This document shows positions 1 through 64,000 of a DNA stretch of 64,000 nt, one piece after another. The DNA is from Negaprion brevirostris (Eukaryota), in NCBI GenBank assembly GCA_030324005.1, contig JARDVH010000031.1, positions 53,735,314 to 53,799,313 on the forward strand. Reading direction: 5' to 3'. Below the pieces are notes generated by a model. It was not told the origin of the DNA. It made no database searches and saw only the letters and a list, made by a program, of their open reading frames with translations. A program made the position numbers and the translations under genes. Within the stretch, counting starts at the first letter, position 1. Every line of letters begins with the position of its first letter.

Positions 1-57
1 CAGACCTCCAATCAGAAAAAGACCCCTCCATTGCTACCGTTTGTCTTCTATGGCCAA
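1..57 (-). mobile_element. CR1 LINE RT fragment
   Basis: Reverse strand resembles the CR1 'RxQRVVVEG..S.W' segment and abuts a Penelope terminus remnant (59-81). Confidence 0.4.
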
Positions 58-1388
58 GTAAGGAGTCTCACAACACCAGGAACCTCAAGATGCTCAATTT
101 AAACAGAAGTATTAAGGAGAAAGAAACTTGAAATTGGTAGAACAAGACCCAAGAATGTGGGAGAGTGACAGTTGCTTGCAATTAACATTTTAAAGGAGAT
201 GCAGATGTAATCCTCATTCCCACTGAATTACTGTATGCTGAATAGTTAGAACCTTCATTTTGCTAATGGAGTATGGGAAATGCATTTATGATAAATTAAT
301 AAATACATCTTGTTTATGGATTGCAATTTAGGAGATTTTGTATACATTTGCTTTGGTATTTATGCTACCTTATCTGACTAAAGAAGGAAACCCTAAAAAA
401 ACAGAAACACAGAAGGTAATGTCACTATGTGACTACATTTCTTAGTAAACAAATTAGTAAGATTGAGAAAGAAGCCCGTGAAAATCAAAAGGTAGCCCTT
501 AAGAAATTCTCAAGAAAAACGCTTGAAAAAAGTAGTTTGGCTCTCTCGTAGATTGCAAAGGCTATCTACTCCCATGGCTTTTGCAGCACCTGTTTGCTGG
601 ACCTCCTGCTCCCTAGTGGATAGAGGACTTTGTTCCTCCTCTCTATCGATTGCACCTGAACCCCTAGTGTTGTTTCAGAGAAATTTGGAACATGCTGTCT
701 CCCCTTTTGCACCATGGACATGGTTCTTGCAGATCAGACATTCTTCTCCAGCCACTGCTGCAATATGAATATCATCCACTTTCAGCTTGGCTTTCAGTGG
801 CACTAGTCTCTCATAATTCTACACCTGCTATTCAGAGATGCAGGCATTCAGTAACCTGCTACACACTACGATGGTGGTAATGAGCAGGCAAGACGAAGTT
901 TGCTGCCTGTATTGGAAACAATAAAAAGGGGTTAATCACACATTGTAATCGGTTCATGTGCCTGTTTTGGCATCTTATCAAATCTTGTGGCCTGGACATT
1001 TCAGCAAATCACTGCATAAGGAAATACCTCATAACCTCTGTCCCAGTCTGTCAATTCATTGATCAGGGTTGAATTAATGGTGCCGATTCAAGTTGATTTT
1101 AGTGCCAGACTAGGAAAGGCAATTTCACCTGCGCTCCTAAACACATGTAGCAGATGACAACAGTCATGGTGGATTCCAATACCATGGTGTGCCCAGGAGC
1201 AAGGAGATCCTGCCTTGCTATATCATGTAGTATGTGGCAGTTTTAAATCTGTCTGCAGAAATCACACTCAGCTTGCGTCACCCAAACTAATTCAAAACAT
1301 AATGCCTTTGGTCTGTGAAAACTTGGGAACAGACCAGAAAAAGATTGCTTGCGGATTCCACAATTTTTGCACTGCGGTTTAACTCAGT

Positions 1389-1690
1389 ACAGTGGCGCAG
1401 TGGTTAGCAGTACTGCCTCACAGCTCTAGGGACCTAGGTTCGATTCCTGGCTTGGCTCACTCTCTGTGCGGAGTCTGCACATTCTCCCCATTTCTGTGTG
1501 GGTTTCCTCTGGGTGCTCCGGTTTCCTCCCACAGTCTGTAAGATGTGCTAGTTAGGTATATTGGCCAAGCTAAATACTCCCTCAGTGTACCCGAACAGAC
1601 ACAGGAGTGAGGCAACGAGGGGAATTTCACAGTAATTTCATTGCAGTGTTAATGTAAGCCTACTTGTGACACTAATAAATAAACTTTAAA
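1389..1690 (+). mobile_element. tRNA-derived V-SINE (tail type ...gtaagcctacttgtgacactaataaataaac)
   Basis: A-box GTGGCGCAGTGG, B-box GGTTCGATTCC, V-domain gggtttcctctgggtgctccggtttcctcccacagtc. Homologous copies at 36498-36800 and 41970-42212. Confidence 0.85.
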
Positions 1691-1837
1691 CTTTTGTTTT
1701 CTGGGATCTATTGGGAACCATTTGGTCAGCTATCTAGTTTGAATTTGGCCCTCTTCCAGTGTGAAGGACAGCTCACATGGTCATAATGTGAAGATGCTGG
1801 TGTTGGACTGGGGTAAACACAGTAAGAAGTCTCACAA

Positions 1838-1872
1838 CACTGATGAAGGAGCAATGCTCCGAAAGCTAGTGG
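1838..1872 (+). ncRNA. Minimal type I hammerhead ribozyme motif, copy 1
   Basis: CTGATGA-a-GGAGC-aat-GCTCC-GAAA-GC-TA: core boxes, 5-bp stem II, palindromic AGCT stem III and a CUA triplet. Confidence 0.7.
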
Positions 1873-1924
1873 CGTTTGCTGCCCAATAAACCTATTGGAC
1901 TTTAACCTGGTGTTGTGAGACTTC

Positions 1925-1960
1925 TCACCTGACGAAGGAGCAGTGCTCCGAAAGCTGTGG
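1925..1960 (+). ncRNA. Minimal type I hammerhead ribozyme motif, copy 2
   Basis: cac-CTGACGA-a-GGAGC-agt-GCTCC-GAAA-GCT-gtg. Core is intact but the H17 cleavage nucleotide appears missing. Confidence 0.65.
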
Positions 1961-2220
1961 GATTTTAACCTGGTGTTGTGAGACTTCTTACACATGCTCA
2001 AAGCCAGCTGTGAATGACTGGAAACTCTACACCATTCTGACAGTTGCCAGTGAAGGTCTGTGTAAAATATCAGGCGGAATCTTCCCAAATAAAATTGTGT
2101 CGTAAAAGTCTGAAAACCAGTGTGGAACACACTGGTCTTTCGCGTGAGCTCGGCACTGCAGTCTTCCCAAGGCTTGTCAGTTTTTCTGACAGCTGGGAAC
2201 TTTGTGCCAGTAGTGGGGCT

Positions 2221-2533
2221 GTAAGAAGCCTCACAACACCAGGTTAAAATCTAACAGGTTTGTTTTATTAGCATGAGCTTTTGGAGTGCTGCCCCTTCAT
2301 CGGGTGAGTGGAGGATTTGGTTCATAAACGGCATATATAGGCACAAACACAATTACACGATAATGGTTAGAATGCAAGTCTTTACAGGTACAGACATTGC
2401 GAGTAGAGAGAGGGTTAAATACGGATTAAAGAGGTGTGAAGTGTCTCAAGCCAGGACAGTTAGTGAGATTTTACAAGCCCAGACAAGTCGTGGGGGTTAC
2501 AGATAGTGTGACATGAACCCAAGATCCCGGTTG
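2221..2533 (-). mobile_element. Penelope-like element 3' end (GIY-YIG C-terminus plus pLTR)
   Basis: Minus strand encodes NRDLGFMSHYL*, followed by a pLTR with a degenerate hammerhead (CCGATGAAGGGGC-agc-ACTCC-AAAAGCTC) and the same terminus as 1822-1991. Confidence 0.8.
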
Positions 2534-3860
2534 ATGTCAAGAGGCCACTAGCTACATGGTACATACTTTTGCGATTTGGCCAATGCTGCAAGANNNNNNN
2601 NNNNNNNNNNNNNNNNNNNNNNNNNNNNNNNNNNNNNNNNNNNNNNNNNNNNNNNNNNNNNNNNNNNNNNNNNNNNNNNNNNNNNNNNNNNNNGAAATGA
2701 CATAGAATCTCAATTTACCTAGTTAAGTACCTTTCATCTGAAGCAAGCATATGTGCTGCTCTCACATTTACAGATGTGATTGAAAATTGCTTCATGTGTA
2801 TGTTGGGCACTGCTGATCAGCCAAGGTACCTTTTCCATTACTATCAACTGCTGGCTACCCATTATCCTGGCAAATTGATGCTGGTAATTTTGCGATCCTG
2901 AAGTTGAGGCATGAACATATGGCTCATGTTCAAAGATGAAATGTACGCAAACAATAATTATTGTGCCAGGTTCCATTTGTTGTACTAAGAAAATACTGCA
3001 TGTAATTTACGTAATTAATCAAAAATTAATTTGGCAATTCCTTCACCAGTTCTGATGTGTGATGAAACTAAAGGCAAGATTCTCTGACTTCAGTGTTTCT
3101 CTTGGCGCTCGTTCGCAGGTGGCGAGATTTTCTGAATGAGCCCACACCACCAGCAACTTTGGCACCTGGGGGCTGTACTCACCTGTGTGCCTCTGGCAGG
3201 GTCTGATTGGCAGGTGCACGTCATGGGGGAACCTGTTGTGATTCACGCCCATATGAAAGGACAATTAAACATGGAGAGGACTATCGGGTGTAAAGTCCTG
3301 ATATGCATAGTTTTATATATATATGCAAATATAGAACCCAACTTTTAAATCCAGGATTCCCGTTATGTTATTGACAGAGCGTGGGGACAAATGAGTGGGG
3401 ATATCCCATCAAAATCACGTAAAAGTTGTGCTGGGACTTCTCGATTTCCCTGCCCCACCCCCCTCCGCCTATGAAAATGAGAGCAGAAAATTCTCCCACT
3501 AACTTGAAGGCAAACATTTATGTATTAAATAAGGCGAATGTATTATTGTTGATCATTTCTAACTCAATGTGATTTTCAAAATGTTTTATGAATGCAGGAA
3601 CTTTACATTGGTATTTATGTGATCAATGTTTATCTAAACTGAGTAGTTAACTGTACTTGTAGGATTCAGAGCAGAATACCAACAGAATTGCTAACTTACT
3701 GATTCAAACTGTCCTCTGTGGTCTACGTGACAGATGTAGTTTACTATATTTAGTAACGTGTACAATACTGTGCCAGTTCAATGTTTCAGAAATATGACTG
3801 AAAAATACCATATAAAGGATATTTTAAAATATTTTACAATTTAAATATTTTAAATATTTT

Positions 3861-4270
3861 CCGGAATTGAGGGGGTTGAGCCGGAATTGAGGGGGTTGAG
3901 CTATGAGGAGAGGCTGAATAAACTGGGCTTGTATTCGTTAGAGTTTAGAAGGATGAGGGGAGATCTCATTGAGACGTATAAGATGATGAAAGGGATGGAT
4001 AGGGTAGAGGTNNNNNNNNNNNNNNNNNNNNNNNNNNNNNNNNNNNNNNNNNNNNNNNNNNNNNNNNNNNNNNNNNNNNNNNNNNNNNNNNNNNNNNNNN
4101 NNNNNNNNNNNTAGATAGGTTTTTGGTAGGCAAGGGGATTAAGGGTTATGGGGAGAAAGCGGGAAAGTGGAACTGAGCCACTTCAGATGAGCCATGATCT
4201 TATTGAATGGCGGGGCAGGCTCGAAGGGCTAGCTGGCCTACTGCTGCTCCTATTTCTTATGTTCTTATGT
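3861..4270 (+). mobile_element. CR1 LINE 3' end (gap inside)
   Basis: [29 protein letters not shown] is the CR1 ORF2 C-terminus. Tail ttcttatgttcttatgt; 20-bp tandem duplication at the 5' edge. Confidence 0.9.
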
Positions 4271-4399
4271 AATGTTCTTAATTGAGGATATAGAGAATAG
4301 CAAATAGTATTTAGAGTTTTGTTTGTTAAGATATGTATAGCTTTTGTAGCTACATATGTGTTAATAACATACCTTCTTTAATATTTTTATTCATTATAG

Positions 4400-4645
4400 A
4401 GATTATGGCTTATCCTACCTTTCTCTGAGAACCTGTATTGGACTTTGGACGGCTTTTCTTTGCATCGTTCTCGTTGCTACAGATGCAAGTTCACTGGTCT
4501 GCTACATCACCCGTTTCACTGAGGAAGCATTTGCTTCCCTTATTTGTCTTATTTTCATCTATGAGGCATTAGAAAAGCTGTATCACCTTGGTGAGACATA
4601 CCCATTCAATATGTATAATCACCTGGAACAGCTCACCCACTATTC
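4400..4645 (+). CDS. slc4a10: SLC4A10-like internal coding exon (TM3-TM5 region)
   Basis: ttcattatAG|a...tattc|GTAAGT, 246 nt, phase 2/2. Translates DYGLSYLSLRTCIGLWTAFLCIVLVATDASSLVCYITRFTEEAFASLICLIFIYEALEKLYHLGETYPFNMYNHLEQLTHYS, which includes the SLC4 hallmark ITRFTEEAF. Confidence 0.93.
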
Positions 4646-5039
4646 GTAAGTATATGAACAATTCCGCCTTAACAATAGAAATATAACATCATGGTGTTGT
4701 ATTGGAGATGGGGAATTTTCCCATTCCACCTGTTGTGGGAATCACAGTGGGTGTTGGGGGGTGGCCCATTTTAACTGGTGAAAAGAAATTAATAAATAAT
4801 CAGAGAAATCAACTTCCGGCGGTAATCTAACATAAATAATATTCTTTTTTAATTTATGACTGTTAAGCCATGTTGGGAAATAAATATGCTTATTTGCCTA
4901 GTTTATCAAACCAGACTATTCAGATTGATCGCTTTTTAATATCTTACTGACAGGAATCAATATAATCTAAAGGAAAGTTAGGTTGAATAACGAAACATTA
5001 TCCACTGCATGTTCAAAGCATACTACATTTCAAACTTTT

Positions 5040-5178
5040 CCCAGTTCTGATATGAGATCATCCACCCAAAATATTAGCCTGTTTCTCTCTCCACAGAGAC
5101 GGCCAGATCTGCTGTGTATTTTCAGCACTTTCTGTTTTTATTTTGGATCTCCAGCAGCTGCAGTTTTCTGCTTTTCAT
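5040..5178 (+). mobile_element. Second Penelope-type pLTR family, decayed
   Basis: ctgtttctctctccacag...ctgctgtgtattttcagcactttctgtttttatt...ccagca.ctgcagt. Related copies at 12280-12340 (-), 50298-50350 (-) and 50775-50877 (+). Confidence 0.5.
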
Positions 5179-5289
5179 TTACTAGAACTTGCCTCTCCAG
5201 CAAGCAGAAACAGCATAATCGAAGTAGATTCTATACAGGATATGTAATGATGACCAAAGGAGATAGTATAGTGCTGGCCACATTTCACT

Positions 5290-5580
5290 GTATGTTCTGA
5301 TGCAGTTCCTTGGGATCGAGGATGACTCGCATCTCCTCCAATTCGATGGATTCTGAAATGGCTGATGAGTCCAATGCACGATCTGCAGATTCTGCCACTG
5401 GTGGGGCAGGGAGTGCTTGAAGAGTTGGGGAGATGTGTTGTTGGAAGTTTGTACACTCCCTGTAATGTCTCAACTTCGCCTCTGCACATTCCTGACAATT
5501 GTGCTTAGTGTCTTCCTTGAATGAGTCTTCTCCATTTTGGTTGGTCACAAGCCATGGTCTCCTGTGAGTCGGTGAATATG
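5290..5580 (-). mobile_element. RTE-clade LINE 3' fragment
   Basis: CPTSGRICRSCIGLISHFRIH matches the C-terminal CxxC...HxxxH finger of RTE-type ORFs. Frameshifted. Confidence 0.7.
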
Positions 5581-7578
5581 AAAGAAGTTTACAGAAGGTG
5601 CCAATATACAGTGAAAGGCAAATTGTAAGAAAGCATGTAGGAGATTACAGCAGAATAGGTCAGTGGTGTGGACAGAAAGAAAGCAAATGCAGTTCTGTGC
5701 AGATAATTGGCAAGCACTATATTTTGGAAAAAGGAAATGTGGGAAAGAAAAATTGGTAGGGGATGTCCTGTGTCGATAGTCTTCTAATGGCTGACCAAAG
5801 TAAGTGTTGACACAGGCCTAGAAGTGGATCATCTACCTCTGTTAGCAGTAGAGACATATGTCAAAGTGCAGCTAACATAAAAAGACACAAGGTTGAATTA
5901 CATTTGCAGGAATACAACTGATTGTAAAAGGATTAATGAAAATTGTGTGTAAAATTAAATTGAAGCTGATGTGCCATTTTGCATACAGATATTTAGTCGC
6001 TTGGCATGAGTGGACCTAATTGTCATTAACAACGATGTAAAATTCTTCATAAAGTTATAATTTTCGGTACCACTGATATTAAAAATAGAATAACAGACTT
6101 TTGGTAACTCCGACTTGCAGGAGATACCCTGACTGTTTAATACAGTTGAAAATTCTGTGAAGTTGTTTTTGGACTTGCTGTTAGGAACAGGAAAGTGATT
6201 GAACCAAAGCAATTCAATTTATTTCTCCATATATCTCCTTGGCCCAATTGAGGCACTTAGGTGGCCACTTAAGGGCCTCATCCTGCTGCCACTGGGATTC
6301 AACAACTGCGGACAGGGAACTTGCCATCCAGGCTAGCAGACCACCAGTGGATTGTGGTCTCTTGGGCCAGGATATGGAAAGGAAACCAACTTCCTACCAT
6401 TGCTTTTGATCTTTCCTGCCCACTTTTACTGATGGCCCCTCCCTGCGGCCCCTGTCCAACCCACACTTATTGCTCTCCAGAAATCCATTAGCATCCTCTG
6501 GTGAAGACCCCATTATAGTCCTGGCAGTGACCACCGCTCCCAGGATGCTGCTGTACTGAAAAGTTGCTGGCCTCTAACTGACCAGCATCTCTTGAGTGTG
6601 AGGCCTCTGCCTTATTCAAACTGAATCTGAAAGGAGCTGCAATGCTATGCAATATGTACCTGACTGGAATGCAGTAGTGTCGGGCTTCCTGAAGAAAACA
6701 ATTAAAAATTCCCACTTGTTCTGCAACTGATGGATACAATCCTTGTCACCCATCTTGAATCCCAGCTCCCATGTACTTTTGTGCTGCCACATGAAGTAGA
6801 GCAGCAATGACCCGACTTCAGAGAAGCCCTTAATTGGCAAGCTGGGAAACCTGCACACACAGAAACAGAGAAGCCAGCCTCAATATGTATTCAAAATATC
6901 AGCTTATTTGTTAATGCAAAGAAAATGCTAGCCCCCTACCTGAGCAAAATTGCTGGCGGCAGGAACAGCAATGTTGAACTATTACGACAGCTGGCAACCC
7001 TCATTTTCAAGTCTGCCGGCCTCTGCAATTTCCCCAATTAGGCCTAAATTCTTGTCTTATGTTCTTCCCCTCGCCTGGCCAGCAAAACCCAGCTGTCCTG
7101 TTAACCACTTCCTTATTGCCACAATCCCCACCATTTCCCTGATTTTTGTGCTGACCCCACCAAACTCAGGGGCTTCCAACTGACGTGTAAGAGTTGTACT
7201 GGCAGCAGCAGTGGAAGACACAGTGATGCCCTATTTGAAGGCTATGATGGATACTTCTCCTTCCCTAGTGACTACTAAACCTCACTTTAGGTTTAGGTTT
7301 AGAGCGAAACTTGTGATAAAAGTTTTTCCACATATTCGGGGTTCTTTGACGCTTTGAATGCAGCTTCCTTATATAATGCTGCTTCTTCCTTTGCTGGCAT
7401 TGGTAGACTCTCTCTTAGTGTCATTAACACTGCTGGGAGTCTGCCATACAGAGTAAATGAGATGCAAAAGGGAAAAAAAAATAGATAAAACAACTTGGCA
7501 GTGTCAGAGCAGGAAATCATGCCCTGATTCTCTGAGAGCATATTAAGAAAAATCCAACTATTATCTCACAAAATCACA

Positions 7579-7931
7579 ATGGCTAGCATTGCTGCCTCAC
7601 AGCACCAGGGACCTGGGTTCAATTCCAGCCGTGGGTGACTGTGTGGAGTTTGCATATTCTCCTTGTGCCTGTGTGGTTTTCCTATGGGTCTTCTGGTTTT
7701 CTCCCACACTTCAAAGATGTGTAGGTTAGGTTAGGTGGATTGGTCATGCTAAATTGCCACTTAGTGTTCCAAGATGTGTAGGTTAGGGAGATTAGTGGGA
7801 TATGTGCATGGGGTTACGAGAATAGGACGGGGAGTAGGCCTGGGTAAGATTCTGTGTCAGAGAGTCAGTGCAGACCTGACAGATCAAACGGCCTCCTTCT
7901 GCATGTAGGGAACCTACGATTCTATGATTCT
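7579..7931 (+). mobile_element. HE1-type V-SINE with a CR1-like tail
   Basis: B-box GGTTCAATTCC, V-domain, tail ggcctccttctgca...gattctatgattct. Confidence 0.8.
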
Positions 7932-9766
7932 TTATCTGCAGCACATATGTAGTTATATGGCAGTGTGAGGTTGAGCAGGAGTGGGTGTCATGACGGGTCA
8001 GGAACTAGCCATGATACTGGGCTCTAATTTTTCTTTTGAAGGAGTGTGTCAGTGGATTAAATTTCTTCCTTTTATTGCTGAACATCTTGTTTTCCTTTTG
8101 GGTTTCCCACTTGTTGAAGATCATACCATACTTGGATCTCAGTAAGTGATGGAAATGAATACCTAGAATTGGCCAATGAGTTAACAGCATCATTAATTCA
8201 GAGCCGGAAACAGCTTGCAATTGGATGACACTGAAAAATTTTGTCATTGCCATTGCACTCCAGGTTGAGTCTTCTATTTTTTTTTAAAGAATTACATTCT
8301 CAACATATGGTAAGAACATATGAAATAGGAACAGGGGTTCACCATTTGATCCTTTGAGCCTGCTCCACCATTCAAATAGATGATTAATTTACAATCACAA
8401 CTCCACTTTCTTGCTGGAACCCCATGTCAGTTGATTTCCTTAGAATTTAAAAATAAGACTATAAGGTACAGGAGCGGAATTAGGCCACTTAGACATCAAT
8501 TCTACTCTGCCATTCAATCATGGCTGATGTGGCTCTCATCCCCATTCTCCTGCCTTTTCCCCATAACCCCTGATCCCCTTATTAATCAAGAACCTATGTT
8601 TTAAAGACACTCAATGACCTGGCCTCCACAGCCTTCTATGGCAAAGATTTCCACAGCTTCACCACTCTCTGGCTAAAGAAATTCCTCCTCACCTCTGTTT
8701 TAAAGGATCATCCCTTCAGCCTGAGGTTGCGCCCTGTGGTTCTAATTTTTCCTACTAGCGGAAACATCCTATCCAAGTCTACTCTACCCAGGCCTCGTAG
8801 TATGCTATAAGTTTCAATAAGATTCACCCTCATCCTCCTAAACTCCAATGAGTATGGACCCAAAGTCCTCAACCATTCCTCATATGACAAGCTCTTCATT
8901 CCAGGGATCATTCTTGTGAATCTCCTCTGGACCCTTTCCAAGGCCAGCNNNNNNNNNNNNNNNNNNNNNNNNNNNNNNNNNNNNNNNNNNNNNNNNNNNN
9001 NNNNNNNNNNNNNNNNNNNNNNNNNNNNNNNNNNNNNNNNNNNNNNNNNNNNNNNNNNNNNNNNNNNNNNNNNNNNNNNNNNNNNNNNNNNNNNNNNNNN
9101 NNNNNNNNNNNNNNNNNNNNNNNNNNNNNNNNNNNNNNNNNNNNNNNNNNNTTTGTGTGATTTCCCTTGATCTCCTAAGGATTTTCCCATTTAGAAAATA
9201 GTCTATGCCTCCATTCTTCCTTCCAAAGTGCATAACCCCAGACTTTTCCACATTGTATTCCATTTGCCACTTCTTTGCCCACTCTCCTAACCAGTCAAAG
9301 TCCTTCTGCAGCTCCCCTGCTTCCTCAATACTATCTGTCCCTCTACATATCTTTGTATCATCTGCAAGCTTAGCAACAGTGCCTTTAGTTCCTTCTTCCA
9401 AATCGTTAATGTATATTGTGAAAAGTTGTGGTCCCAGCACCAACCCCTGAGGCACACGATTAGTCATCAGCTGCCATCCTGAATAAGACCCCTTTATCCC
9501 CACTCTCTGCCGTCTGCCAGTCAGCCAATCCTCTATCCATGCCAGGATCTTACCATTAACACAATGGGCTCTTAACTTATTTAACAGTCTCCCATGCAGC
9601 ACCTTGTCAAAAGCCTTTTGGAAATCTAAATAAATTATGCCTACTGGTTCTCCTTTATCTAACTTCCTTGTNNNNNNNNNNNNNNNNNNNNNNNNNNNNN
9701 NNNNNNNNNNNNNNNNNNNNNNNNNNNNNNNNNNNNNNNNNNNNNNNNNNNNNNNNNNNNNNNNNA

Positions 9767-9960
9767 AGATGTGTATTGTTTCCAGACAGAAAAGTTAGTG
9801 AGATTTTGCAAGTCCAGGCAAGTTGTGGGGGTTACAGATAGTGTGACATGAATCCAAGATCCCGGTTGAGGCCATCCCCACGTGTGCAGAACTTGACTAT
9901 CAGTCTCCGCTCAGCCACTCTGCGCTGTCGTGTTTCATGAAGGCCACTTTGGAGAATGCT
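9767..9960 (-). mobile_element. Penelope GIY-YIG fragment inserted in the CR1
   Basis: SILQSGLHETRQRRVAERRLIVKFCTRGDGLNRDLGFMSHYL*, with high similarity to 2455-2533. Confidence 0.8.
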
Positions 9961-10982
9961 CCACCCGGTCCAGGTGATTTATCCACCTTCAGATCTTTCA
10001 GTTTCTCCAGAATGTTCTCCTTAGTGATGGCCACTACACTCTGTTCCCCCAGACTCTCCTGGAGCTCTGGCATCCCACTAGTGTCTTCCACTGTGAAGAC
10101 TGATGCAAAGTAACTATTCAATTCCTTTACCATTTGCTTCTTTCCTATTATTACTTCTCCAGCCTCATCTTCCAGTGGTCCAATGTCTATTTTTGCTTCT
10201 CTTACCTTTTATATATTGAAAAAAAACCTCTTCCTTTCTTCTTTTATATTACTAGCAAGCTTGCACTCATATATCATCACCTCCCCTGTTATTGCTTTTT
10301 TAGTTGTCCTCTGCTCATGTTTAAAGGCTTCCCAATTGTCTGGCTTCCCACTAATCCTCTCCATTTTGTATGCTTTTTGTTTTGCTTTTACGTTGTCTCA
10401 GCCATGGATGCCTCTCCTCTCCTTAGCATGTTTCCTCCTCCTTGGGATGAATTTCTATTATGCCTCCCGAATAACCCCCAAAAACTCCTGCCATTGCTGT
10501 TCCGTGGTATTCCCTGCTAGACTGCCTTTCCAATCAATTCTGGCCAGCTCCTCCCTCATGTCTTTGTAGTTATCTGTATTTAATTGTAATACTGTTACAT
10601 CTGATTCCAGCTTCTCCCCCTCAAACTGCAGGGTAAATTCTATCATATTGTGATCGCTGCTCCTTAAGGGGAGTTCCCTAATCTAGCCTGCCTCATTACA
10701 AATCACCAGATCCTGAATTGCCTGTTCCCTAGGTTCTAAGCTACTCCAAAAAACCATCTCTTAGACATTCCACAAATTCCTTTTATTGGGATCCACTATC
10801 TACCTGATTTTCCCAGTCCACCTGCTTATTGAAGTCCCTCCTGATTGTTGTAATATTGCCTTTTTTATATGCCTTTTCTACCTCCTGATTTATTTTCTGC
10901 CCCGCATCTTGACTACTGCTAGGAGGCCTGTACACAACTCCTGTCAGGGTCTTTTTACCTGTGTGATTCCTCAACTCTACAT

Positions 10983-11110
10983 AGAGCATAGAACATTACA
11001 GCACAGTACAGGCCCTTCGGCTCTCAATGTTGTGCCGAGCTATGTCCAAACCCAGGATCAAGCTATCCCACTCCCTGTAATTCTAGTGTGCTCCATGTGC
11101 CTATCCAATA
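10983..11110 (-). mobile_element. Short CR1-type 3' tail inserted in the CR1
   Basis: catagaacattacagcacagtacaggcccttcggc is the reverse of the CR1 tail type also seen at 24370-24422 and 45000-45048. Confidence 0.65.
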
Positions 11111-11436
11111 ATCTACCCACAGAGATTCTATGCCTTCTGATCCTATATCACTTCTTGCTATTGATTTAACTTAATTCCTTATTAACAATGCAATCCAGAC
11201 CGCTTTGCCCATCTGCCTGTTCTTTTGATAGGACACATCTCCTTGGATATTTACATCCCAGCCCTGATCCCCTTCCAGCCACATCTCCATGATGCCCACA
11301 ACAAGCTCATTTATCTGTATACTAAGTGAACCTTTATATACTCAATGACTGAACATCCACATTCAAAGTTTCAAAGACCCACAACCCTTTGAATGAAGAG
11401 ATTTCTCCTTATCTCAGTCTGAAATGGCTCTTGTGC

Positions 11437-11616
11437 AAAGATGTCCAAAAATGTGTGGGTTAGGTGGATTGGCCATGTAAATTGCCCCTTAGTGTCAGGG
11501 GGATTAACGAGAGCAAATGCTTCGGGTTATAGGGATAGGTCCTGAATGGGATTGTGGTTGGTGCAGACATAATGAGTTGAAAGGCCTCCTTTTGCACTGT
11601 AGGATTCTATGATTCT
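11437..11616 (+). mobile_element. HE1-type SINE, 3' half
   Basis: gggttaggtggattggccatg...ggcctccttttgcactgtaggattctatgattct. Confidence 0.7.
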
Positions 11617-12750
11617 TAACCCGAGACCATATCCCCTAGTTCAAACAGTTAGGCTGGAAGAAACAGTTTGAATTGTTATGGCATAAACCCATAATTTAAT
11701 GCTTCATGGTACAATTCACAAACTTATAAATGAACTGTACAACCTGACAGTGCCTTTGTATTTGCTCCTAATGTGTTATTTTTGCCCTAAGAATTTGTCA
11801 CAATAGCTCATTTTGTTCACAGGATTTTTTCCATCAGGACTGTTACATGTCACTGCATTGTGAATCAAATTTGGTGTAAGCTTCTCTGCTCTGGATTTAG
11901 GTGTAGCTGGTTGGCCTGTTTCCTCTTAGCTGAGATGCAAGTTTTGCTGCTTTCATGCGCCGTTGCTATTGGTTGCATGATTAGCCGGTATCACTTAGGT
12001 AAGGAAAAGCCACATCAAGACTCTCCAGATAAGGAATTTACAAGACACAGCATACAGTAATGTAGGTAGAATGCAGGTAATTCCCATGCAAAGGATTCTG
12101 TTTTATTGAAATACAAAAGTGAATGCATAATGCATTCACCTAAAATTTGGAGCTTGGCTGGTCACTTTGGATACTGATTCAAATGCAGCATTTACTTTTT
12201 ATGAAAGCATACCTCTCACTGAAACAAAAGAAAAATACATATTTTACATTGCTATATTACATTCCAAAAGAATTATGGAAATCTGAAATAAAAATGGAAA
12301 ATGCTTCAAAACTTAGCAGGTCAAACCCTATCTGTGGAAAGAGGATCAGGACAATTATACTTCAGCAGAACTCCCATTTACTTAGCAAACACCAAATGGG
12401 ATTTAGATTAGAGCATTGAAAGGACAATCCTGTCAACAAAATAGAAATTGACTTCCTAAATAGAAGGTGAATCTAAATACCTTCATGTGCAAAATTTGGT
12501 AAATATCTTAAACAAGTACACTTATTGAAGTGATATAGCACTTGCAGCATTAATCTTTGGTGAAACTTTTGCGTGTATTAATAGTAATAAAGTGTTTGAC
12601 AGGCCGTCTTTCATGAAGGGTGGGCCACTTACTGATTACATCTGTAGCGAAGGTAAAGAAGATAGTCATATTGATTTTCTGATGTTTATGTGACTTAGAT
12701 AATTTTTCCTAATTTTCCTCTTGGTAAATACATATGTATGTTTGTTACAG

Positions 12751-12856
12751 ATGCATTTGTGTAGAACCGCAAATCCTGAGCAACAAAACTTTGCAGTACT
12801 GGAATAACTTCAATATCACAGCAACAGAAATTCCATGGGGAAATATGACACTGTCA
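12751..12856 (+). CDS. slc4a10: SLC4A10-like exon, extracellular loop 3
   Basis: tttgttacAG|a...ctgtca|GTAAGT, 106 nt. CICVEPQILSNKTLQYWNNFNITATEIPWGNMTLS has the CxC motif and three N-glycosylation sequons (NKT, NIT, NMT). Confidence 0.92.
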
Positions 12857-13749
12857 GTAAGTTTGACTTGAAGCCACATATGTCAGATGTAATGGTGCGT
12901 GGGGGCATTTAGTGAACTTAGAAGGAAAACTAAGCTTTGGACAATCGTGCTTCTGCAAAATATATTTTGTTTAGAAAAACTGTATATATTAAAATGTAAA
13001 CAAATACAGTTATATCAATATTACAATTCTAATCTGAAACATGCAGGGTAATTAGTTTAATGGCATACAATTATACAAAATTTAGCATTCAGGTAACCTA
13101 CTTTTCACTCTGCAAGTAAAAGCAAATGATTTGTATGCTAGAAAAACTTGTAAGAGGAAACAGCAAGCTGAACTTTATTTGTGAGGTCAGGAATTAGATG
13201 TCAGGTGAATTCCTGAGTCTGGTTTGGCATCATGTTGGGTGTCAGATGCATGGCACATTTTTTAATGAACTGACCAATTAGTAACCAGGGCACACCTTCC
13301 AGCAATGACACATAGGCAGCCCATTGCCAGAGGTAGAAGCTGCCAGTGTGGGTGGGGGGAATGAGAGGACACCTCAAAATACTGATGCCCTTTGTTGCAT
13401 CATATGGTTGAAGTCTAGATGAGGATTTTGGGGACTGGCTATTCTCCCAAAGTATGCTGCTGTGGTCTCTGGTTTCTCAAAACCATTACTCTTTATTGTC
13501 AGCAAGCATTTACACATTTGGCACTCTACAAGAGGTTGGAATTTCTTCTTCCAGGTCTCTCTTACTTCTCAGTCATATGATCTGACATCATCACTACATC
13601 ACTGTCATGTATACTTCTGGTGTTAACGTTTGCTATCAGGCCATCTTTGTGAAGGGCAACCACTCATTGACTGGCTACTGACCTGAACTGTAGCCTGTGG
13701 CTATGACGAGTTCAATGGGGTGGTATTTCCTTACAGAATAAATTGCTGA

Positions 13750-16700
13750 CCAATTTAGGAGTGTATTTCAGGTTTAAGGACAACTGAGCTTCTTCATAAT
13801 TGTATGTCATTATTAAACTGAACTCGAGATGACAGCCTCCAGAGAGATGGCCTCTTGGCATAGTCACATGACAGTGGCAGTGCTATGTAGAACTGATTGC
13901 ATTTCAACCCCAAACAAGCCTTTCTCATACACAACAAAAATACAAATATCTCCGTTTTCCGAGAGAGCTCAAGACTAATTTGCATGCTTTAGCATGTATA
14001 GCTGAGTTACACAAGTTACCCACTACACACCCACAGCTGTCATGCATTCACAACTATTTGTTCTACCAATCAATCTCTGTACCTGATTGCATATTTAAAT
14101 CCTTTAAGAACTTAAATTGTGCACATCATTTAATGTTACTCATGCGCATTGACATTTGCTGCTTTTCCTAATGACGTTCCTTCTCCGGGGAATGTTGTTC
14201 TCATTGGCACTAGTTGCTGTGGTAACTGTTGTTGTTCCATTGTGGTTGTTGCCGGCTGGGATTGATGGTAGTGCTATACTCAGTAGAGCTGGTGAGATTC
14301 CTTCCTGACTTGCTGATTGGAATTTGCAATTCCTCTACGCATGTCCCACATTTTCACATTGGCTGAGAATGTAGAATGTTTGTACCTTGACTGACTTGCC
14401 AGTGCTCAGCTCTGAAAATGGTTTGGCACTCTTATCAAACCGAAATTTGGCTTTCTGCCATTTCACCTTCTGCATTGTAGCTGTGCTTCATGCGAGCTGG
14501 GTACAAATTCTGGCTGCAACATGGCTTTGGCGATCAGGATCATGCTCCTTTTGATCTGAAGAAGAGCTGTTGAGCTAAGGAGGGCAGAACATGTTGGGGA
14601 GATTAAGCAGGCTTAGACGCGCAACATAGAAATTAGTATTGTCCCATGCACACTTTTCCAGGAGATGTTTGGCAGAGCACACAGCACTTTCAACTGAGCC
14701 CTTTGGACTGTGGATATAATGGACTGGTTATTACATGAAGAAAATCTTAACTGGAAGCAAAAGTATGGAATTTAGCAGAGACACACTGGCTGGTAATTGT
14801 CAGTCATAACCTTTTTCTCTTTTGTTTGGTACAGTTTAAGCATGTTGCAGGGGGAGCAACTGGAGAGCTCTCTCTGAATATCAGCTTGCAAAGAGGACAA
14901 TACAGCAACTCCAAGATGTCCTTGATGGATTTGTTGAGCGTAGTACTGCTGGAGAGCAGGCGGAATGACAAATCGTGGGCCTCGCACGTTTAGAGCATCT
15001 TGAATGTTTAGTTCCTTTAAAAGCACAGAACACACACAGGCCACAAGGAAGCTCCTTTGAGGTTTCTGGCCAGCCTTGATGACATTGTGTAGTCAAGTGT
15101 ACATGACATCTCGCTATAACACCTGCTTCACCTACTGGATGTGGCAGGAGGAAAGAACATCTACCTCCATGATGCCAATGTCTGCCTCATGATCAGCCTG
15201 GTCTGTGGCAGATAGGAAGGCTCTGGAGATGGCATGGGCGAAGTAGAGTTCCTTGCTGCACTTGTACAGCACCTTGATATTTAGCATTGTAGGCTTAACG
15301 TCATGTATTGTAGCCATGCATTTGCAATGGAAGAGGCAGACAGGGTGGCTATGAGTGGTTGACGGTCAATTTGTACAGTTGCCGGATGATCACAGATAAA
15401 GTGTTGGAATTTTTGACATGCAAGAACAAGGACAATGAACTTTATTTGGATTTTCGTATACTGCATTTCTGAGTTACTGAATGCACTCGATGCAAAAGTT
15501 ACTGGCCTTCAATTTTGTAATGCATGCTGTATCAAGTCCACACTGTGACACATCTGTGAGATTAGGACAGGAGCTTGGACACTGGACTATTGTAAAACTG
15601 GTGGAAATGCCAATGATCATTTGAGTCTGTTGAACAATACTGTTCAACATATTTGTTTTTGCCAACGTCGTTCCATGTCCTGATGTAGGGCAAAGTGGAT
15701 CAATAATATCACTATAGTAAGGAATTGATTTTAAGACGTAGTTTGTCACACTCAAGAAATGCTGTAAAGCGTGCAGGTTGGTCGGAATGTGCATTTGCTG
15801 TTTGTCCGCAGTCTTCTCTGGATTGGGTTTTACATCACCATCTATTTGTAGGTGGCCCACATACTGCACTTGGTTGAACTTGAATTGATACTTTGTAGTG
15901 TTGAGCGTCAAATTGATATCCCTGACTTTGTTTAGGATATAATGACAGCAATTATCATATTCTGTGACAGTACGACCTCAGATTAGGAGGTCATCAAATA
16001 TAATTTCAGGTGATTGATCTGCAAAGAGCTGTTCTATAAGGCACTGTAATTCCCCACTGCTGGTAGAGGTACCATATGGCATTCAGAGAAAGTGATATCT
16101 GCCTACTGGGGACATGAATGTAGTCAATCTTGAGGATGCCAGCAGGATTTGCCAAAATCTGCATTTTGTGTCTAACACACTAAATACTCTTGCTTGTGGT
16201 ATGTCTAAGATGACCTGTTCTACAGTCTTCATGGGGTGAAGTGGCCTGAGTAGTGTTTTGGATTACAGGGTTAATACATATGCTGACTGTACCATCTTTT
16301 TACTGTGCTACCATTGTTGAAACCCATTCTGTGGCCTCTTCCACTGAGGTAATTACGCTCGTTTCTGCCATTCGATGTCGCTCATTGATGACCTTCAGCT
16401 TCATCATAATCAATATCCTTCTTGGTGCACATTGTTGGTGTGACCGAGTCATCTAATCTAGTCATCTATGGTATATAACCGGGAGCTTGTCTGACAGTCA
16501 ATAATGTCACTGTAACTTGTCACCTCCGGGGCTTGAAGTTGCACAGTATGGATTTTTGGGCCAAGTTGAATGAGCCCTAACAAGATGCAGTCCCCGAGCC
16601 CTAGTAACGGTTCAATATTTTGGGCAACTATGTGGATGTTGAAGTTTCTCTGTATGCGGTGAAGTGTGGCCATGACCGTGGNNNNNNNNNNNNNNNNNNN

Positions 16701-18040
16701 NNNNNNNNNNNNNNNNNNNNNNNNNNNNNNNNNNNNNNNNNNNNNNNNNNNNNNNNNNNNNNNNNNNNNNNNNNNNNNNNNNNNNNNNNNNNNNNNNNNN
16801 NNNNNNNNNNNNNNNNNNNNNNNNNNNNNNNNNNNNNNNNNNNNNNNNNNNNNNNNNNNNNNNNNNNNNNNNNNGCACACTTTCACACCGTAACACGGAT
16901 GATTGCATTGATGGTGCTTTGGGCACTTCATTCAGATGGCACTGTAATTTACTAATCCTAGTTACATGTCTGCCCCTGGGTACTGCTGGCATGGGAGAAA
17001 GACTGCTGTCATTCGGCAAAGTGATTCTACTTCCACAGTGATGACACTTTTTTCCAAAGGCAAAACATTGTACCCTGTTTGGAGGGTGCTGGCCACTGCA
17101 GTTGATGCAAGGCAGCCCCTGAACTAAAAATACTTCAATGTCCCACCAAAATGCTGCCGTTTCCCCCTGGCAATCTTTATGCAGTGTTTCAGATTGTTCA
17201 TCAATTGTGTATGCAGGCTGTTGCAGTTGATGCAGAGCACCCACTGTACTGGGAATACATCTCTTTCCCTCCTAAACCATGCTGTTTCCTGCCTGAATTC
17301 TCTGACCTCTTGGACTACTCGTTTAAAATGCACATTTCTAAAGCAGACTCGAAAGTCAAGTCCTTCTGTTTCAGTCACTATTTTTGGAATACATTATTCT
17401 CAGTGCCTCCTACCAACTGATCGCCAACAAATTCTTCGGTAAACACTCCAAATGCACATTTTGCTGCTAAGATCTTTAGTGTGTGCATGAAGGACTGGAT
17501 TGATTTGAATGGTTCCTGTTTAGTAGAATGGAATAAAATTAAAATGGTGGTCTAAAATTATCCTTTTAAGCGGGGAGCGTATTTCAATGAATTTCTGTAG
17601 GATAATTGCAGGACCTACTTTGTTCTTCTGAATCAAATTTAAACAATCTAAACTTTGCAATTGCTGTGCTCAGGCTTGTACCTTTTTAGTTCTTTTAGAC
17701 AGTACTGCACCACAGAAGATGCTCAATTCCTGCTTCAATCTGTCCCAATTTTCTGCCACATTCTCATTGGAAAGAAATGTGTCTGTGTTTCATAGTCATA
17801 CTGCCAGTCCTGACACCTTGTAGATTTGGGTGGTCTTTAAATCAATAACTGCACAAGGGACTTTCAACAAATGGGAGATTTATCAACTGAATGCACAAAC
17901 TTGTATTAACTTATCTACTCTGCCTGAGGTTGTGGGGAATTCTGACCAGCTCCAACTCCATGATGCTGCACGTGCCCACATCATCATGTATCACGAGACA
18001 ACCTGGTCTACAGAACTGATTGCATTTTAAACCCAAACAG
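13750..18040 (-). mobile_element. Decayed Ty3/Gypsy LTR retrotransposon
   Basis: Gag start NVAENWDRLKQE and CCHC-like knuckles (CINC..H..C; CHHC). RT TTFMSPVGRYHF.MPYG and IIFDDLLI. RNase H DVSQCGL; integrase HQGHLG...CSPC. Direct repeat agaactgattgcattt.aa.cccaaaca at 13889-13916 and 18012-18039; PBS-like aggtgtcagga near 17810-17820. Confidence 0.85.
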
Positions 18041-18581
18041 CGTGGAATGCTCTGCAAGCAGTCAGCCTCCAATTATATTTGTCAGGCCCATTTTTAGGCA
18101 TTTTGAGTGTCTGCTTAAAACAGGTGTTAAGCCACTTGCATCTGTCAAATAGGGGCCTAATGTCTGTCAGAGGTCCCCTTTAACTGGGAAAAGGGAAATC
18201 ATTGCAAGGTTAGCTTGCACAGAGCTAGATAGTCAGTTATTTTGTGGAAATCAGGTCAATAAATTTGAAGGTGGGTTTCATGAAAGATGAACTTTCATTT
18301 GCAACAGAAGAGGTAAGAACAAACTTTTAGAAGATGCAGGTTCAAAGATAGAAATAAACACAACTTAACCAGTCAGGCATAAAGTGGAAGTACAAAATAT
18401 TTTTCCAATACAAACATTGCAAGAAGAATTAAAGTGCTTAATTTATTCTGTCATTTATTGGCATAACTATTTATTGTGGAACTGTTCATTTAACGACATG
18501 ATCAGCTCTCAAAGATCAAATTTACAAAATTCTGTTGCAGTTTAGTCTGTGAGCTACTGACGGGACATGTTTGTGTTTTAG

Positions 18582-18743
18582 GAATGCATACAATTTCACG
18601 GAGACTTTGTTGGGACAGCCTGTGGACACCATGGTCCGTATGTTCCAGATGTTCTGTTCTGGTCAATTATACTGTTCTTTTCCACATGTACATTATCACA
18701 TTTCCTGAAGCAATTTAAAACCAGCCGGTACTTTCCTACAAAG
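18582..18743 (+). CDS. slc4a10: SLC4A10-like exon (end of EL3, TM6)
   Basis: gtgttttAG|gaa...aag|GTAAAA, 162 nt. ECIQFHGDFVGTACGHHGPYVPDVLFWSIILFFSTCTLSHFLKQFKTSRYFPTK. Confidence 0.93.
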
Positions 18744-19189
18744 GTAAAAGTTTTTATTATTACAGCTCAACAGTGTTCTGAAGGAAAACGGTCTTTGTGA
18801 AAAATACTTGACAACTCTTTCTTGCTTAAGGAAGTAGAAGTTTTTATCATCAGTGATAAAATATACAAAGTTCACAGTGCTCAACGTGACTTATTTACAG
18901 TATGGTTTATCATGAACTCAGTGTCTGTTTCAATTTGCTGCTTGTTAGTGCAGAAAACATTGCCATCTAGTGCATACTCAGAAGAATAACAGGTATTTGA
19001 AAGCAAACTGAGGTGTAGAAATGGTACAATTTTGAGATATAATTACCAGTGCTTTGAAATTAATTTTAAGCTTCGTTTTGTTTTTTGGCATTTGAATGAG
19101 TTGTGGTCTGTTCTATTTGCTGAGCTGGAAAATAGTAGTCATAAAATTTGGTAATTGATGTGTGGTTTTTCAATGCTTTTGAATGCGTT

Positions 19190-20160
19190 CTGCCTCCAAA
19201 ATTGTGCCGATGGCATGTGCCTGCTTCATACTGCATCATCCTGGCACAGACGGCAGGGTGGAGTGGCAGGCTGGCAGGTAACAAGGACATTGGCAGGGAG
19301 ATATTGATGGGAGGACATGTGCCAACATCCTGAGAGAGGACAGTCCTTTTGTGCTCAGTGGTACTACTATCATGCACCATGGCAGCACCTCAGCACACCT
19401 AGTCATCTGTTTGAGGACAAGTTGTTGGACTGCTATGAGACCCTACAAGTCTGTTTGAACATTTGTGTCTACATCCATGAGACAGTAATGAGCTGAACTT
19501 GCCATCTTCAGTCTGAGTTTCCACTGAAATATTCACATGTTAGATGATTCCCCTTATGCTGCAATTTCTGTTCAGTGGCTTCTCTTAAGCTGTAATGGAG
19601 GCTCGGACATTGGCCATTGGATACTGTATTGTGGTCGGGTCCATGATTGTGCTAATGAAATTGGCCACTACTCCAACTCTGGAAAGAATGGACTATAAGC
19701 TCTGAGCAAAGCATTAAGGCAAGTCAATGTGGCCTATCTCTTGCATCTTCTGTGATAGTGAGCACAAGCTTTCTACCCACCAGGCACTTTCTGCTGGCCA
19801 CCCCATGAAAGCGTATGTGAATTCTCTGCAGTATAAATCATGTGTGATCCTACACCCGTTAAGTTGGCCTGGTTCCTTGGCTGCAGGCAAAGGAAGATTA
19901 GATAAGGAGTTGCCATCATCTGTCATGGTTTCAGCCCCACTGCTGACCATAACCTCTGTGATGGCTACTCCAATGATGGCAATCATCATTTCCTCCATTG
20001 GGGTAAGGATATGCAGATGTGCCTATCTCCTATTGGTTAGTTTCTGCTGCCTCTGGTTATGCACCACCTTGGCTTGCAAAAAAGAAGGTCAGTGTGTTTT
20101 GAGTGGCATGGCTGCATGTGTAGTATTTGATAAAGACTATTGGTTTGCACATTAGGGGCT
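19190..20160 (-). mobile_element. Probable Harbinger transposase remnant
   Basis: Very degenerate RGII*HVNI resembling the GxIDxTHI motif near 19530-19555, next to a TIR-like ggggctggatttt. Confidence 0.35.
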
Positions 20161-21168
20161 GGATTTTTCCAGGGGTGGGAAAAACATGAAGGGACAATTT
20201 TTCACTGTCACTGAGGGGGGGAGGAACATTCACGCACTGAGAATTTTAGGAGGTGCCCACTTAATTGGTCTGGATGCAGGTTCTCCATCCAATTAAAGAT
20301 AGCTGGTGGGCTTTCAAAAATGGAAGGCCAATGAAAGGTTAGGAATGGAAGATGCCTTGGCTCCAACTTACAAAAGATTTTAATAAAAACTAGTTATTGT
20401 AGCCAGGCTACCACTTCCTCGCTCCCTGCTCCTTTCCCACAGACTGTCTATCATACTCACCTACTCAGGGACCAATAGCGTCAGTCTCGTATTCGATAGA
20501 ACTGTGTGTGCCAGTTAGTATGGAGTCAGTCTTAGCTTGTGCCTTTTACTGTATACTTGTAAATAGTTCCAGGAGACAGTGAGGATTAAGTTAACCCATG
20601 TATGATTATGAGGACTTCTTAAGACCTATCAAACAGTAACCAATACCCTACAATAATATAGATCTTTGGGTGTGAGAAGGAAGGAAATAATGGCAGAAGC
20701 ATGTCACGTTATTCTCTATGGAGACTGGAGGATGACTGTTCTCTCTGAGCTTACAAACAACAATTTTACACTTAGCTTTGTAGGACTTCTTCCTTGCATT
20801 ACTATCACACCTGATTCAATGCAGCCCATAAGACTGTAAGAGGTTTAAAGAGAGTGTCCAGGTCCATGATCTAAATGAATAATTGCACTTTCGTCTCCCC
20901 ACCTCCCCTCTCCCACCTGCAGTTGTGTTTTTTGCTGTTCATTCCTGCATGACAGTGCAGTTTTCTAGCCTCAATCAGTACTGCCATCATTCCTAAGCCT
21001 TTGTGAGGTGCCTAAACCTTTATTTTTATTTTTAGCTTTAGCCTAGACATGAAACACCTTAATCTACAATATCCACGCATTTGTTGTGACTAATATTTCA
21101 CTCCTATTGCCAGTAAATCATTGAGTCCTTTTAAAATATGAGTAATGAGATTTACTTTCTTATCACAG

Positions 21169-21282
21169 GTACGATCAACAGTCAGTGATTTTGCTGTCTT
21201 TCTTAGTATTGCAACTATGGTTTTAATTGACTATGGACTTGGTATCCCATCGCCAAAGCTCCAAGTTCCCAGTGTTTTCAAG
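21169..21282 (+). CDS. slc4a10: SLC4A10-like exon (TM7)
   Basis: cttatcacAG|gta...aag|GTAACG, 114 nt. VRSTVSDFAVFLSIATMVLIDYGLGIPSPKLQVPSVFK. Confidence 0.94.
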
Positions 21283-21927
21283 GTAACGTGTATAATTAAT
21301 TTTGCAAGTTACTTTAATAGGGCATTTTCTATAACAGGTTTTAACAAATGGAACCTGAGAAGGTTGCAGCACCTAAGTGATCATGAGACACAAAGAGATG
21401 ACTTTTCCCAGTCTGAGAGTGCACATTTAGAAGTGGAGGTGCAGGAAAATACTAAGAAACTCTCTCAGGATGGTTTCATATTGCTGTCGTGCATTCAGGT
21501 GGCTTTGTCAGGGGCAGGTAGCCACAGGAATTGGCAGATTGCTCCATGAGCGTTGAAACCATCTAAGGTCCCAACTAAAGGCTACTTTTCCCCCACCTCT
21601 GTAACTTGCCTGGCATTGCATGTGTCTCTTGTTGTATCAGGGTCCGGCAATGGATCAGGGTCAGCTTCGCAATGGGAGGTCTGAGTTCAGACTCATTTAT
21701 TTGTTGGCCATAATTCTTAAAGAAAATCTATCCCCAAGCAGTAAGCAATTTTGAACTTGGTTCTACTGGAGAAAGACCTGAAGGTTTAAGGGCGGAATAT
21801 CTGATCTTGGTCATTACTACCCCCTGCCGGCAAGAATGGAGAATTTGGTACTCATCCTCATGTTGGCTGAATTTTTGGATTGTAATTATTGTAAGAAGAA
21901 ACCTCCCAAAAGGATTTTTAAAAATAA

Positions 21928-23918
21928 TGGGCAGAATTTTCTCAAAAAAATCTAAGTGTCGAATGGGCAAGAAAATGGTAGGTTATCTCGCCATTTTTTT
22001 TCAGTGAGGTAAGTAATGCGAGCGTATGGCAATCAGTGGGAAATAGGAGTCATGCAAATCCTGCCAGTATAGTGGGGGAACTTCAGCGCGCCGGTGAAGC
22101 CAGCTGCTGAGCTCCTGGGGTGCCATTATGTATGCTGTCGGCACAGTATACTGGGAGATCTCCTGTCACTCCGCCCCTCCCCACCATGGACCTTGATTCT
22201 CCCACAATTCCAATTACCACCCTGGACATTGACCTCCCAGCCCCCGATCGCTGCCCCACATATTGCCTTGCCCCATCTCCCACTGTTCAAACACCCACTC
22301 TGCTGAGTTACCCTCCTTCCCTCCACCCCACTACAGAACTCCCCCCTACCTATCCCCCACTAGGCTCTACCCCTTCTCAGTCTCCAACCCTTCAGTCCCC
22401 AAACTCTCAGGCCCCGCCCCAGAACTGCCAGGGTGCCTGGTGGGAGATGTCAGTGTGGGAAGAATTGTGATTCTCACCAGTGAGGACTTCGATCATCGAA
22501 GGAGTTAAGGTAGGTGAGCTCAGATGATAACATCCAGGACTTTTTTTTTATTCATGGGACATGGGCATCACTGGCTGACCAGCATTTATTGCCCATCCCT
22601 GGTTGCCCAAGGGCAGTTGACACTCAATCACATTGCTGTGGCTCTAGAGTCACATGTAGGCCAGACCAGGTAAGGACGACAGATTTTCTTCCCTAAAGGA
22701 GAGTAATGCCCTTCTTAGGCGTGAAGCTGATATTGCCTGCAAAACAGTGATAGTAAGGTCGCGAGAGGTGAACAGCAGGGTGCGAATCCAATTTTTTTGT
22801 CTGTTACCCTATCTTACCGGCTCACCATGCCTATTGACCAACATGGCAAACCTATAAGGTTATGCCCAAATTTTACATCTTAACATGGATATGGATTCAC
22901 AGTATACTATTTCTGAGATTCTGGACTTGTAAATGGAATTGGACCATGCGGAGTATGATTCTTGTGTGTATTGCATGTAATAAGGTAGTTATTAAGGTAT
23001 GTAACATAAGGAGGTCAGTTGGTGATTCTAATGATCATGATTGACAAGCAGCAGCGACATCAGCTTGCTGTTGCACATGGCCAGGACCAACGTCCTGCAG
23101 GGGAGGGGGAGGCTGGGCCCACCTACTCTTCCGGGGGAACAACTGCAGATGGTGTAGCCTCATAGAAGACACTACTGGCAAAGGGTCTTTTGCTATCAAA
23201 CATTCTACTTCCAGATGTCAGAGCTGTAATGCCAGAGAAGATTGTGTCCATCCCGAGAGATGGTGAACCACCTTTGCTAGGTCGTACAAGAGCTGCTACC
23301 ACATGGACTGAGAGCTCACCCGCATCATTGTGGTCTGCTGTGCTCTCCACAACTATGTAGATATTTGAGAACCTGCGAGGTGGCTTGGTGAGAGATCTTT
23401 GTCGAGGTGAGAGCGGTGCAGCTGGAGACTTGAGGGGGCAGACTTACCTGGCTGTGGGGAAAGATGGTCATTCATCTTCTTGCAGCACTGCTGCCCTGTC
23501 CTCTTCCATAGCGAGCTGGCACTTACTAAGGCTGCCACAGCCCCTCAAGCAGGGGATGGTGATCTTGGTGGAAGGATGTCTGCAGGTACAGGACATCCTG
23601 CCTCTGCTCCACAGCATACAGGAGTTTGGTCAGGACTCCCTCGGAGAATCTTGGTGCTGGTCCCTGGCAGCCATCTCCTTGAGGGGTCTGGGACAAGTGC
23701 TGGGGGTGCCTGTGTACGGAGCGGTCCATTGATTGCAGAGGTGAAGTTATCCTGGAGTGAATGATTCAGCTGCCACGAGCATGACATGATTAGCGTAAAT
23801 AAAAAAAATCTGAAAGAAACTCAATTTGATGAGATTTCCCTTTGCTGGTGCCAATGGGATTCACACCGGCTTTCTCCCCGGAACCAATAGTTTGAAAAAA
23901 AATGGTAAGATTTCACCC
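21928..23918 (-). mobile_element. Harbinger-type element with a Myb/SANT-like ORF remnant
   Basis: APRFSEGVLTKLLYAVEQRQDVL...KKMNDH on the minus strand. Ends gggcagaattttctc and gtaagatttcaccc are imperfect inverted repeats. A SINE is inserted at 22535-22700. Confidence 0.65.
22535..22700 (-). mobile_element. SINE 3' half (same family as 53475-53740)
   Basis: Reverse of ggcctacatgtgactctagagccacagcaatgtgattgagt...gggatgggcaataaatgctgg. Confidence 0.65.
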
Positions 23919-24314
23919 ATTGTAAATTGTAATATTTTAACTGGAATAAATCAAAAAGTATCATGAAGGTGATGTACATTCATTTCTTCTGTGTGGTGGG
24001 GTGGGGAGTGGGGGGTGGGGGGTGCTGGTGTGGAGTTGATGTGAAAATCTAGTTCATAATCCATATGTTTTAGAATATAACTTCTACTTTTAGGAATTAT
24101 AATATTAACTAGATAATTTGGGGCTCTAACAAAATTATAACAGATGCCATGAGAATACTTCCTGTAATTTAAAAATAATTGACAGATTGAAATTTTTACT
24201 TGTTGCCTTTGGAGCAATCTCAATCGTAAGATCAACAAAGTTGTCTCATAGTCATACCGTTAGGCAAGTAATCTAAATATTTAAACTTATAATCTAAATA
24301 TCTAAACTTAGTAA

Positions 24315-24422
24315 GATAGAGGGTTATAGGTAAGCCTAGTAATCCCTAAGATTGGGACACGTTCGGCACAACTTTGTGGGCTGAAGGGCCTGTATTGTGC
24401 TGTAGTTTTTCTATGTTTCTAT
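24315..24422 (+). mobile_element. CR1 3' tail
   Basis: ggcacaactttgtgggctgaagggcctgtattgtgctgtagttttctatgtttctat. Confidence 0.7.
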
Positions 24423-24528
24423 TTAGCTAAGAAATTTAAAGTGAAGAAGGAATAAAGACACCATAATGTGGTGCCAGGGATCTGCTTCATTGCAAATATT
24501 TTGATTTTTGATTTTTTTTTTGTTGTAG

Positions 24529-24690
24529 CCAACTAGGGATGACCGTGGTTGGTTAATTAATCCTTTGGGTCCAAACCCATGGTGGACAATAATAGCAGCT
24601 TTTATTCCAGCCCTGCTTTGTACTATACTGATCTTCATGGACCAGCAAATCACTGCAGTTATTATAAACAGGAAAGAACACAAATTGAAG
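24529..24690 (+). CDS. slc4a10: SLC4A10-like exon (TM8)
   Basis: Poly-T tract, ttgtAG|cca...aag|GTGGGT, 162 nt. [54 protein letters not shown]. Confidence 0.94.
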
Positions 24691-25313
24691 GTGGGTGTAG
24701 ACATGATCTTTGAATAAGCAACACATTTTAATCAGTATTATTTTTAAATGCATTGTCTGCTTTGAGTTTGTTAGTCTTCTGTATGGTGCATTCTTGATTA
24801 TGTAAATTAAGTTTGGAATGTGTCATTACCTTAATGATGATAAACAGCCAAGTTGTTTTTTTAATCTATTGCAACACTGGTGCACTGTGCTTATGAAATT
24901 GAAATTTTATTCAAACCTTCAGGCAGAATCATGAGCACGTTGCCTCGTCTTTACTTTATTTGGATCATTTCCCCATTTAAGTTGGCTGTGCTTGTGTTAT
25001 TACTTTATTTGACCTTCTCCTTCCACTCATTCCTTCAACGGGCAACATTAAGCATTTTTTACCAGGCTAAACGCATTGGCTTTAATGGTTTCTAAATGAC
25101 AATAAAGTAGTACTGAATACATTCACTTATAACTGAGCACTTATTGTTTGGACACCAAATTCTGCGCAAGTTTGCTAATTTCAATCAGTTGAGGATGGTT
25201 ATAATGGCCCTTTCTGTGGCTGGTTTTGTAATCTGTAATTATGGAAAAACTTGTGGGATGTTTATGTGTGATGTATATATGGCTGATGTAAAAAGAAAGA
25301 ATTCTTAGAGTTT

Positions 25314-25534
25314 CGTGGGTTTCCTTCGGGTGCTCTGATTTCCTCCCATAGTCCAAAAGATTTGTGGATTAGGTTGAATAGCCATGCTAAGTTGCTCCTC
25401 ACTGTCAGGGGAATTAGCTGTGTAAATACATAGGGCTATAGGGATAGCATCTGGGTGGGATTGTTGTAGGCGCATGCCCGATGGGCCGAATAGCCTCCTT
25501 ATGCACTGTAGGTATTTTATGATTCTATGATTCT
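25314..25534 (+). mobile_element. HE1-type V-SINE, 5' truncated
   Basis: V-domain plus tail gggccgaatagcctccttatgcactgtagg...atgattctatgattct. Confidence 0.8.
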
Positions 25535-26031
25535 TTTTCATTTATCAGTCCATTCATCAATACAACAAAAGTTTAAGCCTATCTTGCTAATTAGCACACT
25601 TCAGCCTCCAGCTCAAATCATTGCCATCCTTTATCTTCTCCTTATGCTCTCTGTTTCTGTCAATGTATCTGAGTTCTGTCACCAGTTAATATTTCAGCAA
25701 TTGATTTATTTCTTCTCCATAGTCATTTCAGCCAATCAAAAGTAATGTTAAATAATTCGTAGAATTATGTTGCTGGACCAGTGTTGAAATTTAAATTTAA
25801 AGGAAGAGAATCTTGCCACTACCATTGTTCTGGCTGAGCAATTCAGGCATGTAAAAAAAAACTATGAATATTTTCACAATTAGAGTAAGATGCACTATCT
25901 ACTTAATTTCATCCTGAAATGACAAATCCCAATCAATGACTTATCAAAGATGTTTAATTTATCATATAGATGATTATCTTTTTAAAAATTCAAGTTTTAT
26001 TACTTTTATTATTATTTTACTTGTTTCACAG

Positions 26032-26283
26032 AAAGGATGTGGTTACCATTTGGATTTAATAATTGTATCCATCATGCTTGGAGTTTGCTCTATTTTGGGA
26101 TTGCCCTGGTTTGTGGCTGCCACAGTACTCTCCATATCGCATGTTAACAGCCTGAAATTGGAGTCTGAATGTTCAGCACCCGGAGAACAGCCAAAATTCT
26201 TGGGTATCCGTGAACAACGAGTAACTGGCCTTATGATATTTATTCTCATGGGTTCATCTGTCTTCATGACCTCCATTCTACAG
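26032..26283 (+). CDS. slc4a10: SLC4A10-like exon (TM9-TM11)
   Basis: ttcacAG|aaa...cag|GTAACG, 252 nt. [84 protein letters not shown]. Confidence 0.95.
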
Positions 26284-29200
26284 GTAACGTTAATGTATAA
26301 CAACTCTTTTCCACGTTTCAGTACAATTCAAAATCTGAATTGTAACAAAATAATCCAACAATTGGCTATTAGACATTTTAAATGAATGTGCATGATCATG
26401 ATCACATTTATTAACTATATTTTTCTATTAGGATATTAAGCTGTCAGCTTTAATTAGTCAAGATGAGTGGGTTGCTTTGTGTGTTATCAACAGCTCTGAG
26501 GCTGACCTGGTCAATGTCACTGATGCCTTTTTTTTACTGCAACCATTTCTTGTTATTGTACTTAACATCTCTGCCGCATTTCTGATATTGAGCACTCCAT
26601 CCACTTCCACACCTGCCCATTTGCAGTTTTCTGATTCCATTTTTACCTGTTCCTTCATGGCTCGGCTGTCTCCAGCAATGATCTCTCCTTCCACTATCAT
26701 GTAGGGTCCTCCAGTTTCATGTTACCACTCATTGACGTTGTGACATCAGTTTGCATCTATTTGCAGTCAACACCCAACCAGATTTCTCCAACAATTTCCT
26801 TGGTTCCTCGTTATTCTGTCAAACTGACTATCTGACATAAGTGGCCATTGGGAAGACTGAAAATGTTCATCTACAATTTTGTCTTTTTTTGATGGGTCTA
26901 CAATTTTGCTTCCAAGATAATTTATATTTTAGTGATATAAACAATCATGGACTTATGCTGTTTGGGAAGCTTCACGTGAAAGTAGAATCTAGTGTGGAAT
27001 TTGGAGACTGGTTCCAAAGTACAAAGGTAAAAAGGGGAGAAAGTACAGTGGCATTACTTGCTAATATAAGATCTAACTCCAATGTAAAGATAAAAGTTGA
27101 CTTCCCACAATCTGGTTTGGACCTATCCCAGTATAACGATACCATCCTAACAGGTCAGCAGTGACAAAAACTGAAGAATACAGCCAAAAGTGAAATGGAT
27201 CCAACGACAAATTTTTAGAAGTGGAAACCAATTGTCTTTGCTGCTGGTATCACTTTTTTTGTTAGATAAATCTTTTGAGGGGCTATTTCAGATTTGAAAT
27301 GCAGGCTCTAGGCCACTTTATTTACTTATGTAAAGGCCCAATACCAGTTTTTGGAGGATACCAAAGAAGCCTGAAATGTGGCTCAACCCAATATCAAGTC
27401 AAATGTCTTTCAGGTATACTTTTGGTACAAGACATTGGCTTCCAGAATTAATGCCCATATGTCCTATTGTTTCAAGTAAAACAGTCCAATTTTCTGCCCT
27501 TTCCCATGAAACACCTGTTCAATGAATTTCTTTGCCTCCATAATTAAGGGCGTTCACTGAAATTTGAAATCGTCCTGATAATACATTTTGTGAATTACCA
27601 TGAGTTTCAGCTTTTAACTCAATTGACAATTGTTGTGTTCAGTGTTTCTAGTACTACTCTTTGTTGGCNNNNNNNNNNNNNNNNNNNNNNNNNNNNNNNN
27701 NNNNNNNNNNNNNNNNNNNNNNNNNNNNNNNNNNNNNNNNNNNNNNNNNNNNNNNNNNNNNNNNNNNNCTATTTTTTGGCACTTGCATTTTTAAGTTGTC
27801 TCACAACTCAAATATTGTGTACCAGTCCCAGGGGTTATCTGGCTTTGTGACAATTTATGAGTTGGATGGCTTTTCTTTTTAGCATCCTTCTCTCCATTGA
27901 CATGAAATATGACAACTGGGCTTCTCTGGGGATATTACACCCCTGTATAATTGCTCAGGTACCTGCTCAGATAATGAAATGCGGTGACTTCCCTCTGACA
28001 CTGCTGAGCAGTGCTGGAGAGCACTTCAAGGAATTTACACAATGGTGGATAATGGGTGGATTTTAGGGCCCAACTATTTTGCAGTGGGTGCAAGTTCAGC
28101 TCTGATATTTTTTCCCCAAAAATGTACTTTATTTATAAAATTGGTAAAAAAAAAATACATGGTGTTAAGTTCCAATTTGACATTAAATAAAGTACAATAC
28201 AGTTCAGTTGTTTTCAGTGCACTAGGTGGCACTGTGGGGTATCTCATGTCATTTACAATTACAAGCTTACCTTTACAATAAAGAAACACAGTGAATATTT
28301 AATGAAACAAATAGTGATGGCTGTCAAACTTAGATTTAATGTCCTCAAGTCCTGGAGTTATCCATTCCAGTGGCACCCCAAGAAGCTAGTGATGGATCTT
28401 GTACCTGGAGCACTTTTTAAAAACATTTGCTCCATTCTTTAATATACAAAGCCAATGCACAGAGCAGATAGGGCAGGCCTTTAATCTATCTCCTTGCTTG
28501 CTCCAAAAACCACTTCAAATTCTGTACCTGAAGCACTCTCAAACTGGATGCTCCGAGAGGTCCAGGTAGCAAGGTGAAAAAGGTCAAACAGATAAGTAGG
28601 CAATTTTTTATTGCCACCTGGGTGTCATGTTGGCTGCAATTCTTCGACAGCAGTAAGAAGGCAGTCAGCTACATTTGTGAATTTGCCCTAGGCTCCTGGT
28701 ACAACCCTGTGCCAGGAGTTGAGTCTTGCACCATATGTGGGACCTGCTTATGCTAATGACCTGGCTCAGAATAGTTCAGTGTTTTTATCAGCCTGTCCAT
28801 CACTTGGGAAAGGAAAAGAGGTGCAAATTCAGGGCCTAGAACCAATTCAAATCGTTCAATATAATTTGGTTGCAAATGGTGATAAAAGTCATGGAGGAAA
28901 TCCTTATTTGCCTTAAGATAGTGTTCAAACAATGAAGACATATATATGATTAATGGACAACTAATACTTCTTTCCAATTCTGTACCCGGAAAGCATTACC
29001 ACTGAAATTTTTTTTTTACTTCTTTGGACAAATGACCTGTTTGTATTTTTAATAGAAGATTTTTTTGTTAATGAAAAATAAGCTCATGATCTGCTGGATG
29101 GAAAGCAGTGGATGAAATGGTTGGTTGTACGAATTGGATCTGGTAGAGAGGAGAAGAATGACATATATTAACATTTAACAGCGAAGGCCCAAGCTTTAAC

Positions 29201-29294
29201 TATTATAGATACCAATAGATATAGATACAGTTATTATAGATACAAATCCTGCAATTATACCAAAGAAAAAATTTGTTCTTTTTCTTTGTTTTAG

Positions 29295-29363
29295 TTTATT
29301 CCAATGCCAGTGTTGTATGGAGTGTTCCTATACATGGGTGCATCTTCTCTAAGAGGAATTCAG
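29295..29363 (+). CDS. slc4a10: SLC4A10-like exon (TM12)
   Basis: ttgttttAG|ttt...cag|GTAAGG, 69 nt. [23 protein letters not shown]. Confidence 0.94.
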
Positions 29364-29439
29364 GTAAGGAATACATTTTGTGGTTACCAAGTTAGATTAT
29401 GCCAATGGTGATAAAAATCTAAACTACGCAGCTGAACAT

Positions 29440-30155
29440 ACTGGGGTTTACCATTGACTAGAAATCTCAGTGGACAAACCTTATAAATACTGTGGGTGCA
29501 AGACCGAGTCATGGACTGGTAATTCTGTAAGTAACTCACTTACTGACTCCCCAAAACCTATCCATTATTTGCAAGTCACAAGTCCGGAGTGTGATTAAAT
29601 ATTCTCCAGTTGCCTGGGTGAGTGCAGCTCAAGAAGCACATCGTCATTCAGAAGAAAGCAGCATACTATATTGGCATCCCATCCATCATCTGAAACACTC
29701 GCTCCCTGCAGTGGCNNNNNNNNNNNNNNNNNNNNNNNNNNNNNNNNNNNNNNNNNNNNNNNNNNNNNNNNNNNNNNNNNNNNNNNNNNNNNNNNNNNNN
29801 NNNNNNNNNNNNNNNTGGCATCCCATCCATCATCTGAAACCCTCGCTCCCTGCAGTGGCAGCAAAGAAAATACTATCTCCAGAATACACTGCAGAAACTT
29901 CCTTTGATCGAATCTTCCAATCTGTGACCTCTACCACCTCGAAGGACAAGGTCAGTAGCTGCGTGGAAACAACATCATCTGAAAGTTTGTCTCCAAGTTA
30001 CATCCCTTCCTGACTTGGAATTATTCCTCCACTGCCCTGGGTCTAAAACTTTGGACTTACTCCCAGTAGCACTATGAATGAAAGCTACGCCACAAGAAAA
30101 TGGCTTACCTTCTCGAGAGCAATGAGGGAATGGGCCAACAAATGCCTTGCCAACA
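29440..30155 (+). mobile_element. LINE 3' fragment (family also at 45050-45970 and 63420-63640)
   Basis: Shared segments (ggggttaccattgac.agaa, tacaaggc...caggagtgtgatg.aata.tc.cca, ttggcacccatcc) and a gggcaa.aaatgc tail. Confidence 0.6.
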
Positions 30156-33100
30156 GGTCTCAGAATAGATGTAGGTTGAAGTTTCCTCAGTTCTGATTGT
30201 TGATCCTAATGTTAGAAGAGCAACCCCAATATTACAGTGTGCTTTTTCCTGTTTCTCTCTCTGTGTCGCATTACACTTTTTTGCCTTCCTGGAGTGAGGC
30301 CACAACTTTCAATTTAAGCTATGTATAGTTTTGTAGTATATGTTAATTGTCACAGAACAATTGATTGAAAATACTTGAAAGTTGTTTTACATGGACTGAG
30401 CCAACTGAGCTGAATGAAATACAGCCTATAGCTTTTGGAATGAGAACATCTCTGGCACCAAGACAAACATGCACATTGTGACTAATTGTTTACGAATCAA
30501 AGCTAACTCCCATGGTCATAGTTGATGATTTCATTAAGTCTTCCACAGAGTACTAGATCTGGAATTCTTTTTCAGAGAGAATTTGGCATGGTAAACTGAG
30601 TAGCATTGGCTTGTGGAGACTTGTCTCAAACATGCTTCCCATTTTATTAGTGAATTATTATAGTTATTTACTGTACCTAAAAAAACACCAGCCGACTTTG
30701 GGGCCTGTTAGGAGCCCAGTGCACATAACTTTAATGGGATTAATAGGAAAAAATTTGCACCTGTAGCCTATGTCCCCCAATATCCATCCACAAATAATTA
30801 GCACCACAATGTAAGTAACAGTAAGAATACAGAAAGGTAGCTCTGTGCTAAATAATACATTGAAAAGGCTATTGCACATGCTGCCACTGAAGTTGGCATC
30901 ACTTTGCCTGAAAATTGACCTGAGTGGTGCTTTGGAACCTGAGTCATATCATTTGCTGCTTCATTTCATTTAGTTTTACTGAATGTACTGTTTTGCATTG
31001 AATTTCTGAATGGCAAAAACTCCGTTCTATGAAGTTGAGGAGAATGAAGATATAGAAGAGGTCAGATTGGAATTTCCTAGAGTAAAACATCTTAGAAGGT
31101 GCTTTGCTGCAAATGCCCATACCCACTCACAAGGATATGCAAGCCAAGATAAGTTCTTGTTTAGACTTTTCTGGGTTTCAAAGTCTCAGAGTTTGTGCAT
31201 CTACCTACCCACTCACCCACCTCACATGCATCAGAAATTATTGAGGAAATATGTCAACTGCTGGCTGAAAATCTGCTGCCCACTTAACCAAGAGAAGGAT
31301 ATTAATTGTGTCAGTCAAGATCACCTTGGATACCTCTGACTTTTGATTTTTTGAGGCAATATCTGATAACCTTTCCAAATGTAGGTAGTTACCCACCACT
31401 ACATCAAGAAGGTCACTGATGATCTCTTCCACAGGGCTGCTCCTTATCATATTTTTCAATGATTAACAGATTAAATGTAGCACTTAAAACTCTATATTGC
31501 AACCTCTTAAATGTTATTATAAGAAAAGACTTTCATTCAATTAATGTCCAGCCAGTCACCTTATCTGCACGTCAGTGGCAGAAGCCCAGGAAGTCTTCAA
31601 AGTGCTTTAAGCAGGTGATAAACCATCAGGCCTGGCCTCATCAGTGTGGTTGAATGCAAATCAAGGATATCACTTGCATAATGGCTGGACTCAGTAAAAC
31701 TGCTATAGACACAATGGGCCACTTGATACAAGGAGGCCCAGGCTATTACAAGAGATGGCAATGAACAACAGATTGAAATTATCAAGTGCCGTTTTAGGCG
31801 TGCGCCTTAAGAATCTATTGTTATGCTTTCTGTGAAGCATAACAATGAAAATGGAACAACTAGTAGGGGATAAGGGAAGTTGCATTTCCTGAGTTTTATG
31901 GAGGAAATGGATCTCAGCATCATGGTACTGGTTGGGACAGAGCTAATCATCTGGTGTTGCTATGAGTAGTGAGAATGGTGATATGCTCCGACAATATGCC
32001 CCTTCTGATCTCCCAGCTTACCTGCATTCTCTTATCTGATATGATGAGTAAGCTACTGATGGTGTGGCCATTGANNNNNNNNNNGGGGATTTAATGCTTT
32101 GAGTCACCCAAGAGCTGCTGCCTGCGCAGAAAAAGAGAGAGCTACAGCATGGTAGTAATGAGGAGGCCCTGTCATGAGAAATTACATTTGCAGTCATCAG
32201 TTCAGATGTTGGCACTGCATGTACTTTGGAGGTTAACATAGAGTTGGGATCAGCACAGGCTAAAGTCAGGTTGTATTAAAGGATGGCTCATTTCTTAGCT
32301 TAACAGAGAGCAACGTTACAGATGATTCAGGTGAGGATTTCATGGGATGGCAGACAAGCTGATGGACATGCACACTGAGACACTGGGGTGCATTAATTAG
32401 CTGCCTGACCTATTCCAGTAACTGTTAAGGAGCCTGGAAGAGTCTAGTTCCAAGTTAGTAGGGGACACCTTGCAGAGTTTGTCCTTTCTACAGCCTCATT
32501 TCCATTTCCCTACTATGCTATAGACCCAGAGACACCACCATTGGTGCCTGCCATACTGTAGCAGCAATGCTCTTTGGAAAATCCAGGAACTCACTACACC
32601 ACCATAAACACTCTGTACTTCTACTTTGCAATAACATAAGTTTTTTTAAAGTTACCTTATCTGAAAGGTGGCTGTCTGGCCCATAAAACAGTGCTAGTGC
32701 AGGACCTATCTTACAACTCTGCACCTTCTCTTTGTATAGCAATCATTAAACTCTTATAGAATCCTACCAACAGCCAGAAGAAATTAACCAACAACTAATC
32801 TGTAAGTAGTTGATGATCCTTTTAAATGGTGCTGGTTCAGGGGTGGTGTCTTTTCTGCTGCTGAAAACATGTTTAGATGTGCAGATTAAGAGAGGGCAAA
32901 CCAAAGTTAAATGGTTGTAAAACATTGATTGATGTTATGATCTGTTTGTGCAGCACACCTTTCACTGCACCTGTGCTGACACCCTATCCATTATGTCATC
33001 TGGTGCACTCAACCCACTAGTGTTCATGGGTGGCATTTTGGAGATCTAAGGGCACTAATAGCACCCCAAAAAAGAGCACTAATGTGCCAGCTTTTTACTT

Positions 33101-33469
33101 ATAATATAGGTAAGCCTTTGGCAGTGCACTAGGTGGTACTATTCTAAGAATCTAGGGATGAGTAATGCAATGATGATGCTGAATGGAAATTACGGAACTC
33201 TAGCAAGGTCTTGTTAGAGATAGTGAACCATTATTTCTGTGGGGAATTTCACGTGACATTGGAGGTCTGTGCGCCTAGTGTTTAGTAGGTGGCCCTCCAA
33301 AATGGATTCAATGAAGTGATCAGCCTAAAATATGTTCACAACATCCAACTAGTGCTCAGCACTCATATAAAATGAGTGTTGGTTCATCAACTCTTTGTGG
33401 TTAGTTTTCAGAGACAAGAATTTGTAGTTGCAGTAGATTGGTAAACTGCAAACATGATTGAATCATGAT

Positions 33470-34328
33470 GTTGATTCTCACAAAAAATTCTAAGTGCCAA
33501 ATTCGCTTGAAAACTGGAGTAAATCATGCCGCTTTTCTCAGCAGGAGTTTCAAAATGAATCTCCCACACTCTGCACTGCAAAGTGCGTTAGCGCAAATCA
33601 CACTAAAAATCAGTGTGCAGAGCCTATTCCCACCTGGGAGGCCAGTAGGCCAGTAGCAGAACACTGAGTGGGCCATTGCGCATGCGCCGATCTGTCAGCA
33701 CTGAGTTTGGTGCATGCCCCCTCCTGCCAACATCCTGATCGTTGGCCAACTCGATCGCCAGCAAGCCCTGCAACCCCCACATCACCAGCTGTGCAATTTC
33801 ACCCTCCTCTCCACGGCCCAATTGCTGGCCCCCCAACCATGACCCTCCCCACCGCCCAACAGTACTGACCCAACCTCAACCCCTGATCTGCAGCCCCTGG
33901 CAACCCCAGCCCCTCCGCCCACCCTAATGCTGGCCTCCTTCCTTCAAGCACCGACCCTGTCTGCAGTGTGGCAATGGGACACCCCACCGATCACCCATCA
34001 GATCCTGTCCCAGGCCCCACCCCCCCACATTGCCATCCTTCCCCCTTGGCACTGCCCCATGCCCAATTGGGCAATTGCCCATTTGGCAGTGCCGAGAGAG
34101 ACTTGCGGGCCTAGAGATTTCAGTCCTGGACCTGCTAATCATATTTAAATTATATTAAAATCCCCTCCCCCCAATACTTGCAGCTTGCACCTATTTCTGG
34201 CACAGAGCTGATGTTGCCAGAAATCTGGTGTTGGGAGAAGTGCATGGATCACACTAACCAGCTCCACTGAAATCTCCTGGCCCACTGCGCTAATTTATTA
34301 GTGCAGCAGGATGGGAGAATCACCCCCT
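33470..34328. mobile_element. Non-autonomous Harbinger-like element with a C-rich interior
   Basis: Start gattctcacaaaaaattctaagtg is similar to 21934-21960 and the end is ggagaatcacccc. The GC/C-rich interior resembles 22150-22440. Confidence 0.5.
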
Positions 34329-34334
34329 ATGTGC

Positions 34335-35878
34335 CTGTTCAACAAAGAAGGAAGACAGAAAGCAGGAAATGATGGGCCAGTTAGCCTAACATCCATCAGT
34401 GGGAAAGAGTGCTAAAATCCATTATTACAGAAGTAGTCGAAGGGTCAACATACTTTTGTAAAATGGATATCATCTTTAATAAACTTATTTGAGTACTTTG
34501 AGGATGTGACAAGCAGGTTGAATAAAGGGGAAGCAGTAGAGGTAGTGTATTCAGATTTGGCAAGGTGCCACCCAAAAGGCTACTACAGAAGATAACTTAT
34601 GGCGTTGGGGTGATATGCTAGATAGAGCACAGCTAACTAACAGGAAACAGAGTATCAGGATGAATAGGTGATTTTCAGGATGATAAATGTTAAATAATGG
34701 AGTATCACAGAAATCAACCCAAGGGCTTTTATGATCTATGTTATTGACTTAGATACAGAAATCAACAGTATTGTAGTCAACCGCATTGCTAACTATAAAA
34801 GAACGTAAGAACATAAGAAATAGGAGCAGGACTGGGCCATCTAGCCCTTCGAGCCTGCCCCACCATTCAATAAGATCATGGCTGATCTGTCGTGGCTCAG
34901 TTCCACACTCCNNNNNNNNNNNNNNNNNNNNNNNNNNNNNNNNNNNNNNNNNNNNNNNNNNNNNNNNNNNNNNNNNNNNNNNNNNNNNNNNNNNNNNNNN
35001 NNNNNNNNNNNTTCCCTGCCTTTTGCCTGCCACCCTTCTTAAACAACGGCGTAACATTAGCCGTTTTCCAATCTTCCGGCACTTCCCCAGATAGGAAAGC
35101 AATTTGTGAAGAGGATACAAAGAGTCTGCAAAGAAATAGAGATAGATTAATTGAGTAGGCAAAAATTAAACAAATGGAGTATAAAGTGGGAAAATCTGAG
35201 GTTTTACACTTTGGTAGGAAGAATAGAAATTCTGAAAATTATTTAGATAGAGAATACACTGCAGAAGGTTCTGGATGCCCATGTACTTAAATCACAAAAA
35301 GTTGGAAGGCAAATTGAACTTTGGCCTTTATTGCAAAGGGGGATGGAGTGTGAAAGTAAGGAAACCTTGCTGGAGCTGTGCAGGGTCTTGCTGAGGCTAC
35401 ATCTAGAGTACTGTGTAGAATTTTGGTCACCTTAATTAAAGACAGAGTTAGTTGCATTGGAAGCATTTCAGGGAAGGTTCACTAGGCTGAGTTCTTGCGT
35501 GAGTAGTTTGTTCTAAGAGAAAAGGTTGAACATGTTGGGCCTATACTCGTTAGAGTTTAGAAGAATGAGAGGTGATCGTACTGAAACGTAAGATTTTGAC
35601 TGAACTTGATGGTAGATGCTAAAAGGACGTTTCTTGTCATGGGGGAATCTGAGTGTAAAAATAATATGGAGATGAGGTGCAACTTCTTCTCTGAGTGGAT
35701 CATTAGTCTTTGGAATTCTCTTTCTCAGCAATTAGCGGGACATTGACTATATTCAAGGCTAAAATAGTGAGTTCAGAATTATGGAGGCCAGGCAGGAAAA
35801 TGGAGGTAAGGCAACAATCGAATTAATCATGGTCTTTTTTAATGGCCTACTGCTGTTGCTTTTTCTTATATCCTTGCG
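34335..35878 (+). mobile_element. Decayed CR1 RT to 3' end
   Basis: Remnants of RPVSLTS, VYxDFxKxF, and [14 protein letters not shown] at 35530-35580. Confidence 0.8.
34800..35090 (-). mobile_element. Younger CR1 inserted antisense (mostly gap)
   Basis: PEDWKTANVTPLFKKGGRQKAG, and the tail gaacataagaaataggagcagga. Confidence 0.8.
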
Positions 35879-36497
35879 TTGAATTAGATTGTGACAAATG
35901 AATACAGTGATTTGTCAGTTTAAATGCTGCTTTGTTTTGGCTTCACTATTGAAACAATTTATTTATGTTAAAGTTGAATTCCCTCTACCATCTGTGAGCG
36001 GTTGGCAACAGAACTCAAAATGTCAATAGTCTTAATAGCATCCTTGGGTATCCCACTGGGCATACCAATCTGTCTGCTATTTCTGACAGAGGAAGAAGAG
36101 GCATGCAAAACAAGCCTGTTTGCATCTTAGCCAAAGTATTAGGCATTTAGATGCACATGAAAATTATGATTAGGGAAGAAGGTTCTGTGAGAACGGTACA
36201 GTTCTTTAGACAGACCTTGACACTACAGTTATGTTAATTAGTTAATGGCAAGGCAGCAGTTGTCTTCAACTTTACTGCTGCTGCTGTTTTTCACACAATA
36301 ACATAACAAATTTGCAAAACTTCTCTATCGGTAGTGTGCAGTTAAATGAAGTAGGAGACAGATGTTTTGTTAACCCAAAGCAAAAATGTAATGATCTTCT
36401 CAGTAGAAATCAGCAAAAATTCTGAAAGACCCCTGCAATTTTACTATCTGAGTTCCCAAACTGTACAGCAGTGCTTCCCAAAGATAAAGGTTGTTGA

Positions 36498-36800
36498 AGT
36501 TTATTTATTAATGTCACAAGTAGGCTTACATTAACTCTGCAATGAAGTTATTGTGAAAATCCCCTAATCGCCACATTCTGGCAGCTGTTTGGGTACACTG
36601 AGGGAGAATTCAGCATGGCCAATGCACCTAACCAGCATGTATTTCGGACTGTGGGAGGAAACTGGAGCACCCGAAGGAAACCCACGCAGACATGGGGAGA
36701 TTGTGCAGACTCTGCATAGACAGTGACCCAAGCCAGGAATTGAACCCAGTCCCTGGCACTGTGAGATTGCACTGCTTAACCACTGTGCACCATGCCACCC
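36498..36800 (-). mobile_element. V-SINE, full length
   Basis: Reverse-complement homolog of 1389-1690 with A and B boxes. Confidence 0.85.
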
Positions 36801-37294
36801 ATATTTTTCCTGGAGTGACCTCATTTTAATTCTCCAGGTTTANNNNNNNNNNGTGACCATAGGATGAAAATCTGGAGGGTGCAGGAGTTGTTGAGCCAGA
36901 GGATGGCCCTCCATTGTTGAGCAGGGTGGGGTAGCACCAAAGTAAAACAGACCAGCAAGATATTAAGGTTAACTATTTAATTATTAACATTCACGCAAAC
37001 ATTAGACACCTGAAAATCTGTGTTTTGAAATGTAAACTACTTTGTGAAAGAGTAATCTCACTCACATCAGGCACAGATTCTCTATGCTGACTTTTGTGAT
37101 ATGCCCAAACTAGCAAAAAGGAAAGTAATAATTTTAATCTCTGGCAAACATGTTCCATAATTTAAACGGTAACAAGTGATGCAAGAAACATGAAAAATCG
37201 CTAATGATTTGAAAAAGGCTGAAGAGACTGAGGCTGAGTTGTTTACAAACCCTAAGCATAGCGTGCTCAAAACAGACAGTGAGACTACGTGTGC

Positions 37295-37760
37295 AAAGCT
37301 TGTTCTCTCCTCTCCCGACAAACTGTGAGCCAGGGGAAAAAATTAGGCACATGTATCAAGGGGCAGCAGAGCTGCTCCCTGGATTTGTTCAAAGTGTTAG
37401 TCCCGGTGAGAAAACCAGGGAGAATCCCGGCGGCGGGAAAAGTCACCATTTATTCAGCCTCTTTAACAACATTTTTTTTCCATGTGTTTCACGCTGTGCT
37501 CATGGCAGCTTGCCTGTGATTCACTCGCCCAGGTGAAACTTAATCTTTGCAAACAGTGGGGCGCTCTTTTTAAACGCCAACCCCAGCACTTGTTCCAAGT
37601 CCATTCGGAGGTTGGCTGGCAGTAAGACAGCACCACATTTCACAGAGAGAGTCCTCAGCAAACTTCTAGATGGCGTCGAGCATATTGACATCTTCTACCT
37701 GTGAGCGATCAGACACCCAGTAAGCACGGTCAGCAACCTTGCCTGGGAGGCTGCTCTGCC
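37295..37760 (+). mobile_element. Harbinger end with a Myb-like ORF start
   Basis: APHFTERVLSKLLDGVEHIDIFYL*...NLAWEAA at 37630-37755, truncated by a CR1. Confidence 0.55.
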
Positions 37761-38468
37761 ATTCAATTAAATCATGATTGATTTGATATAACCCTTGTCT
37801 CCACTTTCTTGCCTTATCCCCATTACCCTTGATTTACTTACTGATTAAAAATTTGTCTATCTCAGCCTTGAACATACTTAATGACCCTCCATAATCCTCT
37901 ACAGTAAAGAATTCCACAGATTCACTACCCTCTGAGGGAATAAATTCCTCTTCTTCTCTGTCTTAAATGGGTGACCCTTTACTCTGAGATTATGACCTCT
38001 GGTCCTAGACTCTCCCACAAAGGGAAACAATCTCTCAGCATCTACCCTGTCAAGCTCCCTAAGAATCCCCTATGTCTCAATAAGATCACCACTTAATCTT
38101 CTAAACTCCAATAAGTATAGGCACAACCTATTCAACCTTTCCTCATAAGAAAATCCGTCCATACCTGGGAACAACCTCGTGTACCTTGTCTGGACTGCCT
38201 CTCAATGCCAAAATATCTTTCTTTAGCTATACTGTTCACAGCATTCCAGGTGTGGTCCAACTAGTGCCCTGTTTAGTTTTGATAAGACTTCGCTATTTTT
38301 ATACTCCCATTCCTTTTGAAATAAAGGCCAGCGTTGCATTTGCTTTCCCAATTAACTGCTGAACTTACGTGCTAGCTCTTTGTGATTGATGCACGAGGAC
38401 CCCCAAATCCCTCTGTGCTGTAGTTTTCTACAGTCTTTCTCCATTTAAATAATATTCAGTTCCTTATT
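37758..38468 (-). mobile_element. CR1 LINE 3' portion
   Basis: Homologous to 8500-8950; minus strand reads FSYEERLNRLCLYLLEFRRLSGDLIET. Confidence 0.85.
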
Positions 38469-38494
38469 CAGGAATGATGTCTTTTTTTTAACAG

Positions 38495-38668
38495 TTATTT
38501 GACCGTTTGAAACTCTTTGGGATGCCTGCAAAACATCAACCTGACTTCATCTACCTACGGCATGTGCCTCTTCGGAAAGTTCACCTCTTCACTGTGATCC
38601 AAGCTTCTTGCTTGATTATTCTCTGGGTAATAAAAGCTTCCCCGGCTGCCATTGTCTTTCCTATGATG
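38495..38668 (+). CDS. slc4a10: SLC4A10-like exon (TM13 to start of TM14)
   Basis: tttttttaacAG|tta...atg|GTATGA, 174 nt. [58 protein letters not shown]. Confidence 0.94.
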
Positions 38669-39055
38669 GTATGAACCTATAATTATAAAAATACCCCAAA
38701 TTATTTTAGAAATGAAGCCAAAATGCACATAGAGTTATCAGTCCTGCTTTACTTTAAAAACTATTTTGGTGATGATACATTTAAAGTTATGATACAACGT
38801 GATCATTATATCTACTTGCCTTAATCAAACTTTAGAAATAAGTAAAAGTTCATTAAGATGATCATAAAAGTAAAATATTTTATGTGCATTTTTGAAGTGA
38901 TATAAAAAGTGAAGTGTTGGTAGAGGATTTATTACATTTCAGAAATAGCGGTGGCTTTTTCTAATTACTTTCACAGTTATGCTTTTCCATGCTAACCAAC
39001 ACTTTTATTTTTAGTTTTTCTGCTTGGTGATTGCTGAGGCTTGCATATGTTTCAG

Positions 39056-39178
39056 GTTTTGGCCCTTGTGTTTATACGGAAACTGATGGATTTTATCTTC
39101 ACTAAACGAGAGTTGAGCTGGCTGGATGATTTGATGCCTGAGAGTAAAAAGAAAAAGTTAGAAGATGAAGAAAAAGAA
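39056..39178 (+). CDS. slc4a10: SLC4A10-like exon (TM14 to C-tail)
   Basis: tgtttcAG|gtt...gaa|GTAAGA, 123 nt. VLALVFIRKLMDFIFTKRELSWLDDLMPESKKKKLEDEEKE. Confidence 0.94.
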
Positions 39179-39756
39179 GTAAGAGACTTGAGTCAGCCAT
39201 TTCCTTGTCTGCACTGCCTAATTTTTAGGTCACACTAGAGTAGCCGGAAGAGGAAAATTGAACAGTCTTACCTGCTGGAAATGTGCCGTGTTTGCATCCT
39301 CTCTCATTTTCAGATGTGTCGGGCTGATATTGTTTAAATTGTTCAGCTTAGATGGGTGGCTGTGTCTGACTTTAATGTATACCTAACCATCTCATCACTC
39401 TTTTAGTCTTTTCTCACTTCTTTAGCACTCCTGGACTGTTCTCTTCTATTCCAGTGCCTGATTTCGCTTTTCCCCTATCAGATACTCTGCTCTCCCAATT
39501 CCCTGAACCCAATCCTTAAGGGTATTCCCTGAGCTTCCTGCTCTCTTGTCATTTGTGCTAGGCTTGTGTCCATCCCAGTGGCCTGTTTGTGGCCTCTTCC
39601 TGTCCAACTAACTCCTCTTACAGCTGCTGTTGACGCTACCGGTGGTTCAGTTCTCACTGCCCCTCTATACATCTCCCTCCAGTATGTCCATTCACTTGTG
39701 GATTAGGTCCTTTTCACCCATGAATTTGCAGTGGATGAATATTTCTACTGATTTTG

Positions 39757-40000
39757 GAACATTTCCTGAAGATTGGACGGTAGCAAATGTAATTCTGCTA
39801 TTTAAGAAAGGAGGCAGAGAAAGAAAATGAGGAACTTACAGATCTGTTAGACTGACATTGGTTGTTGGAACATACTAGAATCAATTATAAAGGGTGTGCT
39901 AATTAGACTTTTCAAAAATAATGGTAGGACTGGGTTGAATCAATATGGACTTATGAAAGGGAAATCATGTTTGATAAACCTGGTGGACTTTTTTGAGGAT
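39757..40000 (+). mobile_element. CR1 RT fragment
   Basis: FPEDWTVANVILLFKKGGRE...QYGLMKGKSCLINLVDFFED. Confidence 0.8.
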
Positions 40001-41240
40001 GCCTTTAGCATGGTTGATCACTACATCCTTTTCCACTGCTTCTCCACTGTTGTCTGACTGCTCTTGACTGGTCCATTCTTATCTAATTAATTGTCACTAA
40101 TGAATCACTTGCAAGGCTTCTTTTCAGCCTCTGTCCCCTAAGTATCAATTTTGGGTCCCCTTCTATTTCTCATCCATATGCTGCCCCTTAACTACTTTGT
40201 TCAAAAATATGTCCACTTCCATATGAATGCTGATGACACCCACCTATACCTCACTACCCCCTCTTCATCCTCGCGCAACCTGTAAATTATAAGACTACTG
40301 ACCTGACATCCAATACTGGGTGAACAGAAATTTCATCCAATAAAATATTGGGAAGACTGAACCCATTACCTTTTGCCCTTGCCAGTATGTTCACTTGCCA
40401 GCCACCAACTCAATTCCTCTTCCTGATACTTGTCTGAGACTGAACAAGACTATTAAAAACTCTGTCATATTTGACTCTGAGATGAGCTTTCAACTCTATA
40501 TCGTGCCATCACAGAGACTGCCCATTTCAAGCTCCATAACATTGTCTGACTCTGCCCTGGCTTCAGATCATCTGCTGCTGAACTGAACTCCTTGTTCATG
40601 CCTTTGTTACCTTCAAATTTGACTATTTTAATGTATCTGTAGTAATTCAGCCTAACACTTTTTTCCACCACCAACAATCTTCATTGTGAACCAAAGGAAA
40701 AGACTGCTCCTGCAGCTTACAGTCAGGTAGTCTTCATCTCGGGAGCTACAACTCCAGTTCAGGTAACATTACAGGATAAAAAAACCTTGCTGACTGCTTC
40801 CCATCGGAAGGACCTCCGTTCACCCAATAAGGCAACTGGTGTTCCACAAAACCCACAGTTAGACCTGTGGCCATCATAATCCAGACCTGACTGACTTCTC
40901 AAATTCCAACTTCTGTAAATTTGAGGCTATCTAAAATTTTGCTGCCGGTGTCCTAATTTGCATCTAATCCCTTTCATTGGTCACCTCTGTGCTTGTTACA
41001 TTGGCCTATATTTTCTCCCAGTGAAGCATTGCCTTAGTTTTTAAGCTCTGGAAATTCCTCCTAAAATTCTTCACCTATTTCACTTTCCTCCTATAACACA
41101 TGCTCTTTGATCAAGCTTTTGGTCATTTGACTGATTATTTACTGATATGGCTGGGTGTAATATTATGTTTTATATTGTCCTTGTGAAGCACTTTGTGATA
41201 TTTTGTTACACTAAAAGTTGCTATATAAATACAGGTTTTT
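40001..41240 (+). mobile_element. L2 LINE RT to 3' end, decayed
   Basis: AFSMVDHYIL, ILGPLLFLIHMLPL, FHMNADDTHLYL; L2-like tail tgtgaagcactttg...gctatataaatacag. Confidence 0.75.
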
Positions 41241-41969
41241 TTTGTTAAGGATGAGAAATGTCTGCCATTAGTAGAATTCTGACTTACGAAGAATGGAATT
41301 CTACCCTTTTAATTTGCTACTCTGATGTCCACCTCCCTCAGCCACCACCCCTCAAGGCTGTGAGGAGAGAGTCTCAATCCACCAGTAACATGGTTGAGAA
41401 ATGGACCTAAGGTGCCACCATCCAGGGTTCAGCAAGCCCAGGACAAGAAGGTTTGGAAGAGGGACTGCTGTGTGATCTGGATGGGGTGGTTGGGTAGGGA
41501 GGCTCCTAATTGAGAGAGTGAGGGATTAGGAGAAGGGGCAGTGTGAGGGGCTGACTGCAATGTATGCAGGGATGTGGTGCAGAGGAGCTTCACTGAATCT
41601 TTTGTTACCATGGAATATGTAGAACTTGGCTGAAATCTGAGTTTTACAAAGTACTTTAAAAATGCAGATTTTCATATTTATATAATACTTCCTTTCAAGT
41701 GATACACAAATTTTACTGATCCAAGTTGAATTATGCCATGTTTCTTTATTGCTATTTAGTTTTTGCTGGTGGCTGGGGTTATGTTAGTGTCAAGAGTTTT
41801 AAAAATATATTTGTTCATGGGATGTGAGCATCACTGGAAAAGCCAGCATTTGTTTCCCATGCCTAATTGCCCTTGAGGAGATAGCGGTGAGTTAAAATTG
41901 GGTGAAGTTGGAAAACAGCTTGTGAAACACTACAGTGTCCTTTGCTTCACTTTGCATGTACCTAAAGTT

Positions 41970-42212
41970 TTTAAAGTTTATTTATTAGTGCCCCAAGTAG
42001 GTTTACATTAACATCTGTAATTTAGATACTGTGAAAATCCCCTAGTCGCCAAACTCTGGCACCTGTTAGGGTACATGGAGGGAGAATTTAGCATGGCCAA
42101 TGCACCTAACCAGCACATCTTTTGGACTGTGGGAGGAAACCCACGCAGTCACGGGGAGAACATGCAGACTCTGCAGACAGTGACCCAAGCTAACCACTGT
42201 GCCATCGTGCCA
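41970..42212 (-). mobile_element. V-SINE with an internal deletion
   Basis: Homolog of 36498-36800 that lacks the B-box segment. Confidence 0.8.
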
Positions 42213-43083
42213 CCCTCCCAGTCCTAAGATTACAACTCTTTAGCAAAAATGTAAGCTTGTTTCTTTAATATTATTTTTAACTTCTTGTTAGCCATGGTTG
42301 GACCACTTTTCCCATGAGACTTTATTCTATAAGGAATGTATATTAATTACAAAATATGTGAACGAATGTCAAAATAAATAAATAACATAAAATAATATAA
42401 ATTATATGAAATAATACTTCAAATGTTTCACTGCAGGCCAACCAGAATATCTTTTAGTCTAGTTTCTCAATCAACTTGCCTTTCATAGTCACATAATTTG
42501 CTTTGTTCAGAATTAAGACTCCAGTTTTGGCCTTCTTCAAAACATGGATTACAGAAGTTCAAGAAAGGTACCGAGTGCTAAGATTTTGACCCTTCATAAA
42601 AGATCAGTGTTTTAATGAATAACTAAATAATTACAAAATGATAAATTTGACCATTCTTTGCATCCAATTATAGCACCCACAAAATACCAATCAAATTTTA
42701 AATGTGTAATGCAGACATTTAGAAGAATATATATTGAGAATTTCCACTGAACTATGTGCATGTTTACTTTTATTTTGTTGCTTTTGAGTTCAATACAGTT
42801 GCCTGTAATGATAGGATTAACTCCCAGCAGATGTGAAAATTACCCAAGTTTACACTGCCAGAGAACCTCAAGACTCCAAATTGGTTTGCATCAATTATTG
42901 AATTGTGGTTATACTGCACAGTCGCTCATGTCTGAAACTCAGCTGGATTCAGCCAAGTTCAAGTAATGTTATAAGAAAGGCATAATGATCAACATATGTG
43001 GGGTGCGAAACAGTAAAGTTGGGGGTCATATATTCTGACAAGTATATGAATCTTTATCGATTGTTGATTTTTTCATTCCAAAG

Positions 43084-43151
43084 GAAGAACAAATAATGTT
43101 GACAATAGAAGAGGAAGGAACAATTCAGTTACCTTTGGATGGAGATTACAG
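43084..43151 (+). CDS. slc4a10: SLC4A10 C-terminal tail exon
   Basis: ttttttcattccaaAG|gaa...ag|GTAAAA, 68 nt. EEQIMLTIEEEGTIQLPLDGDYR resembles mammalian SLC4A10 EEQSMLAMEDEGTVQLPLEGHYR. Confidence 0.9.
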
Positions 43152-44200
43152 GTAAAATTCATGTATAAATTATAGCTAAAGCTTCTCTGTGAGGTATAAT
43201 ATAGATTATTATTTTACAGTCAATAAAGTTTGTACACCTTTTTATTGTATCATGATTTTGCCAGTATATTGTAAGGCTGTAGTCTAAAGCTTAGTTGGAG
43301 AAAAATACGGGGTTCCTTTTCCTGTTGCCCCAGGAAATGGACAGGCATCAATATGTCCAAAGTTCACAGTGTTTGTGCTGGTCCCAGTCTATGTAAGTTT
43401 GGTAAGTCCTGTAATTTGCATAACCTAGTTACATCGCCTGGGAAGACCTTGCATTTGGAAAGGGAATGATGGACAGCACAGCTGTAGGCATCAGACACTT
43501 GCAGCTATGAAACTGAAAGCAAGCCTTGGGAACTCTTGAATCCGGTTGAAAACCAGCACTGAGAATGTTTTGAGGCTTGAAGGTGGTTGGGAAGCTAAGA
43601 GTGAAGTTTTAAATTGCCTTTGTTGTTCTCTCTTTCGCCTGGTTCTGAGATCCTCCCTGATCTCAAGATGCCTAGGCAGAAAGACTAAACACCAATTTCG
43701 TAAGTATCTCTTCTTAAATCAGAAATTGAGGAAACTGAGGTTGGATGTCTGGGATCACCTGATCCCAACTTGTCTTTACAACTACCCTTGGCCTTAGTGG
43801 TTATAGATGTACCCTAAGTGCATGTCTTTGGTGAAAGTCCAAAAACCCTGGGGACAGATAATGGAGGAAGTACCCTGGTTAAGGGAGTTCTGAACCTGTG
43901 TCTTTTGCTTTGCACCAGGGGAATGAGTATCCTTTGGACAAAAATATATGACAATCCACCTCCTTATCCATACTATTCCCTGATGCATTTTATAATTCTT
44001 CCTTTGAATTTGTTGTAAGATGTAGTATATGTATTCATGTTGCTTGTTTTGCATTAACTTCAAGAATTGAAATGTTTCATGGTGCTACATTCTAATTATG
44101 CTGTAAATTTACTGAAATATCAGCAATAAACAATTTTTAATCATTTAGAAAGAATGTTGATTCTCAAGAGAATGACTCTTCGAAGTTTAACTCTCTTTAG

Positions 44201-44317
44201 GGATGATCCTTCTGTTATTAACATTTCTGATGAAATGGCCAAAACCTCTGTCTGGAAAGCGCTCCCTATGAATACTGAAAATGCAAAAAATAAGGACAGT
44301 TACTTTGCATCAAAAAG
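44201..44317 (+). CDS. slc4a10: SLC4A10 C-terminal tail exon
   Basis: ctctctttAG|g...aaaag|GTACTT, 117 nt, phase 2/2. DDPSVINISDEMAKTSVWKALPMNTENAKNKDSYFASK. Confidence 0.92.
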
Positions 44318-44744
44318 GTACTTTTCATTTACATTTAGTTTCTTGGTTAGTTTAATAGAACTTTAGCATTAACATATTTTAGTTAATATGTACTAAGAAT
44401 ATATATTAATGGAACACTTGAAATGTTTGGAAGAGAAATAATTCTTTTTGGCATTTCCTGTTATGACTGGCTGGATTTTAAGTTCCCGACATGTTGAGGT
44501 TGGAGTGGCTGTGGGGCTTGTATTCAGTAATGCAAACGGAATCTAGAAGTAAGTGCGGTACCACTGTGTGATGTTTCAGCCCAGCCAGTATATTAGCATA
44601 CTATTTCCTGGTTTCTTGAACAATTAATCTAAGTGGATGCGATGATGACCTTGTGATTCGATTTCAACTCTAGTATTTAAAGTGACAGTGAGAATATGAA
44701 ATTTGATGGCTTCTGGATGGAATTTGGAATCTATGGGATGTGCA

Positions 44745-45048
44745 CGAAAAAAGTTGATTCGTTGGTTAGGAAGAAAAAGGAGGCTTATGTTCGGATGAGG
44801 CTTGAGGGCTCAGGTANNNNNNNNNNNNNNNNNNNNNNNNNNNNNNNNNNNNNNNNNNNNNNNNNNNNNNNNNNNNNNNNNNNNNNNNNNNNNNNNNNNN
44901 NNNNNNNNNNNNNNNNGATAGGTTTATGGATGAAAAGGGATTGGTTTAGATTAGTGGGTCAGTGTTTTTTTTTTAGAAGCTGGTCGGCGCAACGTCGTGG
45001 GCCGAAGGGCCTGTTCTGCGCTGTAATGTTCTATGTTCTATGTTCTAT
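44745..45048 (+). mobile_element. CR1 remnant spanning a gap
   Basis: SLVRKKKEAYVRMR before the gap; tail gggccgaagggcctgttctgcgctgtaatgttctatgttctatg after it. Confidence 0.7.
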
Positions 45049-45049
45049 G

Positions 45050-45970
45050 GACGTTGCTGGCATAGGCTGGCATTTATTGCCCATCACTACTTGCCCACAA
45101 GAAGGTGTTAGTGAACTGCTTTCTTGAACCCCTGCAGTCTGAGATGTAGGAACATCTACAGTGCAGTTACAAGGGAGTTTGGGATTTTGACCCAGCGACA
45201 TTGCAGGAACAGTGATATATTTCCCAGTCAGGATGATATTTGGCTTGAAGGGGAACTTGCATGTACTGGTGTTTCCATATGTCTGCACCCTTGTAAAGGT
45301 CACGGGTTTGGAAGATGCTGCTGAAGGAATCGTGGTGAGTTGTTGCTAAGCATCTTGTAGATGGTACACACTGCTGCCATTGTGCATCAGTGGTAGAGGG
45401 AGTGAAATTTGAAGCTGGTGGATAGAGGTGCCAATCAAGTTCGCTGCTTTGTCCTGAGTGGAGTCTTGTTGGAGCCATACTCATTCAAGCAAGTGTGGAG
45501 TTTCCATTATGTTCCTGCCTTATGCTTTGCAGTTGGTACACAGGCTTTGGGGAGTACCCAGAGTTTGACCTGCTGTTGTAGCCACAGTATTTATATGGTT
45601 GATCCATTTCCTGGTTAGTGGTAACCCCAGAATGCTGTTGGTGGGAAATTCAGTAATGATATTGCCATTGAATGTCAAGGGGAGATGGTTGGATTCTGTC
45701 TTGTTGGGGATGGTTATTTCCTGGCACTTAAATGGCAATTAACATTCGTGCCATACATCAGCCCAAGCCTGAATATTGTCCATGTCTTCCTGCATATGAA
45801 AACGGACTGGTTCTGAAGAGTCACGAATGGTGCTGAACATTGTCATCTGCGAAAATCCCCAGTTTTGATCTTATGATGGCAGGAAGGTCATTGATGAACC
45901 AGCCGAAGATGGTTGGCCCTGGAAGTATAAACCTGAGGAACTCCTCCTGCAGCACTGTTCTGGGACTGAG
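45050..45970 (-). mobile_element. LINE 3' portion (same family as 29440-30155)
   Basis: Reverse-strand homology to 29440-30155; KCQEITI..K.ESNHLPLTFNG..I...PT..ILG. Confidence 0.65.
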
Positions 45971-47749
45971 ATGAATATGTAACATGATCAAAGTCTATGC
46001 CATGTTTTACTGATATCTCTCCAAATGTGACTTTGGGATCTATGTGGGCCTACATGGAAATAAAGAACTCTGTTAGTGAAACCGAGAAGGTGTAGTGGGA
46101 GGTAGCAGAGGAGGTCAGCAGCAGTAGTGTGCTGCCAAACTTGTGGAGTCAATGCTAAAGCAGTTTAAAACCTAAACAGAACAGCAAAGGTGAGCATAGT
46201 GAAACATTCAGTGTTATGCAAATGTCTGCAACATGCTGACACACTTGTTCTGCCTTCCAAGCCAAGTCCTGTATATCACTCCTCACATCAGCCTGCCTTG
46301 TCAGTGCACCCATCTTTTCTGTCCATGAACTGCCTCACATTTCGATCCACCCATCCACATAACAGTCACCCTTATCTCCCTAATAGTCTCTCTCAATAAA
46401 TGCACTCTATCCATCCAATGAACAAATGCCTTTGCTTTCATTCATCTGGATCTCTTTTCCTCCTTGCACGAGAGGGTAGAACAGTATCAGTGAGAGATCT
46501 GAGGTGTCCTTCCACCTTGATGTCAGCAGCAAGTGAAATATGATTACATGCATAATGATCGCTTAAAACTATTAACCTTAACAATTCAATTCTTTAATCC
46601 CCAAAGTGAGTCACAGGAGCTGGTTCAAGAGGACAATGTGACTCCTCAGACGAGGCCAGTCACTCTCATGATAAACTGAGACTATGAGATAGGACTGTGC
46701 AAACTGGGCACTAACTTGCATAATTTAGTAGGACCACAAAGGAAGATAATTGGGTTTTCACTTGATAACTTACACATTACAAATGAGCATTCGCAGATGT
46801 TGGAGACAGGCACGGCAATCTACATTAGAGGATGTGGGATACTTGAAGCCTTGCTCAGCTGGAGCAAATGCTGAACCTTAGGGGTTGTTGGCAAAGAGTA
46901 TATTTCTGGAGTAGCAGTAAAGAGAGTAGAATGCATTGGTAGACAATCCAACCACACATTGTTTGCAGAGAGATTAAAGATCTTGTAAAGCATGACTGAT
47001 GTGATGTCACAGGCATTTGTGAAAGTCTTTTTTTTCTGTGGAAATAATAGCTACCAATGTCTTGCTTACTATGAATGCCACCTTAATGAGAATACACGTT
47101 ACTCCAACCTTGGAGCCATGTAAGGTTCCACAGATCTGCGGCAAATGCTGTCCATCTCCTTGCTAACATAGAATTAGTGTGGACCATAACAGGATGTGGA
47201 ACTGCCAAGTTGGCTCAAGCACTTTCACTTCTCACCCACTGCCACCACCCCCTTACTCTAGTCAATACCACCACATGTGGTCTTGTATCTTGATAGCCGG
47301 GTCTACCACTGTACAGATGCAGATGGGGCCTTTGGCAGGGTCCTCAGGGGCCACAACATTCAAAGAGTATCAGCCATTAGCATCTCAGCCCTCAGAGCAA
47401 GGATCTGCTCAGGCTAGCTGTACCTCTGTTGAAGCCAAAGTGGTTGCATCATGCCAGGACGAGGAAGAGTGAAGATTTGTACCTGCATAAGGATGTTCAC
47501 GTTATTATGTTACTCAATGTTAGAATGTTAAGTTTCTATTTAATTTTGGAGCCACACAAATGCTATTTGTTTCTACATCCCTGTGTTGCTCGTTTTTACT
47601 TCCAGCCTGGCAAATGGCTTTTTTACTTGTGATTACAAGAATTGATGTTAAGTAATGGGATTTGTGAAAGGGTGTTCGGCCAGTTGTAGGAATGCTTTGT
47701 GTTGAAAGGATGACAGAGTTTGGGGCATGAAATTCACTTTTGTTCATTA

Positions 47750-48900
47750 ATTAGGTGACCTGGTGGAGCTTTTGAACTTCACAATATAATGTGGGTGTGC
47801 GCTGTTGTTGGTGGCTTGGCTGCAGCACATTCCATCTCTGCTCAGAGATGTTTGAGTGGCTCTGTGCTTTGCACCTTGCGCCCCTGCGGGTCCAAGGTAC
47901 GCTGATGTACAATGTTGTGCTGTGAAGACCATGCTCATTCCGGACATCAAGGTAAGTACGTATTGAAGGGAATCTCTTGCCCTGTTAAGATCTCTGAAGT
48001 ACATCTTCAGCATGCTGATCAATTGCGCAATAACAAATCTGGTTGTCATATGGCTTTCATTGTATCACTCCTGCGGCTCATTGATGGCGTTCTTCTTGGG
48101 TGTTATGAGCCATATTTTAAGTGGGGTTATCCCTTTTCTTTGAGGTGGCAGGTGGTAAGTTTGCTTAGAGGTGCAAAGAGATTCAGGACGGTGGACTACT
48201 GCAAGACAAAGGCACTAGATAACTTTCCAGGTTTCTTGTGTACACCTATATAAATATATCTTTGTGGTCGCACATCAGCTACATATTGATGGAACAGAAA
48301 CCACTGAGATTAATAAATTCTTCAGAGTGATCCACGCGGCCTTAATTGTCACATCTGCACAGTCAATGATGCCCCTACACCTGTCGGAAATCCACCAGAG
48401 ATGCAAACCTGAGTGACAGCATCAGTGGCAAAGTTGATATAATTGCCTACCGTGGTAAATAAGCCATCCATCAGTTATCTTATGCATTCATGGTTCACTG
48501 ACTGCGAGACCCTGCAAATGACCCCAACAGACCCTGAGCAAGTCAGAAGCAAAGAAGTTGATGGTAATGATGACTTTGACAAAAATTCACTGATAAAACA
48601 AAGCCACCAGGTCGCTTATCAACCAATCTTGCTCCAGCAGACAGCAGATGCCTGCCATCACCTAATGTAAGGCCCCAAGTCTCCAGAGAATGTAGTGTTC
48701 GGGCATGTTGAGGAAGCTTATCTTTTGTACAGCTGTGTTGTCGTATGATCTCCTGCAAGTTGTAGCTTTTTACCCATAACCTCTTTCCTGTGGAGCGGCA
48801 GGTTTCTTAGGAGCTGTCAACTTCAACTTCTCCTACTGGTGCTCATCCTGCTGCTGCTTCTATTGCTGCTGCTGGTCGCTTTCGGTCCCCACCCAAGGTT
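47750..48900 (-). mobile_element. Harbinger/PIF DDE transposase pseudogene
   Basis: GIIDCADV (near 48350-48375), MCDHKDIF, and TRFVIAQLISMLKMYFRDLNRARDSLQY, which resembles the HARBI1-type TRxxIExxFGxLKxRFRCL. Confidence 0.75.
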
Positions 48901-51087
48901 CCAAAGTAAAACTTTAGAGTGATTTCCATGACCATTCAGCAGGTCAGAGCTCCAAAAGGGATTTGTGAAAGTAACCCTAATGGTTTGTGAGATAGCACAA
49001 GCACTTGTGAACAAAGGCTTTCACACAATCGGGCAAAAAAGTAGCTGCAAGGTTTCAGTACTTATTAGCATCTCCCCAGGTCATGATTTCAGCTCCCTCA
49101 AATACTGCTGTGTTCTCACCTTGCTTTCACTGGCGAGTTCCAGAAAGCTTGGGAAACTGTGAAGCCACAGTATTATTCCAAAACTCGTGTTAATTTCACT
49201 GTAATTCAGTGATTAACATATTGAAGTTGCAATCCTTCTCTCCTGAGGGGGTTGCTCACACACAGCCTATCCATGCTGCAGCTAACTACTGAAATTGGCA
49301 ACTTGGAGCAAGCTTCCCGATGTGCTGCTATTTTCTGAGTTTTAAACTCCACGCTAGGTCCCAAGGCCAGGCTCTTGCAAGTTGAAGTCCTCTCTGTGTT
49401 TTCTGCAAATATGATAAGAATCTTTAATCTATAGGCATCAAAAACACTCTTAATTGTTCTCAAAACAGGATATTTCACTTACTACAAATGTAAGATCAAT
49501 TAAAAATCTGAAATGTAGCAGTATGTGAATTTGGGGTGACACAGCTGGTAGGCTCCCACATGCAAAATGGATCAAAGGCAAAACCACCCCATAACAGAGG
49601 TCCATAGAGTGAAGGAAAATAAGTGATTTATTTATTAAGATGGTAAAATCCATGCATACAGTTTTAACAGTACTGTCAACATGCACGTCGCACAGCTGAG
49701 TAGCTAACCAGGTAAGATAAAAATATGTGTACCGACATTGTGCACTTTGACTTCTCTACCCCTGATGACTATGAATGCTAGTCATTGAACACTGCAAAGA
49801 TTGATATTGATGGATCCTAAGTAAACTCTGGACTAAGAGAAGGTAGAATTGAGGTAGAAGATTGCCCTGACCATATTGAATGACATCTGAAGGGCTGAAT
49901 ATTCTAGTTCTTCTCCTATTTCTCATATTCTCAAATGTTATACCTTGTCAAAAACTAACACTACACTTGATACTGCTATTTATTGTTAATTGTTGTTGAT
50001 CATTATTTAGTTTGTTATTTTCGCGTATTTTTATGTTGCACAGAATATAAGGTTAATCAGCTCATTTAACAATTCTGGTTAACACACATGGATAAGTAAT
50101 AATTTATGCCTTATAACTTGCTTTTATAAACCAAAAGGTGTTTACTATATATTGTTAATATTAGTGTATTCATGCACTTGATTATTGAAAATCATTGTAA
50201 TGGAAGGTTCAACCATAGCAAGGTATGCACATTTTGCGTTTTAAAGTGCGGCGCTTTCTCTTTTCCCTTCAGCACAGTGTTCAGAAGTTAAGGATTATAA
50301 AATTCTGGAAATACTCAGATCTGGCAGCCTCTGTGGAGTGATAAATGGAGGGTAGGATTTTGCATTTTGGGTCAGTTGGGGTTTCCGAATCCACACCCTA
50401 GTGGAAAATCATCAGGGAGTAGTTTTCCTTGATCGACCAATTAGTGGCTAGAAAATGTGCTCACCTTCAGTTAAAGAGGATGGGCAGACTCTAGAAGCTG
50501 CTGGGCCAATAGGAAACCTTCCAGCATAAAAGGAGTTGTGGTCTCCTATTGCAGGGAAGGGTGACAGCAAGGGTGCCTCCATTTTGAGGTTTAACCTCAA
50601 AATGGTATAACGAATGGGCCACAGCTGCCAGGTCACCAGTGTAGAGGAGAAACCCCTCAATAGCATAGCCACAATTTGGGCCAATTAGGCTGGGTCCTGG
50701 ATTACTGCCTCCCTCCCCCAACCCCCACCCAAACTTGATCTCAAATAAATAGCCTTTAACTTACCAGCCTATTAGCTCTGTTTTTCTTTCTCCATAGATC
50801 ATGCCAAACCTACTGTATACTTCCAGCATTTTCTATTTTTATTCTCGATTTCTAACATCTGCAGTAATTTGCTTTTGAGATCAAAACTAGGCTGAGTATA
50901 ATTCCTCCAACAAATTAGGTTTCCGCTTGAAAAAGACTGGATGGAATTCAGGCAAAAAAATGGTAACATCATTGCATCTTGTGAAATATAAGTAATTCGC
51001 GTAAGGCAATGACTGTGATGTGCTAAATGACTGAGACAGGATTAACATCTCTCCTAACCTACTGTTTCATTCCATTTCTGTCATAAG

Positions 51088-51126
51088 CTCCCCTTCCTTA
51101 CCTCTCTAGAAGCTAGTGCCCCAAAG
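51088..51126 (+). CDS. slc4a10: 39-nt alternative cassette exon; inclusion gives a short tail SSPSLPL* (stop 51107-51109)
   Basis: ttctgtcataAG|ctccccttcc...ccaaag|GTAAGT, exactly 39 nt. Matches the known mammalian SLC4A10 39-nt cassette that encodes SSPS*. Confidence 0.85.
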
Positions 51127-51601
51127 GTAAGTCTGTCTTCCCTTTGACCTTCTTGTCATTCATGTCAGTGTTACCTTGCACAGTTTCTGATCACTCTCCA
51201 GCTACTAATACTGTTTTACACAAGCTGTGCAGGAGATACAGAACCAAATATAAGGTAAGAGATTTTAAACAGTCTCGAGGAATTAGGCACAATCAACATG
51301 AATTGTTCAAAAAGATTACTCAAAATACAGTTTGATTGTGTTCCGTCTGCACAGTTGTAGTGTAAATTTTTTTTTGTTTCATTTTATGGTTTGCTAATAT
51401 GGCAGATATGAATTACTCGCTTCAATGTTATTTTGAATTAAATAAGACATGCTAATACGATTGCACTTAAACTGCACAGTTTTCTAAACAAGCGCATGGA
51501 ACTTCTTAATTTTAGTCACTCCATGTTATATTCACCTGTATTTTGACTTCAGCATGCCTAAGCCTCAGCAACTTTAATATTTTTCCTTCTTTTTTTTTCA
51601 G

Positions 51602-51680
51602 TTCACACTCTAATCATGAACGAAGAAAAGAGAAGAAAGCTGACTCAGGGATGGGTATTGACAGGGAAACATGTCTTTGA
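51602..51680 (+). CDS. slc4a10: Terminal coding exon with PDZ-ligand C-terminus ETCL
   Basis: Long polypyrimidine tract then cAG. Phase 2 gives SSHSNHERRKEKKADSGMGIDRETCL*, compared with mammalian ...RKEKKADSGKGVDRETCL. Confidence 0.92.
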
Positions 51681-53420
51681 TCTATTTTATATTCAGTTCC
51701 ATGTTTACCTGCTCAATGAAAAAATAATGACACATTTAATTATTCCATCCAATTCAATTCCAAATTTATTAGTCTTGTAATGTGACAATTTATCATTGAA
51801 ACCAGCGCATTATAACTTATGAACAGTGTTGGATGCACTAATGTACTATTAGATACTAATATATGTTTAAGATTTTAAATGTGAAAATTTTAGTGTATCA
51901 GGTGTGCAGTTGATATACAAAAGCTGCAGTTTATTTGTTGTAACATGGTGGTCAAATATCTAATTTAGATTTTATATCTGTAATTTGAAAGTCAGTGTTT
52001 GTGATTTTACATTTTAAATATGTAGTTATCTACTTATTACTTTATATTGCTTTACAAGTTTATACTTGGCCCTTACTATTCAAAACTAATAAGTTAGTTA
52101 TGGTGATATGTCCCATTCTAAAACTATCTTTTCAGGNNNNNNNNNNNNNNNNNNNNNNNNNNNNNNNNNNNNNNNNNNNNNNNNNNNNNNNNNNNNNNNN
52201 NNNNNNNNNNNNNNNNNNNNNNNNNNNNNNNNNNNNAAAACTATCTTTTCAGGTGCATTTCATAATCTTTGCATTTCGTGTATCGTGCAAGTTGCATAAG
52301 CTTTATCTGGGAGGTATACAAAATGGCTATATATTTCCATAGAATATTACTTCTATAAAATTAATATATTTTCCAGTTTATATCCCTTTCTAAATCTAAT
52401 CTGTTAATTTACATACACCAAGCAAGGTAACAGATGTTGAATTAAGATCAAATAGCAATAATGTGATTTTACTCAATTCTGCAAGATTACACACACTGAT
52501 TAAGCAAGGAGTGTTTAAAATTTATTGTATCCAAATAATCTGATGAGAATCAATGATTTTGTAGCTGCTGGTATTGATAATACCATAGTTCTACTTTAAA
52601 TTGCAATATTGAAGTGACCGTTTATTTTGCACAATATATGTAACTTACAGCACATTTTCTGTGGATATTTTAAATCTTTTCAATGCTCTGAGGAAGAAGT
52701 GAAACCAGCTATTCATTATTATTAGCAAAGGGTCCACATTATATCTGTAAACATGTTCAATCCAATAGGAAAGTAGCCATTTTTCCTGTGAAATGGATAA
52801 AGAACAAAACATCTGTATACAAAAAAAGAAGAATGTGCAAGTATTTTTGAATCCAAGGCAGCATTTCTCTGTAATGTGAAGTAGCACACTTATCGAATTA
52901 CAAATTTTGTTACTTGAACTTAGAAATCTCATTTTATCCATGGTATCATAAATCTTTTTAATGTACGGAAATTTATTGTCATTTTAAATCTTTAGCACAA
53001 TTAATTTTTTGTTAGTGAATCAGTTACAATTATATCTGTATATGATGGATAAACAGTATTAAACTTCGTAAACCAATTTATTTAAAACTATTTTCCTGAT
53101 GAAAGAATTTAATTCAATAGCAAAGCTTACTAACAGTAGATGTTTTACGCAGAAATGTAAATACAAATTTACTCTAAGTAGATCAATCTTGTGCATCTTT
53201 AATGGCCACTCTATATTGAATAGAATTCACAGAAACTGGCCATAATTTTGTTCCTTTAAATTCCTATTCTTGTAAGAGGTGATAAAACAAGGTAGGCAAA
53301 CTTTATTATTATTATAACTTTCAGCATTACTGATTAAATAACTTGAAATTGCCATTTGGATTTTATTTTACCAACTGAAAATGTTTGCTGAGACCTAATA
53401 AAAAAAAATCATATCATTTA
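51681..53420 (+). other. Probable 3' UTR of slc4a10 with a candidate polyadenylation signal
   Basis: AT-rich stretch with no recognisable TE after the stop codon. AATAAA at 53397-53402, and TE-rich sequence resumes near 53475. The end is inferred. Confidence 0.55.
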
Positions 53421-53474
53421 TCTATCTGCTTTGAATTATGTTTGCAGAATTCCTATGGCATTCAGAATTCCTGT

Positions 53475-53740
53475 GGGGAGATAGTGGCATAGTGGTATTG
53501 TCACTGGATTAGCAATCCAGAGACCCAGACTACGGCAGATGGTGAAATATGAATTAAATAAAAATCTAGAATTAAAATTCTCATGATGACCATGAAACCA
53601 TTGTTAAAAACTCCTCTGGCTTGCTAATGACCTGGCATGGCCTACATGTGATTCCAGATCCCCAGCAACGTGGTTGTCTCTTAACGGGGGATGGGCAATA
53701 AAAGCTAGCCCGCGATGTCCATTCCCATGAATGAATCAAA
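53475..53740 (+). mobile_element. tRNA-derived SINE whose 3' end matches the LINE family at 45050
   Basis: A-box-like GTGGCATAGTGG, central ggcctacatgtgattccagatcc, tail gggatgggcaataaaagctagcc. Confidence 0.65.
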
Positions 53741-55337
53741 AAAAATCCTGAGTTTTATCCAACTTTCTTTTCTTACTTCCGTGTGCAATGCAATTGCACT
53801 GCTATACTTCATCCACTTGCTGCCTGTCAGTGATGACAGCAGAAAACCTGTCCGACCCTATTTGTACACTAATGACCTCGAGCTCTGCTTCGCCGCAACC
53901 TTTCTCGGCTTCCCTATCATTTCTTATTTCTCATATTACTTGTCTGACAGCTGGTTTTGGATGAGCTGAAGCCATTGGGTGGAATTTTATCTCACCTGAC
54001 CTTCAGGAAGGCAGGATTCGCCAAATATGTCAACAGGAAGATTTCCAATCAGAGGAGCCTCAGCAGGGGTCAGAATGACCGAAATGAATTACTGAGGATG
54101 CAGAACTACTGGAAGACAGAGAATGTAGAAACTTTCTCTCTGTCTTTGCTGATATTCCTGCCATGGGATCTGAAAAACTGAAGTAAGATGATGTTTGCCA
54201 ATGACGAGGAGAGGAAGGAAAGGGCCAGCCTCTCAAACCAAGCAGCCATACATGGAAGAGTGTAGTAGGAATCTAATTTGCCATTGGAGACAGTACTCCA
54301 AAAGCATCAATGACCACAGGAGAACAGGAAAGGTGAGTGGCAATGTACTGTCTGACTTTTCCAGCATTCTCATGAACAACACTCCTCAGAACACAACAAT
54401 TTGCAGCTCCAGTCATTCCTCCCTCTCCAGGCACCTGCTCAATCTCCAACTGGGCAACCAACACATACTCACCCTTATTTTGACATCTCACACTCATGCC
54501 TCGCAATCATTCTCCACAAATGTTGTCCTTCTCTCCCATCTCCCCAGTCCATTTCTGACACTCACAAATCTGTGCTATCACTCCTGGCAGGAAAAAAGAA
54601 TAACCTTGGAGAGAAGCAGGGACAGGATGGAGGTGGGAAATGGAATGATTCTCCAGCAATAGCCATTTTGATGGCCACTGGCACTGTGTGTCCTCTTGTT
54701 CTCGCAGGCTGCCATATCAAAAGCACGGATCCTCTGATCTACCAATGGGAGTCTATTCTCTTGGAATTGAATCACTGGCCATCAACTATGGCGTCCCTCA
54801 ATCTGGTTATAATTCCTTTATTGTGGAGTCCAATAGGTGTAGACAAAGGTCATAGGTAGAAGAGGGCACTNNNNNNNNNNNNNNNNNNNNNNNNNNNNNN
54901 NNNNNNNNNNNNNNNNNNNNNNNNNNNNNNNNNNNNNNNNNNNNNNNNNNNNNNNNNNNNNNNNNNNNNNNNNNNNNNNNNNNNNNNNNNNNNNNNNNNN
55001 NNNNNNNNNNNNNNNNNNNNNNNNNNNNNNNNNNNNNNNNNNNNNNNNNNNNNNNNNNNNNNNNNNNNNNNNNNNNNNNNNNNNNNNNNNNNNNNNNNNN
55101 NNNNNNNNNNNNNNNNNNNNNNNNNNNNNNNNNNNNNNNNNNNNNNNNNNNNNNNNNNNNNNNNNNNNNNNNNNNNNNNNNNNNNNNNNNNNNNNNNNNN
55201 NNNNNNNNNNNNNNNNNNNNNNNNNNNNNNNNNNNNNNNNNNNNNNNNNNNNNNNNNNNNNNNNNNNNNNNNNNNNNNNNNNNNNNNNNNNNNNNNNNNN
55301 NNNNNNNNNNNNNNNNNNNNNNNNNNNNNNNNNNNNA

Positions 55338-55527
55338 AGGGGCAATTTTAGCATGGCCAATCAACCTAACCCGCACATCTTTGGACTGTGGGAGGAAACC
55401 AGAGCACCTGGAGAAAACCCACACAGACACGAGGAGAATGTGCAATCTCCACACAGACAGTGACCCAAGCCAGGAATCAAACTCAGGTCCCTAAAGCAGC
55501 AGTGCTAACCACTGTGCTACTGTGCCG
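55338..55527 (-). mobile_element. V-SINE 5' half (rest lies in a gap)
   Basis: Reverse A/B boxes and V-domain. Confidence 0.8.
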
Positions 55528-55629
55528 CCACAATTTAACCTGCCTGGTTAAATCCTGGAAATGGGTGGGGTCAGAATTTAGCACCTCCTTCGCACCTGAA
55601 CCCACATTTCTATGGCAGTTAAAACTCTG

Positions 55630-56300
55630 CCCATTGTCTTTGGCACCTGCCAAAAATACAACCCTCTTTTCACCAATCCCATTCCCCTTCCTGGCCACTG
55701 CCTGAAATTGCATCAAACTATTCACTACATTGTAGTCTTTTTTGACTCTGAGCTGTTCCCATACACTGTGCATGACTGAGACCACCCACTTCCACCATCT
55801 TTTACTGAAGTCCCTTTCCGTGCTTTTGTGGATTTAATAATTCCACTGCTCCCACCAACATATTTCAACTAATCTGAAACTCAGCTGGCTGAATCCTAAC
55901 CTGCATCAACTGCCAATCACCCACAATTTCTGTGCTCATTAATCTACATGAGCTCATGTTGGAATTACCCTCATATAAAATTCTTACATCTGTGTTCAAA
56001 TTTCTTGATGGCCTTGCTCCTACCTTCTCCAGCCCTACAAACCTCCAATATCTCTGCTGTCCTCCAATTCTGATCTCTTTCACATTCTTGAATTCTATCA
56101 CTCCACTGATCATGCTATGCTGTCATCTGCCTCAACTTCTAAATTCTGGAACCCCTTTCTGAACCCCGCTGCCTTTCTCCCCCCTCCTCCTTTAAAATCC
56201 AACTTAAATCCAACCTCCTTAATCAAGCACTTAGCCTGTCTTAAATCCACTTTATGGGACATGTGTCAAACTTCTGTTTGAAACAAAAGTAGTAAAGGGA
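55630..56300 (+). mobile_element. L2 LINE 3' remnant
   Basis: Homologous to 40370-41200; SYKILTSVFKFLDGLAP. Confidence 0.6.
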
Positions 56301-56489
56301 GTTGACGTACAGATTAGTCTTGAAGGAACATGCTCAAGGGGGTGAATGACCAAATCCTCTTTGTGTTCCTGTGTCCTATGCCTGGACAACAGCGGTTGAG
56401 TCATTTCCAGGGGCATCAAATATATCTCCAATGGCCTCAGAAGCAGCAAGGCTAAGTACAATGCTTCATCTCTCCATCAATTTACAATG

Positions 56490-56758
56490 TCAGCCATGAC
56501 TCAGTTGATAGCATTACCTCTGGTCAAATTCTGGGTTCATGGCTCATCCCAAGACTTGAGCACAAAAAACACTTAACAGCAGTACTGAGGCAGTGCTGAA
56601 CTGTCAGAGGTGCCACCTTTCAGGAGAGGTCTTACCTGCCTTCTCAGGTGGATTTAATATGTCCCATAGCACCTTTTTAAAGAAGATTTGGGGTGTAATC
56701 CAATATTTACCCCAACTCATAGCATGAATTGGTTTATCTGGCCATTGCTGTTTGTGAG
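56490..56758 (+). mobile_element. Deu-domain SINE (SacSINE1/AmnSINE1-like)
   Basis: gacttgagcac...gcagtactgaggcagtgctgaactgtcagaggtgccacctttc...ctcaggtgga...tcccatagcac...ccaatattta...cattgctgtttgtg. Confidence 0.7.
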
Positions 56759-56769
56759 AAACTCCAGGT

Positions 56770-57500
56770 CTATCATCTCTCCACCCCTCTGGGATCCTTC
56801 CCTGAAGTTGTGAATCAGTTTGCCCTGTATGAAGGTGAATAGAGTATAAGCAGGATGCGTGCCAAAGCAGATGATAAGGATGTGTGGATGGTCCTATGAA
56901 ATAATGAGGATGTGACTGACAGAGGAGATGATGATGTGTTTGGGAGAGTTAGTGACGGTGTGCCTTGATTTGGCAATGAGTGAGATCCTGGTGGATGTTC
57001 GGTGGGTCTAAGTTGAGAGTGATGAGACCGATACTTACCGTGGCAGAATGGAAGAGATCATTTATCCCTTGAGGCTGGAGGCTGTCCTCTTCTGCAAGGC
57101 ATTAAGTGCTGACCATTGCTACCACCACCTCACATGCTGGATTGGTGATCTAGCTGATAGGTCTTTGCCCTGAATGTAGGTATATCATGTTGCAGCTGGC
57201 CTCCACTGCATTCAGCAGGCTCTCCAGGAAGGTATTGGTGAATCTCAGGGCAATGTGCTTCTTAGTTTTCGCAGTAATGATTTTCCAGCCATAAGTATAC
57301 TAGCTGTGTGTAGGGGCAGCCTTTAAATGTGGCACCCTGATCATTAAAGTGCTGAGGTGGGGCGGGGCGGACGAATCAGAGGCCATCCACCAGCAATATG
57401 GCTTGGAACCCGTGTCTGCAATTATTTTTCTTCTAAGTGTTGCACTGTACGGTGGAAAAAGCCACCATTGCCATTGGCAGACTCAACGCTGCTTTTCCTG
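56770..57500 (-). mobile_element. Harbinger Myb-like ORF remnant
   Basis: KKHIALRFTNTFLESLLNAVEASCNMIY on the minus strand near 57180-57262. Confidence 0.55.
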
Positions 57501-58949
57501 CCTGACATTGGCCTTTGTTGATATCAGACAAAATATCAATCCTGCTTCTCTTATCCCAATTCTTCCATCCAAACGAAAGTGATTATAATGAAACTTGTGA
57601 TGAAGAGTGAGAGCTTAATCAGGGTATGTAAAGCAATACGTTCCTGAGTGAAGTGATCTAGATGTTGGAAATTCTCCTGACATTCTAAGCAGCACAATGG
57701 CACAAAGATTCCTGTAATCCCGTTTCCTACAGGTGAACACCCCTTTTAAATACTGTCTTCTGTCATGCTGAGAGACAAAGAATGTCTTGGAGACAGCACT
57801 ATATAAACCATTCACTCATTGGAGATTTGTGCTGCTTCACCAGCTGTTTCTCATGGGCTCCATGTACCATGACTTTTAAGAAGCCCAAATTGGTATCCTC
57901 TGCGAGCAGTGAAAAGAATTAAATCAGTGCTATCCCAACGCCACAGCCATACCAGCAGACGTGACGATAGACGTTCTAACTTGGGCAATGCAGATTCATT
58001 GAATGAACTTGCACGTCTTTCTGTAAAGAACAAGCTGGACTGTGGATCAGTGCTTTCAACTTGAAGGTAAGGTAACTTTGAAGAATTTCTGGTGTGGCAG
58101 AGTTCCTGGGAGTGCTGTGAAGTGTTTCTGGAGGTGTTTCGTTAAGTGTCTGGAATTAGCAAGGAGTGTTGAATCATCCACACAGGTGTGGCAGAGGAGG
58201 AGGTGACCCCATTCACACACAAGCAGCAACAATTTTGAGGATTCACCATTTTTATAAGAACTCCTTTTACTCACTCTTTGCATAAATTTACACAGCGTAT
58301 AACTGTTTGAGTTGCCATTATTTTTGCAGATATTAGACTCCTTCCCAAAAGTTTTTTTTTTGTTTCTGTTTCCTGTATGAAACAATGCTACTGCAAGGCA
58401 GAAAATAACAGTGCCCAGCTAGCGCAAGTATGATTGGAATAGTTCATTGTCACTGGCTTTGCAACAGCAAAATACAGGTGAGGAAGGGGAAGGGAAGGAA
58501 CTCTGTGTGGAGGGAAGAAAAATATGGTCCTCCATAAAAGGCCCCACCCACATCATGACTAATATCAATTCTTGTTTGAGCTACAATTTCCTCCAGTTAA
58601 ACATTAAGAAGACTGCAGACATTGGCCGGAACTCGACCATTTCACCCGCCACAGAATCAGTGCAGGCAAGGGTCAGACAATGGGAATCTCTGTTGATCTT
58701 GGACAGGAATTTCTGGTCTCATTCAAGCGAGGCCGTAAAATCCCACTCAGTGTCTTAAATCATAAGTATAAGTTGCATGAACCGGATTTATAACTCCTTG
58801 GGTGCAGGTGGTTTGCTTTATTTGCTGTAACTATAGATACGTCATTGATTATCAAGCTTTGAAGATAAATGCTCTAAACTATTAAGAAATCTCTTTCATT
58901 GGCTTTAATTCTTTCCCCTGTAATATTCTGTGCATGGTTAGCATTTAAC

Positions 58950-61900
58950 CAGTCTATATACATGACACTGCACTACTCAATGTAATGAGAACCACTCCTA
59001 TGTACAAATGAACTAGGAATGGGAGGCAAAGAAGTTATGAATCATGAAGGAGATTATCATGCAGTTACGCTGCTTCTATCATGGCCTGGAGCCTCAAACC
59101 AGGGCAAGGGTGATCCTCCTATTAGTTTTGAAGGTTACCATCGCACTTACATTCTAGGCCAAGTGATCCTTCCAGGTAGAAACATCTGACACCAGCATAT
59201 TACAGTTTGCCTAATATTGAAAGGCCAAGGAGCTGACATGATTACAGAAAAAAATGGACTTCATCCTCTTCTCTTTGAGTAGGGAATACCAGTAAGTAAG
59301 TCCAGGTGAGTTTGCAGGAATAACTAGGTTCAGGGTGCCATTGACTGCAAGTCGCTCTGCATCTCCATGTCAATGGATTGCAATTTTACAAATACCAGGG
59401 CTACAACTCTGAAAGCATAGTTTGTGTGTGATCACACCAAGAAGTTCATCTCAGTGAATGCCTGTAGCCATCTTGGCAGCACCCCTAATACTTTTATCCT
59501 GCAGAATATAAGGATAGCAGTTTGGTGACAAGGGCTACCTCTACCACACATGGCTATTTTTCACTTCCAACAACGCAAAGTCCAATTGAGCCACCCTCAA
59601 CACTCAGGAGCAAGCCATTGGTCTTGTAAAGGAAAGAGTTTGCAGCTTAGATCACTCAAGGGATCACTTTGGTATTTACACGCCCAAGATACTGTCCATG
59701 TTTTTGATGGTGTACTGCATCCACTACAATCTTGTAATACTGACGGCTCTGTCACTATCTTCTGGGGTCTGGAGACCATCCTTGGAAAGAGGAGAAGGTT
59801 ACATTCGCCATGTGCAACTGGGTAAAGTAAGGTGGGGGCCACATTGTGAGGATCCACTTCCACTCCAACCCCAACATGGATCCAAACAAAACATTCATAC
59901 TCCATCGCAAAGTTCCCTTGGGCAACATCATTCAATAAAGGCTAATAGTGAAAACCTTCACTCAACAACTTCAGCCAGTAACACATGAATAGAGCAAAAA
60001 AAACCCTAGCCATAATCACCCTATGTATCCCTCTAATGCCTATCTTGCAGGTGCCCATGCTGGACTCTTAAGCCATGCTAACACAATGGCTGCAGTATGG
60101 CTGTGTTACGCAGTTGACCTTCCCTTGGAGAGAATGCCAATGGCCTCACAGGACATCCTAGAGCGGCATTGGACCATGAAGACCTGGTGTTGGACTGCAC
60201 TGTCTCAGTTTAGGTGGCAGCATTCTGGGCTGGCTGGTTGAGAGGCAACAGCAAAAGAATTGGCAGTGTTGTCAGTGCTGAGAGCAGAAATGAGAGAGGT
60301 TAGCAAATTTGTGCTCGATGGTACCTCTGCCGTTCCACCAGTGCAGTACGTTAGCAATCCTGCTGGAGCACTGTTGCCAGACTTTGAGCAGTTTGATCCA
60401 TAGTCATGATTGCAGCTGTGTCTCTGGATGTCCTTGAACTTTTACTGTAGCACTGAGAGATACAATGATTTTGCCTGTACTGCATTTGAAGATGAGATAA
60501 TGGCCAGCAGATGCTCCAGATGCTTGGGTGGGTTGAGTAGTGCTATCACTGAGGTTCCTACCACTTCAACAGTGGGAAGTATGCCTTGTGCCATGGCTGT
60601 GGGTCTAGCAATGCATTAGTCATTGCGGTATGTATCCTGATCAAAATTTTTATATAATCCACTCCATCTGAGTTTCCTGTTGCAAAACCCAGTTGCTCCC
60701 TCATCTTCTAGGGGGATTTGTACCTGAGCTGACCTATCTTGCTGTCCTAGCTTCAGCCCAGTGTCTCAGCATGGTTTGTCTCCAGCCCTATCTTAGCCTC
60801 TGAGGTATGCAGAGTGCCAGCACCTGCGCTGCATGTTTGGTTAAGTGTCAATGCCTCTACCTGAGAGGTCCATTGTTGCTCTTAACACTTCCTCATTAAG
60901 TTCTGTTATATGGACAGTTAGAAATTCCTTACTATCTGAAAGCTCAGACACATAAGGGGATATTAGGTGTGAGGCAAGGATGGGTGGGGAAGAAAACAGG
61001 AGGTTCATGGTGCTTCCATGTGCATTTCCATTTCATTTCACATTTCAAAATGAAGAACAAAGAACAACCCAGCACGGGAAACAGGCCCTTTGGCCCAACG
61101 AGCCCACGCCGCCATTTCAGCAAAGCATTTTCCTACACCTACCCTGCCCCGTGTGTATGTGAATGGTACCCCTAATGTAGCCAGANNNNNNNNNNNNNNN
61201 NNNNNNNNNNNNNNNNNNNNNNNNNNNNNNNNNNNNNNNNNNNNNNNNNNNNNNNNNNNNNNNNNNNNNNNNNNNNNNNNNNNNNCAGATTCGTAAGGCA
61301 AGACCTCCCCTGAACAAAGCCATGTTGCGTATCCCTAATCAGATTGCAACGCTCCAAATGCTTATACATCCTATCCCTAAGAATTTTTTCCAATAATTTT
61401 CCTACTACCAATGTCAAACTCACTGGTCTATAATTACCAGGGTTATCCCCACTGCCCTTTTTAAACAGTGGTATCACATTAGCTATCGTCCAGTCCTCTG
61501 GGACCTCTCCTGTGTCTAAAGAAGAGACAAAGATTTGTGTCAGAGGCCCAGCAATTTCATCTTTCACCTCCCTAAGCAAGGTGGGGAGTGAGTGCAGAAG
61601 GCCCATGAGGAAACAACTTGCCATTATCTTTGGCAGCGCCAGGTGCCACTGGTTGTTTGGCATTGGTCCAAATAATTCTGTGCACCACCTCCTTCACAGC
61701 TCTGAGAGGATTCAGGTGTACCAGTGCTCTTATTGTCCTGGGAGGGTTTCCTCCTGTTGTGGGCCACTTCTCCTGCAATTGAAGGGACACCATCCATGAG
61801 TCCTTGGATGATATACTGCCATAGGTGAACAGCCATACATTTGTCGAGACACATAGAGGAGCGTGTGCAGTTGTCGTTATGGAGGGCATGTTTGTGGATG

Positions 61901-62490
61901 AATTTATGATTATTAGATGTGAGCCCTGAGTGTCAAAATATGGTGATCAGAGAGAGATGGGAGAATGTTGCAATGAATGGTGTGAAGATGGATATGAAAT
62001 GTGATGTGCAGGTACATTCATTCACCATAGCTACCCAAGTGAGACCTTTGAACTTTCTTTGGCTTGCGCCATTTCAGCACAGCAAACAGAAGTCTGGGCC
62101 AGTTGGCTAACAGACAAAGGAAAGGCACTGGCTAAGTAGCAGTGGTGGGAGAAACGTATCCCCCTTTCTCACCTGTTGCACCAAGATATCAATTGAGCAC
62201 CAGAGAATCTCAAAACACGATCTCTATCCAGCTACTCCATCATTCTCCTTTTCACTCAGTCATCCAAAAGCAGTTTTAGCACTAGCTCCACTGAGAACGC
62301 CCTGCCACTTTACAGGATGGAGGTAGTTAGTGCAGGCTAGCTGTAAGTGGTGTTAGGCTTGAAAAGGCTTGGATCCCCCCACTGAACACCACATTAACCA
62401 GTGGCTGCAACAGCAATCATGTAATTAGAAGGCAGCATGAAGTTGGCATATTGCCTACTGGACAAGCGACAAGTGTGAGTTAATCACATA
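58950..62490. mobile_element. Decayed two-gene Harbinger transposon (transposase on +, Myb-like ORF on -)
   Basis: + strand QGAIDC (59331-59348), VCDHTKKFISVNA, GDKGYLYHTWL. - strand DRVLRFSGAQL...KWRKPKK near 62040-62230. Boundaries approximate. Confidence 0.65.
61054..61582 (-). mobile_element. CR1 LINE inserted in the Harbinger (gap inside)
   Basis: LREVKDEIAGPLTQIFVSSLDTGEVPEDWTIANVIPLFKKGSGDNPGNYRPVSLT...QHGFVQGRSCLTNL. Confidence 0.9.
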
Positions 62491-63013
62491 TCAGCAGGAT
62501 TTTATATGCAAACTGCTGGGTATTCTGTAGGTGGCCGGCTGTTGGCCAGCAACATGATCTTCTGGTCCCACCATTGTCAATGGGGTTTCCCATTGAATGC
62601 ATTCCTTGCCATTGGGAAACCCATGTCGCTGGTGTGCTGTCGGTGGGACTGGAAGATCCTGCCAGAGTGAAGGTCTGGAAAATTCTGGCAATTGTGTTCC
62701 TATGCCTGTTATTTTAGGCCTGAAGAGTTTTTTCTGATACGGTTATATAAATGTTGAGTTAAGCGCCATCATTATAAAGAAAAATAGTTGTAAAGTTAAA
62801 CCTTTCTTGAACTTCATTAAAAAAAATCCTCATCATTAAAATACACAATAACAAAATATTTGTTCATGAATTTTATTTTGAGGAATGCAAATAATTAGAA
62901 TGGAAACACCACAGAGTAGCAATTGATTGAAATATTAGCGGCAAATATTCATTTGTTGGCTTCCAAGTACTGTGATTGATTAGTATGGAATGCATACTAA
63001 ATCAATGTCTGAC

Positions 63014-63192
63014 CTGTCTGGCTCTTCACTTCCACTGCTTTCAGTGTCTTCTTGAATGTTTCCTAATGGTAGGAGAAGGTACCTCACATTTGTAGTTTCA
63101 CCTGCCACTTCATTCCAGCTTAGCATGCTTTTAGCTGCTTTCACCCATACGTTTTCAGGATCTGCATCTTCATCGTCATTAAACCATACTTC
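63014..63192 (-). CDS. Putative coding exon of an unidentified convergent gene
   Basis: Branch-like cctaat, pyrimidine tract, ctAG|gaa...ag|GTCAGA. 179 nt, open in one frame: EVWFNDDEDADPENVWVKAAKSMLSWNEVAGETTNVRYLLLPLGNIQEDTESSGSEEPD. Confidence 0.45.
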
Positions 63193-63419
63193 CTAGTAAC
63201 ACAGTGAGAGCAAATTAGGAACATTTTCTTAGCATTTGATAATGTTTTAGTGCCTGGAAATAACAAGCAATGTTAATGATGAAAAATTCTCAACCACCTT
63301 GGCTCAGTGGATAGGCAGTCTGGAGAGAAAATATAGAATAAATATATGATTTCATCAAAGCAATTATGAGAAAGTGGTTATGAGGCTCAATCCGCTCTGT
63401 TAGACCAAGGCTCCCACCT

Positions 63420-64000
63420 TAAACACTCTGGAATTCACCATTGATGAGAAGGTAAGTGAATCAGTCTTGTATATAATGTGGCTACAAGAGTAGGGCAGAG
63501 ATTGGATGTTCTGATATATGGCTCACTTTCTGATCCTTTAAAGCCTGTCCATCATCTACAAGGCTTAAGACAGGAATGTGATGAAATATTCACCACTAGC
63601 CAAGTTGGGGACAGGAATTACACTTAAACTCCAAATGTGATGTCCCACAGCACCTCATGGATGCCCAGTCTTGAGCTGCTGGATCTATTTGAAATCTATC
63701 CCATTTTACACAGTGTTAGTGCCATACAACATGATGGAGTGTATCCTCAATGTGAAAACAGGACTTTGCAATGGTCACTCCTAACGATAACTGCCATGGA
63801 CAAATATATTTGCGGCAGGCAAGTTGGTGAGGTTGAGGTCAAATATGGTTTGCCTTCTTGTTCATCCTTTAGGACTTGGCCAGCTCGGTTAGTAGACCGA
63901 ATCACTCTTGGTGATGTCATTGAAGTCCCTCACCCAGAGTGCATTTTGTGCCCTTGCCACCCTTAGCGCTTTGTCCAAGTGGGGTTCAACATGGAGGAAT
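63420..64000. mobile_element. LINE fragments: + strand 3' piece, then - strand endonuclease-region piece
   Basis: 63420-63640 matches 29440-29630. 63650-64000 on the minus strand reads ARAQNALWVRDFNDITK, which is APE-like. Confidence 0.55.

Follow-up and report, generated by a model that had tools for sequence, protein, structure and literature searches.

A decayed Penelope-like insertion upstream of an SLC4A10 exon in Negaprion brevirostris retains one formally intact hammerhead site that is predicted to be folded shut

We analysed a 64,000-nt stretch of the Negaprion brevirostris genome (contig JARDVH010000031.1), referred to here as the window, in which two hammerhead-like cores lie upstream of coding exons of slc4a10. 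Comparison with cartilaginous-fish SLC4A10 by tblastn gave 12 HSPs on the + strand running from 4398 to 51677, which bore out the sense orientation of the cores to slc4a10 claimed in a preliminary description of this DNA. The next coding exon downstream of the cores showed 90% identity to cartilaginous-fish sodium-driven chloride bicarbonate exchanger proteins. A PDB search with this single exon had pointed to SLC4A7 (138.7 vs 132.1 bits), an assignment that was overturned by the multi-exon comparison, in which the summed scores were 1077 bits for SLC4A10 and 831 for bird SLC4A7. The preceding exon was not found in the window and lies outside it, so that we infer the intronic position of the cores. 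Fourteen N gaps occur in the window, and two of 100 N separate the cores from the exon; an earlier figure of about 2.5 kb upstream of a coding exon was therefore right as to the order and approximate as to the distance.

Both cores are contained in one Penelope-like (PLE) insertion of ~205 nt, at about 1785-1991 (Table 1). All the features of an EN+ PLE insertion were present, namely an inverted, 5'-truncated copy (1787-1840), a partial tandem, a 35-nt tail and a short target-site duplication (TSD) with 8/9 identity. The duplication reaches 9/10 if a flanking C is included, and its last bases overlap the inverted tail, hence a length of 7-10 bp; among the three public DNA runs that we searched (X1-X3), X2 and X3 have T at 2001, lengthening the duplication match by one base. 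The element had been described as starting at 1822, a position that moved to near 1782-1787 once the tail was included. In each of X1-X3, the match of 752-1022 family contigs breaks off before 1786 in a loose end. The reading frame of the tail matches the N-terminal part of P0126 (14/18 aa), a protein from a different locus in which this stretch continues in frame into a PLE C-terminus, and the inverted terminus is joined to the hammerhead with other gaps at other loci (six contig records; P0126).

This anatomy, with a tail at one end, microhomology junctions and a deletion, resembles that of typical EN+ PLE insertions as described in PMC8557442, PMC3846280 and PMC11167929, from which it differs in that no ORF remains. 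According to PMC8557442, PLE insertions show 5' truncation, a partial tandem, an adjacent inverted copy and a 30-40 bp tail; PMC3846280 reports TSDs of 8-10 bp and microhomology deletions, and in PMC11167929 the tail is located between two RT start points and uncut RNA is the dominant PLE template. The present insertion could have arisen in the same manner. The PLE enzyme would nick the intron and copy pLTR RNA in short rounds, beginning at two internal start points, the tail end and the terminus. Two joints would then have formed at short microhomologies, one at C3 between the inverted piece and unit 1, the other three to five bases upstream of C3 between units 1 and 2. Each unit extends past the cleavage site, so the template would have been uncut RNA. 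Unit 2 would subsequently have lost 26 nt, and the insertion would have decayed through point mutation. By event count, the loss in unit 2 is explained equally well by a single 26-nt deletion with one substitution or by two deletions, of which one removed H17 and the other a separate stretch. A partial tandem formed at insertion was preferred to a later local duplication giving rise to unit 2 from unit 1, since the latter needs an extra substitution and is less parsimonious.

Table 1. Positions of the insertion, its parts and neighbouring features in the 64,000-nt window
Feature	Position	Strand	Content or basis
Target-site duplication, left copy, diverged	1775..1783	+	8/9 identical to 1992-2000
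Inverted PLE tail, 35 nt, may reach 1782	1787..1821	-	
Inverted pLTR terminus	1822..1840	-	Pairs with 1973-1991 (19/19) or 1910-1928 (18/19)
Native stem I 5' arm of unit 1	Lost at inversion junction		Alignment
pLTR unit 1, 89 nt	1840..1928	+	Core 1 (1840-1864), substrate strand, spacer, terminus
Substrate strand AGCU-A-GUGG of formally intact site	1864..1872	+	Predicted scissile bond after A1868
Enzyme strand of intact site	1925..1956	+	UCAC arm, core 2, stem II, GAAAGCU
pLTR unit 2, 63 nt	1929..1991	+	Core 2, then 26-nt deletion removing H17
Target-site duplication, right copy	1992..2000	+	Sequence
Separate 5'-truncated PLE copy 3	2221..~2535	-	Last PLE ORF codons, pLTR, damaged hammerhead, terminus
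Next SLC4A10 coding exon	4398..4643	+	Protein comparison
SLC4A10 3'-half exons (approximate)	4398, 12746, 18582, 21157, 24529, 26029, 29283, 38492, 39056, 43084, 44196, 51615		tblastn

Direct reading of the sequence placed core 1 at CUGAUGA 1840-1846, stem II 1848-1860, GAAA 1861-1864 and AGCU 1864-1867, with the triplet CUA (1866-1868) and then GUGG (1869-1872) downstream, and core 2 at CUGACGA 1929-1935, stem II 1937-1949, GAAA 1950-1953 and AGCU 1953-1956, with the UCAC arm (1925-1928) directly 5' of it. The two cores lie 89 nt apart and are identical at 26/28 bases. In each of them one A is common to GAAA and the AGCU palindrome, a base is bulged (A1847, A1936) and stem II consists of 5 bp closed by G-C (G1848-C1860, G1937-C1949). 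The spacing and palindromes of the cores, the CUA cleavage triplet of copy 1, the UCAC arm of copy 2 and the setting of PLE-type minimal hammerheads in a pLTR with an inverted terminus, here a perfect 19-bp inverted repeat (1822-1840/1973-1991), all agreed with the preliminary description. A covariance check that it had proposed came back empty, Rfam hammerhead models giving no match at E up to 10 in 1-6000 and 1780-2330, as expected of so minimal a motif. When a generic descriptor (CUGANGA, optional bulge, stem of at least 4 pairs, GAAA) was applied to the whole window, it matched at 4 places, both cores and two loose ones, compared with a mean of 0.31 matches in 100 Markov simulations (0.11 for stems of at least 5 pairs, and 0/100 with two such). 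The core pair exceeds chance expectation. The loose core-like matches, at 39766 and 54092, have long loops and lack the AGCU palindrome, and are within chance. Exact-pattern scans of viral contigs and metagenome contigs gave no match.

The core of minimal hammerhead ribozymes (min-HHRs), CUGANGA...GAAA around stem II, is present in both units, as is a palindromic 15.2-16.2 segment without a stem III loop (1864-1867 and 1953-1956). With these core boxes, palindromes, the extra base between 9 and 10.1, G10.1-C11.1, a 4-bp stem I and a location in a pLTR, and as dispersed, high-copy, truncated relics, the motifs are like the metazoan PLE min-HHRs described by Cervera and de la Pena 2014 (PMC4209133), an account in which min-HHRs are widespread and mostly single truncated relics. 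They are unlike them in that neither unit is complete alone, and stem II has 5 bp here as against 7-8 bp in the schistosome families of the same account; the vertebrates that it names for PLE min-HHRs do not appear to include sharks.

A stem I of 4-5 bp with an NUH triplet is absent from each single unit and occurs only in the hybrid of core 2 with the substrate strand of copy 1. Constrained folding of this hybrid gave a nested hammerhead with 13/13 pairs valid and all core bases present. Next to core 2 itself, UCUCAC 1923-1928 can pair with GUGGGA 1957-1962 in a 6-bp stem I that has no cleavage site. In both units the 5' truncation falls no more than about five bases from C3 (1840; 1925-1929). 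The pLTR terminus is similar to the 5' arm of stem I, and stem I is therefore rebuilt when units join head to tail at C3. The 5' arm of copy 1, described earlier as one C short, is not a native arm at all; it is the inverted terminus joined at C3. Copy 2 does lack H17, as had been noted, and alignment showed the loss to be larger, with 26 nt missing from unit 2 relative to its alignment partners. Of the two sites of a standard double hammerhead, the one made by core 1 carries both lesions and that of core 2 is formally whole; the hybrid is this surviving half, a default left-over rather than a special complementation. The idea that the two copies carry complementary defects thus lost its force, as two lesions have even odds of falling on the same one of two sites. 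A dimer model of hammerheads is outlined in PMC6765202, and the newt and viroid double hammerhead (Forster et al. 1988, via PMC4209133 and PMC6765202) likewise has cores that share a palindromic stem III; there each core cuts the substrate strand of the other copy, whereas only one site remains here.

The identity of the element was approached through its relatives in and beyond the window. A separate minus-strand copy (copy 3; 2221-~2535), absent from the preliminary description, aligns with units 1 and 2, and its part 2221-2310 is antisense to both of them in the pre-mRNA. The copy 3 hammerhead is damaged by core changes at U4 and in GAAA. tblastn with P0126 matched copy 3 at 2500-2535 (10/12 aa), and copy 3 is 87% identical to 9767-9869 over 103 nt. 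An ORF-end piece at 9835-9957 with a 41-aa frame matches 26 proteins, which include the 881-aa RT protein P0135 (RVT_1, E 3.8e-10) and P0127, with a GIY-YIG hit at E 0.0017 that is below the curated cutoff; P0125 and P0138 were discounted as repeat-driven chance matches. Judged by sequence, the host element is an RT + GIY-YIG PLE with the hammerheads in its pLTR. It is likely Neptune-like, an assignment whose sole basis is a cysteine motif that the related protein P0135 has in its RT-EN linker; the Poseidon clade was dropped in favour of it on the same linker cysteines. The fragment at 9770-9960 (minus strand), with 41 codons free of stops before its end, sits in a decayed LINE-type RT remnant (RVT_1 8880-9794) and adjoins an N gap, and its hammerhead, if any, falls outside the assembly.

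The PLE family is extremely abundant in X1-X3, where the summed depth at 1890-1914 was 3.3-6.4 million compared with 7-18 over the unique flank 2015-2064, a ratio that is not a copy number. A second subfamily (loose ends before 1885), of which copy 3 appears to be a member, has C at H17 and GUGA as the stem I 3' arm. GUGA is fully complementary to UCAC, so stem I is supported at the level of the family. A literature search for Penelope, shark and hammerhead ribozyme together found one review only, and the shark hammerhead family may not have been described by name in the literature searched. At the locus itself, contigs of X2 and X3, labelled other organisms, differ from the window at 7/282 and 10/284 bases, and their unique flank continues into the insertion at either end for 24-30 letters. 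This overlap is just below our bridge rule of 31 letters, so that these sequences make common ancestry of the insertion with the X2 and X3 organisms likely, short of strict proof. Compared with the window, X2 and X3 also have 15 extra bases at 1734, within the unique flank.

We then considered how the surviving site is predicted to fold in its context, bearing in mind that nearest-neighbour folding ignores Mg2+ core contacts and chaperones and cannot alone separate active from dead min-HHRs. The penalty of the hybrid above the ensemble was 10.0 kcal/mol for 1860-1960 and 12.7 for 1822-1991, a fold in which stem III had a probability of about 0.01 and stem I of about 0.0002. As the 3' end of the transcript was moved, the penalty was 25-27 kcal/mol at 1956-1968, ~12.7 kcal/mol from 1986 to 2230 and 36.6-38.0 kcal/mol at 2310-2400. 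An idealised undamaged tandem cost 8.3 and 10.8 kcal/mol per site and 16.5 for both, and since this is only 2-4 kcal/mol less, the penalty of 12.7 kcal/mol is weak evidence alone. Stems I and III together gave no net gain over stem II alone (-6.9 vs -7.2 kcal/mol), and shuffled linkers were as good as the native one or better in 153, 168 and 163 of 200 cases. The fold z-score of 1815-2000 was -6.3. The predicted blockers were the 1822-1840/1910-1928 trap, a hairpin at 1862-1900, cross-pairing between the stem II's, and antisense copy 3, whose duplexes with units 1 and 2 are worth about -100 to -106 kcal/mol and add about 25 kcal/mol to the cost of the hybrid. In these models the inverted-terminus trap and the pairing with copy 3 are stronger evidence than the penalty of 10-14 kcal/mol.

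During transcription, the inverted terminus would hold the UCAC arm while Pol II is at 1910-1985. The outer hairpin would release this arm for a few seconds, over the ~245 nt from ~1986 to 2230, with the two stem II's cross-paired and the substrate strand sequestered in a hairpin, and after 2250-2310 antisense copy 3 would pair with core 2 or core 1 in a long duplex. A fold of 1822-1991 dominated by the outer hairpin, with no stem III, had been named in advance as speaking against the ribozyme, and this is the outcome predicted, in that the outer hairpin forms and stem III barely does, although the hairpin itself is predicted to be permissive. As for selection, among the differences listed, 0/8 sites where the family majority differs (above 50%, in X1 only) fall in the 36 positions of 205 that the hybrid needs (P=0.21), a pattern that leans slightly towards preservation and gives no significant sign of selection.

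We consider it likely that the insertion is a decayed and inert PLE relic, with a surviving site that is predicted to be folded shut, and that it does not cut slc4a10 pre-mRNA. The proposal that a complete ribozyme is rebuilt and cuts the intron thus stood as a drawing, with its 13 valid pairs, and found no support as to cutting. That a trimmed construct might cleave weakly at high Mg2+ is a real possibility, well short of probable. Published activity is in keeping with this picture: in PMC4209133 min-HHR monomers are inactive and dimers cleave weakly, mostly at non-physiological Mg2+, among Xenopus dimers predicted to be intact 1/9 cleaved in bioRxiv 10.64898/2026.07.22.740005, and in PMC11167929 the anole PLE hammerhead requires PLE protein and had no RNA-seq ends at its site.

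The closest competitor to an inert relic is a site that folds transiently, maybe with PLE protein or a chaperone of the host to assist it, so that the nascent intron is slowly cleaved after 1868; we consider this very unlikely. It would draw on the intact 13 pairs and core bases, on the freedom of the 36 needed positions from family-majority differences, on a penalty at 1986-2230 near that of an undamaged tandem, and on the anole PLE hammerhead, which in PMC11167929 is assisted by protein. Against these points, the window of ~245 nt lasts roughly 4 s at 3.8 kb/min (the rate given in PMC2995048), antisense copy 3 would add its 25 kcal/mol, stems I and III bring no net gain over stem II, the published activity just cited is low, and a slow intronic hammerhead cut is reported in PMC2995048 to be compatible with splicing, while a fast HDV cut is not. 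A more elaborate form of transient cutting, in which a one-site double hammerhead would fold only in the ~245-nt window and, with PLE protein or a chaperone, cut some nascent transcripts in related sharks that share the insertion, has in our estimate a very slim chance; the outer hairpin would then act as an on-switch and the neighbouring antisense copy as an off-switch, as parts of that same joint and improbable claim.

Two further explanations, each quite improbable in our view, leave cutting aside. The junction of units 1 and 2 and the 26-nt deletion could be artefacts produced when a high-copy repeat was assembled from short reads, as might be suspected from the N gaps, from the lack of a contig spanning both cores at this locus among those listed for X1-X3, and from the trouble that tandem and inverted PLE structures cause in short-read assemblies (PMC8557442). 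Such an artefact fits poorly with an insertion of only ~205 nt with its TSD, with units that differ at 2/28 and 4/35 aligned bases, and with outer junctions that both adjoin unique flank in the runs of other organisms. Alternatively, double-stranded RNA rather than catalysis may matter, the intronic duplex being edited or affecting splicing, or the 89-nt unit may be an early, failed non-LTR retrozyme. The strength of the copy 3 duplexes and the z-score would suit this, as would a terminus that mimics the stem I arm and a C3 head-to-tail join that restores stem I; in bioRxiv 2026.07.22.740005 retrozymes derive from pLTR tandems and are present in the sole chondrichthyan sampled. Like these retrozymes, the insertion has units derived from a pLTR, arranged head to tail and each bearing a hammerhead core. 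It is unlike the active ones, which that source defines by at least 2 consecutive complete hammerhead units, as it has two units only, one lacking part of its length and neither complete. Its flanks are an inverted tail and a TSD, as in a single PLE insertion, and the joint from 1928 to 1840 is absent among the 15 of 1031 joints listed. Inverted pairs, for their part, are expected wherever an abundant repeat inserts both ways.

An inert relic has little import beyond being another decayed copy of a known retroelement ribozyme, although it illustrates neatly how PLE insertions are built and indicates that a pLTR terminus can replace the stem I arm in head-to-tail joins. Cutting by the surviving site in vivo, were it to occur, would make it a rare example of a minimal PLE hammerhead that acts on host pre-mRNA. 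Relics of this kind are very numerous in shark introns, and an active site would offer a natural test of whether they burden splicing. In its sense orientation and its presumed place in an intron of a neuronal-type gene it is like the exapted intronic ribozymes covered by PMC6765202 (CPEB3 HDV-like, amniote intronic hammerheads), which are single-copy and conserved, unlike this decaying member of a huge repeat family.

Other repeats were seen in the window. The pLTR terminus recurs as a 23-nt antisense fragment at 58-80, 1.76 kb upstream of the insertion. ARAGORN found no tRNA in 1-6000. A further RVT_1 fragment occupies 61172-61693 on the minus strand. An abundant repeat at ~1390-1690, which we take to be SINE-like, ends just left of the insertion; its depth reaches the millions over 1640-1689, and contigs have loose ends at 1683-1694.
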